Sequence record: MZ501058
Reading direction: 5' to 3' (one strand)
Source: Escherichia phage DaisyDussoix
DNA: 64,000 nucleotides
Shown: piece after piece, positions 1 through 64,000 of the stretch
Numbering within the stretch: position 1 is the stretch's first letter
Layout of the letters: every line of letters starts with the position of its first letter
Made by a program: the position numbers and the translations under genes
Notes under the pieces: model-generated
What the model was told of the DNA's origin: nothing
Seen by the model: only the letters and a program-made list of their open reading frames with translations
The model's database searches: none

Positions 1-483
1 ATGGCAAATGATGTATTAGTACCAGATCTTATGTCCCCTGAAGGGATGGATGTGATTGAAGCTTATTTACAGTGCGGTAGCGATGTGCCTTCTGCCGCAC
101 GTAGTCTTGGAATGTCTGGAATTGCTTTCCGAGATATTATGAATCGTAGTGAAGTTAAGAATTACTTGAACGATATTTTTATGGAGAGTGGATTCCGTAA
201 CAGAGATCGTTTGTTCGGTGTTCTAGATGAAGTTATTAAACGTAAGCTGGAGGAACTGGAAGAAACTGGCATGGGTTCTGACCAGGATATTATGGATATT
301 CTCTGGAAGGCACATAAAATGAAGATGGAAGAGATGAAAATGATGGTGGAGCTAGAAAAAGCTAAAGCTGCCGTCCGTGCTCCTGCTAATCAGACCAATA
401 TCCAGAATAATATTATTGCTGGAGCTGGGGATCAAAACTACATGGACTTAATTACTTCCCTAGCTACTGGAGGTAAGAAGTAA
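1..483 (+). CDS. hypothetical protein, possible small terminase subunit / DNA-binding protein (may be 5'-truncated by window edge)
   Basis: 160-aa ORF beginning at nt 1; stop overlaps terL start (TAATG); sits immediately upstream of large terminase. Confidence 0.35.
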
Positions 484-1799
484 TGGAAGTATCAAGACCC
501 TACGTTAACACAGTTGATGTTATTGATTTCGGAATAGACAAACGTTTCTTTCGTCTACCTGTTTCAGGAATACTAGCTCAAGAGGGTATTACACCTAATG
601 GTCCTCAAATAGCGATTATCAATGCGCTAGAAGACCCTAGACATCGTTTTGTAACGGCGTGTGTATCACGCCGTGTAGGTAAATCCTTCATCGCATACAC
701 ACTTGGGTTTCTAAAGTTGCTGGAGCCTAACGTAAAGGTGCTAGTAGTTGCTCCTAACTACTCACTGGCCAACATCGGATGGTCTCAGATTCGTGGTCTT
801 ATTAAAAAATATGGCCTACAAACCGAACGTGAGAATGCTAAAGATAAAGAGATTGAGTTAGCTAATGGTTCTCTGTTTAAACTAGCTTCTGCGGCGCAGG
901 CTGACTCCGCAGTTGGGCGTTCATATGACTTTATCATCTTTGATGAGGCGGCAATTTCCGATGTGGGTGGTGATGCCTTTAGAGTTCAGTTGCGTCCTAC
1001 CCTAGATAAACCAAACTCTAAGGCTCTATTTATCTCTACTCCTCGTGGTGGTAACTGGTTTAAAGAGTTTTATGCCTATGGATTTGATGATACATTACCT
1101 AACTGGGTATCTATTCATGGTACGTATCGTGATAACCCACGTGCTGATCTGAATGATATCGAAGAAGCACGTCGTACAGTTAGTAAAAACTACTTTCGTC
1201 AGGAATATGAGGCTGACTTCTCTGTATTCGAAGGTCAGATCTTTGATACCTTTAATGCTATAGACCATGTTAAAGACCTTAAAGGTATGCGTCACTTCTT
1301 TAAAGATGATGAAGCATTCGAAACGTTGCTTGGTATTGACGTTGGTTATCGTGATCCTACAGCAGTTCTTACTATTAAGTACCACTATGATACAGATACC
1401 TACTATGTATTAGAAGAGTACCAGCAGGCGGAGAAAACCACAGCTCAGCATGCGGCTTACATTCAGCACTGTATAGATCGTTATAAAGTTGATCGTGTTT
1501 TTGTTGACTCTGCCGCAGCTCAGTTCCGTCAGGACTTAGCTTATGAACATGAAATTGCATCGGCTCCAGCTAAAAAATCTGTCCTAGATGGATTAGCATG
1601 TTTACAAGCACTATTCCAACAAGGCAAGATTATTGTGGATGCTTCATGTTCCTCATTAATTCACGCATTGCAGAATTACAAGTGGGATTTCCAAGAAGGT
1701 GAAGAAAAATTATCACGTGAAAAACCACGTCATGATGCTAACTCTCACCTCTGTGATGCTCTGCGCTATGGAATTTACTCTATTTCCCGTGGTAAATAA
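483..1799 (+). CDS. terL: terminase large subunit
   Basis: 438 aa; deviant Walker A (SRRVGKS), Walker B (DFIIFDEAA), C-terminal Asp-rich nuclease region; SD GGAGG upstream. Confidence 0.9.
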   Translation: MEVSRPYVNTVDVIDFGIDKRFFRLPVSGILAQEGITPNGPQIAIINALEDPRHRFVTACVSRRVGKSFIAYTLGFLKLLEPNVKVLVVAPNYSLANIGWSQIRGLIKKYGLQTERENAKDKEIELANGSLFKLASAAQADSAVGRSYDFIIFDEAAISDVGGDAFRVQLRPTLDKPNSKALFISTPRGGNWFKEFYAYGFDDTLPNWVSIHGTYRDNPRADLNDIEEARRTVSKNYFRQEYEADFSVFEGQIFDTFNAIDHVKDLKGMRHFFKDDEAFETLLGIDVGYRDPTAVLTIKYHYDTDTYYVLEEYQQAEKTTAQHAAYIQHCIDRYKVDRVFVDSAAAQFRQDLAYEHEIASAPAKKSVLDGLACLQALFQQGKIIVDASCSSLIHALQNYKWDFQEGEEKLSREKPRHDANSHLCDALRYGIYSISRGK

Positions 1800-1913
1800 A
1801 TAAGTATAGGAAGGGATACTACTCAGTTGGTATCCCATTCCTGCATTTTAAAATCCCCTTTACAAATTCGATACGATTATGTATACTATATTCATACAGT
1901 TGAGGAGAACACT

Positions 1914-2351
1914 ATGGCAAGCAATATAAAATATAAACGCGATGCTATATCCCTTATGAGAGACGGAATAAAAAGTCAATATAAAAAAGACTCTCAATGT
2001 GCTATCTGCGGTTGTGCTGAAGAATTAGAGCTTCATCATTACCATACGGTGTCTCTACTAGTTAAAAAATTTGCTAAAGAACTCCAATTGGATTTCACTG
2101 ACGAAGAAATAGTCCTTTCAAATAGGACGGCATTCTATGATCGATATAGGCATGAGCTAGTAGAAGACACTGTTACCCTTTGTGTACACCATCACCAATT
2201 ATTACATAAGGTTTACACAAAAGAACCTCCTTTATTTTCTGCTAATAAGCAAAAAGTGTGGGTTCAAAAGCAGAAAGACAAATTACAGAATCCTCAAGAA
2301 AAGACACAAGTCAAGACTGAAACAAAATCAGGATTCGCAAGGTTCTTATAA
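1914..2351 (+). CDS. HNH-like zinc-binding nuclease (terminase-adjacent)
   Basis: Start moved to ATG 1914 with GAGGAG SD 6 nt upstream; motifs CAICGC...ELHHYH...LCVHHHQLLH resemble HNH core. Confidence 0.45.
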   Translation: MASNIKYKRDAISLMRDGIKSQYKKDSQCAICGCAEELELHHYHTVSLLVKKFAKELQLDFTDEEIVLSNRTAFYDRYRHELVEDTVTLCVHHHQLLHKVYTKEPPLFSANKQKVWVQKQKDKLQNPQEKTQVKTETKSGFARFL

Positions 2352-3568
2352 TGGGTTTTAAAAGCTGGATTACTGAAAAGCTAAATCCGGGTCAACGTAT
2401 TATAAGAGACATGGAACCAGTTAGTCATCGCACTAACCGTAAGCCTTTTACCACTGGACAAGCCTACAATAAAATTGAGATTCTCAATAGAACTGCTAAT
2501 ATGGTTATAGATAGTGCGGCGGAGTGTTCTTATACTGTCGGAGATAAATATAATATTGTCACGTATGCCAATGGCATCAAGGCAAAGACTCTAGACACTC
2601 TCTTAAATGTACGACCTAATCCATTCATGGATATAAGCACATTCCGTAGACTTGTAGTCACTGACCTACTTTTTGAAGGTTGTGCATACATCTATTGGGA
2701 TGGCACAGCACTTTACCATGTCCCTGCTGCATTAATGCAAGTAGAGGCAGATGCCAATAAGTTTATCAAAAAATTTATATTTAATAACCAGATAGACTAT
2801 CGCGTAGATGAGATTATCTTTATAAAGGATAACAGTTACGTGTGTGGCACAAATTCTCAAATTTCTGGACAATCTCGTGTTGCTACTGTTATTGATTCTC
2901 TTGAGAAGCGTTCTAAGATGCTTAACTTTAAAGAGAAATTCCTCGATAACGGAACCGTGATTGGACTTATTCTTGAGACGGATGAAATCCTGAACAAGAA
3001 ATTGCGTGAGCGTAAACAAGAAGAATTACAACTAGATTATAATCCTAGTACTGGTCAGTCCTCTGTCCTGATTCTAGATGGTGGTATGAAAGCTAAACCG
3101 TACTCCCAAATATCCTCTTTTAAAGATCTAGACTTTAAGGAAGACATTGAAGGATTTAATAAATCTATCTGTCTAGCCTTTGGTGTTCCGCAAGTGTTAC
3201 TTGATGGTGGTAATAACGCGAACATTCGACCAAATATCGAACTGTTCTATTACATGACTATCATTCCTATGCTGAACAAACTGACTAGTTCTCTTACTTT
3301 CTTTTTTGGTTATAAGATTACTCCTAATACTAAGGAAGTAGCTGCATTAACACCAGATAAAGAAGCTGAGGCTAAACATTTAACCTCATTGGTTAATAAT
3401 GGTATTATGACTGGTAACGAAGCTCGTTTAGAGCTGAACCTTGAACCTTTAGATGATGAGCAGATGGATAAGATTCGTATTCCTGCTAACGTTGCTGGTT
3501 CTGCAACAGGTGTGTCTGGTCAAGAAGGTGGTAGACCTCAAGGTTCCACCGAGGGAGATAAAGAATGA
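2351..3568 (+). CDS. portal protein (T5 pb7-like)
   Basis: 405 aa; position and size in terminase-portal-protease-capsid order; ATGA overlap with upstream ORF. Confidence 0.75.
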   Translation: MGFKSWITEKLNPGQRIIRDMEPVSHRTNRKPFTTGQAYNKIEILNRTANMVIDSAAECSYTVGDKYNIVTYANGIKAKTLDTLLNVRPNPFMDISTFRRLVVTDLLFEGCAYIYWDGTALYHVPAALMQVEADANKFIKKFIFNNQIDYRVDEIIFIKDNSYVCGTNSQISGQSRVATVIDSLEKRSKMLNFKEKFLDNGTVIGLILETDEILNKKLRERKQEELQLDYNPSTGQSSVLILDGGMKAKPYSQISSFKDLDFKEDIEGFNKSICLAFGVPQVLLDGGNNANIRPNIELFYYMTIIPMLNKLTSSLTFFFGYKITPNTKEVAALTPDKEAEAKHLTSLVNNGIMTGNEARLELNLEPLDDEQMDKIRIPANVAGSATGVSGQEGGRPQGSTEGDKE

Positions 3569-4047
3569 TTGATTATAATGGTCTAAAGACCATTTTTGGT
3601 GAAAAACTGCCAGAATCTCATATCTTCTTTGCTACGGTTGCTGCGCATAAATATGTTCCTAGTTACGCTTTTCTGCGTAGAGAACTAGGACTTTCATCTG
3701 CGCATACTAACCGTAAAGTATGGAAGAAATTTGTAGAGGCATATGGTAAAGCAGTTCCTCCTGCTCCACCATTAACTCTTTCTAAAGATTTAACTGCTAG
3801 CATGTCCGTTGAAGAGGGAGCAGCATTAACCCTTTCAGTTACTGCAACCGGCGGTACTGGTCCATATACTTATGCATGGACTAAAGATGGTTCTCCTATT
3901 CCAGATGCTTCAGGAGCTACCTATACTAAGCCTGCAGCAGCTACTGATGATTCGGGAGTCTATAAAGTAACGGTTACAGATAGCAAGAAAGTTAGTAAAC
4001 CTTCTACTGCATGCACAGTAACGGTTAATCCCGGTGTTGGAGGCTAA
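3565..4047 (+). CDS. head decoration protein with C-terminal Ig-like domain (T5 pb10-like)
   Basis: 160 aa; C-terminal half has Ig-like signature (LTLSVTATGGTGPYTYAWTKDG...VYKVTVTD); between portal and protease. Confidence 0.6.
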   Translation: MIDYNGLKTIFGEKLPESHIFFATVAAHKYVPSYAFLRRELGLSSAHTNRKVWKKFVEAYGKAVPPAPPLTLSKDLTASMSVEEGAALTLSVTATGGTGPYTYAWTKDGSPIPDASGATYTKPAAATDDSGVYKVTVTDSKKVSKPSTACTVTVNPGVGG

Positions 4048-4050
4048 TAA

Positions 4051-4683
4051 ATGACACAAGCTGCTATTGACTATAACAAGTTAAAATCAGCACCGGTTCA
4101 TTTAGATGCTTATATTAAATCTATTGATAGCGAATCCAAAGAGGGTGTTGTAAAAATCCGTGGATTCGCTAATACAATTAGTAAAGATCGCGCTGGTGAT
4201 GTAATTCCTGCCTCTGCATGGAAAACATCTAATGCACTTGCTAACTACATGAAAAACCCGATTATTCTTTTCGGACACGACCATCGTCGTCCAATCGGCA
4301 AGTGTATTGATCTTAATCCTACTGAAATGGGTCTCGAAATCGAATGTGAGATCTATGAAAGTTCTGACCCGGCTATCTTTTCGCTAATTAAAAACGGTGT
4401 ACTGAAAACTTTTAGTATCGGATTCCGCTGCCTAGATGCAGAGTGGGATGAAGCTACTGATATATTTATTATTAAAGATTTAGAACTATACGAAGTTTCG
4501 GTAGTTTCTGTACCTTGTAATCAGGACTCAACATTCAATCTCGCTAAGAGTATGAATGGTCATGATTATACTGAATGGCGTAAATCTTTTACTGCAATAA
4601 GTTCTAAAGCTGTCCCAGCTCAAGAACGTAATCTTTCTGAACTAGAAAAACTTGCGATAGCTTTAGGCTACGTTAAAGAATAA
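4051..4683 (+). CDS. prohead maturation protease (HK97-family-like)
   Basis: 210 aa; placed directly upstream of major capsid protein; size matches T5 pb11 from memory. Confidence 0.7.
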   Translation: MTQAAIDYNKLKSAPVHLDAYIKSIDSESKEGVVKIRGFANTISKDRAGDVIPASAWKTSNALANYMKNPIILFGHDHRRPIGKCIDLNPTEMGLEIECEIYESSDPAIFSLIKNGVLKTFSIGFRCLDAEWDEATDIFIIKDLELYEVSVVSVPCNQDSTFNLAKSMNGHDYTEWRKSFTAISSKAVPAQERNLSELEKLAIALGYVKE

Positions 4684-4700
4684 CGGAGAATTATTTAAAA

Positions 4701-6077
4701 ATGACTATTGATATTAATAAGCTGAAAGAAGAACTTGGTCTGGGTGATCTGGCTAAATCTCTGGAAGGTCTGACCGCTGCTCAGAAAGCTGCTGAAGCTG
4801 AACGTATGCGTAAAGAGCAGGAAGAAAAAGAACTGGCTCGTATGAATGACCTGGTTTCTAAAGCAGTTGGCGAAGATCGTCAGAAGCTAGAAGAAGCTCT
4901 GGAACTGGTTAAATCCCTGGATGAGAAATCTAAGAAGAGCGCAGAACTGTTTGCACAGACTGTAGAAAAACAGCAGGAAACTATTGTTGGTCTTCAGGAC
5001 GAAATCAAATCTCTGCTAGCAGCTCGTGAAGGTCGTTCCTTCGTTGGTGATAGCGTAACTAAAGCACTGTACGGTACTCAGGAAAACTTTGAAGATGAAG
5101 TTGAAAAACTGGTTCTTCTGTCTTACGTGATGGAAAAAGGTGTATTTGATACCGAACATGGCCAGAGACACCTGAAAACTGTAAACCAGTCCTCTTCAGT
5201 AGAAGTTTCTAGTGAAAGCTACGAAACTATTTTCTCCCAGCGTATTATTCGTGACCTGCAGAAAGAACTAGTAGTTGGTGCTCTGTTTGAAGAACTGCCA
5301 ATGTCCAGCAAAATTCTTACTATGCTGGTTGAACCAGATGCTGGTAAAGCTACTTGGGTAGATGCTAGCGCATATGGTACTGATGCTACTACTGGTGACG
5401 AAGTTAAAGGTGCTCTGACTGAAATTCAGTTCAAAACCTATAAACTGGCTGCTAAGTCCTTCATTACTGATGAAACTGAAGAAGATGCAATCTTCTCCCT
5501 GCTACCGCTGCTGCGTAAGCGTCTGATTGAAGCACACGCTGTTTCTATCGAAGAAGCTTTCATGACTGGTGACGGTACTGGTAAGCCTAAGGGTCTACTG
5601 AAACTGGCTGAAGGCGATAGTGCTAAAGTTATTACTGAAGCTAAAGCTGATGGTTCTGTTCTGGTAACTGCTAAAACTATCTCTAAACTGCGCCGTAAAC
5701 TGGGCCGTCATGGTCTGAAACTGAGCAAACTGGTACTGATTGTATCTATGGATGCTTATTACGATCTGCTGGAAGATGAAGAATGGCAGGATGTTGCCCA
5801 AGTTGGTAATGATGCTGTTAAACTGCAAGGTCAGGTTGGTCGTATTTACGGTCTGCCGGTTGTAGTTTCTGAGTTCTTCCCGGCTAAAGCTAACTCTGCA
5901 GAGTTCGCAGTTATTGTTTATAAAGATAACTTCGTAATGCCGCGTCAGCGTGCTGTTACTGTTGAACGTGAGCGCCAAGCTGGTAAACAGCGTGATGCGT
6001 ACTACGTTACTCAGCGTGTTAACCTGCAACGTTACTTTAATAACGGCGTTGTATCTGGTGCTTACGCTGCATCTTAA
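4701..6077 (+). CDS. major capsid protein with N-terminal coiled-coil scaffolding domain (T5 pb8-like)
   Basis: 458 aa; N-terminal charged coiled-coil then capsid fold region; near-identical to T5 pb8 as recalled. Confidence 0.9.
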   Translation: MTIDINKLKEELGLGDLAKSLEGLTAAQKAAEAERMRKEQEEKELARMNDLVSKAVGEDRQKLEEALELVKSLDEKSKKSAELFAQTVEKQQETIVGLQDEIKSLLAAREGRSFVGDSVTKALYGTQENFEDEVEKLVLLSYVMEKGVFDTEHGQRHLKTVNQSSSVEVSSESYETIFSQRIIRDLQKELVVGALFEELPMSSKILTMLVEPDAGKATWVDASAYGTDATTGDEVKGALTEIQFKTYKLAAKSFITDETEEDAIFSLLPLLRKRLIEAHAVSIEEAFMTGDGTGKPKGLLKLAEGDSAKVITEAKADGSVLVTAKTISKLRRKLGRHGLKLSKLVLIVSMDAYYDLLEDEEWQDVAQVGNDAVKLQGQVGRIYGLPVVVSEFFPAKANSAEFAVIVYKDNFVMPRQRAVTVERERQAGKQRDAYYVTQRVNLQRYFNNGVVSGAYAAS

Positions 6078-6096
6078 TACAGGCTTTTCAGCCGAT

Positions 6097-6139
6097 AAGG
6101 AGAGCTTCGGCTCTCCTTTTTTTTTTTTTTTTTTTTTTT
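6097..6139 (+). terminator. rho-independent terminator after capsid gene
   Basis: Stem AAGGAGAGC / GCTCTCCTT with TTCG loop followed by a 23-nt T run. Confidence 0.85.
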
Positions 6140-6153
6140 ATTGGGAAAAATAA

Positions 6154-6666
6154 ATGCAAATCATTACAGCCGAAGATTATAGATTATATGGTAGCTTAAA
6201 GCGACCTGAACTAGAATCCGGTGTAGAAATGATGATTACTGCTGCCAATGCGCTGATTACGAGCCTTCTAGGCATGGATGATGCTGATGCGGTAGACCAG
6301 TTAATCAATACAAAACCTACACGTAGGAAATATTTTCTGAGTTCACCATCTGCTACCTCCGTAACTAAAGTGACGATTAATGATAATGAGATTGACCCAG
6401 AGCAGTATAAACTATACTCTGACGGTATTATCCTTCTCAAATTTAATCCTCCAGAAGGTTATATGGACGTAGCGTATACACAAGGTGGATTTAACCCAGT
6501 GCCTGAAGATCTTAAGTTAGCAGCGTGTATGCTAGTAGATCATTGGCATAAACAAGATTATCGCCAAGCTAAAACAATTGGGGGTGAAACAGTAACCTTC
6601 AATAGCACTAAGTCTGGTATTCCAGAGCATATTCGTACTATTATTGAAGTATACAGGAGAGTATAA
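6154..6666 (+). CDS. head completion / connector protein (T5 p144-like)
   Basis: 170 aa; first gene after capsid terminator; synteny. Confidence 0.45.
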   Translation: MQIITAEDYRLYGSLKRPELESGVEMMITAANALITSLLGMDDADAVDQLINTKPTRRKYFLSSPSATSVTKVTINDNEIDPEQYKLYSDGIILLKFNPPEGYMDVAYTQGGFNPVPEDLKLAACMLVDHWHKQDYRQAKTIGGETVTFNSTKSGIPEHIRTIIEVYRRV

Positions 6667-7433
6667 TGTCTCTTTCCGATCTAGCTAAACAAATTATTAA
6701 AGAGCAGCTAGATACTGCAGGACGATCTGAAAATAATAAGAATACTGTTGTGTACTCTGTTGAGACAGGGTTAAAAGATCCTACCAGAGATGGTACTGTT
6801 GCTCAAGTATCTTTTAAGTTTTCAAAACCCGTATCACAAGATCTTCTTGATGTTAGAACAGCCTCTATACTAAAAGCGGTATCCTCTAGTTTAGATCTTT
6901 CGGGAGATTTAGGTGCTCTAGAGAACTTAATACAAGCAACCGCGGGTAAAAAATCTGCTGTAGGTAAAAAACGTTCTACAGGTAGAGTACAGGTAAACTT
7001 CGGTGATCCTAGAGATGTGGAAGATGGTTATTCTGGTGCAGTAACAGGTGCTTCCGGTCGTTTTGTATCAAATAGTAATATGCGTACTATTCTTGAAATA
7101 GTTGCTAAGGAATATTTGATAAAAGATATGAAAAAGGCAGGAGCGCCATTAAAGTTTAGAACTGGTAGATTTGCAAATTCTCTAAAAATTAAAGATGTTA
7201 TGCTTAGGGATGCAGAGACTAGTAAAGGTGCCCCCGAACTAAACGTGACGTATAATTATATGGTACGTCCATATTCTGTATTTAATCCAGCAGTATCTAC
7301 ATATCGAAGATTATCTCTACGACCTTACCCAGGCGCTAGAAACCCCCAAAAACTTATTGGTGAGGCTATAGCAAAAGCTGCAAGAGACCTGATTCACTCT
7401 AGATATAAAATCAAGGTTAATCAAGGAACCTAA
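6666..7433 (+). CDS. neck / tail-joining protein (T5 p143-like)
   Basis: 255 aa; synteny; stop/start overlap with upstream gene. Confidence 0.4.
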   Translation: MSLSDLAKQIIKEQLDTAGRSENNKNTVVYSVETGLKDPTRDGTVAQVSFKFSKPVSQDLLDVRTASILKAVSSSLDLSGDLGALENLIQATAGKKSAVGKKRSTGRVQVNFGDPRDVEDGYSGAVTGASGRFVSNSNMRTILEIVAKEYLIKDMKKAGAPLKFRTGRFANSLKIKDVMLRDAETSKGAPELNVTYNYMVRPYSVFNPAVSTYRRLSLRPYPGARNPQKLIGEAIAKAARDLIHSRYKIKVNQGT

Positions 7434-7436
7434 TAA

Positions 7437-7922
7437 ATGGATCATAGAACAAGTATTGCACAAGCTCTGGTTGACCGTATATCTAAACAGTTGGATGGCT
7501 CTCAACCTGATGAATATTTTAATAACCTATATGGAAACGTTTCTCGTCAAACTTATAAATTTGAGGAAATACGAGAGTTTCCTTATGTGGCAGTTCATAT
7601 CGGAACTGAAACTGGGCAGTATCTTCCTTCGGGCCAACAGTGGATGTTTTTAGAACTTCCAATCCTGGTGTACGATAAAGAGAAAACAGACATTCAAGAG
7701 CAACTTGAAAAACTCGTAGCGGATATAAAAACCGTTATTGACACAGGTGGAAATTTAGAATATACTGTTAGTAAACCTAATGGATCGACCTTCCCATGTG
7801 AGGCAACTGATATGATCATTACATCAGTTAGTACAGATGAGGGTCTACTGGCCCCATATGGTTTAGCAGAAATAAATGTAACAGTGAGGTATCAGCCTCC
7901 ACGTAGGTCACTTCGCAGATAA
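7437..7922 (+). CDS. tail completion protein (T5 p142-like)
   Basis: 161 aa; synteny immediately upstream of tail tube gene. Confidence 0.4.
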   Translation: MDHRTSIAQALVDRISKQLDGSQPDEYFNNLYGNVSRQTYKFEEIREFPYVAVHIGTETGQYLPSGQQWMFLELPILVYDKEKTDIQEQLEKLVADIKTVIDTGGNLEYTVSKPNGSTFPCEATDMIITSVSTDEGLLAPYGLAEINVTVRYQPPRRSLRR

Positions 7923-7948
7923 GTTACAGATTAGGAGAAAATAATTAA

Positions 7949-9343
7949 ATGTCTTTACAACTATTACGTAATACTCGAATCTTCGTGTCTACGGTTAAGA
8001 CTGGTCATAATAAGACCAACACGCAAGAGATTCTAGTTCAGGATGATATTTCTTGGGGTCAGGACAGTAACTCAACAGATATTACTGTTAATGAAGCTGG
8101 TCCGCGTCCAACTCGTGGTTCTAAACGTTTTAATGACTCTTTAAACGCAGCTGAGTGGAGTTTCTCCACTTACATCCTGCCCTATATCAATAAAGAGGAT
8201 CAGAAGCAAATCGTTCCTGACTATATGTTATGGCATGCACTTTCTAGTGGTAAAGCTATTAACTTAGGGGGTAATACAGGGGCACACAATAACGAAGCTA
8301 ACTTTATGGTTAACTTCAAAGATAACTCTTATCACGAGTTAGCAATGTTACATATTTATATTCTGACTGATAAAGCATGGAGTTATATTGATTCCTGTCA
8401 GATTAATCAGGCAGAAGTTAATGTTGATATTGAAGATATTGGCCGTGTAACTTGGTCTGGTAATGGTAATCAGCTTATTCCTCTGGATGAGCAACCATTT
8501 GATCCAGATGAGGTAGGTATTGATGATGAAACTTATATGACTATCCAGGGTTCTTATATTAAGAACAAACTGACTATCTTGAAAATTAAGGATATGGATA
8601 CCAATAAGTCTTATGACATACCTATTACTGGTGGTACTTTCACCATTAATAATAATATCACGTATCTAACCCCAAATATTATGTCCCGTGTAAATATTCC
8701 GATCGGTTCATTTACTGGCGCATTTGAACTAACTGGTTCATTAACTGCTTATCTGAATGATAAATCTCTTGGTTCTATGGAGCTGTATAAAGATCTTATC
8801 AAAACTCTGAAGGTAGTTAACCGCTTCGAAATTGCTCTAGTACTTGGTGGAGAATACGATGAAGAACGTCCTGCGGCTATTTTGGTAGCTAAACAAGCAC
8901 ACGTTAATATTCCTACTATTGAAACTGATGATGTACTTGGTACTTCAGTAGAGTTTAAAGCTATTCCATCTGATCTGGATGCTGGTGATGAAGGTTACTT
9001 AGGCTTCTCTAGTAAATATACCAAAACAACTATTAATAACTTGATTGTTAATGGTGATGGTGCTACTAATGCTGTAACCGCAATTACTGTTAAATCTGCT
9101 GGTGATGCTACTACAGTAAACAACTCGGCTACTCTTCAAATGAGTGTTGAAGTTACTCCTTCTTCCGCAAAGAATAAGGAAGTTACTTGGGCTATCACTG
9201 CCGGTGATGCAGCTACTATCAATGCAACAGGACTGTTAACAGCACATGCTAGTAAAACTGGTGCAGTAACTGTAGAAGCTACTGCTAAAGATGGTTCTGG
9301 AGTTAAAGGTACTAAACAGATTACTGTAACAGCAGGTGGTTAA
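7949..9343 (+). CDS. major tail tube protein with C-terminal Ig-like (Big_2-type) domain (T5 pb6-like)
   Basis: 464 aa; C-terminal ~90 aa Ig-like (VTAITVKSAGDATTV...KQITVTAGG); SD AGGAG upstream. Confidence 0.8.
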   Translation: MSLQLLRNTRIFVSTVKTGHNKTNTQEILVQDDISWGQDSNSTDITVNEAGPRPTRGSKRFNDSLNAAEWSFSTYILPYINKEDQKQIVPDYMLWHALSSGKAINLGGNTGAHNNEANFMVNFKDNSYHELAMLHIYILTDKAWSYIDSCQINQAEVNVDIEDIGRVTWSGNGNQLIPLDEQPFDPDEVGIDDETYMTIQGSYIKNKLTILKIKDMDTNKSYDIPITGGTFTINNNITYLTPNIMSRVNIPIGSFTGAFELTGSLTAYLNDKSLGSMELYKDLIKTLKVVNRFEIALVLGGEYDEERPAAILVAKQAHVNIPTIETDDVLGTSVEFKAIPSDLDAGDEGYLGFSSKYTKTTINNLIVNGDGATNAVTAITVKSAGDATTVNNSATLQMSVEVTPSSAKNKEVTWAITAGDAATINATGLLTAHASKTGAVTVEATAKDGSGVKGTKQITVTAGG

Positions 9344-9347
9344 TTAA

Positions 9348-10244
9348 ATGTTTTATTCTCTCATGCGAGAGTCTAAAATAGTTGTTGAGTATGATGGTAG
9401 AGGGTATCATTTCGATGCCCTCTCTAACTATGACGCTAGTACGTCTTTTCAAGAGTTTAAAACTCTTAGACGTACTATTCATAATCGTACCAACTATGCA
9501 GACTCTATTATTAATGCTCAAGATCCTTCATCTATTTCATTGGCAATAAATTTCAGTACTACGCTTATTGAATCTAATTTCTTTGATTGGATGGGATTCA
9601 CGCGTGAGGGAAATTCTTTATTTTTGCCAAGAAATACCCCCAGTATTGAACCTATTATGTTCAATATGTATATTATTAATCATAATAATAGCTGTATTTA
9701 TTTCGAAAACTGCTATGTATCAACAGTTGATTTTTCTCTAGATAAGAGTATACCGATCCTAAATGTTGGTATTGAGTCTGGAAAATTCTCTGAAGTATCT
9801 ACTTTCAGCGATGGATACACAATTACACAGGGTGAAGTACTTCCATATAGCCCTCCAGCTGTGTATACTAATAGCGCACCATTGCCTGCATTAGTTTCAG
9901 CATCTATGTCCTTCCAGCAACAATGTTCCTGGAGAGAAGATAGAAGTATATTTGATATAAATAAAGTTTACACTAATAAACGAGCTTATGTCAATGAGAT
10001 GAATGCTTCCGCAACGCTATCTTTCTATTACGTTAAGAGATTGGTAGGAGATAAGTTCTTGAATCTAGATCCTGAAACAAGAACTCCACTAATTATTAAA
10101 AATAAATATGTTTCTATAACATTCCCTTTAGCACGTATTTCAAAACGCCTAAACTTCTCAGATTTGTATCAGGTAGAATATGATGTAATTCCTACTGCTG
10201 ATTCAGATCCTGTAGAAATAAACTTCTTTGGAGAAAGAAAATAA
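9348..10244 (+). CDS. tail protein (T5 p140-like)
   Basis: 298 aa; synteny between tail tube and chaperone/tape measure genes. Confidence 0.45.
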   Translation: MFYSLMRESKIVVEYDGRGYHFDALSNYDASTSFQEFKTLRRTIHNRTNYADSIINAQDPSSISLAINFSTTLIESNFFDWMGFTREGNSLFLPRNTPSIEPIMFNMYIINHNNSCIYFENCYVSTVDFSLDKSIPILNVGIESGKFSEVSTFSDGYTITQGEVLPYSPPAVYTNSAPLPALVSASMSFQQQCSWREDRSIFDINKVYTNKRAYVNEMNASATLSFYYVKRLVGDKFLNLDPETRTPLIIKNKYVSITFPLARISKRLNFSDLYQVEYDVIPTADSDPVEINFFGERK

Positions 10245-10648
10245 TGATTAACTTAAAAGATATTACCCTAGAAACTCGTACTGTCACTCTTTCATACCCA
10301 GGTATGCCGAACTTTAAGCTAGAGCTTAATTATATGTCTCGTGCTACTTCTAAGCGAGTTATCACTTCTGCTAAGCGTGACGAGTGGGTTAACGGTACTT
10401 TGATTCAGGTACAGGATGATGATAAGTTTATTGAAGCTTTCATTGATGCTGCGATTAAAGGTTGGACTGGTTTGACTGTAGGTGACGTTGAAAAACTGAT
10501 GCTGATTGAAACAGATGCTGATCCTGCTACTGAAGTTCCATTTAGTCGTGATAATGCTGTAATGCTTATGCAGAACTCTGCTGCGTTTGATTCTTGGATC
10601 AACCAGACAGTGTTCCACTTAGACACTTTTCGTAGCTCAAAAGCGTAA
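10244..10648 (+). CDS. putative tail assembly chaperone
   Basis: 134 aa; position directly upstream of tape measure gene; ATGA overlap with preceding gene. Confidence 0.4.
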   Translation: MINLKDITLETRTVTLSYPGMPNFKLELNYMSRATSKRVITSAKRDEWVNGTLIQVQDDDKFIEAFIDAAIKGWTGLTVGDVEKLMLIETDADPATEVPFSRDNAVMLMQNSAAFDSWINQTVFHLDTFRSSKA

Positions 10649-10709
10649 AGAACTACTAGATGCTGTTGCCGACTTTGCTGATAAATGTATTAAAAGCTCA
10701 GCATCTAAA

Positions 10710-11078
10710 ATGACTAAACAACAATATCTAATACTTTGCGAGTCAATGGGCATAGAACCTGATCCTAAGGCTATGCCTGTTGAACTTGAAGATTTTCCAC
10801 CTATTGTAGCTATTAGTATGCATATTTATAATAGTCTAATTGACTGTTTCATACCGGGTGACTTTCCTATATTTATAGGTAAAGATAAAGCAGCTCTAGG
10901 TGTTTTATTTGATATTTATGGGATTACTGATCCTATAGAAAAAGAATTTGTTCTACACATCATCAATATATTTGATGCTAAAGCTGTAGATGCTGCACGT
11001 AAACGTGCTGAGAAGCATAAACCGCAAAACGGAAGGATTCCTAACGTTAAGCCACATGCTAGATCTCGTGCACGGTAA
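10710..11078 (+). CDS. hypothetical protein, possible second chaperone segment
   Basis: 122 aa; its reading frame is open from 10623 and overlaps the last 26 nt of the upstream ORF in the +1 frame. Confidence 0.35.
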   Translation: MTKQQYLILCESMGIEPDPKAMPVELEDFPPIVAISMHIYNSLIDCFIPGDFPIFIGKDKAALGVLFDIYGITDPIEKEFVLHIINIFDAKAVDAARKRAEKHKPQNGRIPNVKPHARSRAR

Positions 11079-11113
11079 AAGTTTCCTCCAATGGGCGTTC
11101 CACGATGAGGCTT

Positions 11114-11144
11114 GGCTCTGGGTGATTTGCCCAGAGCCTTTTTT
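11114..11144 (+). terminator. rho-independent terminator upstream of tape measure gene
   Basis: Stem GGCTCTGGG / CCCAGAGCC, 7-nt loop, T6 run. Confidence 0.8.
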
Positions 11145-11161
11145 ATTGGGAAAAATAAAAC

Positions 11162-14100
11162 ATGACTGATAAGCTAATACGAGAATTACTAATAGACGTT
11201 AAACAGAAGGGGGCAACTCGTACTGCAAAGTCTATTGAAAACGTATCTGATGCGTTGGAAAATGCTGCTGCTGCTTCCGAACTGACAAATGAGCAGTTAG
11301 GTAAAATGCCCAGAACTCTTTATTCCATTGAGAGGGCAGCAGACAGAGCAGCGAAAAGTCTTACTAAAATGCAAGCTAGTAGGGGTATGCTTAGTGTTAC
11401 TAAATCTATTAATGATATAGGGGCTAAGTTAGACGACCTCGCTATTACAATAATTGAAGTAGCAGATAAATTAGAAGTCGGATTTGATGGAGTTTCTAGA
11501 TCTGTTAAAACAATGGGTAATGATGTTGCAGCTGCAACAGAAAAAGTCCAGGATAGATTATACGATACTAATAGAGCATTAGGTGGTACAGCTAGAGGTT
11601 TTAACGACACTGCTGGTGCCGCTGGTAGAGCTTCTAGAGCTATTGGTAATACTTCTGGTTCAGCACGTGGTGCAACTCGTGATTTTGCGGCAATGGCTAA
11701 GATAGGTGGTAGTTTACCTATTATGTACGCAGCTCTTGCTTCCAACATCTTCGTTTTGCAATCAGCATTTGAACAACTTAAACTAGGTGATCAGCTAAAT
11801 CGTCTAGAAAAATTTGGTGTTATAGTAGGTACTCAGACAGGTACTCCTGTTCAGACCCTTGCTAGATCACTACAAGAAGCTGCTGGATATGCTATTTCTT
11901 TTGAGGAAGCAATGAGGCAGGCATCTTCAGCATCTGCTTATGGATTTGATGCTGAACAACTTAATAAATTTGGTTTAGTAGCTCGTCGTGCGGCTGCTGT
12001 TCTTGGCGTTGATATGACTGATGCACTTAACCGTGTGATTAAGGGCGTATCTAAACAAGAAATCGAACTTCTGGATGAACTTGGTGTCACCATCCGTCTT
12101 AATGACGCATACGCTGATTATGTTAAACAGTTAAATGCTGCAAACACTGGTATAACATATAATGTTAATAGTCTTACCACTTTCCAGAAACAACAAGCAT
12201 ACGCTAACGCGGTAATTGCTGAATCTACTAAACGGTTTGGCTATCTAGATGAAGTACTACGCGCAACTCCATGGGAGCAATTTGCTGCTAATGCAGATGC
12301 TGCACTAAGAAAAATACAACAAGCTGCTGCTAAGTATTTAGGGCCAGTAATTGATGCTATCAACACAGTATTTTATACATCTCAGGCTTCTATATCGGCG
12401 GAGGCAGCTAGGGCTCAAGAAAAAACTAATAGACAGATAGACCCTACCAACGTTGGTGCTGTTGCTTTAAGTTTAGCTGCTTCTGAAGAAGGCTATAATA
12501 AAGCTCTAGATATGTATAAGGAATCTCTTGATAAGCGTAATAAGCTAAAATCTGAGTTTGATAAACGAATGGAACAAGCAGATTTCTATACAAAACTAGC
12601 TATACGTCAAGTTGGTGAAGGTATTCCTATTGGTCTTGCAGCAGCAGGTGCTTCGGAGGCCAATAAACAATTTGTAGCAGAAACTGCAGCTATGGGTCTA
12701 CAAGTAACTAGACTTGGTAAGGAAGTAGAGGATTCTACGGAAAACCTCAATGCATGGAAATCAGCGTATCAAGCAGCTGGGGATGCTGCTTCAAAGGCTA
12801 GTCCAGAATTTCAAAAGCAGATTAATCTACAGAGAGATGCTACAGATCCTGGTGCTGTATATGACTTTAACTCCACAGTATTAAAAGGACTAACTGAGCA
12901 ACAAAAAGCATATAATCAGATTAAGAAAACAGCCAGTGACTTAGCTAATGATATACAGAACGTTGCTCAGAGTACAGATACTGCTGCTAAAACTAGTGCT
13001 ACTTTAGCAGATGCTATAAAAAACATAGAATCTCTATCTCTAGGTACTGGTAAGAGTGCTGATGAATACGTTAAAAACCTTAACCTGGGCTATAACACCC
13101 TATCTGAAATGAAAACTGCATCTCAGGCTCTATCTGAGTATGTTAAACTAACCGGTAATGAAACTAAAAATCAGTTAGCAGTTCAACAGAAAATAGCTGA
13201 TGTGTATAATCAAACTAAGGATAAGGAAAAGGCTCAGGAAGCTGGTAGACGTTTAGAGTTGCAACAGTTAGAAGAGCAAGAAGCTGCTTTACGCCGTGTT
13301 CTTCAAACAAACCAGGGAAATAAAGCTGTTGAGAAAGAAATTGAAAAAATTCAGCTGGAGAAACTTAAACTTACTAATCAGGGTATGGAAGCTCAGAAGA
13401 AGGTCAAGGATTACACAGATAAAATTCTTGGTGTAGATCGTGAGATAGCTCTCTTAAATAACCGTACTATGACGGATACTCAGTATCGTCTAGCACAGTT
13501 AAATCTTGAATTGACCATTGAAAAAGAGAAGTACGAATGGTATACAAAACAAGCGGACAAACAGAAAGAGGCTGAACAGTCTAGACGTTCTCAAGCCCAA
13601 ATTGAACGTGAAATATGGAAATTCCGTCAGGACCAGCAAGCTGAAATGACCAGTAAAAGGCAAGAAGCCTTTGAAAATACTCTAACTTCCATGTTCCCTC
13701 TGGCAGGGGAAATGCAAAAAATGGAAATGCAGTTAGACTTTTATACTCAGATGAAGGAACTTACTAAAGGTAATGCTAATGAGCAGATGCGTTGGAATGC
13801 TGAAATAGCCAAGACAAGGGCTCAGATATCAGCTTTAACAGCACAACGTAATGCTCAAATGCAAGCTTCTGTTGGATCTTCACTGGGTGCTGTATATACT
13901 CCTACAACTGGTCTATCCGGGAAAGATAAAGAGTTTGCTGATATGGGAAATAGAATGGCTTCTTATGATCAGGCAATCTCTAAGTTATCCGAGCTAAACT
14001 CCGAAGCAACTGCTGTGGCTCAAAGCATGGGTAATTTAACTAATGCTATGATTCAGTTCTCAATGAAATCACTAGATACTACTTCCTTGATTGCTTCTGG

Positions 14101-14845
14101 TATGCAAACTGTGGCTTCTATGATTCAATACAGTACTAGTCAGCAGGTTAGTGCTATTGATGCAGCTATCGCAGCGGAGCAGAAACGTGATGGTAAATCA
14201 GAAGCATCTAAAGCTAAATTGAAGAAGCTAGAAGCTGAAAAGCTGAAGATTCAACAAGATGCAGCTAAGAAGCAGATTATCATCCAAACTGCAGTAGCAG
14301 TTATGCAGGCAGCAACAGCTGTACCATACCCGTTCTCTATCCCTCTGATGGTAGCGGCAGGATTAGCAGGTGCTCTGGCATTAGCGCAGGCATCCTCTGC
14401 CTCTAGTATGTCAAGTATTGCAGATTCTGGAGCGGATACTACTAGTTATTTAACTCTTGGAGAGCGTCAGAAGAACATTGATGTATCTATGTCTGCTAAC
14501 GCTGGGGAACTATCCTATGTGCGTGGTGATCAAGGTATTGGTAATGCTAATTCATTTGTGCCTCGTGCCGAAGGTGGTAATATGTACCCAGGGGTTAGCT
14601 ACCAGATGGGAGAACATGGTACAGAAGTAATTACACCTATGATTCCTATGAAAGCTACACCTAATGATGAGCTAAAAATTTCATCTAACTCAACTTCAGG
14701 AAGACCTATCATCCTGAATATTAGTGCTATGGATGCTGCAAGTTTCAGAGAGTTTGCTTCTAGTAATAGTAGTGCTCTAAGAGACGCAGTAGAATTAGCT
14801 CTGAATGAGAACGGTGCTAGTCTGAAAACATTAGGAAATTCTTAA
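11162..14845 (+). CDS. tape measure protein (T5 pb2-like)
   Basis: 1227 aa; long coiled-coil-rich central region, hydrophobic segment near C-terminus; canonical position. Confidence 0.9.
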   Translation: MTDKLIRELLIDVKQKGATRTAKSIENVSDALENAAAASELTNEQLGKMPRTLYSIERAADRAAKSLTKMQASRGMLSVTKSINDIGAKLDDLAITIIEVADKLEVGFDGVSRSVKTMGNDVAAATEKVQDRLYDTNRALGGTARGFNDTAGAAGRASRAIGNTSGSARGATRDFAAMAKIGGSLPIMYAALASNIFVLQSAFEQLKLGDQLNRLEKFGVIVGTQTGTPVQTLARSLQEAAGYAISFEEAMRQASSASAYGFDAEQLNKFGLVARRAAAVLGVDMTDALNRVIKGVSKQEIELLDELGVTIRLNDAYADYVKQLNAANTGITYNVNSLTTFQKQQAYANAVIAESTKRFGYLDEVLRATPWEQFAANADAALRKIQQAAAKYLGPVIDAINTVFYTSQASISAEAARAQEKTNRQIDPTNVGAVALSLAASEEGYNKALDMYKESLDKRNKLKSEFDKRMEQADFYTKLAIRQVGEGIPIGLAAAGASEANKQFVAETAAMGLQVTRLGKEVEDSTENLNAWKSAYQAAGDAASKASPEFQKQINLQRDATDPGAVYDFNSTVLKGLTEQQKAYNQIKKTASDLANDIQNVAQSTDTAAKTSATLADAIKNIESLSLGTGKSADEYVKNLNLGYNTLSEMKTASQALSEYVKLTGNETKNQLAVQQKIADVYNQTKDKEKAQEAGRRLELQQLEEQEAALRRVLQTNQGNKAVEKEIEKIQLEKLKLTNQGMEAQKKVKDYTDKILGVDREIALLNNRTMTDTQYRLAQLNLELTIEKEKYEWYTKQADKQKEAEQSRRSQAQIEREIWKFRQDQQAEMTSKRQEAFENTLTSMFPLAGEMQKMEMQLDFYTQMKELTKGNANEQMRWNAEIAKTRAQISALTAQRNAQMQASVGSSLGAVYTPTTGLSGKDKEFADMGNRMASYDQAISKLSELNSEATAVAQSMGNLTNAMIQFSMKSLDTTSLIASGMQTVASMIQYSTSQQVSAIDAAIAAEQKRDGKSEASKAKLKKLEAEKLKIQQDAAKKQIIIQTAVAVMQAATAVPYPFSIPLMVAAGLAGALALAQASSASSMSSIADSGADTTSYLTLGERQKNIDVSMSANAGELSYVRGDQGIGNANSFVPRAEGGNMYPGVSYQMGEHGTEVITPMIPMKATPNDELKISSNSTSGRPIILNISAMDAASFREFASSNSSALRDAVELALNENGASLKTLGNS

Positions 14846-14852
14846 AACTGGA

Positions 14853-14879
14853 GGAGGACTTTGAGTCCTCCTTTTCTTT
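14853..14879 (+). terminator. rho-independent terminator after tape measure gene
   Basis: Stem GGAGGACT / AGTCCTCC with TTG loop followed by TTTTCTTT. Confidence 0.75.
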
Positions 14880-14898
14880 ATGGAAAAATAAAAATTTC

Positions 14899-14927
14899 TT
14901 GATAAAATTTTCTAATACTATTATAAT
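14899..14927 (+). promoter_or_regulatory. sigma70-like promoter upstream of Dit gene
   Basis: TTGATA -35, 17-nt spacer, TATAAT -10; followed by SD AAAGAGGAGAAA and ATG 14955. Confidence 0.6.
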
Positions 14928-14954
14928 ATTGTTATTAAAGAGGAGAAATTAACT

Positions 14955-15569
14955 ATGAGATTACCAGACCCATACACGAATCCAGAACTTTCAGGCTTAG
15001 GATTCGAAAGTGTTAACCTGATTGACAATGACCCAGTAATTCGTGATGAGTTACCAAATGGTAAAGTTAACGAAGTTAAGGTATCTGCTCAATACTGGGG
15101 TATAAATATTTCTTATCCAGAATTATTTCCAGATGAATATAGTGTTCTAGATGCTTTTATTCTAGAATACAAAAGGACTGGTGGTTATATAGATGTTATA
15201 TTACCCCAATACGAAGCTTTTAGAGTTAGAGGTAATACTAGTCTAGTAAGTATACCTGCTGGACAGAAGGGTTCTAATATAACTATGGATACAAAAGGGC
15301 TTCTTACAGGTACTCCAAAACCAGGGGATCTATTTAAGCTATCTAACCACCCAAAAGTATATAAAATAACATCATTTAACAAATCAGGTAATACATGGTC
15401 CATAAACTTATACCCTGATTTATTTATAACTACTACTGGAGCGGAGAAGCCAGTATTTAATGGAATACTATTTAGAACAAAACTCATGAATGGTGATGCT
15501 TTCGGATCTACATTAAATAATAACGGAACATATTCCGGCATCTCATTAAATTTACGGGAAAGTTTATGA
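14955..15569 (+). CDS. distal tail protein Dit (T5 pb9-like)
   Basis: 204 aa; position between tape measure and baseplate hub; strong SD. Confidence 0.65.
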   Translation: MRLPDPYTNPELSGLGFESVNLIDNDPVIRDELPNGKVNEVKVSAQYWGINISYPELFPDEYSVLDAFILEYKRTGGYIDVILPQYEAFRVRGNTSLVSIPAGQKGSNITMDTKGLLTGTPKPGDLFKLSNHPKVYKITSFNKSGNTWSINLYPDLFITTTGAEKPVFNGILFRTKLMNGDAFGSTLNNNGTYSGISLNLRESL

Positions 15570-18415
15570 AGAAAATACTAGATAGTGCTAGAAACTACTT
15601 AAAAAATAATAGCAGAATAAAAACTGCTAGTCTAATTTCTCTAGAATTACCTGGCTCTACTGGTACTAGTACTGCTTTTATTTACTTAACTGATTATTTT
15701 AGAGATGTACTATATAATGGTATTTTGTACCAGGCCGGTAAAGTTAAGTCTATTAGCACACATAAACAAAATAGAGATTTATCTATTGGCAGTCTATCTT
15801 TTACTATTACGGGTACAGCGCAGGATGAAGTACTGAAATTAGTGCAGAATGGTGTATCCTTTTTAGATAGACTAGTATCAATCCACCAAGCAATTATTAC
15901 AGAGGATGGTTCTATTTTACCTGTAGACCCAGACACAAATGGCCCTTTATTATACTTTAGAGGGAGAATTACTGGTGGGGGTATTAAGGACAATATTAGT
16001 ACTTCTGGGGTTGGAACCTCTACAATTACTTGGAATTGTTCTAACCAATTCTATGATTTTGATAGGGTTAACGGTAGATTTACTGATGATGCTTCTCATA
16101 GAGGGCTTGAGGTTGTAGCAGGACAATTAGTTCCATCTAATGGGGCTAAAAGACTTGAGTACCAAGAAGATTATGGGTTCTTTCATGCCAATAAAAGTAT
16201 CTCTATTCTAGCAAAATATCAGGTACAGGAAGAAAGATACAAGCTAAAGTCTAAGAAAAAACTATTTGGCCTATCTAGAAGCTATAGTCTTAAAAAGTAC
16301 TATGAGACTGTTACTAAAGAAGTAGATATAGATTTTAACCTTGCTGCTAAGTATATACCAGTAGTTTATGGTGTACAGAAAATACCGGGAATACCTATTT
16401 TTGCGGATACGGAATTACACAATCCTAATATAGTTTATGTAGTATATGCTTTTGCTGAAGGAGAGATAGACGGTTTTCTTGACTTTTCCTTTGGTGATAA
16501 TCCTATGATTTGTATGGACTCTAATGATAGCTCTGCTAGAACCTGCTTCGGTGTTAAAAAAGTAGCAGGAGACACCATGCAAAGAATAGCATCAGGAATA
16601 TCTTCTAGTAGTCCTTCTGTGCATGGTCAGGAATATAAGTATAATGATGGTAATGGTGATATAAGGATTTGGACTTATCATGGAAAAGCTGATCAAACGG
16701 CTTCTGAAGTATTAGTAAATATAGCGAAGGAACGTGGGTTCTATCTCCAAAATATGAACGGTAATGGGCCTGAGTACTGGGATGCTAGATATAAACTATT
16801 AGATACTGCATACGCGATAGTACGCTTTACTATTAATGAAAATAGAACCGAGATCCCAGAGGTTAGTGCTGAGATTCAGGGTAAGAAGATAAAAATCTAT
16901 CATTCTGATGGTAGAGTAACTGCTAATAGTACTAGTTTAAACGGTATTTGGCAAACACTTGACTACTTAACTTCAGATAGGTATGGTGCAAACATTACTA
17001 TTGATCAGTTTCCTCTCCAACAATTGGTACAAGAAGCTGCTATCTTAGATATTATAGATGAATCTTACCAAGTATCCTGGCAGCCATACTGGAGATATGT
17101 TGGGTGGACTGATCCATTAGCAGAAAATAGACAAATAGTACAAATGAATACTATTCTAGATACGTCTGAATCAGTATTTAAAAACGTGCAAGGTTTGCTA
17201 GAGTCCTACGGTGGGGCTATTAACAACTTATCTGGTCAATATAGGATTACTGTAGAAAAATATTCTAATACTCCATTAGAGATTAATTTTCTGGATACTT
17301 ATGGTGATTTAGAGCTATCAGATACTACTGGTAGAAATAAATTCAACTCAGTTCAAGCATCCATCGTAGACCCAGCTCTTAGCTGGAAAACTAACTCTAT
17401 TACCTTTTACAACTCCAAATATAAAGAACAAGATAAAAATTTAGACAAAAAATTACAGTTATCTTTTGCAAATATAACTAACTACTATACTGCTAGAAGT
17501 TTTGCGGATAGAGAACTTAAGAAATCCAGATACTCAAGAACACTTTCTTTCTCATTGCCATATCAATTCATTGGTATTGAGCCTAATGATGCTATTGCAT
17601 TTACATACGACCGTTATGGATGGGATAAGAAATACTTTTTAGTAGATGAAGTAGAAAACTCTAGAGAAGGAAAGATAAATGTTACTCTACAGGAGTACGG
17701 GGAGGATGTATTCATCAACTCTGAGCAGGTTGATAATAGCGGTAATGATATTCCTGATATTAGTAACAATGTCCTTCCTCCTAGAGACTTTAAGTATACC
17801 CCTACTCCTGGCGGTTTAGTAGGCTCTATAGGTAAAAATGGTGAGTTATCCTGGCTTCCGAGTCTAACCAATAATGTAGTTTATTACTCTATTGTGCACT
17901 CAGGTCATGCCGAACCTTACATAGTACAACAGTTAGAGACCAACCCTAACGAACGTATGATCCAAGAGATAATTGGAGAGCCCGCAGGTTTAGCAATATT
18001 TGAAATAAGGGCTGTGGATATAAATGGTAGAAGAAGCTCTCCAGTAACATTATCTATAGAACTTAACTCTGCTAAAAACCTAAGTGTAGTACCTAATTTT
18101 AGGGTAACTAATACGGCTTCTGGGGATGTAACTGAATTTGTAGGCCCAGATGTAAAACTAGCTTGGGATAGAATACCGGAAGAAGATATAATAGAAAGTA
18201 TATTCTATACTCTGGAAATCTATGACTCCCAGAATAGAATGCTAAGAAGTGTACGTATTGAAAATCAGTATACTTATGACTATTTATTAATGTATAATAA
18301 GGCAGATTTTGCTCTTCATAACAGTGATGCTCTAGGAATCAACAGAAAACTATATTTTCGTATTAGAGCAGAAGGAGATGATGGAGAACAGTCTGTGGAG
18401 TGGGCATCCATTTAA
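15566..18415 (+). CDS. baseplate hub / tail tip protein (T5 pb3-like)
   Basis: 949 aa; ATGA overlap with Dit gene; canonical Dit-hub order. Confidence 0.7.
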   Translation: MKKILDSARNYLKNNSRIKTASLISLELPGSTGTSTAFIYLTDYFRDVLYNGILYQAGKVKSISTHKQNRDLSIGSLSFTITGTAQDEVLKLVQNGVSFLDRLVSIHQAIITEDGSILPVDPDTNGPLLYFRGRITGGGIKDNISTSGVGTSTITWNCSNQFYDFDRVNGRFTDDASHRGLEVVAGQLVPSNGAKRLEYQEDYGFFHANKSISILAKYQVQEERYKLKSKKKLFGLSRSYSLKKYYETVTKEVDIDFNLAAKYIPVVYGVQKIPGIPIFADTELHNPNIVYVVYAFAEGEIDGFLDFSFGDNPMICMDSNDSSARTCFGVKKVAGDTMQRIASGISSSSPSVHGQEYKYNDGNGDIRIWTYHGKADQTASEVLVNIAKERGFYLQNMNGNGPEYWDARYKLLDTAYAIVRFTINENRTEIPEVSAEIQGKKIKIYHSDGRVTANSTSLNGIWQTLDYLTSDRYGANITIDQFPLQQLVQEAAILDIIDESYQVSWQPYWRYVGWTDPLAENRQIVQMNTILDTSESVFKNVQGLLESYGGAINNLSGQYRITVEKYSNTPLEINFLDTYGDLELSDTTGRNKFNSVQASIVDPALSWKTNSITFYNSKYKEQDKNLDKKLQLSFANITNYYTARSFADRELKKSRYSRTLSFSLPYQFIGIEPNDAIAFTYDRYGWDKKYFLVDEVENSREGKINVTLQEYGEDVFINSEQVDNSGNDIPDISNNVLPPRDFKYTPTPGGLVGSIGKNGELSWLPSLTNNVVYYSIVHSGHAEPYIVQQLETNPNERMIQEIIGEPAGLAIFEIRAVDINGRRSSPVTLSIELNSAKNLSVVPNFRVTNTASGDVTEFVGPDVKLAWDRIPEEDIIESIFYTLEIYDSQNRMLRSVRIENQYTYDYLLMYNKADFALHNSDALGINRKLYFRIRAEGDDGEQSVEWASI

Positions 18416-20472
18416 TGATTTCGAATAATGCACCAGCCAAAATGGTCTTAAATAGTATAATGACTGGATATACAATGGCATATGTCCAGCACTCTATATA
18501 TACTGACTATGACGTTATTGGTAGATCTTTTTGGTTAAAGATAGGAGAAAGTATAGATAGACGTGATTATACCGGTATAGATACTTTCTTCGTAATGATT
18601 AATAACCTGACCCCTTCAACCTCTTACGAGATTCAAGGGGCTTTCTACGACTCTATTATAGACTCTGAACTATTAGAGGCTAAAATTGGTATCAATCTAT
18701 CTAATGAAACCAACTTTAAGACAAAAGAGAAGCCCACAATTGTTGCAGCAAGATCTGAATCAGAACCTGTGGATGTTGGGGTAGGTGCACCGATAGTTGT
18801 CGTAGAAACAACTGGTGAAGCAAGCTATTGTACTATTGAATTAAAAAGTACAGCTACTGAAGACAGTCCTTGGACTAAGTATTACATTGGGGCTTTAGGT
18901 TCTACTATTAAATTTGGTGGAGTTCCTATCGGAGATTATAAGATCAGAATATCTGGTCAAGTTACGATGCCAGATGGTGTTACAGTTGACTCATCTGGTT
19001 ATTATGAATATCCTAGCGTTTTCACTGTAGCTTATAATTTTGTACCGCCTACTGCACCTACTAACATTGCCTTTAAAGCTGCACGAATCGCAGATGGTAA
19101 GGAACGATATGATGTTAGAATAGAGTGGGATTGGGAACGTGGTGCGGGTGCTAATGTTCGTGAGTTCTTGGTTACATATATAAATTCTGAAGAATACGCT
19201 AAGACTGGCTGGGCTAAAGCTCAAAAGATAAACGTTGGTGCTGCTAGAGCCGCAACGATTATATCGTTCCCATGGAAAGTTGAGCATACTTTTAAGGTAT
19301 CATCAATTGCCTGGGGACCAAATAAGCAAGATATAACAGAATCAGCTCCTGTAACGTTTATACTTAATGAAGATACTCCTCTAGACAACAGCTTTGTCAA
19401 TGAGACGGGTATTGATGTTAATTATGCCTTTATTAAAGGCAGCATGAAAGATGGAGAAATCTGGAGACAGACATTCTTAATCGACGCAGCTACTGGTGCT
19501 ATTAACATTGGTCTGCTAGATGAAGAAGGAAAAGCACCTATTTCTTTCGACCCTATAAACCGTGTTGTTAACGTTGATGGTAAAGTAATTACTAGAGATA
19601 TTAATGCTGCGAACTTTATCATGACTAATTTATCTGGTAAGGATAATCCAGCAATTTATACTCAAGGTAAATCTTGGGGGGATAATAACTCTGGTATTTG
19701 GATGGGTATGGATAATACCTCTGCCAAAGCTAAATTAGACATTGGTAACGCTACACAATGGATACGTTATGATGGTACTACTTTGCGTATCTCTAGTGGT
19801 GTAGTCATTGGAACACCAAATGGTGACGTAGATATTGGAACTGGATTACAAGGTAAACAGACAGTATTTGTTTATAAGTTAGCAACATCTCTACCTGCTA
19901 AACCACTAGAACAAGATTATCCGCCTCCTGGTTGGTCAAAAACTCCACCTAACCGTACAGATATGACACAAAATATCTATGCCACTACAGGTACGCTTGA
20001 TCCCGTTACTAACAAACTTCTTGAAGGTACTAGCTGGTCTGATGTAGTTCAGTGGAGCGGTACTGAAGGTACTATAGGACATGACGGACAACGTGGTCCT
20101 GGGATGTACTCCTTAGGTATTCCTGGTCTTGGAGGCTGGGATGATGGACAAGCTAATGCCTTCTTCCAGAATAACTTTGGTAGTCCTCCTGTTAGATATG
20201 ATGTATTAACCGAATTTAATAGTAATGCTCCACAATCAGCATTTACCAGACAATGGAATGGATCTGGGTGGGTTAACCCTGCAATGGTTCTTCACGGGAA
20301 CATGATTGTTAATGGAACAGTGACGGCAGATAAAATTGTAGCAGGAAATGCTTTCTTGTCTCAAATTGGTGTTAATATCATTTATGATAGAAATGCTGCG
20401 TTATCCGGGAATCCTGAGGCATACTACAAGATGAAGATAGACCTAAATAGTGGGTATATCCATATAAGGTAA
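18400..20472 (+). CDS. central straight-fibre protein (T5 pb4-like)
   Basis: 690 aa; follows hub gene with short overlap; synteny. Confidence 0.6.
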   Translation: MGIHLMISNNAPAKMVLNSIMTGYTMAYVQHSIYTDYDVIGRSFWLKIGESIDRRDYTGIDTFFVMINNLTPSTSYEIQGAFYDSIIDSELLEAKIGINLSNETNFKTKEKPTIVAARSESEPVDVGVGAPIVVVETTGEASYCTIELKSTATEDSPWTKYYIGALGSTIKFGGVPIGDYKIRISGQVTMPDGVTVDSSGYYEYPSVFTVAYNFVPPTAPTNIAFKAARIADGKERYDVRIEWDWERGAGANVREFLVTYINSEEYAKTGWAKAQKINVGAARAATIISFPWKVEHTFKVSSIAWGPNKQDITESAPVTFILNEDTPLDNSFVNETGIDVNYAFIKGSMKDGEIWRQTFLIDAATGAINIGLLDEEGKAPISFDPINRVVNVDGKVITRDINAANFIMTNLSGKDNPAIYTQGKSWGDNNSGIWMGMDNTSAKAKLDIGNATQWIRYDGTTLRISSGVVIGTPNGDVDIGTGLQGKQTVFVYKLATSLPAKPLEQDYPPPGWSKTPPNRTDMTQNIYATTGTLDPVTNKLLEGTSWSDVVQWSGTEGTIGHDGQRGPGMYSLGIPGLGGWDDGQANAFFQNNFGSPPVRYDVLTEFNSNAPQSAFTRQWNGSGWVNPAMVLHGNMIVNGTVTADKIVAGNAFLSQIGVNIIYDRNAALSGNPEAYYKMKIDLNSGYIHIR

Positions 20473-20478
20473 TAAATA

Positions 20479-20901
20479 ATGAGTACAGAAAATAGAGTAA
20501 TTGATATTGTTATTGATGAGAAAGTGCCTTATGGTCTTATCATGCAGTTTATGGATGTTGATGATAGTGTATACCCTCCTTCTGAAATACCTGTTAATTT
20601 AACAGGTTATTCACTTCGTGGAACGATTAAAGCAAGTCTTGACGAGGATGCGGAAACTTTAGCTACTTTTAAAACTCGTATAATCGATGCGGCTCAAGGA
20701 GCTGCTGCTATTAGCCTTAGTGTTGGAGATGTTAATAATATAGGTATTAAGGCATCCAAAGAGCGTGATAAATATAACCCAAGACAACGTTTCGCAGGTT
20801 ATTACGATATTCTAATGACTCGCGATGTTATTGGTTCAGAAGTCAGTTCTTTCCGTATTATGGAAGGAAAGGTTTACGTGAGTGACGGGGTAACTCAATA
20901 A
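20479..20901 (+). CDS. collar protein (T5 p132-like)
   Basis: 140 aa; between central fibre and L-shaped fibre genes; overlaps next start. Confidence 0.45.
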
Positions 20902-23900
20902 TGGCACTTAAAACTAAAATTATTGTACAGCAGATTCTGAACATAGATGACACTACAACTACTGCTAGTAAGTATCCTAAATATACAGTAGTTTTAGGAA
21001 ATTCTATTACTGCTGGTGAATTAACTGCTGCTTCTGCGGCAGCAGCAAAAGATTCTGAAATTGCTGCTAAAGATTCTGAGAATAAAGCAAAAGATTCAGA
21101 AAACATGGCTGGTATCTATGCTACTTCCTCTGAAACATCTGCAACCCAATCAGCGGCATCTGCGGCCGAAGCTAAAAAACAAGCTGGTTTATCTCAGAAG
21201 AGTGCTGAAGCATCAGCTACATCGGCGGAAGAGTCTAAAGGATTTAGAGATTCTGCTGAATTAGCTGCTCAAAATGCTGAAACTAGTCGTAGACTTGCAG
21301 AACAAGCTAAAACAGCTGCGCAACAAGCTCAAACAGCTGCAGAAGCTGCTAAGACTGGTGCTGAAACAGCTAAAGATGGAGCTGATGCTGCTGCTACCAC
21401 TGCTGGCGAACATGCTGCTGCTGCTAAACAATCAGAACTAAACGCTAAGATTTCTGAAACTAATGCTGCTGGTTCTGCTACTGAAGCTGGTGATAAAGCT
21501 ATCGATGCTACTACTGAGGCTAATCGCGCTAAAGCAGAAGCTGATCGTGCAACTCAGATTGTTGATAATAAACTTGATAAGGTAGATATTTCTGGTTTCA
21601 TCAAAGTTTATAAGACTAAAGCAGAAGCCGATGCTGATGTTGGAAATCGTGTACTAGGGGAGAAGATCCTAGTATGGAATCAAACTGATTCAAAATATGG
21701 TTGGTATAAAGTTGCTGGTACTGCTGAAGCTCCTGTTCTAGAGTTAGTAGAAATAGAGCAAAAGCTAGTTTCTATTAACAACGTTCACGCAGATGATGCA
21801 GGTAACGTACAGATCACACTTCCTGGTGGTAACCCGTCTCTGTGGCTAGGTGAAGTTACTTGGTTCCCTTATAACAAGGATTCAGGTGTTGGTTACCCTG
21901 GTGTTCTACCTGCTGATGGCCGTGAAGTTCTTCGTGTGGACTATCCAGATACTTGGGAGGCTATTGAGGCTGGCTTAATTCCTTCTGTATCAGAAGCTGA
22001 ATGGCAAGCTGGTGCGTCTCTTTACTTCTCTACTGGTGATGGCTCTACAACCTTCCGTCTACCAGATATGATGCAAGGACAGGCATTCCGTGCACCAACT
22101 AAAGGTGAAGAAGATGCTGGTGCTATCAAAGAACAAATCCCTTATATCACTACGGTGAATGGGATTGGTCCTGCTGACGATACTGGAGCTATTAAGCTAC
22201 CTTACGTGGCGATGGTTAACGGAGCTATTATACCAGATGAGAACGGGAACCTAGCACTAGGTAACGTTGTTACTAAGAATGTTTGGAATGGTACTGATGG
22301 AGAAGTTCTACTTCGCGGTGCTTTTGGTTTAGGTGGTGCTGGTATTGCGTTAAATGAACCAGATCTAGTATCCTTCTTTAAAGCTATGAGGGCCTTTGGT
22401 TCTGGATATTATCGCAATGACACTGGATTTGACGGCTTGCCTGCATATGCTGCAGGTTTCTATTCCAGAGTAGCAGATACTAACTCATTTATCTGTCCAG
22501 CGTATGGTAGTGCCTCAGTATTTGTAGCCGCAATCAATGATGGTGGTTTAGATGGTGAAAACCCTACTGTTCATACTAATATTCTTTATGGTACTGTTAA
22601 TAAGCCGGATTTAAATGGGGATACTCAAGGTGTCTTAAGTCTAGCTAAAGGCGGTACTGGAGCTACCACAGTTGGTGCCGCTAGGAAAGCTTTAGAAGTT
22701 GGTGGAGTTTTCTGTAATGATAGTCCCGCTGATGCTGCTTTCAATTCCCTCCAGAGCCCTGCTGGTATTCATGAGTTTAGAATAACTAATGATGGAACAT
22801 GGGGTGTCTGGAAGAAGGGTGAAGAAACGGTAGCTGCGTTGCCTATAGGCTCTGGAGGTACGGGAGCTACTGATAAAGTTGCTGCACGTGATAACTTTGG
22901 ATTGGGGTATCATAATACTCCTAGATTTACTGGGGTAGATCTATCTAACCCCGAAAGTATACCCTATAGTGGTATCCTTAACCTAAATAGGCTAAAGGAA
23001 TCTGATCAAAATGTTATTACTCAGGGTAGAATCTATCATGAGATGCAATCAGGCTTGGCTAAAATTACCCTTCATATTAACAATACTTTAAATGGTGCAA
23101 ACCGTTATATACAGTTTATAGAAAATGGTGATTTAACTGGGCTACAGAATGTACATGCAGTTAACTACCTTGCAAGTGGTTATGTTACAGCCCAGGGATG
23201 GATCAAAGGCGGGGAAAAAATCTATATACAGCAAACAGGTGGGGGCAACAGGGAAATTAGTATGGCTGTACCTACTCCTAATAATGACCCTGGTGCTGGT
23301 TCTTGGGTTAACTTACTACAGGGTAACTGGTATAACGGTTACTGGCAAGTAGGTGGTATCCGTGGTAGTGGACCGGACTTAGACTGCCTCCGTATTGGAG
23401 TTACTAATAGTGGTACAGATTGGAAAGAGTTTAACTTCTATAACTCTTTCGGTGGGCACATAACTGCTCAAAGAGGTTTTCGTGGTCAGTGTATCCAAGG
23501 ATCTTGGGGCTTAGAGTGGAATTACATGGGTGCCCCATTTCATGCAGAGTCTGTAATAAATAATGATGGTGGTTGGTCTCCATTTGTTTCTGGTGGTACT
23601 GTATCTACAGGAGGCTACTCACTACGTGTTGGGCTTGGATGTATTTCTAATGGTAACGCTGCATGGCCTGATGCTGCTCTTAAGTTAAATGGGGATGGCC
23701 AGTTCCACCGTTCATTCACCTTTAGAACAAATGGTAGCATATATACTTGGGGTAATGATCCTTGGGGAGGTAACTATGACATTGCTATGAACCCTTCTTC
23801 AGATAGAGATATCAAAAGAGATATTAATTATGATGATGGGTTAGCCTCCTATGAGAATATAAAGCAATTTAAACCTACCACATTTATCTATAAACTAGAT

Positions 23901-24224
23901 AAGTATAATCGTGTACGCCGTGGTGTTATTGCTCAAGATCTTTATAAAATTGACCCTGAGTACGTAAAACTGGTTCCTGGTTCTCCAATTATAGAAATCC
24001 CAGAACATCATTGCTGTAATGGTGAAGCTGAGAATGCAGAAGGTAAGATCATTGGTTATAATGATGATACCCTAGCCTTAGATATCAACCCAATTGCTAT
24101 TGATACAGCTTTAGCAGTTCGTTACTTATCTCTAAAGTTCGAAGAGTCCCAGGAAGAACTGAAGTCCGTTAAGGCAGAACTGGCAGAGTTAAAAGCTCTA
24201 GTAGCCACTCTGGTAAATAAGTAA
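20901..24224 (+). CDS. ltfA: L-shaped tail fibre protein A with C-terminal intramolecular chaperone (autoproteolytic) domain
   Basis: 1107 aa; Ala-rich N-terminal repeats, GGTGAT fibre repeats, C-terminal SDRDIKRDINYDDG...IAQDLYKIDPEYV chaperone-type module. Confidence 0.8.
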   Translation: MALKTKIIVQQILNIDDTTTTASKYPKYTVVLGNSITAGELTAASAAAAKDSEIAAKDSENKAKDSENMAGIYATSSETSATQSAASAAEAKKQAGLSQKSAEASATSAEESKGFRDSAELAAQNAETSRRLAEQAKTAAQQAQTAAEAAKTGAETAKDGADAAATTAGEHAAAAKQSELNAKISETNAAGSATEAGDKAIDATTEANRAKAEADRATQIVDNKLDKVDISGFIKVYKTKAEADADVGNRVLGEKILVWNQTDSKYGWYKVAGTAEAPVLELVEIEQKLVSINNVHADDAGNVQITLPGGNPSLWLGEVTWFPYNKDSGVGYPGVLPADGREVLRVDYPDTWEAIEAGLIPSVSEAEWQAGASLYFSTGDGSTTFRLPDMMQGQAFRAPTKGEEDAGAIKEQIPYITTVNGIGPADDTGAIKLPYVAMVNGAIIPDENGNLALGNVVTKNVWNGTDGEVLLRGAFGLGGAGIALNEPDLVSFFKAMRAFGSGYYRNDTGFDGLPAYAAGFYSRVADTNSFICPAYGSASVFVAAINDGGLDGENPTVHTNILYGTVNKPDLNGDTQGVLSLAKGGTGATTVGAARKALEVGGVFCNDSPADAAFNSLQSPAGIHEFRITNDGTWGVWKKGEETVAALPIGSGGTGATDKVAARDNFGLGYHNTPRFTGVDLSNPESIPYSGILNLNRLKESDQNVITQGRIYHEMQSGLAKITLHINNTLNGANRYIQFIENGDLTGLQNVHAVNYLASGYVTAQGWIKGGEKIYIQQTGGGNREISMAVPTPNNDPGAGSWVNLLQGNWYNGYWQVGGIRGSGPDLDCLRIGVTNSGTDWKEFNFYNSFGGHITAQRGFRGQCIQGSWGLEWNYMGAPFHAESVINNDGGWSPFVSGGTVSTGGYSLRVGLGCISNGNAAWPDAALKLNGDGQFHRSFTFRTNGSIYTWGNDPWGGNYDIAMNPSSDRDIKRDINYDDGLASYENIKQFKPTTFIYKLDKYNRVRRGVIAQDLYKIDPEYVKLVPGSPIIEIPEHHCCNGEAENAEGKIIGYNDDTLALDINPIAIDTALAVRYLSLKFEESQEELKSVKAELAELKALVATLVNK
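21048..21110 (+). repeat. three tandem 21-bp in-frame repeats in ltfA (KDSEIAA/KDSENKA/KDSENMA)
   Basis: AAAGATTCTGAAATTGCTGCT / AAAGATTCTGAGAATAAAGCA / AAAGATTCAGAAAACATGGCT read directly. Confidence 0.8.
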
Positions 24225-24266
24225 GAGTATAGGGGAGTAACCTCCCCTATTTACTAAGGAAATACT

Positions 24267-26510
24267 ATGTCACGTAATTTAATGCCTAAATCTGGCGCAA
24301 TGGCGCCTTACGTAGTAGTTAACAGAGACGCCGCAGTTGCCGGCGTTTTCTCTGTTGATGGAGAAGCTGGTGCTGTTGTACTAACTTCTAAATACCTACA
24401 AATTACAAAATATAACTTAGATCAGCAAGAACTTAATACGCGTTTAACTGGTATTGATAGCTCTATCAAAAGTAATACTAATGCTATTGGGAATATCAAT
24501 ACTGCTCTTAGTAGTATGAATACCACTATAGATAGTAAAGCTGCTAAAGGTGCTAATAACGATATTACAGAACTAAATGCACTTACTAAGGCTATTACTG
24601 TAGCTCAGGGTGGGACAGGTGCTACTTCTCCAGATGGAGCACGTTTAGCATTAGAATTAAACCATCTTACTAAGTCAGCAGATGTTTCATATATGTCATC
24701 CCCCGATAGTTCAAAGTTATTTTATGTTAATAACGATGGGACTTGGGGAGTTACTGCTAATGGTGGAGGAACTAACTATGCCTTACCTATTACTCAAGGT
24801 GGTACAGGTGCTATTAGTGCTGCTGAGGCACTAGTTAAGCTAATGGATGGTAAACCATTACCATTAGCTGCAGACGGGCAAGCTCCTTATGATGCTGTGA
24901 CGGTAAGACAATTAGCTAATATTTCTGGTGGCGGCAACGCTAGCATGAGTGGGGTTATGAATAACTTCATTGGTGCTGTAGAATGGTTTAACGGTAACCG
25001 TACTAAACTGCCAGCCGGCTATATACCAGCAGATGGTCAGTTAGTTAGCCGTACTGATGCTAAAACAGCAGATCTATGGTCTGCGGTATCTAGTGGTCTA
25101 TTTTACTCTGTTTCCGACGCTTTATGGATTAATAGTGGGGATCCTGTTAGACCCTGCGCTTGGAGAGCTTCCTACTCTACTGGTGATGGTTCTACTACTT
25201 TCCGAGTTCCAGATCTTAACGGTACTCAGTTAAATAGTATTAAGCATTTATTTTTATCTGGTAGTTCAGGTGCTACTAATGAACCTTCGGCTAATCAGGT
25301 GTGGAATCAGGTTGCTCCCAATATTACTGGTACTTTCTACACTCATGGTAGTAACGCAGATGCTGCAGATGCCATGGGGGCTTTTTATTTAAATGCTCAA
25401 GATACAGGTGGTTCACTTACTGTAGGAGGTCCAGATAAGGGAGACCACTTAGGATTTTCGGCCTCTAGAAGTAGCAAGACATATGGTCGTGGTGTGGCTT
25501 ACCAACCAGACCCTGGTGGTACCAGCCCTATTGGTGATCTATACCCTAACCATGCAGCCGGTATTTGGATTATCCGTGCTAACGGTTCTTTTAACGCTGC
25601 TGGTTCACAGTATCATGTTATTAACGGAGATTCTACACGCCCTGCTGATGGAACTAATACTTATGGGGGCTTTGCATATAGCGACTACAGAGTAGGGGAA
25701 GTAGTTAATCACTCAGCTTTAATAGTAAGTGCCAAAAGATTTGGTAATCCTTATAGTGTTGCTGTTCTACAAGCGCATAATATGGAGAATGGGGATCTTG
25801 CTAACTTAGAAGTACAATCTAATGGTGTTGTTAACTTACCTACTTCGATTAATAATAAATCCTGGATAAAAGCTTCGGGGGCCAATGGCCTACATTTAGA
25901 GGCTACTACTACTACTACGGATCTACATACTATGCCTGGTGGGGGTTGTGGTGTATCTCCGGCAGATAGAAATGCTATCGAGTTGAATAATGCCCCAGGT
26001 GCTGTAGGTTCTGGTGGTTATGTTAACTGGCTGCAAGGATGGTGGTATGACGATAGGTTCCAATTTGGGACTGTTCGTAGTGGTTCTGTTGTATTGGCTG
26101 CTGTAGCCTTAACTATATATTCTAATACATTTGGGCTAAAACAGTGGTTCTTTAGAGCTAGTGATGGTAGGATTGCTTCCACTGCAGGTACTATTGCTAT
26201 TGAAGGTTCGGATATCAAACTTAAGGAGAATATAGTTAGAGCATCCGAAGGGGCCTTAGATAGAATAACTAAAATCACTCCTAGAGAGTTTGACTGGAAA
26301 GCTGGGGGTAGGCATGATAGAGGATATATTGCTCAGGAATTACGTGATGTAGATCCTACCTATGTATATTCATCAACCGTTGGGGAAGGAGAAGAGGTAT
26401 TAAATGTTAGTACATCTGCTCTGATTTCTGACTTAATAGCTGCTGTTACAGCTCTTAAACAAGAGTTAGATTCTGCCAAATTAGAAATTAAAAAGCTGAA
26501 AGCTAAATAA
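24267..26510 (+). CDS. ltfB: L-shaped tail fibre protein B with C-terminal intramolecular chaperone domain
   Basis: 747 aa; shares STGDGSTTFR.PD, GGTGAT and NDGTWGV motifs with ltfA; C-terminal SDIKLKENI...IAQELRDVDPTYV module. Confidence 0.75.
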   Translation: MSRNLMPKSGAMAPYVVVNRDAAVAGVFSVDGEAGAVVLTSKYLQITKYNLDQQELNTRLTGIDSSIKSNTNAIGNINTALSSMNTTIDSKAAKGANNDITELNALTKAITVAQGGTGATSPDGARLALELNHLTKSADVSYMSSPDSSKLFYVNNDGTWGVTANGGGTNYALPITQGGTGAISAAEALVKLMDGKPLPLAADGQAPYDAVTVRQLANISGGGNASMSGVMNNFIGAVEWFNGNRTKLPAGYIPADGQLVSRTDAKTADLWSAVSSGLFYSVSDALWINSGDPVRPCAWRASYSTGDGSTTFRVPDLNGTQLNSIKHLFLSGSSGATNEPSANQVWNQVAPNITGTFYTHGSNADAADAMGAFYLNAQDTGGSLTVGGPDKGDHLGFSASRSSKTYGRGVAYQPDPGGTSPIGDLYPNHAAGIWIIRANGSFNAAGSQYHVINGDSTRPADGTNTYGGFAYSDYRVGEVVNHSALIVSAKRFGNPYSVAVLQAHNMENGDLANLEVQSNGVVNLPTSINNKSWIKASGANGLHLEATTTTTDLHTMPGGGCGVSPADRNAIELNNAPGAVGSGGYVNWLQGWWYDDRFQFGTVRSGSVVLAAVALTIYSNTFGLKQWFFRASDGRIASTAGTIAIEGSDIKLKENIVRASEGALDRITKITPREFDWKAGGRHDRGYIAQELRDVDPTYVYSSTVGEGEEVLNVSTSALISDLIAAVTALKQELDSAKLEIKKLKAK

Positions 26511-26548
26511 AATAAAACCCCCGGTGGATTGTCCACCGGGGGTTTTTT
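26511..26548. terminator. bidirectional rho-independent terminator at convergent late/early junction
   Basis: 11-bp GC-rich stem CCCCCGGTGGA / TCCACCGGGGG flanked by an A run on one side and T6 on the other. Confidence 0.85.
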
Positions 26549-26551
26549 CTA

Positions 26552-26824
26552 TTATTCTTTACTGCCCGCGATAACACCTAAATTATATACGGCAAGCATA
26601 GCCCTAAGGGTAGGATCTTGAGACTCAGAACATAGGTTAATAAAACCTTCTTCATCCCACTGCTCTACATTGCCAAACATATCCACTTTTAATACTACCT
26701 TATCAAGTGTAGGTGGTGCTACAATCACATCATAGAAATTCGGGTGTTGATTAACATCAATCTCTATTTGAGTAGGGTCAACAAAATTACTTACTTCCTG
26801 AGCTTCCAAATCCACCTTCTCCAC
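26552..26824 (-). CDS. hypothetical protein
   Basis: 90 aa; GTG start with GAGGAG SD 6 nt upstream; overlaps 3' end of dut by 38 nt. Confidence 0.45.
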   Translation of the reverse strand: MEKVDLEAQEVSNFVDPTQIEIDVNQHPNFYDVIVAPPTLDKVVLKVDMFGNVEQWDEEGFINLCSESQDPTLRAMLAVYNLGVIAGSKE

Positions 26825-27233
26825 GTACAGTCTCCTCTAGTTCGTCAACTATTTTAAAATTATGGGTTGAGTAGTGTGGTACTACCACCAACTGACAAAG
26901 TCTTTCGAAATTCTCTAAAGTTTGTATTTCAGAACCGTAGTTATAAAGGTTCATCTTAATAGTACCACGGTAGTCTGAGTCAATCACTCCTGCAGTGTTT
27001 GCGATCATCAGATGACGCTTACCTAAAGAGCTGCGAGGAACTACCAAACCGAACCAACCTCGCGGAATTTCTACCGCGACACCGGTGTCAATCATTAAGG
27101 ATTTGCCTGGTGCAATAGCACGTAAATCTGCAGCAGGGTTAGTACCAAAGAATGCTCGCAGATCCATACCTGCGGCATCTTCGGAGCCAATCTTAGGCAT
27201 ACAATCTGGATGAGTTAATTTAATTTTAATCAT
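26787..27233 (-). CDS. dut: dUTPase (trimeric dUTP pyrophosphatase)
   Basis: 148 aa; motifs AAGMDLRA, PRGWFGLVVPRSSLG, GVIDSDYRG, C-terminal RGEGGFGSSG. Confidence 0.9.
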   Translation of the reverse strand: MIKIKLTHPDCMPKIGSEDAAGMDLRAFFGTNPAADLRAIAPGKSLMIDTGVAVEIPRGWFGLVVPRSSLGKRHLMIANTAGVIDSDYRGTIKMNLYNYGSEIQTLENFERLCQLVVVPHYSTHNFKIVDELEETVRGEGGFGSSGSK

Positions 27234-28105
27234 TGTTCTGCAATCTCCAAAATATCTTTTGTAAATTTATCTAATACATCTTGACCTACAGCAGCAATAG
27301 CATCCACACAGTAGGTAGGTAAATCAACCAGAATTAAGTTTCGATAAAGCAATTCTTCCGAAGCATTTAAATTCCGTATATATTTCTGTTTTCCAGGCAG
27401 TGGAAGCTGATCAATAATATCCAGAACGTTACCAAATTCACGAATAATATTATACCCGCGTTTTGCCCCAATACCCTCAACACCACGGATATTATCTCCT
27501 AAATCACCCATAATTGCTTTCAGAGAGATAAACTGCTCTACATCGTCAACATTATGATGCTCATACATATCACGAAGATGGTATTCACGACGTGTTGTGA
27601 AAGAGAAGCGAGATACTTTATCAGTTAATAAAGTATCCCAGTCACCGTCAGTAGAAATCAGCCAAACGTGATCATATAGATGTCCAATGAGTTTAACGAT
27701 ATAAGCAGCCATATCATCTGCTTCTACACCACGAATAGTGAATGTTGGGAATGTAGTTTCACATAATTCGAAAGCATCTTTCAAATACTCGAAGAACTGC
27801 TCATCTAGTGCTTTCTCCTCTTCCGTACGCTGCGAGTATTTCTCATCTCGATTCCCCTTATACTCAGGGAGATGCTCTAAGCGGAATGCAGACTTCCCTT
27901 TATCCCCTAAAACTATTGTAGTTCTAGCAGAATAAGATTTTGCAAGAGACTGAATAGTGGAAACATAACTTGAGGCAAATGGTTTTTTACTGTTGTTATG
28001 TTTGAAGCGAAAGCCTAAGTTAGTTCCATCGACAATCATTAGGTTACGACGGGAAGCCATTTCAGCTTCCTCTTCTTCAATAAATTTTCCCCAGGATTTA
28101 CTCAT
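27230..28105 (-). CDS. flap endonuclease / 5'-3' exonuclease (T5 D15-like)
   Basis: 291 aa; N-terminal LMIVDGTNLGFR and acidic metal-binding residues typical of FEN/5' nuclease family; ATGA overlap with dut. Confidence 0.9.
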   Translation of the reverse strand: MSKSWGKFIEEEEAEMASRRNLMIVDGTNLGFRFKHNNSKKPFASSYVSTIQSLAKSYSARTTIVLGDKGKSAFRLEHLPEYKGNRDEKYSQRTEEEKALDEQFFEYLKDAFELCETTFPTFTIRGVEADDMAAYIVKLIGHLYDHVWLISTDGDWDTLLTDKVSRFSFTTRREYHLRDMYEHHNVDDVEQFISLKAIMGDLGDNIRGVEGIGAKRGYNIIREFGNVLDIIDQLPLPGKQKYIRNLNASEELLYRNLILVDLPTYCVDAIAAVGQDVLDKFTKDILEIAEQ

Positions 28106-28587
28106 TATTTAATTAAGTCCTCAACAGATGCATTATGTAGCCACGGCTCAAATAAACCGATTACGATTTCCATGCCTTTCTTATTTAACACCATATGGGT
28201 ACGACTCATTAAGTTGTCAACCATCGGGTCTGAGCTATCCAAAGCTATTAACCACTGTCCTCTGTCTTTTTTGAATATTAATGCAGGTTTGGAGTTCATC
28301 TGCTCACCTTCACGTGAGCACTGCTGCCACCACTTCTCTAGAGTGGATTCACCAACATTAAATAAATTACTTGATATATTATCATCTTTATACCACTTAA
28401 CTTCGAAGCAGTATTTACTAATGTGTCCGCTTTGTGGTGGAAGGTAGATGTCACCCTTCAGTCCGTGGCTCTGGCCAAAAGCACCAGAGCCAGGAACACG
28501 TTCCCACTCAAGACCTGTACGCTCACGTAGAATATCCCTTACCTGATATTCACCACGTTTACCTTTCTCTCTACTATCTACAGCCAT
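28105..28587 (-). CDS. hypothetical protein, possible PD-(D/E)xK nuclease / junction-resolvase-like
   Basis: 160 aa; spaced E...D...E.K pattern (GEYQVRD...GDIY...FEVK); motif-level only. Confidence 0.35.
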   Translation of the reverse strand: MAVDSREKGKRGEYQVRDILRERTGLEWERVPGSGAFGQSHGLKGDIYLPPQSGHISKYCFEVKWYKDDNISSNLFNVGESTLEKWWQQCSREGEQMNSKPALIFKKDRGQWLIALDSSDPMVDNLMSRTHMVLNKKGMEIVIGLFEPWLHNASVEDLIK

Positions 28588-28590
28588 GTT

Positions 28591-30429
28591 TTATTCTAAG
28601 TAGGAAAATCCTTCTGCATCTTTTTTAACTGTAATCTTATGGGCTAATGGATGCGTATGCCCATGAGAAACAATGATAGAATTTAGACTTTCTTCCTCAT
28701 TTAATAATTCAACAAGAGTGTCAAGTCCTTTCGTATCAATAAAGCTAATTACTTCATCAAGGAATAGAAGATTAATATTAACTTTACTAATAGATGTTAA
28801 CAGCATCCGAATAGCTAACAGGGTTGCTAGATTAATTCTACTTTGCTGACCAGTAGAGCAGTTCTCCATACTGGTACGATTTCCATCATTGAAGATTACT
28901 ACTTGTAACTTCGTTTCATCAAGTTCAAATCCAAGTGCGAATTTACCTCCAGTCATAATAGAAAGGTATTTATTAATTAATTCTTCGAATACTTTCACAC
29001 TATGCTCTAGTTTATATCCCACCAGATTTTTCAAAGCAGCAATTAGAATATCAAGATCAGCTACAGCTTCGGCTACTCCATCAAGTTTGGAAGTAATCTC
29101 AGACATTTCTGCTTCAGCTTTCTCAATCTGTTCTAGTTTCGCTTTATATTTTGCGTTGGCTAATTCGACATTTGCATTATGCTCTTTGGCAATTGCAACC
29201 TTAGAGCGGCCATCAGCGATTTCCTGTTCTAATTGTCGGATTTGCACCTGTAGGATTTGCACATTGAGTTCTTCAAAAGAAGCATCACTCATTGAATTTT
29301 TGAACTCGTCTCTAGCTACCACCGCTTTATCCAAAGCATCCTTTGCTCTAGTATACGCAACGTACTCAAGTTGTTCTTTCTTCAACTGTTCTAGCTTAGC
29401 TTCAAGAGATTGCTTCTCTTTGAACAGAGGGTCATATTCTACTCTAGCCATATCCATTGCTTTTTGAGCAGCAGTTGTATCCAGGTGAGTACCGCAAGTA
29501 GGGCATTCAGTATTTGAAGCCTCTTGCTTGAACTTCTGATAACGTTTCTTAACTTCGCTCGCACGTGAGGTCACAATCGTTAGGTCACGCGTAACACTCG
29601 AGATCTCTTCACTTTGGTCGGTGGGCGCGGGCAAATTTTTGAAAGGTTCGAAAGATTGTTCGGCAACTTGTACAGCTTTGTCCAAATTACGCAACTTAGT
29701 AATATTAGCCTCTTGAGACTTGGCTAATGCCGCCTTAATTTTCGATTCAGTAAGTTCTTGTGCTAATGGCTCTTCATCAAACTCCGGCACCTCTACAGGT
29801 TCCTGCAAAGTTCCTAGATTATTTTTTCCATTAAGGATTTTCGTAATTACAGCCATCTGGCCCTGCAAATTATTTAAGGTATTTGCTATTTCTTTACGGT
29901 CAGCCTTAATAGTTTCTGACATTTCTTTGTATTGCTCTTGATTGAACAAGTTAACAAGAAAAGCCTTACGTGTTGCATCTGTTGCTTTTAGGAAGTCTAG
30001 ATTAGAACCCACTGATTGATAAATCAGTTTGGTGAATGTTTGAAAGTCACCACCCATAATTTCTTCAATCATCTTATATGTTTGGGTTGCCGTATGCCCA
30101 CTAATATCTTCCCCATTCTTAATCAACGTTACTTTAGCAGTTGATTTAACTACTTTATGCAGCTCATACTCATCATCATCTTTCGAGAAATAAGCGTGCA
30201 TATCATATTCTTTCTTAGGGGCATTCCAAGAGAACAATGCATCCTTCTTGATACCTCGAGAGTTCTTGTTATAAAACAATTCCTCGATAACCGTAGCGAT
30301 GGTGGATTTCCCTAGCCCATTGCCACCAATTAGTTGAGTAACTGGATTCTTATCGAAATGAATTACGATGTCCTTACCGTAAGACATAACGTTACTAAAT
30401 TTTAGTGTCTTAATTGTAATCTTTGACAT
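28591..30429 (-). CDS. SbcC/Rad50-like recombination ATPase (T5 D13-like)
   Basis: Start set to ATG 30429 (MSKITIK); Walker A GGNGLGKST, coiled coil with CPTCG zinc hook, ABC signature STGQQSR, Walker B LLFLDE. Confidence 0.85.
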   Translation of the reverse strand: MSKITIKTLKFSNVMSYGKDIVIHFDKNPVTQLIGGNGLGKSTIATVIEELFYNKNSRGIKKDALFSWNAPKKEYDMHAYFSKDDDEYELHKVVKSTAKVTLIKNGEDISGHTATQTYKMIEEIMGGDFQTFTKLIYQSVGSNLDFLKATDATRKAFLVNLFNQEQYKEMSETIKADRKEIANTLNNLQGQMAVITKILNGKNNLGTLQEPVEVPEFDEEPLAQELTESKIKAALAKSQEANITKLRNLDKAVQVAEQSFEPFKNLPAPTDQSEEISSVTRDLTIVTSRASEVKKRYQKFKQEASNTECPTCGTHLDTTAAQKAMDMARVEYDPLFKEKQSLEAKLEQLKKEQLEYVAYTRAKDALDKAVVARDEFKNSMSDASFEELNVQILQVQIRQLEQEIADGRSKVAIAKEHNANVELANAKYKAKLEQIEKAEAEMSEITSKLDGVAEAVADLDILIAALKNLVGYKLEHSVKVFEELINKYLSIMTGGKFALGFELDETKLQVVIFNDGNRTSMENCSTGQQSRINLATLLAIRMLLTSISKVNINLLFLDEVISFIDTKGLDTLVELLNEEESLNSIIVSHGHTHPLAHKITVKKDAEGFSYLE

Positions 30430-31387
30430 ATTTCGCAGCTCTAGCCAAGATTCTATCAATGTCGCCTTGAGATAGCTTCTCGACTTCACGGAAGTAAAGT
30501 TCAAGTTCGCCCAACATATCAAGATCAACAAGATTTAACTTAGCATCTTTAGTAACTCGATGGTTAATCTTCTTATCTAATAAATCAGAGTCTTTAATAG
30601 ACTTTAATTGAACAACATCACCAGTAACTTCGTAGACTACACGATCATAATCACTAGGTTCCATCTCTTCACCAGCTCTGATTGTTTTACGAATCAGTTG
30701 TGGTAAATCACCTAGTTCAATCCATTCTACTTTTAATGTGTCGGTATCAATGATAAAGCAACCATTTGTACCTTTTGTGCGTTCTCTATGGAACGATGTA
30801 GTTAATGGAGAGCCTGGGTAGAGGAGTCTAGTAGATCCGATAGTCTGGCTATTAGTATAAGAATGTAAATCGCCAGCAATTACAGTATCATAACAGTTGT
30901 ACTTAGTTAGATCGATTTCTGGTTTTACGTGCGGAGGGATTTCACCACGAACATGCGTGAAACATAGTTTTGATTCAGCAGGTTTCCACTTGGGTTTATG
31001 AATCTCATCATATGGGACAATATCAAATTCAGTGGAACGATATGGTTTGGTAATTACTTCCCATTTCCCACTAGTTACTTTATTAATAACTCCCGCATAA
31101 TGGTACAGACATGAAATGGTTTTAGTTAACATTTCATGATTTCCAGTAAAGATTTTGCCTGGATGGTCAAGTCTTGACATGAACTGTTCAAGCAGTTCTA
31201 TTTCTTCTGACGACGGGTCGGCAACATCAAGTATATCACCACCAGCAATATGAAGATCACAGTTATGATTATGGAATATATCATTTAACCGTTCTCCTAG
31301 CATCAGGAAGCGACGCTTCTGCCATTCCTTTGGAACTTTATCTTGTCCTAGTTTGATATGATGATCAGCACTAAATAATATTCTCAT
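30410..31387 (-). CDS. SbcD/Mre11-like nuclease (T5 D12-like)
   Basis: 325 aa; calcineurin-like phosphoesterase motifs DHH, GGDILD, GNHE; overlaps D13 start. Confidence 0.85.
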   Translation of the reverse strand: MRILFSADHHIKLGQDKVPKEWQKRRFLMLGERLNDIFHNHNCDLHIAGGDILDVADPSSEEIELLEQFMSRLDHPGKIFTGNHEMLTKTISCLYHYAGVINKVTSGKWEVITKPYRSTEFDIVPYDEIHKPKWKPAESKLCFTHVRGEIPPHVKPEIDLTKYNCYDTVIAGDLHSYTNSQTIGSTRLLYPGSPLTTSFHRERTKGTNGCFIIDTDTLKVEWIELGDLPQLIRKTIRAGEEMEPSDYDRVVYEVTGDVVQLKSIKDSDLLDKKINHRVTKDAKLNLVDLDMLGELELYFREVEKLSQGDIDRILARAAKYVKDYN

Positions 31388-31390
31388 TGG

Positions 31391-31416
31391 TTAAAAAGAA
31401 AGGGGCCGAAGCCCCT
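31391..31416 (-). terminator. rho-independent terminator (minus strand)
   Basis: AGGGGC / GCCCCT stem with 4-nt loop followed in transcript sense by a U-rich tract. Confidence 0.55.
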
Positions 31417-31423
31417 CTATTTA

Positions 31424-32197
31424 TTAATCATCCAGATCGCTTGCAGCTTCGTGGTCAATACCTTTCTGGGAACCAGCATTGCTGTTACCAGATTTGGCAT
31501 CATCATCTTTATTCTCACGACCTTCCATGAAGGCTTGAATTGCTTCTTTCTGCTCTTCATAGGTAGGAACCGGATAGGTTTGTTCCAGAGAAGGAACTTT
31601 CTCAAACTTAATGATGTCGCCATCTTCGTCACACATAGCTTCACCAATCAGATCTACATCCGCAGCATATTGCTTAGATTCTGCACTGTTAGGATCTTGC
31701 AGCTTAATCTGGAACTGCATAGCAGCAATCTGCTGTACATCATACTCAGTATCGAAACCTTTGCCTTTTTTCTCGATAGAAATATCAATATCAAACGGAG
31801 TTGCCAGATTCAACTGCTTCATGATAGACTGGATGCCTTTCAGAATAGTAGCTTTGACTTCCATTACTTTCAGTTTGTTATCAGAACGGTCGATAACAAA
31901 AGCGATATAGTTTTTCTTCGGTTTCAGCGGAACGCGATTACCATCTTTATCCAGCTCTTTCTCAAAGAAGCCCATCTCATGAACCGGATCAGCTTTACCA
32001 CGAACAAAACTCTCTTTGTCGCGGTTAAAACGGAGACATTCGAAAGGAGCTACGCTACCCTCTTTATTAGTCAGCCAATAGACATAACGTGGAAGAACAC
32101 CAGAAACGATACGAACACGAGTGATACCGTTGTTGAACTTCAGGAATTCGATTTTATCGTTAGAACCGCCAGTAGTTTCGCCCCAAGACTTAGCCAT
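31424..32197 (-). CDS. hypothetical protein with strongly acidic C-terminal tail (possible DNA-binding/SSB-like)
   Basis: 257 aa ending ...EAASDLDD; placed between helicase and SbcCD-like genes. Confidence 0.35.
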   Translation of the reverse strand: MAKSWGETTGGSNDKIEFLKFNNGITRVRIVSGVLPRYVYWLTNKEGSVAPFECLRFNRDKESFVRGKADPVHEMGFFEKELDKDGNRVPLKPKKNYIAFVIDRSDNKLKVMEVKATILKGIQSIMKQLNLATPFDIDISIEKKGKGFDTEYDVQQIAAMQFQIKLQDPNSAESKQYAADVDLIGEAMCDEDGDIIKFEKVPSLEQTYPVPTYEEQKEAIQAFMEGRENKDDDAKSGNSNAGSQKGIDHEAASDLDD

Positions 32198-32474
32198 ATT
32201 TTATTTCCTCTTTAAAGATTAATTTCGATTTGTTAATTGCGATTAGTGGGTTAGTGTCGATTACTAAACGTGGTATCCATACTGGAACATATTGTATGTC
32301 CAAACTAGGATCGTTTGTAAACTTGTATTCGGCATAATTTCGTAGACTTAAAATTCCTAGATATTCTGCCAGTTGTCTATTAGACAATTTATTTGGATTA
32401 TCAACTATTGTTGATTCATTCAAAATGAATGAGGAACCGACCAATAATTGGTGAGCATCAGGCTCTGTAAGCAT
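32190..32474 (-). CDS. hypothetical protein
   Basis: 94-aa ORF; no strong SD seen. Confidence 0.3.
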   Translation of the reverse strand: MLTEPDAHQLLVGSSFILNESTIVDNPNKLSNRQLAEYLGILSLRNYAEYKFTNDPSLDIQYVPVWIPRLVIDTNPLIAINKSKLIFKEEIKYG

Positions 32475-32581
32475 TCTTTTGAATAGCTTAATAATTAGGT
32501 CGGAATTTCCTCTAGCTAGTAAGTATAGCTTTTCATAATCGAAGAATTTAATTTTTGTTTTCTCCTCGAATTTATGTATAT

Positions 32582-32611
32582 ATTATACTAGATTTCGAGA
32601 GAATTTAGCAA
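32582..32611 (-). promoter_or_regulatory. sigma70-like early promoter (proximal copy of tandem pair)
   Basis: TTGCTA -35, ~18-nt spacer, TATAAT -10, followed by ATACATAAATTCGAGGAG. Confidence 0.55.
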
Positions 32612-32682
32612 CTAAAATTTTTATTTTTCTGCTTCGGACTTTCTTATCAATCCGAAACTTTCTCTCTCAAATTTATGTATAT

Positions 32683-32711
32683 ATTATACATCATTTATGA
32701 GCTGTTGCCAA
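32683..32711 (-). promoter_or_regulatory. sigma70-like early promoter (distal copy, overlaps 3' end of helicase gene)
   Basis: TTGGCA -35, 17-nt spacer, TATAAT -10, followed by ATACATAAATTTGAGAGAG. Confidence 0.55.
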
Positions 32712-34047
32712 ATGCAATTTTAGCTAATTGAACTGCTTTCTCCGGAGTCATAGTAATAGTTTTCCACCCGTTGTTACGATATACTGCCATACGTCCAGAA
32801 GCCTGTCTTAGTCCAGTGCCACCTTTCATAATTAGATCTACAACAATAGGGTCGAGTTTACCATCGACAATACGTTGAACACGGCCTGCAAGCTGTTCAA
32901 TGAGAGATTCATTATTAATGAGGCTTCCCATTATTAAACAAGATAGCTCATTAAGGGAAATACCTTCAGAGAAGATACTTTGAGCTGCTGCAAGTACACA
33001 AGGCCCACCTTTTGCTATATCTTCCTGAATTTTTAATCGGTCATCTAAGTGGGTTGCGCCAATAATCTCATAGGTTGTGACTCCTCTCTGAGATAGTGCT
33101 TCTAGTACTGTTTGGATTAACTCTGTTCTATCACTTACAATGAGTACTTTATGCCCCATATTCACGTATAAATGTGCTAGATTTATAATAGTCTCTCGAT
33201 ATTCCGGATGGTTATATACATCATTAGCACGCAAAGCCCATGGAACATTCTGGTTTCCAGACAATTCAACTGGTACGGAGTACCTGTGGATTGTAGGAGC
33301 AACAGTATTATTAACCGGCGGGCTAAATATCTTATATCCAAAGAAATCTTTGAACATAACCTGCAAGCCATCCTTACGTTTTAGTGTACCGGATAGTCCA
33401 ATTTTATAGTGAGCACATGATATTTCTAGGAAGTTAGTGAAAGTTGTAGCTACACAATGGTGAACTTCATCAACTATAACAGTACCGAATACTTTAGAAA
33501 GATTATTCGCATGTTTATTCACTGTTTGAATATTACTGACTACAATTGGTGGATCAATATTGTACTTCCCAGAACCTATGATGCCTGGTTCAAACCCAAA
33601 CCATTTACGAACTTCTGCCGCCCACATTTCACGAATGGATGTATTCGTACAGATTACCAAAGTTTTCTGGCCAAATTTATACGCAAGTGCAAGGGCTAGG
33701 ATAGTTTTACCAAATCCAGGCTTACCATTAATAATACAAGTATCATCGCATTCTTCGTATATTGGAAGCTGATCTTCTTCACGCAATTTGAACTTAGGTT
33801 TTGGTATATCTACCGGAGCTAATGTGCGTTTATCGACTAATTCGTATTTTACTCCTTTAGCATCTAGTAAGTCCAGACGCGTAATAGGAATCCACTTAAT
33901 CTCTTTGGCAACAACACCACTATTCTTATACATAATAGGGTATTTACTAGTCATTGTCTCTATGTGATAAGTGGTTTGCTTACTACAATAATCCCAAAGT
34001 TCATCATCGGGCTTGAAATAGGCTTTATTAGATATAACAACCTTCAT
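32695..34047 (-). CDS. superfamily-2 DNA helicase (T5 D10-like)
   Basis: 450 aa; Walker A GKPGFGKT, DEVHH box; ATG start. Confidence 0.8.
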   Translation of the reverse strand: MKVVISNKAYFKPDDELWDYCSKQTTYHIETMTSKYPIMYKNSGVVAKEIKWIPITRLDLLDAKGVKYELVDKRTLAPVDIPKPKFKLREEDQLPIYEECDDTCIINGKPGFGKTILALALAYKFGQKTLVICTNTSIREMWAAEVRKWFGFEPGIIGSGKYNIDPPIVVSNIQTVNKHANNLSKVFGTVIVDEVHHCVATTFTNFLEISCAHYKIGLSGTLKRKDGLQVMFKDFFGYKIFSPPVNNTVAPTIHRYSVPVELSGNQNVPWALRANDVYNHPEYRETIINLAHLYVNMGHKVLIVSDRTELIQTVLEALSQRGVTTYEIIGATHLDDRLKIQEDIAKGGPCVLAAAQSIFSEGISLNELSCLIMGSLINNESLIEQLAGRVQRIVDGKLDPIVVDLIMKGGTGLRQASGRMAVYRNNGWKTITMTPEKAVQLAKIAFGNSS

Positions 34048-34541
34048 AATTTTATTCTAAGTCTAGGAATTTCAGGCTCCTCTTGATGGACTTGATAAAT
34101 AACGGGGCTATTATTTACCAGAATATAGCTTATATAAGCTGGAACATAGGATAATACAAATGGATAAGGGACTTTAGCCACATAGCATTGGTATTTTCCA
34201 TTATAAATTCTAGCTGAATGCAAAACTTTAGAGGTGACAACATCATAGAACGTAGTTTTCTTCCAATTAATAAGATTTCCATCAGAATCTATAAATTGGT
34301 TACGCTTTGACCCAACTAATTGAGACAACATTGATATTCTACCCCTAATAGGATAGAGCTTGTATGGTAATTCTTTCCGTTTCTCAAATAGGATAAGCCT
34401 ACGTTGAGAAAACGTGCCAGGCAACTTCCTGTTATCTAGCACATATTTATTATATCTTGTTGTAATTACGGAATAATCACCTTCTTGCTCAATTGATACA
34501 AACGCCCGTAACGCATAGACGGGCAATTTGAAATTAAGCAC
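34044..34541 (-). CDS. hypothetical protein
   Basis: 165-aa ORF, overlapping stop/start with both neighbours. Confidence 0.4.
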   Translation of the reverse strand: MLNFKLPVYALRAFVSIEQEGDYSVITTRYNKYVLDNRKLPGTFSQRRLILFEKRKELPYKLYPIRGRISMLSQLVGSKRNQFIDSDGNLINWKKTTFYDVVTSKVLHSARIYNGKYQCYVAKVPYPFVLSYVPAYISYILVNNSPVIYQVHQEEPEIPRLRIKL

Positions 34542-37101
34542 CGAGAATCCTTTTCACGTTATCCAGATCTTTACATACAGCAATAAACTTATCATCCTTG
34601 TACTTGCTGTGGTCTGGATGTTCTTTATCCATTGCAGCTAGTTTCTTATACTCGAACTCTGCATCAAGTAATACACCCTTGACATAACGAGTATATTCGT
34701 CATCATCAATACAAGCGATTGATGGGTGCTGTTTCTTCATCTTACCACAAGAATAGTCACGAGAACCTCCAGCTTCAGAATCTGAATCAATACCAATAGG
34801 ACAGCCAGGAATACTGATACCACGGTCTTTCTGAATATTACGAATCAGAATTTCATTGTATTGGTCGATCAAATCCTCACGAACAATAGCAACTACGGAG
34901 TCATGAACCAGCATAACAATCTTCATCTCTTGTTCTACGCCAAGAGAAATGATCTCATTATCTGCATCTACAGCACCTAAAAGTAGGCTATCAGAAGAAG
35001 CAGACTGAATGATTGCGTTAAATCCAGAACGGATTTCTTCACCCTGAACACCACGGTCTTCGGAATGGATATTATGCAGACGACGTTTACGACCAAAGTG
35101 ACTATAGATAAATCCATGATTCTTGATCTGATCGTGGCACTTATCAATCCAACGCTTAAGCTGTGGGAACTGACCGAAGTAAGTTTCAATGTACTCTTTA
35201 GCATCTGCAACAGTACATTCAACAAACGGTTCACCAGTTTTGGCTGCTTGTTCTAGCAATGCTTCGTTAACAGAATGTGCTACTTTAGCCGGGCCAGAAC
35301 CGTATAGAATACCGAAGGTAATTGCTTTAGCTGCTTGACGCAGAGCCGGGAATAACTTTTTAACATCACGAGGTTCGCATTGGAGCTTAAATACCATGTG
35401 TGCGATGTTAGAGTGGAAGTCAGGGTATTTATCAGGTTCATTTCTCATGTTGATAAATACTTGTTGCATATTTCTATCCCCAGATAGAACAGCAGCATAA
35501 TAAACTTCCGCAGTTGTTAAGTCCCATGCGATTACACGATACCCAAGAGGAGCTACTACACAACCCTTGATAATAGATTCATCACGGGGTAACTGTTGCA
35601 GGTTCAGTTTACCAGAAGAACTCAGACGACCAGAAGTAGTCATATGTTCATGGAAACCAGTACGAATGCAACCATCTGCATCAATACTCAGAAGAATCTT
35701 CTCAACATAAGTAGAGATTAGCTTAGTCAGCTTACGAATCTCTAGTAGAGTTTTAGCAATTGGATGCTGCGTAGCCAGTTCATTCAGAGCTTCTGCGTTT
35801 GTAGAATCTGCACCAGTATCTGTTAACTTACCAGTTGGAGTCAAACCAACATAATCGAACAGAAGAACACGAAGTTGTTTAACAGAGTTCGGGTTAAATG
35901 CTTCATTCTGATCTTGTTCTAGCTGTTTAACTTCTGGATAAGTGTACAGTTTCTCACGGGCTTTATTCAAATTATGAGTCAATTGATACTGAGCTTCTTT
36001 CAAACGATCAATAGAGATAGGTACTCCACGATCCTCAACACGTTGCAAGAATACGCAACCAGGCATCAAAACATCATAATACAGACTGCAAAGTTTTTCA
36101 TTCTTCTCAATTTTCGGTAAGAAGAAGTTGTGCAAACGTAGGGTGGCATCTGTATCTTTCGCAGCGTAAGGCCACATAATATCAAACGGAATTAAATCAT
36201 AGGTGAAATCTTCTTTCTTGATTTTATGTGCTTTGCAGTAATCATCTTTGAACTTATCTAGTTCGAAGTCATAGTCACCCATATCGGTATACTTCATTGC
36301 TAGAGATTTCAAGCCATGAGTACCACGACGTTCATCTAGAACATAATGCTGCAACATGGTATCATGGAGCCTGCGTTCTTTATGTGCTTTATCAAAAGTA
36401 AGTCCCAGATGGTACTTATAAAAGTGCATATCAAACTTCAAGTTGTGAAAAACAATAGTGTGGTTTTCACTATCCAGAATTTTCTGGAGATAATATACTG
36501 CAACCTCTGTGAGACAATCAGAATCGATATATACACCCTGATACTCTTGGTGAGACATAGAAACACCGAGCAGATAACCATCTCGACAGTATAGTGCTGA
36601 GGTTTCGGAGTCGAATGCGACAGGTCCGATAACCATATTATACACCATCTTGATATATTCTTCTGCCTCGTCAGGGTCAGTAATAGGACGGTAATCACCA
36701 GCTTTTGCAATCTTCTCACGACCATTGATAATATCGTGGATATTCTCTACTGTTGCATCAAAAACTGGTTTCATTTCAGGTTTAAAGTGTAACTGGGCTG
36801 GGCTGATACTCGCAATCCAGTTAGCATATCCATTATACTCTACACGTTTACCGGTATAATCACCAATACCTTTCTTACCTGCAAAGTACAGAAAAGGTTC
36901 GGCACCTACCAATATAACAAAATCATAATCATTCGGGTCAAATGGGTTTTCCGGAGTCCCGATAGTAATATGCTTTTTGAGCAAACGACCGGACAACTTC
37001 TCGTTACACATATGGAATACATCAACTTCCTCGCCGTATAGCTGGAAATGTTTATCATAACGAGTGTTGTTTAGAGCTTTATCAACTACTGCGATTTTCA
37101 A
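34534..37101 (-). CDS. family A DNA polymerase with 3'-5' exonuclease domain (T5 D9-like)
   Basis: 855 aa; motif B RQAAKAITFGILYG, motif C VHDSVV; TTG start with AGGAG SD 6 nt upstream. Confidence 0.95.
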   Translation of the reverse strand: MKIAVVDKALNNTRYDKHFQLYGEEVDVFHMCNEKLSGRLLKKHITIGTPENPFDPNDYDFVILVGAEPFLYFAGKKGIGDYTGKRVEYNGYANWIASISPAQLHFKPEMKPVFDATVENIHDIINGREKIAKAGDYRPITDPDEAEEYIKMVYNMVIGPVAFDSETSALYCRDGYLLGVSMSHQEYQGVYIDSDCLTEVAVYYLQKILDSENHTIVFHNLKFDMHFYKYHLGLTFDKAHKERRLHDTMLQHYVLDERRGTHGLKSLAMKYTDMGDYDFELDKFKDDYCKAHKIKKEDFTYDLIPFDIMWPYAAKDTDATLRLHNFFLPKIEKNEKLCSLYYDVLMPGCVFLQRVEDRGVPISIDRLKEAQYQLTHNLNKAREKLYTYPEVKQLEQDQNEAFNPNSVKQLRVLLFDYVGLTPTGKLTDTGADSTNAEALNELATQHPIAKTLLEIRKLTKLISTYVEKILLSIDADGCIRTGFHEHMTTSGRLSSSGKLNLQQLPRDESIIKGCVVAPLGYRVIAWDLTTAEVYYAAVLSGDRNMQQVFINMRNEPDKYPDFHSNIAHMVFKLQCEPRDVKKLFPALRQAAKAITFGILYGSGPAKVAHSVNEALLEQAAKTGEPFVECTVADAKEYIETYFGQFPQLKRWIDKCHDQIKNHGFIYSHFGRKRRLHNIHSEDRGVQGEEIRSGFNAIIQSASSDSLLLGAVDADNEIISLGVEQEMKIVMLVHDSVVAIVREDLIDQYNEILIRNIQKDRGISIPGCPIGIDSDSEAGGSRDYSCGKMKKQHPSIACIDDDEYTRYVKGVLLDAEFEYKKLAAMDKEHPDHSKYKDDKFIAVCKDLDNVKRILGA

Positions 37102-37162
37102 ATTTAATCTCCTCTTGGTAAGTAAGTATAACTTCAGTGTTTCTTCTCTAACTTACCAATAT

Positions 37163-37191
37163 ATTATATCAAAATATTGGGATAATAGCAA
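37163..37191 (-). promoter_or_regulatory. sigma70-like early promoter upstream of DNA polymerase
   Basis: TTGCTA -35, 17-nt spacer, TATAAT -10. Confidence 0.6.
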
Positions 37192-37194
37192 ATA

Positions 37195-37524
37195 CTATTT
37201 ATAGGTATGGAGTAATTTACGCATTTCATTGCGCTGCTTTTCTAGTACCCGAAATTCTTCGTCTATACGCAGAAAAGCATCTAGTGCTTTCATAGATTGC
37301 TCAGTATTTTCTACAACAGCCCAATCATATGTTAGGTATACTTCTTGACCTGTATCTTTTACTTTAAAGTAAATATAAGATGCAGGTAATTTAGGATCAC
37401 CAAATAAATGGAAATTCTTTCGTTTATTAAGGGACTCCAGTGTTGTGAATCGCTCTAGTTTAACCTCTTTGTGTGTTATACTATCATACACTGGAACATC
37501 CGCATAAATATATATGTATTCCAT
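37195..37524 (-). CDS. hypothetical protein
   Basis: 109-aa ORF, ATG start, TAG stop. Confidence 0.4.
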   Translation of the reverse strand: MEYIYIYADVPVYDSITHKEVKLERFTTLESLNKRKNFHLFGDPKLPASYIYFKVKDTGQEVYLTYDWAVVENTEQSMKALDAFLRIDEEFRVLEKQRNEMRKLLHTYK

Positions 37525-37550
37525 AGTAGCTCCTCAGTTATTTAGGATTA

Positions 37551-38441
37551 TTATACCAAATCTTTAAGTGATTCAGCAACTAAAATTTCAATACGTTTTG
37601 CTAACATATCAATTTCTTCTTTATTTAAGTCACCTGGGTCTTTACCTTCAGGCAGAAGAAAGTTAGCCACTACAGGTGTTAAACGCGTTTTTGTACGAAT
37701 TAGCTTGGCCAATGCTTGTGCAGCCTTATTACCAGAAGCATCATTATCTAGTAAGATAACAACAACTTTTACACCAGCAATAATATAGGGGCTGAACTTA
37801 TCTGCAATGTTATCCGAAGTAAACTGATGTGTACCGAAGCAACAAGAAGCATAGTCTATACCATTATCCTCTAGATTCAGCATATCAAAGATACCTTCAA
37901 CTAGAATAAGAACTGGAGTATTATATCGTACAGGGAAAATCGGTGGTGAAACTTGTTTTGGTTTTACTAAGTATTTAGGAGGGGCAGAACTGTTTATAGA
38001 ACGACCCAAAAATAGGATATTGCGTCCAACAGCATCTGTGATTGGGAATACAATTCTGCCTTCCCAGTTCTCTTGATGTTGGAAAGCAAAATATTTCTTC
38101 AAGGTCTTAGAACTGATACCTCGGAAATCACCTTCAAAAAGAAAGGCAGATTCTGGGATTGCAAGATTCGTAGATCCATTTCTAATCTCAGAAATTTTTT
38201 TACGTACTTGGGATAGTCTTGGAGATTGTCTATATTGAGTCTCATTAAAATAATGATAAATACTAGGTATACCTTTGCCAAAACCGCAACTCAAGCAGTG
38301 CATAATCCCGGTTTCAGGATCAATACGCAAACTTGGGTGTTTATCATCATGATCTGGGTTTAAGCAACAGATTAAAATATCTCCACCAGTATCTTTATAC
38401 TCAATTCCCTTAAGATCAAGTAATTCTGTTATTCTACTCAT
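37551..38441 (-). CDS. DnaG-type DNA primase
   Basis: 296 aa; N-terminal zinc ribbon (CLNPDHDDKHPS...CLSCG), TOPRIM motifs LVEGIFD and LLDNDASG. Confidence 0.8.
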   Translation of the reverse strand: MSRITELLDLKGIEYKDTGGDILICCLNPDHDDKHPSLRIDPETGIMHCLSCGFGKGIPSIYHYFNETQYRQSPRLSQVRKKISEIRNGSTNLAIPESAFLFEGDFRGISSKTLKKYFAFQHQENWEGRIVFPITDAVGRNILFLGRSINSSAPPKYLVKPKQVSPPIFPVRYNTPVLILVEGIFDMLNLEDNGIDYASCCFGTHQFTSDNIADKFSPYIIAGVKVVVILLDNDASGNKAAQALAKLIRTKTRLTPVVANFLLPEGKDPGDLNKEEIDMLAKRIEILVAESLKDLV

Positions 38442-38971
38442 GAATTTATCTCCTCTAATGCAGGATAATTAGACGGGTCGAATATTTCTTGAATAGCATT
38501 TTCCCCATGAAATTGTAATCGTAGCTTATTAATCTTATCTACTGCTGATTCTAAATTCTGGTACTCAAAATATCCACCGAATATTTTCTTTTTATTGGTA
38601 TCTCTTAGTTGAACTTGCCATTTTTGCCGTTGTTTATTCCAACTAACTCCTATATACCCTGATTTACTTTTAGCTGCTTTATTCCTACTATTCTCTTGGT
38701 GAGAAGAATCTTTAAGATTAACCCAACGATTATCCCTTCGTATACGGTTTATATGGTCTACTTCTTCAGGTAAATAACCTTCCATATAGAGAAAAGCTAG
38801 TTGATGCGCATAGTAAGGCTTTCCATCTACCCATATACATATATAATCATCTTTTCTTAAAGAGCCAGCTATACTACCAGCTTTCTGATTACCTCTAGAT
38901 ACTTTTCTAGTAAACTCCCCAGTTTCTGGGGAGTAATCAAATAACTCTTTTAGCCTTTCCTGTGTTATCAT
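38438..38971 (-). CDS. HNH homing endonuclease with AP2-like DNA-binding domain
   Basis: 177 aa; HNH_3-type DHINRIRRDNRWVNL plus SKSGYIGVSWNKQRQKWQVQ; ATGA overlaps with both flanking genes. Confidence 0.8.
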   Translation of the reverse strand: MITQERLKELFDYSPETGEFTRKVSRGNQKAGSIAGSLRKDDYICIWVDGKPYYAHQLAFLYMEGYLPEEVDHINRIRRDNRWVNLKDSSHQENSRNKAAKSKSGYIGVSWNKQRQKWQVQLRDTNKKKIFGGYFEYQNLESAVDKINKLRLQFHGENAIQEIFDPSNYPALEEINS

Positions 38972-40491
38972 ATATCGCTGGCCTGTTCACCTGTTGAATT
39001 TTCAGCTTTGTCTTTCTTAGCACGTTTAGATTGAGCCAGCTTATCCTTCTCAATAGGGATAACGAACTCAGCTTCCATTTGAGATATATCTTCCATTGCG
39101 AGATTGGTAGTGTTATCCATCCGCAGGGTTTCCCAGTTCATTTTAGGCATAAACTTCACGCTATCAGAAGAACGAGTCTTAACGAAGTCAAACATAATAG
39201 CACCTTGACCATTATCCGCTTTTGCAGCATTAAGATTAGCAGCCATGTCTGCGGAATCAAGAATCCCCTTTGACATACGTGTTCTACCATCTTGATCAAT
39301 CTGGTAAGGAGCTACACCAGCCACGTTATGTTTCTGGCAGATAGATTTGAAAGACGAGCTAACAACCATCTGTTCTTTCCAGTCATACATATCAATGGTT
39401 TTAGAGTCTGGAAGTCGGGTTTGGTTAATATAGTCTAGTAAAGCTACTGTAACTTTATCCCCATATCTAGCAACTAATTTATTTAATTCTACGTCAACTG
39501 TTGTAATAGACAGCTCAGGATCATAAACAATAATCATAGGAGTATGTAGCTCATACCCTTCTATTAGCTTACTTTCCATATCGTAGAAATCACTCATCTT
39601 AGCCATTGTGTACTGTTTAACGAAGTTATCGAAAAGCTCTTCACCACCGTTAAACATCCTAGCTCTAGTTCTGGCTAATCTCAACAGAGCTGCACCTTCT
39701 AGAGTATTATTACGCATTGCTAGTGCTGATACACCAGCTAACATAGCTAGATTACGTCTAAATACTTCATGTTCTTTCATCTCAATTGAGAAGTATGGAG
39801 CAATATCTCCATTCAAATATTGCTGAACCTGTATGTTTGAACAGATAATGGATTTACCAGTACCACGCCAACCACCAAGCAGTAACGTTTCTGTGCGAGC
39901 TAAACCAATTTGAGCGTCGAACTCATTACAAATACCAAGAGCGATTAAGTTCAGTTTGGTATCTTCTTCTCTCTGGAAAATACGCATGTTATCTGCGTTG
40001 AATACTTTTCCAGTATTCGTTACTTTCTCTTCTAATTTTAAGTGAAGGGAGGCAACTCGGTTAAGAATTTCTCCCTGATCCAGCATTGTTAAGTCTTGAA
40101 GCACGTCTGTTTCTAGGAGCTTCAGGAATAAATCCTGTGTATATTCAGCCTCTAGGACTTCAAGTGCCTGTTCCATGCTCACTTCTGGAATTTGAGTGTT
40201 AGCTAAGACGACTAGAGCTTGAGAAAGGCGGGCGTTCCTATTAGCTTCAAGCATAAGTGCGTCAATGGACGGCATTGTGTTATATTTTTTATAATAATTC
40301 TGGACGGCTTGGTAAATTGAGGAGAAAGCGTCATTAAAATGATCTTTATGCAGTTTTGAGAATGTTTCCAATGCTATTTGCTTCTGTTCGGAAGCTAGAA
40401 GCATCTTCAACACTACAGCTTGCACGTTAAACAAGGTCATTCTCCTTTGCACGCTTTCGTGCCTTCTAAATGCAAAAAGGGGAAGGAGCAT
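38968..40491 (-). CDS. DnaB-like replicative helicase
   Basis: 507 aa; Walker A-like GGWRGTGKS, C-terminal RecA-like region; SD GGAGG upstream of first ATG. Confidence 0.6.
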   Translation of the reverse strand: MLLPLFAFRRHESVQRRMTLFNVQAVVLKMLLASEQKQIALETFSKLHKDHFNDAFSSIYQAVQNYYKKYNTMPSIDALMLEANRNARLSQALVVLANTQIPEVSMEQALEVLEAEYTQDLFLKLLETDVLQDLTMLDQGEILNRVASLHLKLEEKVTNTGKVFNADNMRIFQREEDTKLNLIALGICNEFDAQIGLARTETLLLGGWRGTGKSIICSNIQVQQYLNGDIAPYFSIEMKEHEVFRRNLAMLAGVSALAMRNNTLEGAALLRLARTRARMFNGGEELFDNFVKQYTMAKMSDFYDMESKLIEGYELHTPMIIVYDPELSITTVDVELNKLVARYGDKVTVALLDYINQTRLPDSKTIDMYDWKEQMVVSSSFKSICQKHNVAGVAPYQIDQDGRTRMSKGILDSADMAANLNAAKADNGQGAIMFDFVKTRSSDSVKFMPKMNWETLRMDNTTNLAMEDISQMEAEFVIPIEKDKLAQSKRAKKDKAENSTGEQASDI

Positions 40492-40522
40492 AGCCCCCTC
40501 CCCTTAGGTTTAATTTACCAGA

Positions 40523-41290
40523 TTATTCAGCAGCCGCAGCTTTTGCATCCAGTTTAGCACGCTTAGCGGCACCATCATAGTCCTTAGCAACCAGACCACG
40601 ACGAGACAGCATAGATTTAACACCGCGCTCAGACTTACCAGTTTTCTCAGCGATCTCAGCAACAGTCATGTTAACCAGATCCAGCCCTTCTAACAGATCT
40701 TCACGAGTTTTAGCACTTGAAGTTTCCTGTACCGGCATAGCGGCGATACGACCTTCACGAAGCAGGCTCAGAGCTTTACCACGGATCTGCTTGATATTAC
40801 GACCGAAGTGAGCAGCGATAGCTTCAATAGTAGCCCCAGCAACAACCTGATTAACAAAATCAGTTTCTTCATCAGGAGTGAAGGAACGAACAGCGGCAGT
40901 TTTTTCAGTTGGTTTAACAGAAGCGGTCATTTCCAGACTCAGGATCTTACCCTGTACCTGTTTAGCACCGAACTGACCACCAGCCACAGCAGCAGCGATT
41001 TCAGCATAGGTATACTGACCAGCATGAGCGTTCAGGAAATCAACCAGTTCAGCTTCCTGCTCAGGAGTCCACGGGGATTTCTGTACTTCGTTAGCTTTCT
41101 GTACTTCAAAACCTTCTTTACGCAGTTTAGAGCCAACAGAGCGAGCAGTAACATCTTTGCCAGTTTCAGCAGCCAGTTCAGTAGCAATAGCAGCTACTTG
41201 TTCTTGAGAGATTACAGCAACACCCAGAGCAGTGGCTTTTGCTTTCAGAGACTCGGTTACACCTTCTACGTTCCAGTTCAGTTTAGACAT
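40523..41290 (-). CDS. hypothetical protein with repeated HTH-like modules (putative DNA-binding)
   Basis: 255 aa; three internal repeats of a ~25-aa basic motif (VGSKLRKEG / GKALSLLREG / GVKSMLSRRG). Confidence 0.35.
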   Translation of the reverse strand: MSKLNWNVEGVTESLKAKATALGVAVISQEQVAAIATELAAETGKDVTARSVGSKLRKEGFEVQKANEVQKSPWTPEQEAELVDFLNAHAGQYTYAEIAAAVAGGQFGAKQVQGKILSLEMTASVKPTEKTAAVRSFTPDEETDFVNQVVAGATIEAIAAHFGRNIKQIRGKALSLLREGRIAAMPVQETSSAKTREDLLEGLDLVNMTVAEIAEKTGKSERGVKSMLSRRGLVAKDYDGAAKRAKLDAKAAAAE

Positions 41291-42053
41291 TATTATTTTT
41301 CTCCAATAGTTCTTTAATCGACAGGATTTCTATCCCATTCGTTTCGGCTTTCTTATAAGATGAGGAAGAACGTTTTGATTCATCCTCACAGATCAGGTAT
41401 TTGACGTCTTTGGTAACGGATTTCTTAACCGTATATCCTAGACCTTCTAAATAGTTTGTTGCATCCGTTCTATTTGCAAAATCTTGCAAAGATCCGGTAA
41501 TACATACCGCGATTTTATTTGGCTGGGCAACTAAATCATCAGTAACGACGGTTTTAGCTTTCGCACCTTTTGAAAATTTCCACGGTAATTCGATAACATC
41601 CTTGCCTTGTGGGGAATTTAGCCAGGCTTTATAATTTTCTCCAGCCTTGCCGTCAGCCTTCACATCATGGAAGCTAGTGCAATTTTGGGATAATTTCTTT
41701 GCTGCAACCTCTCCGATTAGAGGGATTCCTAAAGAACCGAGAACTGAACCAAAGTCAATGTCTCCGCGAACTTTAGTATTTAATTCGCTAATTAACTTAG
41801 CGGCAACCTTGCTACCCACGGCTCTAACCAAATCTTCTTCGGTTAGGTAAAATAGTTCTGAAATCTTCGTCAGCTCCAGCTTCTCAATAGTTTTTGGGCC
41901 AAAGCCCTTTAACTTCATTTTTGTACAGAAGTTCTCAATTAACTTACTTGATTGCGCTGGACAGTTGGACTTATTCCGACAGAATAATTGTCCGTTGACA
42001 AGATCTAGCTTAGAACCACAAGAGGGACATTGTGTTGGAATTTCGATTTTCAT
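41283..42053 (-). CDS. ligB: NAD-dependent DNA ligase, C-terminal part (Zn finger, HhH, BRCT)
   Basis: Start set to ATG 42053 with AAGGAAG SD; CPSCGSKL...CRNKSNCPAQ zinc finger, HhH GFGPKTIEKL, BRCT-like C-terminus. Confidence 0.85.
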   Translation of the reverse strand: MKIEIPTQCPSCGSKLDLVNGQLFCRNKSNCPAQSSKLIENFCTKMKLKGFGPKTIEKLELTKISELFYLTEEDLVRAVGSKVAAKLISELNTKVRGDIDFGSVLGSLGIPLIGEVAAKKLSQNCTSFHDVKADGKAGENYKAWLNSPQGKDVIELPWKFSKGAKAKTVVTDDLVAQPNKIAVCITGSLQDFANRTDATNYLEGLGYTVKKSVTKDVKYLICEDESKRSSSSYKKAETNGIEILSIKELLEKNNNV

Positions 42054-42083
42054 CAAATTTCTTCCTTATCAATTTATATAAAT

Positions 42084-42112
42084 ATTATAGCAAGTATTTA
42101 AGCATTTAGCAA
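42084..42112 (-). promoter_or_regulatory. sigma70-like promoter inside the ligA-ligB spacer
   Basis: TTGCTA -35, 17-nt spacer, TATAAT -10; second weaker candidate TTGACA/TATACT at ~42177-42205. Confidence 0.6.
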
Positions 42113-42257
42113 CTACAATTTTAACTAACTTTGCTTACCCTCGCCATAACTTTCTATCCCTCAACTGAATGATAATAGTATATACCTAAGCGGCGAAAAT
42201 GTCAATAACCACTTTATAATTCCGATATGGTAGATGGGTAGCAAAGGGTTACATATA

Positions 42258-43229
42258 TTAATCGTATACTCGCTCTACTATGCACGGGATTACACCACCA
42301 GCACGAATTACTCGAATCTGGCAACCGATCTCTAGATCAAGAGAGTTAATATAATCAACGTTATTAAGAGTCGCCTTAACAATTGTAGCATCATCAATAA
42401 TTACCGGTTCGAAATAACCAACTGGAGTTACTTTACCAGAAGCCCCTACCTGCCATTCAACTTTAGTAAGAGTTGTAATTTCGCCTTCTTCATCCTCTTT
42501 AATAGCGAATGCTCCACGAGGAAATTTATTAGTCCAGCCTTCACGGAAGAATTTGTTGTTGTCATTAATACGAACAACTTTACCGTCCGTCGGAATCCAT
42601 TTAAAGAAGGAACACACATTAACAACTGTTAAGAAGTTCTCATTCTCTAGCCAAAGCATATCTTTTAAATACGTTTCTGTAATACCTACAGATTCAGCAG
42701 AACACTGGACACCATATGCAACGAAGATTAAACCACCTTCCCCGATACGTTGTACGAAATCATCGCTATCTTTGAGGTTAATAGCACCAGAGGCAAAGTT
42801 ACGTTTATTTTCTACTTCTTTTGTAATTAGAACTTCGCCAGTGATTTGAGTAGGTACTTTTTGGGAAATCTTTTTAGGAATGTTCAGCAATCTTACGTTG
42901 CTTGTGACATCATTCCCTAGAATACCATTACCACGAGTTAGTGCTTGAACAAATTCGCCATTAATATATAACAGAGAAATCGCACAACCATCTAACTTAT
43001 CAGTTTCTACCTGACCTAATGGGTTAAACGGAGGTTTATCTCCACGATTATAATAAACTTTCTGTAAAGAATACATACGATACAGATGTGGAATATCACC
43101 CTTAGGCCCGATCTCTTCTTCTAATGGAAATCTTTTAATCAGACGATCATATTCTTCGTCAGAGATTAAAGACATTCCCTGGTAATATGCCTCTTGACAA
43201 CGTTTAATAAAGTCTTTTACATTATTCAT
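42258..43229 (-). CDS. ligA: NAD-dependent DNA ligase, N-terminal part (adenylation + OB domains)
   Basis: 323 aa; KLDG adenylation motif (ETDKLDGCA), TRGNGILGNDVT; ATG start overlaps upstream ORF. Confidence 0.85.
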   Translation of the reverse strand: MNNVKDFIKRCQEAYYQGMSLISDEEYDRLIKRFPLEEEIGPKGDIPHLYRMYSLQKVYYNRGDKPPFNPLGQVETDKLDGCAISLLYINGEFVQALTRGNGILGNDVTSNVRLLNIPKKISQKVPTQITGEVLITKEVENKRNFASGAINLKDSDDFVQRIGEGGLIFVAYGVQCSAESVGITETYLKDMLWLENENFLTVVNVCSFFKWIPTDGKVVRINDNNKFFREGWTNKFPRGAFAIKEDEEGEITTLTKVEWQVGASGKVTPVGYFEPVIIDDATIVKATLNNVDYINSLDLEIGCQIRVIRAGGVIPCIVERVYD

Positions 43230-43416
43230 CGTCTGCGATTTCCATTTTGAGTTCTTTATTATACTGAGCAGCCATACCAGCTAAATCAGCAGCTTCTTTC
43301 AACCACGCATCTTTGTACGCTTTCTGGTTTGGAGTGCCGATACTATCCTGGTAATTGATTCTTGCTATGGAGAGCAAATTAAGTTTTGCTTGAATTTTTG
43401 GAAGTGTTACTTTCAT
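43222..43416 (-). CDS. hypothetical protein
   Basis: Start set to ATG 43416 with AGGAGG SD 7 nt upstream; 64 aa. Confidence 0.4.
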   Translation of the reverse strand: MKVTLPKIQAKLNLLSIARINYQDSIGTPNQKAYKDAWLKEAADLAGMAAQYNKELKMEIADDE

Positions 43417-43445
43417 AATTGATCCTCCTATCAATTTATATAAAT

Positions 43446-43474
43446 ATTATATAACAAAACTGAGTTGAAAGCAA
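43446..43474 (-). promoter_or_regulatory. sigma70-like early promoter
   Basis: TTGCTT -35, 17-nt spacer, TATAAT -10. Confidence 0.55.
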
Positions 43475-43501
43475 ATACATTTATAAAGAAAAAGCCAAGA
43501 A

Positions 43502-43810
43502 CTAGGCATTCTTGGCTTTGAGTTCTTCAGCTCGTTTCTGTACTTCATGTAAAACCTCAGATTCGCTAAGAATCTGTGTAAACGCATAGAAAAGCTGTGA
43601 TGTTGTTTCTAGGGTGTAAGGAAAAGAGAAGCCAGATTTCGTTGGAAACCATTCATCATTAATATCAAGAAGCCAGTAACGAATACCCATGTATAGATTC
43701 CCACGAAATTCAGATACTGTTAATCTTACTTGTTCTCCCTCCTTCTCCCAAAGTATGATGGACTGGTCATCAACGTGTCCTTCATAGTTTTGATTTACCT
43801 GTTCGCTCAT
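43502..43810 (-). CDS. putative PC4/YdbC-like ssDNA-binding protein
   Basis: 102 aa; core QVRLTVSEFRGNLYMGIRYWL...PTKSGFSF resembles PC4-like fold signature; motif-level only. Confidence 0.45.
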   Translation of the reverse strand: MSEQVNQNYEGHVDDQSIILWEKEGEQVRLTVSEFRGNLYMGIRYWLLDINDEWFPTKSGFSFPYTLETTSQLFYAFTQILSESEVLHEVQKRAEELKAKNA

Positions 43811-43860
43811 TTACATATCCCAAATACACAAAAAGCCCCATATAGGGGCTAATTGGTTTC

Positions 43861-44157
43861 TTATCGGCCTACTGGAGAAGCACGATCTAACTCTGATTGG
43901 AGGCTAGTCACACGACGGACTTTCTCGACAGGAATAAAACGGAAGCTATCATTAGTACGAGAGAAGACAAGGATCTCATCATCTTTCGCTTTACGAATAC
44001 GTTCACGTTTAATACGCTCAGCCAGATATTTATCTTGGGCTGGATCAAATTCCATCGTACCCTGAAGGTACGTGGTTCCTTTCTGACGAAGTTTCTCGTA
44101 ATGAAGATAAAACTCACCAAATTTTTCACATTGTGCGATAATTTCAGCTTTGGTCAT
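43861..44157 (-). CDS. hypothetical protein
   Basis: 98-aa ORF chosen over three overlapping ORFs because of strand context; hairpin plus U-run terminator just downstream. Confidence 0.4.
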   Translation of the reverse strand: MTKAEIIAQCEKFGEFYLHYEKLRQKGTTYLQGTMEFDPAQDKYLAERIKRERIRKAKDDEILVFSRTNDSFRFIPVEKVRRVTSLQSELDRASPVGR

Positions 44158-44193
44158 AACTGTGTTCCTTTTGTTGGTGGATTTATCTAAAAA

Positions 44194-44604
44194 TTACTTA
44201 GTGATAGCTCGGATTGCTTCTGCTAGATGAGCAGCCGCTTTACCGGTCAGTTTGTCGATAATTGCATCATCCAGAAAATCTGGTGCTAGGCCAGCATCAG
44301 AGAATGCTGAACGAAGATCGGCATGAGCTTGGGCTTTGGAAGTACGAGAACCACCAGAAGCTTTTTCTCCAGTAGATGCGCTAGATTTAGAAGCAGAGCC
44401 AGCAGCTTTCTTGATATACACACCTGCTTTAGTTAGCTTCATACGAAAACCGTTCGGAGTTACACCATTTTCCTGAGCAATCTCGCTAACAATTTCCATG
44501 CTAACACCCGGACGTTCATCCTCTGGGAATTGCTCCATACGAGCAACGTATTCGGAAGACATTTTTTCGAACAGTTCATCAGTCCACTGAGTTGGAGTAG
44601 TCAT
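44194..44604 (-). CDS. hypothetical protein with HTH-like motif
   Basis: 136 aa; motif VTPNGFRMKLTKAGVYIKKA resembles the repeat in ORF 40523-41290; promoter at ~44650-44685. Confidence 0.4.
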   Translation of the reverse strand: MTTPTQWTDELFEKMSSEYVARMEQFPEDERPGVSMEIVSEIAQENGVTPNGFRMKLTKAGVYIKKAAGSASKSSASTGEKASGGSRTSKAQAHADLRSAFSDAGLAPDFLDDAIIDKLTGKAAAHLAEAIRAITK

Positions 44605-44710
44605 ATTTTATATTTCCTTAATTAAGAATTAAACAGAATAGTTCTTTCAAACTATGAGAATATTATATCAAGAATTATAGGATTAAGCAACTGAAATTTT
44701 TCGGTAATTG

Positions 44711-44971
44711 CTACACATCTAGCTCAACAATCTCCCAATCATCCGCTAGAGCTTCATCTAGAGTTAATTCAACCTCTTCATCACTAGGCAGCAGTGTAGT
44801 GTCTGGAGGCATCCACACGTATTGGCGTACAGTATTGCTGTCTACGTCAAACTTCAATAGTACAGTATACTCTTTATTATTTTCCCAGCTATCCCGTTGG
44901 AGATATTTTACATCTCCATCTTTAAGTAAATCAGTTAGCTTACTCACGGCGTTTTCCTTTTTCTTTATCAA
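44711..44971 (-). CDS. hypothetical protein
   Basis: 86-aa acidic ORF overlapping upstream gene end. Confidence 0.35.
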   Translation of the reverse strand: MIKKKENAVSKLTDLLKDGDVKYLQRDSWENNKEYTVLLKFDVDSNTVRQYVWMPPDTTLLPSDEEVELTLDEALADDWEIVELDV

Positions 44972-45644
44972 GTTTTAGAGCAGCCTTAACAGCTTCGTTA
45001 ATCAACGTAATAATTTCTTCACGAGTCCATTTATATCCCAGAGATTTTACATCAACCCCTAGCTTTTCCAGATGTTTAACAGAAGCCAGCTCGTAATTCA
45101 TATAGTGGACGTTCTGTTGTTTGCCTTCTGATAGAAGCCATACACGGTAACAACCAACAGGATTATCCATTGCTTTTTTGATTTCACCAATACACTGGTA
45201 TCCAGGAACCCAAACAAGCTCACCAACTGCAAATTCTTCTGCTACAGCATCATCAGGAATAATCGGAGGATTCAATGGGTCTACAATATCATTCAAACGA
45301 AGTAGAGCACCATATCGTTCCAGAACAGATTTAACCATTGCTACAGAACGGTAATTACGATCGGCAATTTCTTCAAAAGAATCACCAGATAAATACTGCT
45401 CAATAACGTTAGCTAACTCAATGCCTTCAATGAGTGTGCCACGTTTCTTTTTCTTCATCTCGGCAACTTGAATTTGGCGATCTTGCCACTCTTCTATCAT
45501 CCTTTCCATAGTTGGGTTGGATGATACGCCAAGCATTTCACATGCTGCTTTCTTAGTACCACCGTTCTCCAGATGCTCTATAACCTTTTTAAAGACTTCA
45601 TCAGGGATTTCATGGATATGTTTCTTTCTACGAGAACCGGCCAT
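44940..45644 (-). CDS. hypothetical early protein (putative DNA-binding), first gene downstream of N25-like promoter
   Basis: 234 aa; ATG start with GAGGAG SD; N-terminal HTH-like region. Confidence 0.5.
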   Translation of the reverse strand: MAGSRRKKHIHEIPDEVFKKVIEHLENGGTKKAACEMLGVSSNPTMERMIEEWQDRQIQVAEMKKKKRGTLIEGIELANVIEQYLSGDSFEEIADRNYRSVAMVKSVLERYGALLRLNDIVDPLNPPIIPDDAVAEEFAVGELVWVPGYQCIGEIKKAMDNPVGCYRVWLLSEGKQQNVHYMNYELASVKHLEKLGVDVKSLGYKWTREEIITLINEAVKAALKLDKEKGKRRE

Positions 45645-45675
45645 ATTTAAACTCCTCTCTCAAATTTATGAATCT

Positions 45676-45704
45676 ATTATACAGAAAACTTTTCCTGAAA
45701 GCAA
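45676..45704 (-). promoter_or_regulatory. strong sigma70 early promoter resembling T5 PN25
   Basis: TTGCTT -35, 17-nt spacer, TATAAT -10, A/T-rich upstream, downstream AGATTCATAAATTTGAGAGAGGAG; matches PN25 as recalled. Confidence 0.7.
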
Positions 45705-45710
45705 ATAAAT

Positions 45711-45923
45711 TTATAAATAAGCTGCTTTCAGCTTGTTATATCTATAAAGAATAGCTGGGGCGCTTTTAAATCCAAGCACTCTAGCAGTTTTTCTCCAAGA
45801 ATTGGTTTTCTGGTATGTAGATTCTATTAATTCTAAGGTTAGGGTATCGCTGGAGGGAACAGCCACAATGTATTTAAGCATAGCCTTACGCCTATAGAAT
45901 GCAGCTGCTTTAGTTATGCCCAT
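45711..45923 (-). CDS. small HTH-like ORF, possibly detached C-terminal DNA-binding part of an HNH endonuclease
   Basis: 70 aa; begins 5 nt after the stop of ORF 45929-46291 in a different frame. Confidence 0.3.
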   Translation of the reverse strand: MGITKAAAFYRRKAMLKYIVAVPSSDTLTLELIESTYQKTNSWRKTARVLGFKSAPAILYRYNKLKAAYL

Positions 45924-45928
45924 ACTTT

Positions 45929-46291
45929 CTAATTTCTTAATTTCTTAATTTCTACTAGGAAATCTGGATGTTCTCTCCAATTTTTATTATGAAATTTTAT
46001 TGCATTAGCTCTGTAGGTTAATACCTGCAAGTTAGATAGTCTAGGATCTAACTTATCATCATTTATATGGTCTACTACCAATTCTGATTCTAACCCAGGA
46101 AGTAGCCCAAAACAATAAGCTACTAACCTATGCACCCTCACATTTATAGGGAGGCCGTCCTTCATTAAATTAACTTGTAAGTACCCAGCAGTATTTTGAC
46201 CTGGAGTAAGAAACTTGTAGGAGAGAAAAGAGTACACCTCTCCATTTTCATTCACTGCATAGTCAGGAAATTCGGGAATTCTTATAAACAT
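45929..46291 (-). CDS. HNH endonuclease (HNH_3 type)
   Basis: 120 aa; VDHINDDKLDPRLSNLQVLT motif. Confidence 0.6.
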   Translation of the reverse strand: MFIRIPEFPDYAVNENGEVYSFLSYKFLTPGQNTAGYLQVNLMKDGLPINVRVHRLVAYCFGLLPGLESELVVDHINDDKLDPRLSNLQVLTYRANAIKFHNKNWREHPDFLVEIKKLRN

Positions 46292-46632
46292 TATTGTTCC
46301 TTGAGCGAAGAAGAAAGTTCAGCATATACTTTATCTAACTCAAACCCTATGCGAAGGGATACGTTAGTCCTCCGTTGTTTAAGTAACCACTCGGATATGT
46401 TAGGGATGCCAGCTAATCTGTGCGGTACCACCCTACACAGCTTTTCCGAAGTATCATAAACAGGAACTTTACGTTCTTTTACTGGAAACTTCCTTGTTTC
46501 CCATTTTTTATTCTTCACTGTCATATCTCTCCGAGGGATTAAATTCACCAAACAGCTCTTTAACTCCCCTAAGGTATAGCTGATGGGCTTCTTCCGGGGT
46601 ATCTCGTCTACCAAAAATATGCTGCTTCCCAT
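46291..46632 (-). CDS. hypothetical protein (start uncertain)
   Basis: 113-aa ORF; 5' part overlaps HNH-AP2 gene in another frame, so true start is probably an internal Met. Confidence 0.25.
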   Translation of the reverse strand: MGSSIFLVDEIPRKKPISYTLGELKSCLVNLIPRRDMTVKNKKWETRKFPVKERKVPVYDTSEKLCRVVPHRLAGIPNISEWLLKQRRTNVSLRIGFELDKVYAELSSSLKEQ

Positions 46633-47038
46633 CGCAGTAAGCGTAGGCCATATACCTATTACCTCGTTTTACAACTCCAGTGAATCCGGTAGAATTAGTA
46701 GAACACTTCTTATTCTTTCCATTTTCGGAATAGGTAGCCTTACGTAAATTATCCCACAAGTTGTTTAAACTATCACCGTCTTTATGGTCGATAGTTTTAT
46801 CTCCAGGATCTTCGCCTGTCTTTATAAACCAGATTATTCTATGGGCTAAGTAAGCTGTCCGCTCCCCATTTATCGTAAACTCTAGCTGTCTCCCAGTTTT
46901 CATTTTGGAGCCCGCTACCTTTCCCTTCCTTGGGCCAGATAACCAAATTAAGTCCCCAGTACTTTCGTCATACCTAAGCTTTTCTAGGATAAATGCCATA
47001 GGAGGCATTGGTTTATGCGTCTTCATTAGTTGCTCCAA
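46508..47038 (-). CDS. HNH homing endonuclease with AP2-like domain
   Basis: 176 aa; IDHKDGDSLNNLWDNLR (HNH_3) plus TGFTGVVKRGNRYMAYAYCDGKQHIFG (AP2-like). Confidence 0.75.
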   Translation of the reverse strand: MEQLMKTHKPMPPMAFILEKLRYDESTGDLIWLSGPRKGKVAGSKMKTGRQLEFTINGERTAYLAHRIIWFIKTGEDPGDKTIDHKDGDSLNNLWDNLRKATYSENGKNKKCSTNSTGFTGVVKRGNRYMAYAYCDGKQHIFGRRDTPEEAHQLYLRGVKELFGEFNPSERYDSEE

Positions 47039-49799
47039 GTTCGGACAGTACTTCTTCTGCCATAGCCTTCTCTTCCTCTGTCATGAATTTGAAAGGAATT
47101 GGCATACACTCGATTTTACAATAGGTTCTGTACCAGTCTACGATATTTTCAGTGTTCATATCCTTACCAATACCCATCATACCAAGATACATTCTAGCAT
47201 ATTTTGGGTTAGCACTCTGACCTGTTTTAAGGAAGAAGTCTTTCTTCTTACCCTTCAGAGCTTCTATGAATGGTTTAATAGTTACATTTGAACACTTCTT
47301 AATATCTTCCCAGAACATCTCGTGCATCTTATGGAAGAATGCAGCTCGATCATTCGGTTTATCTTTGATATATTGTTCAACATGCTCAACTGTTACATCT
47401 TTAAAAGACTCAAGATGATAATAGCGAACAAGAAGTAGTTTAGCTTCATATGCATCTGCATGACGTGGAGCACAATAATCTGGAGTTGAATGCAGAATAG
47501 CTTTGATTCGCTCTTCCGTATATTCTTTTCCTGCACCTTCGATAGTTCCCCAGCTTTCACTGAAAATATCAATAGTTGCACCCTGATCAAGCAAATAATA
47601 ACGTAAAGTACTAGTATAGTTCCTAGATTCCAGCTCCCTACGACGTGCGTATAATTGCTGTGCTAACTCCAGCCAACCTTCATCAATGTTATATTGCTCA
47701 GAACCTGCGGAGAATCCACTCGTAGATTTATCAATAAAATAATAAATGTTCTGAGCGCCACGGTCGCGCCTGATTGCTTGGAAACGCATGTTTGGCGCTT
47801 GGTTGCTGGTTCTAGTAATAACGAATACGTTATCAAAGTAGTTGAAGTCAACGCCACTTGTTACTGATGGACTACATAATAAGCAATCAATTTGTTGGTC
47901 AATTAGCTCATTAGTTGTGTAATCCAGAATACGTCGAATATCTACATCAGACGTAGAGTTTGAGTGGATTTCCTTAACTAATGCACCAGTATTACGACGC
48001 AGTGCCATACCCTTCTCATTCAGTTCATCCGGGCCACAGTCAGATACTAGGATAGATTTCTCCCCCATCTCTAGCGAAGTCTGAAGTGCAACCCAAATAC
48101 TGGATTCATCCGGGAACTCATAAGCATGAGCTTTTGACAGCATCTTACGGTGGTGATTATAAAATGCAACCGGTTTATCAAACTCAATCAAGGAACCATA
48201 TGCTTCAATTGTTTCTGCACTAATATCACCATCTGATAATATAATGATTTTTGCAGTTGCAAGAATATCCCGAAGAACCTGAATACATTCACGACGCTGT
48301 TTAACAACCGGGGCGAATAATAGGTCATTCATTACAGCATCACATTCATCGATAAAGATTGCATCGATTTGACCAATAAAACTCTTGAACTTATGCAAAG
48401 AGTGAATAGTTGTGGACATACGGTCAATAGCGCCACGCTTAAAATTAAGCATATCTACAGACTTATCATATTGTCCTGCACTAAATTTCTTAGCATTTGA
48501 AGATACCAGTGCTCGAGTATTGGTAATTGCTAAGAAATTACCTTTAATAACTCCTGAATCTAACCAACGCACAACCGCCGTAGTTTTACCTGTACCTAGA
48601 CTTGCTTTTACAAAAGTCATATAACCTTCTGGTGGTACAGTATTTAATTTCAAGAAGTTATCAGTTTCTAGGGAATTAGTTTCTAGCTTTTTAAGTGGAA
48701 TACCTTTTAAAACATCCGGTATATCACGTTTAGAATTATTAACAAACGCTTTCAGAGCCTGTTTACGACCGTTATTAAAGTAATCTTGAATATTACGACT
48801 ATTATCTTTAGTTGCAATGTATTCTGATAAGGCTGGACGGATTTCTTTTTCTAGCCATGCGAAGTCAACACCATCCTCTAAAGCTCTGTGATAAAGTTTA
48901 GGTATGATACGTAGGTACACCCCATCCTCAGCTTCTTCTAGTTCGCTGATAGTTTCCTCTACTTTATCGGAGGCAGCTTTTTTACCTTTAATTTGATCGA
49001 GTAGAGAGTAGAATTCCTCTTTAAACTCTCCTCTAGTTGTTTCATAGTCAACCAGGTTATTAGGTAAATTTACCTTTGAGCCTTTAACAAATACCAGACG
49101 TGAAGCACCCTCCGCTTTAAACGGATCAACTATACCATCAGTAAATAAAGGATCTGCAAAATAGTGGAGCTGTACGGAAGAGTAATAAGCTAAGTCGGCA
49201 ATATCAAAGCCATACTTTTGTCTACTACTTTCGTTGATAGATGTAAATAAGAACTTGATCTGACCCTGCGTAACTTTAACATTAGATTCTAGTATTAAGT
49301 GCATTCGGATACCTGGTTTTAGGCCAGCCGAAGACGATGCATGAGCGATAAACCCTGCATCAAGAGGAAACATATCCTCGCTAATACTATTTAACATCCT
49401 AATAATATGTCGAGCCATGCCAACAAGATCAAACTTGTTACAACCTCCTGTATCTACAATACCATCCACGTCCATTGCAATTATATGACTTGGATTAGAT
49501 ACATTAAAGTTGCCCTTCTTACGTCGCACATTATTTTTGGGTGCAAGACATCGACCTCGTACCGCAACGATATGAGGGTCAGACGTTAAACGTCTCATAA
49601 GAGGGAGCATTTCTACTAGGGTTTGAGGATCAACTTCATCAATTACATCAAACTTGAAGGGCATTGAAGCTGGTTTACCTTCAGGATGCTTTGAGGAAAA
49701 TCTTTTAGCAAAAAGATAGTCTTCTGCTTTAACTTCTCGCCAATTGCCTGTGGCTAAATCGCGATGAAATCCTGCATGACCTTGTAGGATTGAGAACAC
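47013..49799 (-). CDS. large NTPase, putative primase-helicase / replication initiator
   Basis: Start moved to GTG 49799 with AGGAG SD 7 nt upstream; Walker A ASLGTGKTT, Walker B IFIDECD; N-terminal IIAMDVDG resembles AEP primase motif I. Confidence 0.55.
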   Translation of the reverse strand: MFSILQGHAGFHRDLATGNWREVKAEDYLFAKRFSSKHPEGKPASMPFKFDVIDEVDPQTLVEMLPLMRRLTSDPHIVAVRGRCLAPKNNVRRKKGNFNVSNPSHIIAMDVDGIVDTGGCNKFDLVGMARHIIRMLNSISEDMFPLDAGFIAHASSSAGLKPGIRMHLILESNVKVTQGQIKFLFTSINESSRQKYGFDIADLAYYSSVQLHYFADPLFTDGIVDPFKAEGASRLVFVKGSKVNLPNNLVDYETTRGEFKEEFYSLLDQIKGKKAASDKVEETISELEEAEDGVYLRIIPKLYHRALEDGVDFAWLEKEIRPALSEYIATKDNSRNIQDYFNNGRKQALKAFVNNSKRDIPDVLKGIPLKKLETNSLETDNFLKLNTVPPEGYMTFVKASLGTGKTTAVVRWLDSGVIKGNFLAITNTRALVSSNAKKFSAGQYDKSVDMLNFKRGAIDRMSTTIHSLHKFKSFIGQIDAIFIDECDAVMNDLLFAPVVKQRRECIQVLRDILATAKIIILSDGDISAETIEAYGSLIEFDKPVAFYNHHRKMLSKAHAYEFPDESSIWVALQTSLEMGEKSILVSDCGPDELNEKGMALRRNTGALVKEIHSNSTSDVDIRRILDYTTNELIDQQIDCLLCSPSVTSGVDFNYFDNVFVITRTSNQAPNMRFQAIRRDRGAQNIYYFIDKSTSGFSAGSEQYNIDEGWLELAQQLYARRRELESRNYTSTLRYYLLDQGATIDIFSESWGTIEGAGKEYTEERIKAILHSTPDYCAPRHADAYEAKLLLVRYYHLESFKDVTVEHVEQYIKDKPNDRAAFFHKMHEMFWEDIKKCSNVTIKPFIEALKGKKKDFFLKTGQSANPKYARMYLGMMGIGKDMNTENIVDWYRTYCKIECMPIPFKFMTEEEKAMAEEVLSELGATNEDA

Positions 49800-50298
49800 A
49801 ACAATACTCCTGTATTGGAAATGAAATAAGTTTTCTTTAGGACTATTCAGAAAGAATAGAACAACTGTTACTGTCAATTTCTCAACAATTAATCGCAAAT
49901 ACTGAAGGGGGGGTGGCAACTTCCCCTTTCACGCTACACTGCCGCTTCACTATACCGCACAAATCCTTGAGGATGGCCGCTAAGCCAGATTTGCTCACCT
50001 AATGCTTCATGTACTAGCTCATACTAGATGCAGTATACCTTACGTCATCACTTCTCAGAGTTTTTCACTCTTCCCGTCTCACTTCACAACCACCTCACAC
50101 TAGGTTGCTTCGAGGCCTTACCAGGGTTCCTACGGGGTGTAGATCGCTAAGTATTCTATTAACTATTTGTTTAAAAACTAACACGTAACAGTTAAAACAA
50201 CCCTTAATGGGGCAGCCTAACTGTTCCGTATCGCGGATTGTAAACAAGAAAAATTAGCAAAATCAGTTTTTACTAATGTCTCTCAATTCAATATAAAT

Positions 50299-50328
50299 AT
50301 TATAGCAAGATTTTGAGCATCGTGCAAG
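50299..50328 (-). promoter_or_regulatory. sigma70-like promoter driving the long leader of the primase-helicase-like gene
   Basis: TTGCAC -35, ~18-nt spacer, TATAAT -10. Confidence 0.5.
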
Positions 50329-50368
50329 TAAATTTTTAAAGAGAATGCTATCATTGGTCTTGAGTACG

Positions 50369-50395
50369 GATAAAACCGAGCCAAAATGACTCGGT
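50369..50395 (-). terminator. rho-independent terminator (minus strand)
   Basis: ACCGAG / CTCGGT stem followed in transcript sense by UUUUA. Confidence 0.5.
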
Positions 50396-50418
50396 AATCA
50401 GGATTGAGCTAATGAAAA

Positions 50419-50814
50419 TCAATCATCATTTAGGCCTGGGACATAGATTCCAATGCGATTTAATTGACCTTTAGCTTCTTCGAGAATATCTTCGGTGTAC
50501 TCCCAAATATCATCTTCTACTTGCAAAAGATAAGGGGATTCACCAGTTTCGGGGTCACGTGTAATGGCTAAGCCACATGGATGGAATATAGAGAAGTTGA
50601 GGGCAACAATCAAGCCCATGCTGGACAATTCATTCCAGTCAGCTTCCCAACCATCATCTTCATTTTCGTCCACAAAGACACCTACACTAGGGTCTGTTAC
50701 AGAAGTAAACGGAAATGTTACACTAACCTTGTCAACCCCCAACCAACGTGCAAGGAGCCCCTCAGCACGCTCTACCAAACTAGGATCTATCTGACGCCAA
50801 AATACTTGTTCCAT
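50419..50814 (-). CDS. hypothetical protein, paralog 1 of tandem pair
   Basis: 131 aa; shares GV.VD...W.EL..MGL..ALN...F.P...R.TGE.P...PGL with next ORF. Confidence 0.45.
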   Translation of the reverse strand: MEQVFWRQIDPSLVERAEGLLARWLGVDKVSVTFPFTSVTDPSVGVFVDENEDDGWEADWNELSSMGLIVALNFSIFHPCGLAITRDPETGESPYLLQVEDDIWEYTEDILEEAKGQLNRIGIYVPGLNDD

Positions 50815-50823
50815 TCTGCCTCC

Positions 50824-51252
50824 TTAAGCAGTTAAACCTGGGATCATATACCCGAAACGACGAAGTTTCTGAATCCCCTCATTTACTTCCTCGGGCGAAT
50901 ATGACCAGCCCTCACGTTCATTTACCTGGAAAGCAGGAGCTTCACCAGTGCGATAATTTACAATAAGACGGTGATTTGCAGGCATAAACAGCTTATGATT
51001 CAAGGCAAAAACCAGACCCATTTCATCGAGTTCTTTCCAGTCTACAATCTCTTCTACTCCCTCCCCTAAATCCACGCTAACTCCAATACACGGAGCTTCC
51101 TCTAGCGGGCCTTTAAAGGATAAGAAGATATCGTTATTCTCACACCAAATCTTGAGCAGATTGATGGTTTCATTATACATACCATTAGGGAGAGAGCGCC
51201 AGAAGTTGAGAAGCATAGGATTTACCTCTTTCATGAAAATATTATTGAACAT
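50824..51252 (-). CDS. hypothetical protein, paralog 2 of tandem pair
   Basis: 142 aa; collinear similarity to ORF 50419-50814. Confidence 0.45.
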   Translation of the reverse strand: MFNNIFMKEVNPMLLNFWRSLPNGMYNETINLLKIWCENNDIFLSFKGPLEEAPCIGVSVDLGEGVEEIVDWKELDEMGLVFALNHKLFMPANHRLIVNYRTGEAPAFQVNEREGWSYSPEEVNEGIQKLRRFGYMIPGLTA

Positions 51253-51254
51253 GC

Positions 51255-51794
51255 TTATACCTTAAGTTTCTGAAGAGCCTTACACATTTCAAGATCTGGA
51301 CTAAACTCCAGCATATAGCTGATAGCGTTTAAATCTTGAAGGTTTATTCCAGTCCTGCCGTTTACAATAACAGTAGGAAATTGATACATCATAGCACCAG
51401 CATCATCTAGGACACACCAATGCTTGAGCTTATATTTTTCGACAAAACGTAAAACAGAATTACCCCGAGATAAACCACCTCCAGTAAAATCTGTTGTACC
51501 AAGAAAACGATCGATCAAACCGAGTCCGGTCATAATCTGAACGTTCTCCATTTCATTTCGTACAGAAAACCATGAAGATACCCCAACAATCATTATTGGG
51601 GATGGCTTAAGAAAGTTCTGAAAAGCCTGGAGTAATGGCTTGTAAACCCAATCACCACCAAAGAATAGCTTCTCACTATCTGGAGCATGATGGTGAGAGA
51701 TGCTCGAATTGAGCACCCCATCAATATCCAGGAAAATCACAGGAGTATTACTTATTTCCACCAGTAGCATCCCACGTCCAGACTTTAACTTCAT
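51255..51794 (-). CDS. HAD-superfamily hydrolase-like protein (putative phosphatase/nucleotidase)
   Basis: 179 aa; N-terminal FLDIDGVL (DxDG motif I of HAD family); likely start at internal Met ~51770. Confidence 0.5.
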   Translation of the reverse strand: MKLKSGRGMLLVEISNTPVIFLDIDGVLNSSISHHHAPDSEKLFFGGDWVYKPLLQAFQNFLKPSPIMIVGVSSWFSVRNEMENVQIMTGLGLIDRFLGTTDFTGGGLSRGNSVLRFVEKYKLKHWCVLDDAGAMMYQFPTVIVNGRTGINLQDLNAISYMLEFSPDLEMCKALQKLKV

Positions 51795-51933
51795 CAGTAA
51801 AAGGAACTGGAACCTTCAATTCACCTTTACCCCACATAACAGATAGGAACAGAGAATAAATGGTAATCATACCGATTAGGTTGACAAACCATACTAGACC
51901 TTTCCAGATACCCTTAAAAATCTTCTTCACCAT
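51748..51933 (-). CDS. small predicted membrane protein
   Basis: Start set to ATG 51933 with AGGAGG SD; hydrophobic helix GLVWFVNLIGMITIYSLFLSVMW. Confidence 0.35.
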   Translation of the reverse strand: MVKKIFKGIWKGLVWFVNLIGMITIYSLFLSVMWGKGELKVPVPFTDEVKVWTWDATGGNK

Positions 51934-52096
51934 ATTCTCCCTCCTTAATAAGGAACTCTTTCCACTCTGCTGTATCCTCATAGATAACGCAGAAATCATC
52001 ACTCTTCCATGAGAAGTCATCAGTAGCAAATTCGAAACGGTAGCACCAACTACCGTCTGGCCATACTAAAAGATCACACATGCTTTTCTGGGACAT
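51914..52096 (-). CDS. small hypothetical protein
   Basis: Start set to ATG 52096 with GGAGGG SD; ATGA-type overlap with Sir2-like gene end. Confidence 0.3.
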   Translation of the reverse strand: MSQKSMCDLLVWPDGSWCYRFEFATDDFSWKSDDFCVIYEDTAEWKEFLIKEGEYGEEDF

Positions 52097-52925
52097 AAAT
52101 ATTTCCCTCCATAAAAGCTTCAACTTGATCAATAAAGTGTTTATTACCAAAAACTTCGGCAGCTCCAGCACGCCATACAGTAACACCACGTTTCTCATAC
52201 TCAAGCTGTTCGTCATAACGAACTTGTGGGTTAACAACCATCATCTTAGTTCCACGACATACAGCAGGAAATAGCTCCCAGTTGAAGTCGATTACTTGGT
52301 TGCTACAACCTACTACAATAACCATATCATTGCTAGTAAGTGTATCAAACAGGTTAATCTGACCCATATACCACGGAGCCGTCTCACCAAAGAATGTTAC
52401 GTTTGGTTTTACCCATTCGTAATCCTCAGGGGCAATAGCAGTATACCCAACATCTTCGATGATTTGGTTGCGACCCTGACGATAGATCACCTCTTTCAAG
52501 TACCCGTGAGCGTGAATGATTTCATCACGAGGGATACCAGCACGTTCCAGAAGGTCATCAACGTTAGTAGTGAAGTTCTTCACGCTATCCGCACCATAAC
52601 GCTGGAACCATTCTGCAATTCGCAGATGGGCAATGTTAGGCTCAACAGTCTGTAATTCCTGACGACGCATGTTGTAGAACTCATGAGTCTTGAGATACAG
52701 ATCGTTACCATCTTTATCAATGCCAGGGAAACGAGCACTGAAGTAGTTAGGATCATCTTCACCACAGAAGCGACGGAAGCCAGCTTCAAAGTTAGGCAAG
52801 CTACATACTTCCTCTAGATCGTACTCATCCCACAAGGATTTCCCACTAGCAGTATCAGTACGGAAAGCACGAACACCACTATCTACACTCAAACCTGCAC
52901 CACTAACAACGATTAGTCTACGCAT
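52074..52925 (-). CDS. Sir2-family (sirtuin-like) NAD-binding protein
   Basis: 283 aa; GAGLSVDSG, TTNVDDL and HAHG motifs; no CxxC...CxxC zinc-ribbon pairs. Confidence 0.65.
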   Translation of the reverse strand: MRRLIVVSGAGLSVDSGVRAFRTDTASGKSLWDEYDLEEVCSLPNFEAGFRRFCGEDDPNYFSARFPGIDKDGNDLYLKTHEFYNMRRQELQTVEPNIAHLRIAEWFQRYGADSVKNFTTNVDDLLERAGIPRDEIIHAHGYLKEVIYRQGRNQIIEDVGYTAIAPEDYEWVKPNVTFFGETAPWYMGQINLFDTLTSNDMVIVVGCSNQVIDFNWELFPAVCRGTKMMVVNPQVRYDEQLEYEKRGVTVWRAGAAEVFGNKHFIDQVEAFMEGNIYVPEKHV

Positions 52926-53119
52926 TATACGATTCCTTGCTTGAATCCTTCGATGATATTTTGGAGCAGAATTGCTTCTTCTGGGCGAACCTTCTCTTGC
53001 TTAATAAGCATATCCAAACCAGCAATACAGGTAGCTACTCCAGCATTATACCCAGCATTCCACTGCTCCATAAGCATATTTTCTAAATTACTTTTTAGAT
53101 TCTGATTCAAGAAGTCCAT
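52925..53119 (-). CDS. small hypothetical protein
   Basis: Start set to ATG 53119 with GGAGG SD; 64 aa; stop overlaps Sir2-like start. Confidence 0.3.
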   Translation of the reverse strand: MDFLNQNLKSNLENMLMEQWNAGYNAGVATCIAGLDMLIKQEKVRPEEAILLQNIIEGFKQGIV

Positions 53120-53291
53120 AAAGTTTTTCCTCCAATTCCATAATACGATTTTCGTAAGAAGCACGCAGCTTCTCGATGGACAAAGCACGAACTGTAACTT
53201 CATCTGAATTGATCGCTAGCTGAGCTAGATCTTCTGTTTCCATACGTCCGTTGTAAATTAAGCGATATTTAAGATGTTTTACGTTTTTCAT
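53088..53291 (-). CDS. small hypothetical protein
   Basis: 67-aa charged ORF; overlaps next gene start. Confidence 0.3.
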   Translation of the reverse strand: MKNVKHLKYRLIYNGRMETEDLAQLAINSDEVTVRALSIEKLRASYENRIMELEEKLYGLLESESKK

Positions 53292-53300
53292 TCTTGTTCC

Positions 53301-53582
53301 TTAGTTCTGTACTGTAAATTCATTCTTATCACAGTGAGCATAATAATACCCATACATACGATAAATTTTCACAGCCTTAGTAGACCCCTTCGATTCTTCA
53401 TAATCAATCCAGAGCCACTTGTCTTTACCTACATAATGTACCCGAAACTTCTTAACTTTCTTATCATTCCATGTTGCAACAACACGACGATAATCAAATC
53501 CGCCCAACCAATCTAGAGCCTTACGTTCTTCACTAGGCTCTCCAAGATGGGAAACATCTACTTTCGGAAGCAATTCGCTCAT
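53301..53582 (-). CDS. hypothetical protein
   Basis: 93 aa; ATG start with GAGAGGAGAAAG SD; first gene after promoter at 53611-53639. Confidence 0.4.
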   Translation of the reverse strand: MSELLPKVDVSHLGEPSEERKALDWLGGFDYRRVVATWNDKKVKKFRVHYVGKDKWLWIDYEESKGSTKAVKIYRMYGYYYAHCDKNEFTVQN

Positions 53583-53610
53583 AGCTTTCTCCTCTCAAAT
53601 TTATAAATCA

Positions 53611-53639
53611 ATTATACATAAGTTTTAGCTCGAAAGCAA
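53611..53639 (-). promoter_or_regulatory. sigma70-like early promoter
   Basis: TTGCTT -35, 17-nt spacer, TATAAT -10, followed by TGATTTATAAATTTGAGAGGAG. Confidence 0.6.
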
Positions 53640-53641
53640 AT

Positions 53642-53674
53642 AAAATAAAAGCCAGGTCGACTAGCAACCTGGCT
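53642..53674 (-). terminator. rho-independent terminator after nrdD
   Basis: AGCCAGGT / ACCTGGCT stem followed in transcript sense by UUUAUUUU. Confidence 0.6.
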
Positions 53675-53680
53675 GATTCA

Positions 53681-55555
53681 TTATTTAGCGCGAATGTCTT
53701 GATGTTTCACTCGACCCATAACCTCATGTTGTTTACCTGGGTTAAACGGACGAGCACCTGGATTTCCAAGATATCCACAAACTCGACGAGTTACCTCAAG
53801 AGTCTCAGGATCATGATTGCCACAAATTGGGCATTTGAAACCATCCTCAGAAGCTATAGTTTCACCCAAGAACCCACATTCCCCACAAGAGTCTACTGGA
53901 GTATTAATACCGAAGTAATGAACTTTACTTGCAGCATAGTTAATAACCCATTCCAGTGCATCAGGGAATCGTTTCATATCCGGTAATTCCACATAGGAAA
54001 TGCACCCACCAGAAGCAATAGGAGTAAAGTTAGACTCATAATCAAACTTCACATTTGGAGCAACCTTACGTTCTACATCAAGGTGATGGGAATTAGTGTA
54101 ATATCCTTTAGCCAGAATATCTTCATGCTCTGGGAAATACTCACGGTCTAGGCGACAGAAGCGATCACATAGAGATTCAGATGGTGTAGCATACAGACTA
54201 TACCCTAATTGAGTCTCTTCCTTCTTCTGATCAGCACGATCACGCATGTATTGTAGCACACGTTGAACGAACTTGATACAAGACTCAGACATTGTATCTA
54301 CATCTTTACCAAACATGAGCTGCAACATTTCGTGGCAACCAATATATCCTAGAGATACAGAAGCACGCTTGTAGAAATGATCAAATACATATTCATCTGG
54401 CCCCAGACGTAATCCAAAGGCTCCTGACATATAGAGGATGGGCGCAGCTTTAGCTTGAATGTATTTTAAGCGATCAACCCTCCACTCCAATGCTTTTAAC
54501 GCGGTATCCACACGCAGCTCAAGCAGATCGAAGAATAGATCAATATTTCCTTCCGCTTCGATAGCGATTCGAGGAAGGTTTACGGAAACAACGCCTAAGT
54601 TGTTACGACCAGAAGTTTCACCATCTTCCGCAGCAGCCAGGAACGAACGACAGCCCATAGAGACTTTGTAGTCCCCCGTAACTTCTACAACCTTATCATA
54701 ACTGATGTAGTCAGGATACATACGTTCAGCAGTACATTTCATAGCTAACTTCTTGATATCATAGTTAACATCACCAGGTTTCATGTTTACGCCCTCACGC
54801 AAAACAAATACCAGTTTAGGGAAGATAGCTGTACGTTTATTGATACCCAAACCATCCATACGTACTTCTAGTATTGCTTTCTGTACAAGACGTGCTTCCC
54901 AAGAAGTTCCTAGACCAAAACCAAAGGTAATAAACGGACTTTGACCATTAGAGTTGAACATCGTATTGATTTCATACTCCAGGCCCTGACAGGCATCGTA
55001 AACTTCTTTCTCAGTCATTTCCGTAGCCATTACAGATGCTTTAGCTTCATCCTTAGTCCAACGCTTTGCAAACGCATGATTCTTATCATAAGACTTACGA
55101 ACATAAGGAGCCAATACTTCATCTAATCGGTCTACAGAAGTACCCCCATATTGATGTGAACTAACCTGAGTGATAATCTGAGCTGTGATAGCAGCCGCAG
55201 TAGTAATAGAGTTTGGTGTACTGATTTCAGCATTACCAACCTTCATACCATTCTTCAACATATCTTCCAAAGCAACCAGGCAACAGTTAGTCATACCTAA
55301 CGCAGCGTAATCAGCATCATGGAAGTGAATATCACCAATCATGTGAGCATTTCGAATCTGGATGGGCATTTCTTCCAGAATCAGATATTTACTCAATTCC
55401 CCTGCAAGCATATCCCTTTGTGTAGGGAAACGTTCTGAGGGCTTATTGGCATTATTAAACAGCAGCTCTTCATCTGCTGAACCTTCGATAATTTCTTTGC
55501 AGTTTCGAATCAAGGACTGCATTCCTTTATACTTTAGTTCTTCATTGCGATTCAT
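53681..55555 (-). CDS. nrdD: anaerobic ribonucleoside-triphosphate reductase (class III)
   Basis: 624 aa; C-terminal Cys cluster CGECG...CPICG and glycyl-radical motif RVCGYLG; ATG with GGAGG SD. Confidence 0.9.
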   Translation of the reverse strand: MNRNEELKYKGMQSLIRNCKEIIEGSADEELLFNNANKPSERFPTQRDMLAGELSKYLILEEMPIQIRNAHMIGDIHFHDADYAALGMTNCCLVALEDMLKNGMKVGNAEISTPNSITTAAAITAQIITQVSSHQYGGTSVDRLDEVLAPYVRKSYDKNHAFAKRWTKDEAKASVMATEMTEKEVYDACQGLEYEINTMFNSNGQSPFITFGFGLGTSWEARLVQKAILEVRMDGLGINKRTAIFPKLVFVLREGVNMKPGDVNYDIKKLAMKCTAERMYPDYISYDKVVEVTGDYKVSMGCRSFLAAAEDGETSGRNNLGVVSVNLPRIAIEAEGNIDLFFDLLELRVDTALKALEWRVDRLKYIQAKAAPILYMSGAFGLRLGPDEYVFDHFYKRASVSLGYIGCHEMLQLMFGKDVDTMSESCIKFVQRVLQYMRDRADQKKEETQLGYSLYATPSESLCDRFCRLDREYFPEHEDILAKGYYTNSHHLDVERKVAPNVKFDYESNFTPIASGGCISYVELPDMKRFPDALEWVINYAASKVHYFGINTPVDSCGECGFLGETIASEDGFKCPICGNHDPETLEVTRRVCGYLGNPGARPFNPGKQHEVMGRVKHQDIRAK

Positions 55556-55584
55556 TATACCCTCCTTCTCTAACTAAGACTACT

Positions 55585-55613
55585 ATTATAACTCATTCGA
55601 AGGCGGATGTCAA
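55585..55613 (-). promoter_or_regulatory. consensus sigma70 promoter for nrdD
   Basis: TTGACA -35, 17-nt spacer, TATAAT -10. Confidence 0.65.
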
Positions 55614-55664
55614 CAATATTTTACTATAACATTCTGTAAATTGATCTGAGTCAAAAAATTTTAT

Positions 55665-55693
55665 TTGCCAACCTCTATTAAAAATAGTATAAT
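55665..55693 (+). promoter_or_regulatory. sigma70-like promoter (distal) for plus-strand early genes
   Basis: TTGCCA -35, 17-nt spacer, TATAAT -10. Confidence 0.55.
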
Positions 55694-55805
55694 CACGCGC
55701 CCGTGTACGCGATATAAAATGATTATCTAGTACCATACATCTCCCAATAAAAGCAAGCAAATTTTTTATTTAAATGCAATATCATAGGCTTATTTAAAAT
55801 TGTAG

Positions 55806-55834
55806 TTGCTTTCTCCCGTATATATTGGTATAAT
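55806..55834 (+). promoter_or_regulatory. sigma70-like promoter (proximal) for phoH
   Basis: TTGCTT -35, 17-nt spacer, TATAAT -10, followed by GTTGATAAACA element. Confidence 0.6.
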
Positions 55835-55907
55835 ATATTTGTAAGTTGATAAACAAGATCTTTTTGTTGATCCTCTGTTAGCGAAGTACACTATAGGAGT
55901 GTTATTT

Positions 55908-56660
55908 ATGGGAAAAGCACGTCAAAAAAGAGAGAACCGCAATGGTTCAAGAAAGCGTGGCAACAAGTACGAGAGTAACGTAATTCAAGCAGATTTCTCT
56001 GGTGATTACGCCAATCCAGTTGCTAAATCCCTAGTTGGTAAAAACCGTGAGCAAAAATCATATATCAATATGATCAAGAACAACACAGTGACTGTGGGTA
56101 TCGGTGAACCAGGTACTGGTAAAACCTTTATCCCGTCTGTTCTTGCAGCTCAGGAACTCGTAGACATTCACTCAGATATTGAGCAAGTGATCCTCGTACG
56201 TCCTAATGAACCTCTAGGTAAGTCTCTTGGTATGCTTCCTGGTGATCTAGCGGAAAAGCTAGAGCCTTGGTTAGAGCCAATAGCTGATGGTATGAAATGG
56301 GCCATCGGCGACCATGCCTATAAGGGATATGTCGAACGTCAGAAAATTAAATTTTTGGCTGTAGAACATGCTCGTGGCAGAACTTTCAACAACTCCTATG
56401 TAATTGTCGATGAAGCTCAGAATATTTCCGTTGAGGCAATGATTTGTCTCCTAACTCGTGTAGGGCAAGACTGCCGTTTAATTATCTGCGGAGATATAGC
56501 TCAGAAAGACATTAAAGGTGACTCAGGTCTAGCACTCCTTATGGAAGTCTATGAGAAATATGAAAATGCCCCATTCTCAATGATCGAATTGATTGATAAC
56601 GTTCGTTCTATTGAGTCTAAAGCATTCTATGATATTTTTAAAGACATGGGGAAGGTGTAA
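55908..56660 (+). CDS. phoH: PhoH-like ATPase
   Basis: Start set to ATG 55908 with AGGAG SD 8 nt upstream; Walker A GEPGTGKTF, Walker B VIVDEAQN. Confidence 0.85.
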   Translation: MGKARQKRENRNGSRKRGNKYESNVIQADFSGDYANPVAKSLVGKNREQKSYINMIKNNTVTVGIGEPGTGKTFIPSVLAAQELVDIHSDIEQVILVRPNEPLGKSLGMLPGDLAEKLEPWLEPIADGMKWAIGDHAYKGYVERQKIKFLAVEHARGRTFNNSYVIVDEAQNISVEAMICLLTRVGQDCRLIICGDIAQKDIKGDSGLALLMEVYEKYENAPFSMIELIDNVRSIESKAFYDIFKDMGKV

Positions 56661-56661
56661 T

Positions 56662-56883
56662 ATGGGAAACGTCGTTCATCTGAGCCGTAAAACTAAAATA
56701 CATCGTACTTCACTGAGTGCTGCTAATATGATTACACGTAAGGAAGGGGAAGAAAGTCCTAAGACAACCCTAGCGTGGAAAATTGTAACCTCAAATCCAA
56801 ATAAACCATTCAATTATAACGAGCTGAGCACTTCCATAGATATTCTATTAAAAGAAGTAGCTAGAGCTAAAGTAATTGAATAA
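56662..56883 (+). CDS. small hypothetical protein
   Basis: Start set to ATG 56662 directly after phoH stop; 73 aa. Confidence 0.4.
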   Translation: MGNVVHLSRKTKIHRTSLSAANMITRKEGEESPKTTLAWKIVTSNPNKPFNYNELSTSIDILLKEVARAKVIE

Positions 56884-56911
56884 GCTAAAAAGCTAGACTG
56901 GTAATATACGA

Positions 56912-56943
56912 GGCCTGGGTATGAAAATACTCGGGCCTTTTCT
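56912..56943 (+). terminator. rho-independent terminator between phoH operon and nrdA
   Basis: 11-bp stem GGCCTGGGTAT / ATACTCGGGCC with GAAA loop, followed by TTTTCT. Confidence 0.7.
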
Positions 56944-56958
56944 ATCAGAAAATTTTAT

Positions 56959-56987
56959 TTGCCTAATGACCGATAATAAAGTAGAAT
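56959..56987 (+). promoter_or_regulatory. candidate sigma70-like promoter for nrdA
   Basis: TTGCCT -35, 17-nt spacer, TAGAAT -10. Confidence 0.45.
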
Positions 56988-57025
56988 ATTCCTTAAATCC
57001 TGATAACTATAAAAAGGAAAGCCAA

Positions 57026-59356
57026 ATGAGCCATCGCATTGAAAAAGTAATTAAACGTGACGGTACTGTAGAAGACTTTGCTCCTGAAAAACTCAATGGT
57101 TGGGCAGAGTATGGTTGCAAAACAGTTGATGTAAGCTGGTCAGCCATTACTATGGCTGCTCAAAAAACTCTACCTAAAGGGGTTGTAGATTCCGACACTC
57201 TGATGGATGCATTAATTAAGGCTGCTGAAAGTCTTATCAAAGATAATCCAGCATACGATGTGCCAGCAAAGGAATTACGTCTTGCGCAAATGCGTAAACG
57301 CCTTTATGATTCTTTCGAACCACCTTCTCTACGCTTCTTCCATGATCACATGGTTAGCGTAGGTGCATGGGAAGACATGAGTGCATGGATTACCGATGAG
57401 CAATTTGAAGCTCTGAATCAGGTTATCGACCATGATCGTGACCGTCTTTTTACTAGTGGTGGGCTGAAGCAGTTCTTTGATAAGTATTCCCGTCGTAATA
57501 TAGCCACTGGTGAAATTTACGAAACTCCGCAATTCGCCTACATGGGTATGGCAATGGCGATGTTATCTCAACCTAACTGGACAATTCTAGATGCAATCGA
57601 CCTCTACAACGCAATGTCGCTCCACAAAATCAACGTTCCTACGCCGCCACTGGTTGGCCTGCGCTCTAGTGACCGTGGATTTGCTAGTTGCTGCCTCGTG
57701 GATTCCACTGACACGTTGGATTCAATCGACACCGCCGAGCACATCGTCTTCAAAATGGTCGCAGCCAGAGCGGGAATCGGGTATCATCTTGAAAGCCGAT
57801 CAATTGCTGATCCGGTGCGAAATGGGGCATTCCCGCATTCCGGAAAACTGCCATATTATCGACACATTGACCGCTCAGTAAAGGCCAATACTCAGCAAAC
57901 TCGTGGTGGTTCTGCTACAGTGTCTTATCCATATTTCGATCCTGAAATCATTCAATTGATGCAGGTTAAGCAACAACGTGCTACAGATGAGAATAAAATC
58001 GATAAGATGGATTATTCTCTGAGCTTCAACAATCTTTTGTTAAAACGTTATCTGAAAAACGAAGATATTACGCTAATGTCATACTTCTATGCTCCAGAAG
58101 TTCATGAGGCGTTTTATAGTGATGACGAGGCTAAATTTGAAGAAATCTATGTGGCAGCGGAGAAACGTGTGGCATCTCTTACAAAGATCGACCACGAAGG
58201 AAAGACAGTTCCAGCAGCTCCTAAGGTCTCTGCAAAAGAAATCCTAGATACTTGGCTACGTATCCGAATGGAAACAGGACGTATGTATGCTCATCACATC
58301 GGGGAATCTAATCGTCACGGTAACTTCCTTGATCCGATCCGTATGACAAACCTTTGTGTTGAAATTACTCAGCCTACACGCCCGTTCCATCATATTACAG
58401 AGCTGTATAAGACAAAAGAGCAGCTTGATCAAATGAAGCCGGAGGATATTGGTGAAGTATCCCTGTGTAACTTAGGTGGTGTTGTACTTGGACGCATGGA
58501 ATCTCTGGCTGAGTGGGAAAAAACTTGCTACATCCTTCTGAAATTCGTTGATACAATTATTGAAATTCAGGATTATCCGTTCCCAACTATGGAATATACG
58601 GCTAAGAAACGTCGTAACGTTGGTATTGGCCTGATGAATGCAGCAGGTGCAATGGCAGCAGAAGGTCTGGCTTACGAAGGTATTGAAGCCCGTAACTGGA
58701 TTCACCGTGAGGCTGAAAAACTGTCTTACTTCCTGCATAAAGCCTCTGTACGCCTGGCTAAAGAACAGGGCGCATGTGAGTGGTTTGATCGTACTAAACC
58801 ATCTAAAGGAATTCTAGTAATCGATACGTACAAGAAAACTGTTGATGAACTGGTATCCGTAGGTCTAGAAATGGATTGGGAGTCTCTGCGTGCAGATATT
58901 CTGAAATACGGCATGCGTAACTCTGTTCTGACTGCTCAGATGCCAGGAGAAAGTTCTTCTGTTCTGTTAGGTGTTACTAACTCTATTGAACCGCCTCGTA
59001 AGATTGTATCTATCAAGGGTAGTGCAGTAAATAAAGTAATTGCAATTGCTCCAGGTGCAACCGATTGGGAAACGTTAATGAGCTATAAATTGGCTTATGA
59101 TGTAGATCGTATCGAGTGGATCAAATGGGTAGCAACTATGCAGAAATTCTTCAGTCAGTCTATCAGTACGAATATGTACTATGACTACACCAAGTTTGAG
59201 AATGAGATCATTCCTGGTCCAGTAGTAGTTCGTGATTTCATGACTGCTGTTAAGTATGGGTGGAAAACTTGGTATTACGCTAACTTCAATACTGCAAATG
59301 GTGGAGGTGCTGGAGAAGAAGCAGCCGGTTGTGCATCAGGCGGTTGTACTATTTAA
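57026..59356 (+). CDS. nrdA: ribonucleoside-diphosphate reductase alpha subunit (class Ia)
   Basis: Start set to ATG 57026 with AAGGAAAG SD; ATP-cone start VIKRDGTVEDF, active-site NLCVEI, C-terminal CASGGC. Confidence 0.9.
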   Translation: MSHRIEKVIKRDGTVEDFAPEKLNGWAEYGCKTVDVSWSAITMAAQKTLPKGVVDSDTLMDALIKAAESLIKDNPAYDVPAKELRLAQMRKRLYDSFEPPSLRFFHDHMVSVGAWEDMSAWITDEQFEALNQVIDHDRDRLFTSGGLKQFFDKYSRRNIATGEIYETPQFAYMGMAMAMLSQPNWTILDAIDLYNAMSLHKINVPTPPLVGLRSSDRGFASCCLVDSTDTLDSIDTAEHIVFKMVAARAGIGYHLESRSIADPVRNGAFPHSGKLPYYRHIDRSVKANTQQTRGGSATVSYPYFDPEIIQLMQVKQQRATDENKIDKMDYSLSFNNLLLKRYLKNEDITLMSYFYAPEVHEAFYSDDEAKFEEIYVAAEKRVASLTKIDHEGKTVPAAPKVSAKEILDTWLRIRMETGRMYAHHIGESNRHGNFLDPIRMTNLCVEITQPTRPFHHITELYKTKEQLDQMKPEDIGEVSLCNLGGVVLGRMESLAEWEKTCYILLKFVDTIIEIQDYPFPTMEYTAKKRRNVGIGLMNAAGAMAAEGLAYEGIEARNWIHREAEKLSYFLHKASVRLAKEQGACEWFDRTKPSKGILVIDTYKKTVDELVSVGLEMDWESLRADILKYGMRNSVLTAQMPGESSSVLLGVTNSIEPPRKIVSIKGSAVNKVIAIAPGATDWETLMSYKLAYDVDRIEWIKWVATMQKFFSQSISTNMYYDYTKFENEIIPGPVVVRDFMTAVKYGWKTWYYANFNTANGGGAGEEAAGCASGGCTI

Positions 59357-59364
59357 TAAAAACA

Positions 59365-59392
59365 AGGAGATCTTCGGGTCTCCTTTTTCTTT
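59365..59392 (+). terminator. rho-independent terminator after nrdA
   Basis: AGGAGATC / GGTCTCCT stem with TTCG loop followed by TTTTCTTT. Confidence 0.7.
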
Positions 59393-59402
59393 GAAATTTT
59401 AC

Positions 59403-59431
59403 TTGCTAATCGCTACCAGATTTGCTATAAT
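59403..59431 (+). promoter_or_regulatory. sigma70-like promoter for nrdB
   Basis: TTGCTA -35, 17-nt spacer, TATAAT -10. Confidence 0.65.
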
Positions 59432-59462
59432 ATTCCTGAAATAGTGAGAAAGAGGAAAATCA

Positions 59463-60608
59463 ATGACTACTTTACTAAACCTGAACTGGGATCATACTAA
59501 TGCTGACCTTTTCCTGGGAGATTCTCTCGGTATCGCAGATTATGTACGTGTAGCACATCCAGAACTAGAACGTCTGGCACTACTGCAACGCTCTCAATTT
59601 TGGACTGAAACTGAAATCAGTCTGGAAGCAGATAAGAAACAATGGCCTAATCTCCCACGTGAAATTCAGGAAATTACACTCCTGAACTTAGCATGGCAAA
59701 CCCAAACCGACTCCTTTATCAGTCGTGCCCCTGAAGCAGCTATTATGCCGCTTGTAAGTCGTCCAGAATTGGAAGGTATGCTCAAGCAGTGGAGCTACTT
59801 CGAAGATCTGCATAGTCGTGCTTATAGTAATATTATTCGTAATGTGCTGACTGACCCAGCAGAATTTATTGATTCTGTAACCAAAAACCAAGAAGCATTT
59901 GCACGCATCGCTGATTCTGTTGAACTGTTCGATGAACTGTACCAGTTAGGTCAGTATTTCATCGCAGTACGTGATCATCGTGGTGACAATACGTATCCAG
60001 AAACTGAGTTCCCTGAAGTTAAGCGTGAAACTCAGGCTAAACTATTAGACGCTTACTTTGCGATCTATGGCCTGGAAGCAATGCAGTTTTACGCATCCTT
60101 TGCATGTACCTTTGCATTAGCAGAGAACGATATTCTGCAAGGTATTGCTAAAAATCTGCAATTAATCGCTAAAGATGAAGCTCTGCACACTCAGATGTCC
60201 AAAGCAATCATCCATATTATGTTTCAGCAATTTGACAAAGATCTGGTAGATGAAGCAGTGGCTAAAGCACCAGCACAGCTCCTGAAAACTCTGAAAACTG
60301 AAATTGAATGGGGTCATTTCATTTTCAAAGGTCGTAGTCTGATTGGCTTGAATGCAGAACTTCTAGAAGAATATCTGTATTTTGTGGGACGTAATGCATT
60401 TATGCACATCGGTGTAGAATGGCCTAGTCATTTACCAGTAATCACCAAAAACCCTATTCCGTGGATTATGAACTGGTTGGATACTACTTCTCTACAGCCT
60501 GCTCCACAAGAAATCCAGATTGGTGCAGCCTACCGTGTAGGTCAGGTAACTGAGACCTCTACTGATACTCTGAAAGATCTGGGCAATGAATTTGGAGATT
60601 TCCTATGA
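59463..60608 (+). CDS. nrdB: ribonucleoside-diphosphate reductase beta subunit (class Ia)
   Basis: 381 aa; ferritin-like di-iron fold with E/H ligand spacing; SD GAGGAAAA; stop overlaps frd start. Confidence 0.9.
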   Translation: MTTLLNLNWDHTNADLFLGDSLGIADYVRVAHPELERLALLQRSQFWTETEISLEADKKQWPNLPREIQEITLLNLAWQTQTDSFISRAPEAAIMPLVSRPELEGMLKQWSYFEDLHSRAYSNIIRNVLTDPAEFIDSVTKNQEAFARIADSVELFDELYQLGQYFIAVRDHRGDNTYPETEFPEVKRETQAKLLDAYFAIYGLEAMQFYASFACTFALAENDILQGIAKNLQLIAKDEALHTQMSKAIIHIMFQQFDKDLVDEAVAKAPAQLLKTLKTEIEWGHFIFKGRSLIGLNAELLEEYLYFVGRNAFMHIGVEWPSHLPVITKNPIPWIMNWLDTTSLQPAPQEIQIGAAYRVGQVTETSTDTLKDLGNEFGDFL

Positions 60609-61138
60609 TTACAGCAATATATGCAGTTGGGCCGAGTGGGGAGTTCGGCCTCCGAGGTAAGCTTCCCTGGGGTTCTTTTAAAGAAGAACTAGATGCTTTT
60701 TATTCACAATTAGATGTACTAAATCCCGATAATATTATTATGGGGGCAGGTACTTATTTAGCTCTTCCATATGCCGTTAGGGAACGTATGATTGGAGCTT
60801 CTGACCTATTTATTCGTGCTGATCGTCCACTGCCAGACGATATTACACATGATATTTACACTCCCATATCAATGATAGGTGATACATTACCTACTTTTCT
60901 AAAAGATCAGCAAACAGTAGTTCTAGGTGGAGCTAATCTTCTTCTAGAAATGTACCAACATGGGCATATAGAGAGTGCTTTTGTATCTACAATCTTTAGC
61001 GAACAGAAGCTAGAGGCAGATATATATCTAGATAGTATGATACTAGATTATAACTATGAATCCACTCGATTAGTCTATGCAGTTGGCGCAAACAGTGATA
61101 ACAGCCTGCGATTTGTACAGGAATTGGTTACTTATTAA
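60605..61138 (+). CDS. frd: dihydrofolate reductase
   Basis: 177 aa; N-terminal MITAIYAVGPSGEFGLRGKLPW resembles DHFR NADPH-binding start; ATGA overlap with nrdB. Confidence 0.8.
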   Translation: MITAIYAVGPSGEFGLRGKLPWGSFKEELDAFYSQLDVLNPDNIIMGAGTYLALPYAVRERMIGASDLFIRADRPLPDDITHDIYTPISMIGDTLPTFLKDQQTVVLGGANLLLEMYQHGHIESAFVSTIFSEQKLEADIYLDSMILDYNYESTRLVYAVGANSDNSLRFVQELVTY

Positions 61139-61977
61139 TGCAACAATACTTAAAAATTTTGACAGATGTAATTTTACTAGGTGAACCCCGTAATGACCGT
61201 ACAGGAACAGGCACAGTTTCAATTTTTGATTCCTATGCTAAGTTCGACCTACGTGAAGGATTCCCGGCTGTAACTACTAAACGCCTGGCCTGGAAATCAG
61301 TAGTAGGAGAACTTTTGTGGTTCTTGTCTGGTTCCACAAATCTTCATGATCTACGTGTATTCACATTTGGTCGTGACGAAGGACAGTGGACCATCTGGAC
61401 TCCAAATTATGAAGACCAAGCTATAAGTATGGGGTATGATAAGGGTAATCTAGGACCAGTATATGGTAAACAGTGGCGTAACTTTGGTGGGCGAGATCAG
61501 ATCCTAGAACTTATTGAAGGAATCAAGAATAATCCTCATGGCCGCAGACATCTAGTTTCTGCGTGGAACGTAGCTGAACTTGATAAAATGGCATTACCAC
61601 CCTGTCATTATGGTTTTCAGTGTTACGTAAGTAATGATGGATACCTAGATCTTAAATGGACACAACGCTCTGTGGATTGTTTCCTCGGTTTACCTTTCAA
61701 TATTGCTAGTTATGCTTTATTAACGCATATATTAGCAAAACTGACAGGATTAAAACCTCGTTATCTTATCTTTAGTGGTGGTGATACTCATATCTATAAT
61801 GACCACATGGAACAGGTAGAAGAACAGGTAAAACGCAAGCCACGCCCTCTGCCAACTCTAGTAATGCCAGAGTTTGTAGATCTTTACGATTTATTAGAAA
61901 ATAATACAGCAGCTTGGTCGTTCCATTTAGAGGGGTACGATCCTCATCCAGCTCTTAAAGCTAAAATGTCCTCTTAA
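61138..61977 (+). CDS. thyA: thymidylate synthase
   Basis: 279 aa; catalytic LPPCHYGFQCYV motif; start overlaps frd stop. Confidence 0.9.
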   Translation: MQQYLKILTDVILLGEPRNDRTGTGTVSIFDSYAKFDLREGFPAVTTKRLAWKSVVGELLWFLSGSTNLHDLRVFTFGRDEGQWTIWTPNYEDQAISMGYDKGNLGPVYGKQWRNFGGRDQILELIEGIKNNPHGRRHLVSAWNVAELDKMALPPCHYGFQCYVSNDGYLDLKWTQRSVDCFLGLPFNIASYALLTHILAKLTGLKPRYLIFSGGDTHIYNDHMEQVEEQVKRKPRPLPTLVMPEFVDLYDLLENNTAAWSFHLEGYDPHPALKAKMSS

Positions 61978-61981
61978 CTTA

Positions 61982-62014
61982 AATAGCCCTTCGGGGCTAT
62001 TATATTTAAAATTT
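61982..62014 (+). terminator. candidate terminator after thyA
   Basis: AATAGCCC / GGGCTATT stem with TTCG loop followed by A/T-rich tract (not a pure T run). Confidence 0.5.
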
Positions 62015-62017
62015 CAT

Positions 62018-62047
62018 TTGCTTATTTAGTGAAATTTTAAATATAAT
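62018..62047 (+). promoter_or_regulatory. sigma70-like promoter
   Basis: TTGCTT -35, 17-18-nt spacer, TATAAT -10. Confidence 0.5.
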
Positions 62048-62078
62048 ATACTAAATCAACCAATATGGACAAACAAGA

Positions 62079-62465
62079 ATGAGCAAAGATATAGAATTAG
62101 AACACGCCCTGCATAATTATACCTCTTACTTGGAGGGTAATGAAGTAAAAGAATTAACTAAGGAACAAATCCTACTAATTCTAGATTCTCTAGTTTTAAA
62201 GTTTAAAAAACTAGAGGAATACTACTCCGTAGGTAATGGGGATGAAAGAGTAGAACTATCTCTAAGTCTTCTAGAAGACATGGGGTGGGATGAAGATGAC
62301 CAAGTAGGGTACTTGGGGATTTCTGTAGAAATCTTAGAAAACACAGAACATGAAGATATTTTAGAAGTGAAAAGTAGAACAGCTATTCGTTATGGTACTT
62401 ATGGAAGTGGAATAACTGGATTAAAAGCGCTTCTTAGTATGGATCTAGGGTGGTTGGATGAGTAA
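62079..62465 (+). CDS. hypothetical protein
   Basis: 128-aa acidic ORF; stop overlaps HNH gene start. Confidence 0.4.
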   Translation: MSKDIELEHALHNYTSYLEGNEVKELTKEQILLILDSLVLKFKKLEEYYSVGNGDERVELSLSLLEDMGWDEDDQVGYLGISVEILENTEHEDILEVKSRTAIRYGTYGSGITGLKALLSMDLGWLDE

Positions 62466-63003
62466 ACAACCGACACTAGAGAGATTAAAAGAACTTCTAA
62501 ATTATGATCCTGATACCGGAATATTTACTAATAAAATAAGTAGAGGTAAGGGAGGTAAAGCCGGAGCAGTTGCTGGTTATTTAAGAAAAGATGGTTATAT
62601 AACTATAAAAATAGATAAAGTAGATTATCTAGCCCATAGACTGGCATTCCTGTATATGACAGGGAGTATTCCTGACTTAGTAGATCATATAAATCGTATA
62701 CGGTCAGATAATAGATGGAAAAATTTAAGAGAATCTACTAGTCAAATTAATAATAGAAACTGCACTGCCTCTAGCAAATCAGGGTACTTAGGGGTACATT
62801 GGAATAAGCAACTACAAAAGTGGCAAGTACAGATAATAAACTGTGAGGGTAAGAATATTTATGGTGGAATATTCGAATATCTAGACTTAGAGAACGCCGT
62901 ATTAAAAGCAAATATCTTGAGACACGAGTTACATGGTAAAGATGCTGTAGAAGAAATATTTTATAATAACTATTATCCCACATTAGAGGAACTTAATAGA
63001 TGA
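62458..63003 (+). CDS. HNH homing endonuclease with AP2-like domain (paralog of ORF 38438-38971)
   Basis: 181 aa; VDHINRIRSDNRWKNL plus SKSGYLGVHWNKQLQKWQVQ; collinear with 38438-38971 product. Confidence 0.8.
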   Translation: MSKQPTLERLKELLNYDPDTGIFTNKISRGKGGKAGAVAGYLRKDGYITIKIDKVDYLAHRLAFLYMTGSIPDLVDHINRIRSDNRWKNLRESTSQINNRNCTASSKSGYLGVHWNKQLQKWQVQIINCEGKNIYGGIFEYLDLENAVLKANILRHELHGKDAVEEIFYNNYYPTLEELNR

Positions 63004-63476
63004 GTACATTTCATATATACACAGATGGTGCTTGTAAGTCTAATCCAGGTCCAGGTGCTTGGGGTTTTATTGTCTATGATGATAACAACGATCGTTTAGG
63101 TTCTAAATCTGGTTATAATCCTAAAACCACAAATAACGAGATGGAACTCACAGCTATTGTAGAAGCTCTACGTTGGTCCGTTAAAAAAGATAATAGACCA
63201 ATTGCTATCTATACTGACTCTGCTTATTGCAAAAATGGCATGGAAAGTTGGATGTTTTCTTGGCAAAGGAAAGGCTGGAAGAAAGCAGATGGTGAAGTTC
63301 CTCTTAATCTAGAACTTTGGCAGGAAGCATTTAAATTAACACAGCAGTATATCAACTTTCATAATACTAACCCTACCTTTATTAAGGTTAAAGGACATTC
63401 TGGTATTAGTGGTAATGAAGCTGTAGATGCACTATGTAATACAGTTATTACTGAGCAAGAACTTGCTGAGATGTGA
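63000..63476 (+). CDS. rnh: ribonuclease H
   Basis: 158 aa; RNase H1 acidic residues in IYTDGAC, MELTAIVEAL, IYTDSAY, GHSGISGNEAVD. Confidence 0.85.
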   Translation: MSTFHIYTDGACKSNPGPGAWGFIVYDDNNDRLGSKSGYNPKTTNNEMELTAIVEALRWSVKKDNRPIAIYTDSAYCKNGMESWMFSWQRKGWKKADGEVPLNLELWQEAFKLTQQYINFHNTNPTFIKVKGHSGISGNEAVDALCNTVITEQELAEM

Positions 63477-63496
63477 TAAATAAATTAAAAATTTTC

Positions 63497-63525
63497 TTGC
63501 TTAAAGCCCCCTAATTTAGTATAAT
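63497..63525 (+). promoter_or_regulatory. sigma70-like promoter
   Basis: TTGCTT -35, 17-nt spacer, TATAAT -10; SD GAGGAGGG before ATG 63553. Confidence 0.6.
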
Positions 63526-63552
63526 ATTCGTATTGAAAGTGAGGAGGGCTTT

Positions 63553-63831
63553 ATGCGAATTTACAACTCAAATTCATTAGGATTTAAACCTTTGAGAAAA
63601 CTCGCACAACCTCCGCGTCAGATCAGAAAGGCAAATATTGGTGAGCCAGAAACTAGGCTTCCACCACCTCCGGAGCAACGTCTAGTTTACCTAGACGAAG
63701 AATTAGCCGAAAGGGAACGCAAAGCTCAAGAAGAAATTGAGCGCAAGAAACTGTGTACTGCTCCAGCGTATAATAAAGGAGCGTATCAATATGTCTCAGA
63801 TGCCGAACAAGCTAAGATGGTTGGTAGATAA
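63553..63831 (+). CDS. hypothetical protein
   Basis: 92 aa; Pro/Arg-rich N-terminal half. Confidence 0.4.
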   Translation: MRIYNSNSLGFKPLRKLAQPPRQIRKANIGEPETRLPPPPEQRLVYLDEELAERERKAQEEIERKKLCTAPAYNKGAYQYVSDAEQAKMVGR

Positions 63832-63847
63832 TTTTTAAAAAATTCAT

Positions 63848-63876
63848 TTGCTAAACGCTTCAAATTCTCGTATAAT
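63848..63876 (+). promoter_or_regulatory. sigma70-like promoter
   Basis: TTGCTA -35, 17-nt spacer, TATAAT -10, followed by ATTGATAAACA element. Confidence 0.6.
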
Positions 63877-63914
63877 ATACTTCATAAATTGATAAACAAA
63901 AAGGAAAACAAATA

Positions 63915-64000
63915 ATGGCTAAGCAGAAAAACGCAAAAACTCAAGCAGCTCCGGCAGTTAAAACTTTCCCGCAGACCGAGGCTAATCGCAAAGCTCGTCT
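63915..64000 (+). CDS. hypothetical protein, 5' fragment (continues beyond window)
   Basis: ATG 63915 with AAGGAAAA SD; open to window end (MAKQKNAKTQAAPAVK...). Confidence 0.4.
   Translation, partial: MAKQKNAKTQAAPAVKTFPQTEANRKAR

Follow-up and report, generated by a model that had tools for sequence, protein, structure and literature searches.

A zinc-less sirtuin and a predicted capless HAD phosphatase in an early transcription unit of a T5-like phage: candidates for NAD+-dependent RNA-end healing

Sirtuins have been recorded in close to a thousand sequenced phages (979 records), and the gene considered here is annotated as "Sir2-like" in hundreds of database records. The literature on T5 or phage sirtuins was found to consist of genome notes and in-silico work only, with no characterised phage sirtuin among them. 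For the neighbourhood of T5-like phages in which a Sir2 gene accompanies a "Swiss-army-knife" (SAK) HAD gene, a KptA/Tpt1-like function in RNA repair was predicted by Iyer et al. (2022; PMC9503650, section 3.7.3), and a prediction for the same neighbourhood is also given in PMC7824862; the family name HAD_SAK_2 itself rests on prediction (PMC9503650; PMC7824862). A paper on the sirtuins of the Vibrio phages phiSt2 and phiGrn1, in which T5 is named among the carriers, put forward host Acs as a deacetylation target solely on the basis of modelling (PMC5107563). The Sir2 and HAD genes, their annotation and the RNA-repair hypothesis have been in the literature since 2022, and the description of these genes as unassigned, given in a sequence-only reading of the locus that preceded this analysis, is not quite accurate in view of the annotation and the published prediction.

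The stretch of DNA analysed here (the window) comprises 64,000 nucleotides from Escherichia phage DaisyDussoix (MZ501058). The phage is of the T5-like (Epseptimavirus) type, the window being ~99.9% identical to published Epseptimavirus genomes in which the gene carries a Sir2-like annotation. The genes for the sirtuin (Sir2) and the HAD are members of a nine-gene early unit that extends from a predicted P31-like promoter to a Rho-independent terminator (Table 1). This unit has nrdD on one side; on the other are the replication genes and the divergent nrdAB-frd-td cluster. The predicted promoter can be aligned at nearly every base with the T5P31 element of AY587007, itself annotated as a putative early promoter, and was missed by a strict consensus promoter scan. 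T5 has an annotated terminator at the place equivalent to that closing the unit, and the one annotated in Stitch is ~100 nt further downstream. The early operon perceived by the sequence-only reading is accordingly an early unit of a T5-like phage, larger than had been supposed, and the tight packing of its genes is borne out: TAATG is common to the stop of orf64 and the start of Sir2, and overlaps of 23, 20 and 23 nt join Sir2 to sORF1, sORF1 to sORF2 and sORF2 to the HAD gene, respectively. Sir2 and the HAD gene are separated by 304 nt on the same strand. No Rfam match and no repeat came up in scans of the operon and of the gap that follows it. Of the supposed small membrane proteins, sORF2 contains a TM-like segment (Kyte-Doolittle 19-residue maximum, 1.93), whereas sORF1 is acidic and soluble. 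The HAD reading frame is present up to 51794, but its start is more likely the ATG at 51770, as annotated in relatives and in agreement with T5.

Table 1. Features of the early transcription unit and its borders (positions in the window)
Feature	Position	Strand	Remarks
Rho-independent terminator after nrdD	53640..53674	(-)	10-bp G+C-rich stem and T-run; near-identical to annotated T5 terminator
Predicted early promoter, equivalent of T5 P31	53611..53639	(-)	TTGCTT-17 nt-TATAAT
orf93 (phrog_7953), first gene of the unit	53301..53582	(-)	Found in only some T5-like phages
orf67 (phrog_5236)	53088..53291	(-)	85-100% conserved across T5-like phages
orf64 (phrog_5827)	52925..53119	(-)	Stop overlaps Sir2 ATG
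Sir2, zinc-less CobB-like (class III-type) sirtuin, 283 aa	52074..52925	(-)	Pfam SIR2, PHROG, AF2, Foldseek
sORF1 (phrog_5116), 60 aa	51914..52096	(-)	Acidic, soluble, pI 4.1
sORF2 (phrog_11166), 61 aa	51748..51933	(-)	One TM-like helix
Predicted capless HAD phosphatase, "Swiss-army-knife" family (PF18143), 171 aa	51255..51770	(-)	Maximal ORF to 51794
DUF7415 protein a, 142 aa, acidic	50824..51252	(-)	Pfam DUF7415 9e-37, two repeats
DUF7415 protein b, 131 aa, acidic; tandem paralogue of a	50419..50814	(-)	Pfam 1.9e-27
Rho-independent terminator closing the unit	50370..50395	(-)	Stem ACCGAG...CTCGGT, then TTTTAT

The sirtuin signatures recognized earlier, GAGLSVDSG (residues 9-17), TTNVDDL (119-125) and HAHG (138-141), are confirmed in Sir2, which matches Pfam SIR2 (PF02146) with E = 1.3e-21 and 77.7 bits (gathering cut-off, 24) and PHROG 2162 with E = 2.5e-107. 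Its NAD-binding and catalytic motifs (the GAGxS...FR loop, TxNxD and the His of HG) align with those of CobB. In an alignment of 21 phage homologues (55-79% identity to the window protein), G9-A-G11, S13, F21, R22, Y84, R87, N121, D123, H140, G141, F178/F179, E181, G206, S208 and N232 are invariant, and G180 varies. All NAD-binding and catalytic residues, including the catalytic His and Asn, are kept, and by this criterion the enzyme is catalytically intact. Residues 141-181, which correspond to the zinc module, contain no Cys, and the absence of the CxxC...CxxC ribbon that had been noticed is real and family-wide, because each of the 21 aligned family members has 0-1 Cys there; a beta-hairpin is retained at this position in the AF2 model (pLDDT 86.8). 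The best PDB sequence match is E. coli CobB (1s5p), and the top Foldseek matches are CobB, Af1-Sir2 and SIRT5. Sir2 is thus a zinc-less derivative of the CobB/class III branch. The analogy that had been drawn with NAD-depleting anti-phage Sir2 effectors fares poorly, since these nearest relatives are deacylases and a search of PADLOC defence models with all nine operon proteins gave no match at E<=0.1, on which ground a defence-type reading of Sir2 was dropped. No SLOG, HerA or pAgo-type sensor or partner is fused to this standalone 283-aa domain or present in its neighbours. The pair may still act in NAD/ADP-ribose metabolism or counter-defence.

The affinity to CobB, Af1-Sir2 and SIRT5, which are best in both sequence and fold, suggests that Sir2 could be an early, CobB-like NAD+-dependent lysine deacylase, which would favour acidic acyl groups (succinyl, malonyl) in class III fashion and alter the acylation state of host or phage proteins such as metabolic enzymes, RNA polymerase or replication proteins; the HAD would then be unrelated or a protein phosphatase. 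This possibility is a tentative one, protein deacylation being nearly as likely as the RNA-end healing discussed below. The class III motif YxxR (Y84/R87) aligns with the FYNARR motif of CobB and is invariant, as are FGE (apart from G180) and the catalytic His and Asn, the same reading has been proposed for the zinc-less Vibrio phage sirtuins (PMC5107563), and Klebsiella T5-like phages have the sirtuin with no HAD beside it. The best NCBIfam matches are also deacylase families, but all lie far below the curated cut-offs, with scores of about 71-88 bits against 243-320 (87.7 against 243 for the best match and 71.3 against 320 for the CobB equivalog). Furthermore, the zinc-module Cys used by all characterised deacylase sirtuins are absent, the conserved Pro of the V-x-P peptide-binding loop, as aligned to CobB, is replaced by N/D213 in the phage family, and deacylation leaves unexplained the recurrent RNA-repair contexts in which this clade is found in other phages.

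The identity of the second enzyme as a HAD, first suggested by FLDIDGVL with its intact DxD, is confirmed by Pfam HAD_SAK_2 (PF18143; E = 8.3e-18, 65.5 bits, cut-off 27.5). In the numbering of the maximal 179-aa ORF, FLDIDGVL occupies residues 21-28, and motifs I-IV (D23/D25, S73-S74, R110 and D130-D131) are conserved without exception, or almost so, among 20 homologues; D23 corresponds to D15 of the 171-aa protein. The protein is thus identified, from its motifs and family profile, as a capless (C0) "Swiss-army-knife" HAD phosphatase. The capless architecture is typical of HADs acting on macromolecules. Its closest structural matches are the protein phosphatases MDP-1, Scp1 and UBLCP1, which favours a protein-directed role beside a deacylase, and T4 Pnkp is also among the matches. 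A PDB sequence search with the HAD returned chance matches to His-tag regions only.

Comparison with other T5-like genomes shows that Sir2 and the HAD gene are also paired in T5, My1 and AAS21-like phages, the window and T5 having the order Sir2-x-x-HAD, My1 the order Sir2-x-HAD and AAS21-like phages the inverted HAD-x-Sir2. The window carries the Epseptimavirus allele of Sir2, which shares ~51-52% identity with the allele present in T5 and in the majority of T5-like contigs in the comparison; the Sir2 alleles differ in this way (~51% against 98% identity), whereas the HAD is conserved at 88-99%, and the two assort independently. orf64 likewise falls into deep allele classes of 100, 89-92 and 34-36% identity, and two further loci lie at 64% and 55%. 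Klebsiella T5-like phages keep Sir2 and lack the HAD, and in the deposited complete genome of the T5-like phage DT57C the catalytic parts of Sir2 and of the HAD are gone. Many T5-like phages have no small ORFs between Sir2 and the HAD gene or have others in their place: T5 and Klebsiella phage Roth37 possess a sORF1 homologue after Sir2 (53% and 45%, respectively; phrog_5116 at 2e-25 in the latter), some T5-like phages have none, and sORF2, which T5 lacks, occurs in no more than 4 of 19 T5-like viral contigs. T5, DT57C, Roth37 and My1 all retain DUF7415 protein a after the module. Sir2 and the HAD are therefore accessory, separately exchangeable enzymes and not a co-evolving complex, and the earlier view of them as the most system-like set in the window is weakened by the HAD-less Klebsiella phages, the independent alleles, the variable small ORFs and the loss in DT57C.

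This independence, with small ORFs that come and go and Klebsiella phages that dispense with the HAD, would suit a mosaic accessory island in which the two genes are mere neighbours, the HAD serving as a nucleotidase of the nrdD, nrdAB, frd and td cluster. The location of the operon, with nrdD on one side and the divergent nrdAB-frd-td cluster on the other, is in keeping with this, as is the HAD of Aeromonas phage PX29, which adjoins td and nrdA.1. In a survey of related HADs at 79 viral loci, an adjacent Sir2 was encountered only in Demerecviridae-type loci, and none of the 60 non-Demerecviridae viral loci has a Sir2 within 8 kb. It is nevertheless improbable that the two genes lack a joint function, given that their adjacency outlasts the change of gene order in AAS21-like phages, that the HAD is capless whereas nucleotidase HADs are normally capped, and that T5-like phages already encode a dedicated dNMP 5'-phosphatase elsewhere.

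The surroundings of more distant relatives point in part to RNA. In the Vequintavirus Bas53, a 46%-identical sirtuin belongs to an operon in the order Rnl1-type RNA ligase, cREC cyclic-phosphate domain and sirtuin, which also has a divergent kinase and a calcineurin-like phosphoesterase and adjoins a tRNA cluster. In PX29, rnlA is flanked by the HAD and by a homologue of DUF7415 protein b, which directly follows it, and a tRNA nucleotidyltransferase is nearby. On the other hand, BLAST clustering of 506 neighbours of related HADs revealed no recurrent partner, and no recurrent RNA-repair neighbour was seen across ~49 other viral lineages. A Pfam scan of 149 immediate HAD neighbours gave cREC and PTH2 and Metallophos twice each and NAPRTase and SLOG once each; these are scattered hints, with no reliable enrichment.

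A HAD_SAK_2 homologue (39% identity) is located immediately upstream of, and overlaps, a Prs-like and NAPRTase-like pair of the NARP1 type in Serratia phage ChuuTotoro and one JGI contig. It can be imagined from this that Sir2 and the HAD handle small NAD+- or ADP-ribose-derived molecules in an NAD+-centred arms race, the HAD acting on ADPR-1''P, ring-opened cyclic ADPR-phosphate or NMN and the sirtuin cleaving or exchanging NAD+-like signals. NARP1 operons offer a precedent for an accessory ADPR-1''P phosphatase, albeit a Macro-domain enzyme and not a HAD (bioRxiv 10.64898/2026.01.28.702374). Close relatives of the phage carry a NadR-like and PnuC-like pair, described as NARP3 (PMC13464706), that maps outside the window, and an NAD+-dependent DNA ligase is encoded within it. 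Such a role is unlikely, however: the HAD-NARP1 arrangement is limited to ~3 phage records, specificity for small molecules would be unusual in a HAD without a cap, Sir2 resembles none of the Sir2 models for defence or signal processing, and the operon has no Macro or Nudix gene and, among its nine proteins, none of NARP1, NARP2 or NARP3 (Adps and Namat, Nampt and Nmnat, NadR-like and PnuC-like).

The leading reading is that the pair heals RNA ends damaged by metal-independent ribonucleases of the host, e.g., anticodon nucleases, to which we assign a probability of roughly one in three (0.35). The sirtuin would use NAD+ to ADP-ribosylate a terminal phosphate or a 2'-phosphate, and the phosphate would then leave as ADP-ribose cyclic phosphate, a two-step reaction of the KptA/Tpt1 type that may map onto normal sirtuin chemistry. 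The HAD would strip the remaining 2'/3' phosphates or dephosphorylate the ADP-ribose-phosphate by-product. Sealing or CCA rebuilding would be left to host enzymes, because the phage has no homologue of the RNA ligases and polynucleotide kinase tested: the RNA ligase, kinase, phosphoesterase and cREC of Bas53 and the RnlA of PX29 gave no tblastn match at E<=1 in the window or in the complete genome of "fuchur", a relative with 99.8% identity, a search that leaves room for remote homologues, and no gene of these kinds is annotated there. Close relatives have ~30 tRNA genes, and tRNA is therefore a contested resource for such phages.

RNA-end healing is favoured by the conservation of the Sir2 active-site residues and the four HAD motifs, by the operon that joins the same-clade Bas53 sirtuin to an RNA ligase and cREC, by the Sir2-HAD adjacency in three Demerecviridae lineages despite rearrangement, by a capless HAD with T4 Pnkp among its structural matches, and by the HAD and DUF7415 homologue on either side of PX29 rnlA. 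The invariant YxxR, which binds anionic groups in SIRT5/CobB, could equally bind phosphate. Against it, the pathway would be incomplete, because ligase and kinase homologues are absent; removal of 3'-phosphates would hinder host RtcB; the deacylase hallmarks YxxR and FGE are kept, and CobB is closest; RNA-end enzymes are not usually acidic, as Sir2 and the HAD both are (pI about 4.9 and 5.7); the sirtuin occurs without the HAD in Klebsiella T5-like phages, and the alleles assort independently; and the related HADs of ~49 lineages lack a recurrent RNA-repair neighbour. We know of no sirtuin shown to act on nucleic-acid phosphates. It is tempting to speculate, though the odds are against it, that the zinc-less sirtuin is not a deacylase but the first of its kind to act on a nucleic-acid phosphate, removing RNA 2'- or terminal phosphates in a manner analogous to KptA/Tpt1 and providing, with the capless HAD, a ligase-independent healing that counters tRNA-cleaving defences of the host.

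The present analysis adds several constraints to the published prediction, namely that the sirtuin bears a class III signature without a zinc site, is not defence-like and is accessory and recombinationally modular, that homologues of the tested phage RNA ligases are absent, and that the HAD family has an alternative link to NARP1. If the T5-type sirtuin acts on RNA phosphates or NAD+-derived metabolites, sirtuin chemistry would extend beyond protein deacylation, and a new player would enter the NAD+-centred and tRNA-centred arms races between phages and hosts.

Among known systems, CobB/SIRT5 provide the best sequence match (1s5p, E = 1.7e-16) and the best fold match (TM 0.82 on target) and share GAGxS...SG(I/V)RxFR, the acyl-carboxylate motif YxxR, TxNxD, HG and FGE with the phage protein; the latter, by contrast, is an early phage gene product of only ~26-28% identity that lacks the zinc Cys and the substrate-staple Pro of V-x-P and has a variable 25-residue insertion at residues ~48-75. 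The proposed likeness to KptA/Tpt1 lies in the use of NAD+ to take a 2'-phosphate off RNA in the form of ADP-ribose 1''-2'' cyclic phosphate. In both KptA/Tpt1 and sirtuin chemistry, an attack on C1'' is followed by attack of the ribose 2''-OH, and one mechanism may be mapped onto the other by analogy, although the ART fold of the former and the Rossmann sirtuin fold are unrelated. From the HAD domain of T4 Pnkp, MDP-1 and Scp1, the phage HAD differs in its low identity (10-18%, with weak scores), in having no kinase domain and in the Arg, not Lys, of motif III. The Sir2/CobB proteins of the KVP40-like Vibrio phages phiSt2 and phiGrn1 likewise combine the absence of zinc ligands with an active site that is intact (~31% identical), but they belong to another phage family and a neighbourhood of NAD+ salvage genes. 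The Sir2 NADases of defence systems (ThsA, DSR1/2, Sir2-HerA, SPARSA) have the superfamily and the NAD+ substrate in common with the phage Sir2; they differ in being host-encoded and equipped with sensor or partner domains, and they are absent from its PADLOC matches (E<=0.1) and its top 50 structural matches. The closest counterpart is the type 3 neighbourhood of the T5-like Escherichia phage SP15 (Iyer et al., 2022), which is the same neighbourhood with an 89% identical HAD; nothing essential differs, and the locus in the window is set apart by its Epseptimavirus Sir2 allele and its two intervening small ORFs.

The sirtuin (Sir2) and HAD phosphatase genes belong to a nine-gene unit, the main features of which are listed in the table, flanked by nucleotide-metabolism genes (nrdD and a divergent phoH-nrdAB-frd-td cluster) on one side and replication genes on the other. 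The genes are tightly packed, in line with the translational coupling proposed in the sequence-only reading, with a TAATG junction between orf64 and Sir2 and successive overlaps of 23, 20, and 23 nt from Sir2 through sORF1 and sORF2 to HAD; of the two small ORFs, only sORF2 has a TM-like helix, and sORF1 is acidic and soluble. The tandem acidic DUF7415 paralogues at the operon end are kept in T5-likes even without Sir2 and/or HAD; the DUF7415 protein of Aeromonas phage PX29 (L005 7296-7535) contains a single repeat and is encoded directly 3′ of rnlA. Downstream of the operon terminator lie a promoter-like site and a gap of approximately 570 nt without a convincing ORF, which would give the origin-binding protein gene a long 5′ leader; scanning of this gap revealed neither an Rfam family nor notable repeats. 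Relatives annotate the latter gene as 2790 nt, placing its start near 49802, and the ORF portion upstream of that position is probably untranslated.

Coordinates of the Sir2-HAD unit and neighboring features in the window
Feature	Position (strand)	Remark
nrdD	53681-55555	
Terminator after nrdD	53640-53674	
Early promoter	53611-53639	near base-for-base match to T5 'putative early promoter T5P31'
Nine-gene unit, in order		orf93, orf67, orf64, Sir2, sORF1, sORF2, HAD, two tandem DUF7415 paralogues
Sir2	52074-52925 (-)	283 aa
sORF1	51914-52096 (-)	
sORF2	51748-51933 (-)	
HAD	51255-51770 (-)	171 aa, from the likelier start
DUF7415 paralogues	50419-51252	
Terminator closing the unit	50370-50395	
Promoter-like site	50299-50327	TTGCAC-17-TATAAT
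Gap	49803-50370	
Origin-binding protein gene	47013-49919	maximal ORF, beginning at TTG 49919
Split NAD+-dependent DNA ligase	42258-43229 + 41283-42056	among replication genes; adenylation and OB domains in one ORF, HhH and BRCT in the next

Both enzyme assignments are real, significant, and correct at the family level. The Sir2 ORF scores 77.7 bits with Pfam SIR2 (cut-off, 24 bits; E=1.3e-21) and also matches PHROG 2162 (E=2.5e-107), and the three motifs occur where they had been reported (GAGLSVDSG, residues 9-17; TTNVDDL, 119-125; HAHG, 138-141). Among 21 phage homologues with 55-79% identity to the window protein, G9-A-G11, S13, F21, R22, N121, D123, H140, G141, G206, S208, and N232 are invariant, and so, within the FGE motif, are F178/F179 and E181; these comprise all residues required for NAD+ binding and activation, including the catalytic His and Asn. 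With the sirtuin added to the NAD+-dependent DNA ligase, the phage encodes at least two enzymes that would consume NAD+. The HAD gene likewise stands, with FLDIDGVL present in ORF 51255-51794(-) and a match to PF18143 ('HAD domain in Swiss Army Knife RNA repair proteins', E=8.3e-18); its start, however, is more likely ATG 51770, the one annotated in relatives and in agreement with the extent of homology to the T5 protein. Motifs I-IV (D23xD25, S73/S74, R110, and D130-D131, numbered from the start of the maximal ORF) are invariant, and the predicted structure is minimal and capless (pLDDT 92.3).

In RefSeq records, the intact HAD gene is mislabelled 'Sir2 (NAD-dependent deacetylase)', so that 'Sir2 x2' results. 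The label apparently stems from the profile phrog_18062 (92 positions, named Sir2), which matches a chimeric remnant ORF of phage DT57C over its full length (2e-43) and the intact HAD in its C-terminal half (8.6e-54). This label is an annotation artefact that propagates.

All that remains of the pair in Escherichia phage DT57C, a T5-like genome deposited as complete, is a 90-aa ORF that joins Sir2 residues 197-250 to HAD residues 131-171 (L100 3468-3740); the catalytic parts of both enzymes are lost. In Klebsiella T5-likes such as Roth37, the order is nrdD, a small ORF, Sir2, an sORF1 homologue, and two DUF7415 proteins, with HAD absent; collection-wide, 131 Klebsiella phage records contain the sirtuin and only 3 the HAD. 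Across 19 T5-like viral contigs and T5, the Sir2 alleles form two deeply separated classes (98-99% and 51-52% identical to the window), and HAD identity is 88-99%. Recombination breakpoints separate Sir2 from the small ORFs: in L023, the divergent Sir2 goes with identical sORF1 and sORF2, and L021 and L022 show the opposite combination. Three contigs lack the intervening small ORFs, and there the end of Sir2 overlaps the beginning of HAD. The window Sir2 is nearer to those of Klebsiella T5-likes (63%), AAS21 (61%), myovirus Mt1B1_P17 (60%), and My1 (59%) than to that of T5 (52%), which indicates horizontal exchange. These patterns speak against both the physical co-evolution of Sir2 and HAD as a complex and a role of the small ORFs as system components; the pair is accessory and modular, looser than the "system-like" set first envisaged. 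Among the T5-like loci L020-L038, nrdD is likewise split into two deep classes (92-100% and 60-61% identity to the window), as are orf64, sORF1, and the DUF7415 genes in differing combinations, and the entire early region is a recombinational mosaic.

Comparison among T5-like genomes upheld the Sir2-HAD adjacency, found in three Demerecviridae lineages and kept where the order is inverted, but not its tight linkage. That the two are unrelated neighbors, as the absence of HAD from Klebsiella T5-likes might suggest, appears improbable given this recurrence. The analysis establishes the enzyme families, the conservation of catalytic residues, the operon structure, and the comparative patterns; every substrate named for the two enzymes is an inferred candidate. 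In Serratia phage ChuuTotoro (L011 6001-9217) and a related metagenomic contig (L014 6001-9569), a HAD_SAK_2 homologue lies directly 5′ of, and overlaps or nearly abuts, Prs-like and NAPRTase-like genes, the gene pair of NARP1-type NAD+ reconstitution. Since NARP1 operons can take in an ADPR-1′′-phosphate phosphatase, there a Macro-domain protein (2026 preprint, bioRxiv 10.64898/2026.01.28.702374), this homologue may be a HAD counterpart of that phosphatase, Adpp, and ADP-ribose phosphates, not RNA ends, could be the shared theme of the informative HAD contexts. Close relatives of this phage also contain a NadR-like/PnuC-like pair, lately described as NARP3 (PMC13464706), outside the window by colinearity. 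Because the HAD-NARP1 arrangement occurs in only ~3 phage records, NAD/ADPR small-molecule processing is placed third, as an unlikely reading.

We tentatively favor, at a probability of roughly one in three, NAD+-dependent RNA-end healing by the phage enzymes, with host enzymes completing the repair. As a Pfam check confirmed, the Vequintavirus Bas53 encodes an Rnl1-type RNA ligase, cREC, and a sirtuin (46% identical) in one operon, beside which lie a divergent P-loop kinase, a calcineurin-like phosphoesterase, and six adjoining tRNA genes; PX29 rnlA is flanked by HAD and DUF7415 homologues; and the recurrent Sir2-HAD adjacency points the same way. Against this reading, no homologue of these RNA ligases, kinase, phosphoesterase, or cREC was found by tblastn (E≤1) or in the annotation, whether in the window or across the full genome of a relative at 99.8% identity, both proteins are acidic, and among 79 viral loci with related HADs, Sir2 was nearby only in Demerecviridae-type loci, outside which no partner recurred. 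The finding is not novel, since the genes, their pairing, and the mechanistic hypothesis were published before: the phage sirtuin clade was proposed to strip RNA 2′-phosphates in the manner of KptA (Iyer et al., 2022, PMC9503650), and standalone phage SAK-HADs were assigned to RNA-end dephosphorylation in 2021 by the same group (PMC7824862). The HAD of T5-like phage SP15 is 89% identical to that of the window. No experimental work on any phage sirtuin or the HAD_SAK_2 family was found in the available literature. Nor was the sirtuin gene "unassigned": over 3.2 kb around Sir2 and HAD, the window shares 99.7-99.9% identity with published Epseptimavirus phages of Salmonella (Demerecviridae, T5-like), including 3-29, fuchur, and Stitch, whose records already label the large ORF 'Sir2-like protein' or 'NAD-dependent deacetylase'.

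The suggested analogy with defence Sir2 NADases is not supported: PADLOC models gave no match to the sirtuin, and its AlphaFold model (pLDDT 86.8) had no defence Sir2 among its top 50 structural matches. The closest structure is instead CobB, followed by Archaeoglobus Sir2-Af1 and SIRT5. E. coli CobB is also the top PDB sequence match (E=1.7e-16), and the invariant Y84 and R87 align with CobB FYNARR, the Tyr-x-x-Arg motif that marks sirtuins of class III. Ordinary protein deacylation is the second-ranked explanation, tentative as well and only slightly less probable than RNA-end healing; unlike CobB, however, the phage sirtuin scores far under every curated CobB/deacylase cut-off, and its V-x-P peptide-binding loop has N/D213 in place of the Pro. 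The zinc ribbon is missing, as had been noted, with 0-1 Cys in the module segment of every family member and a β-hairpin retained at its position in the model; zinc-less sirtuins were seen earlier in KVP40-like Vibrio phages, and T5 was named there as a carrier (PMC5107563).
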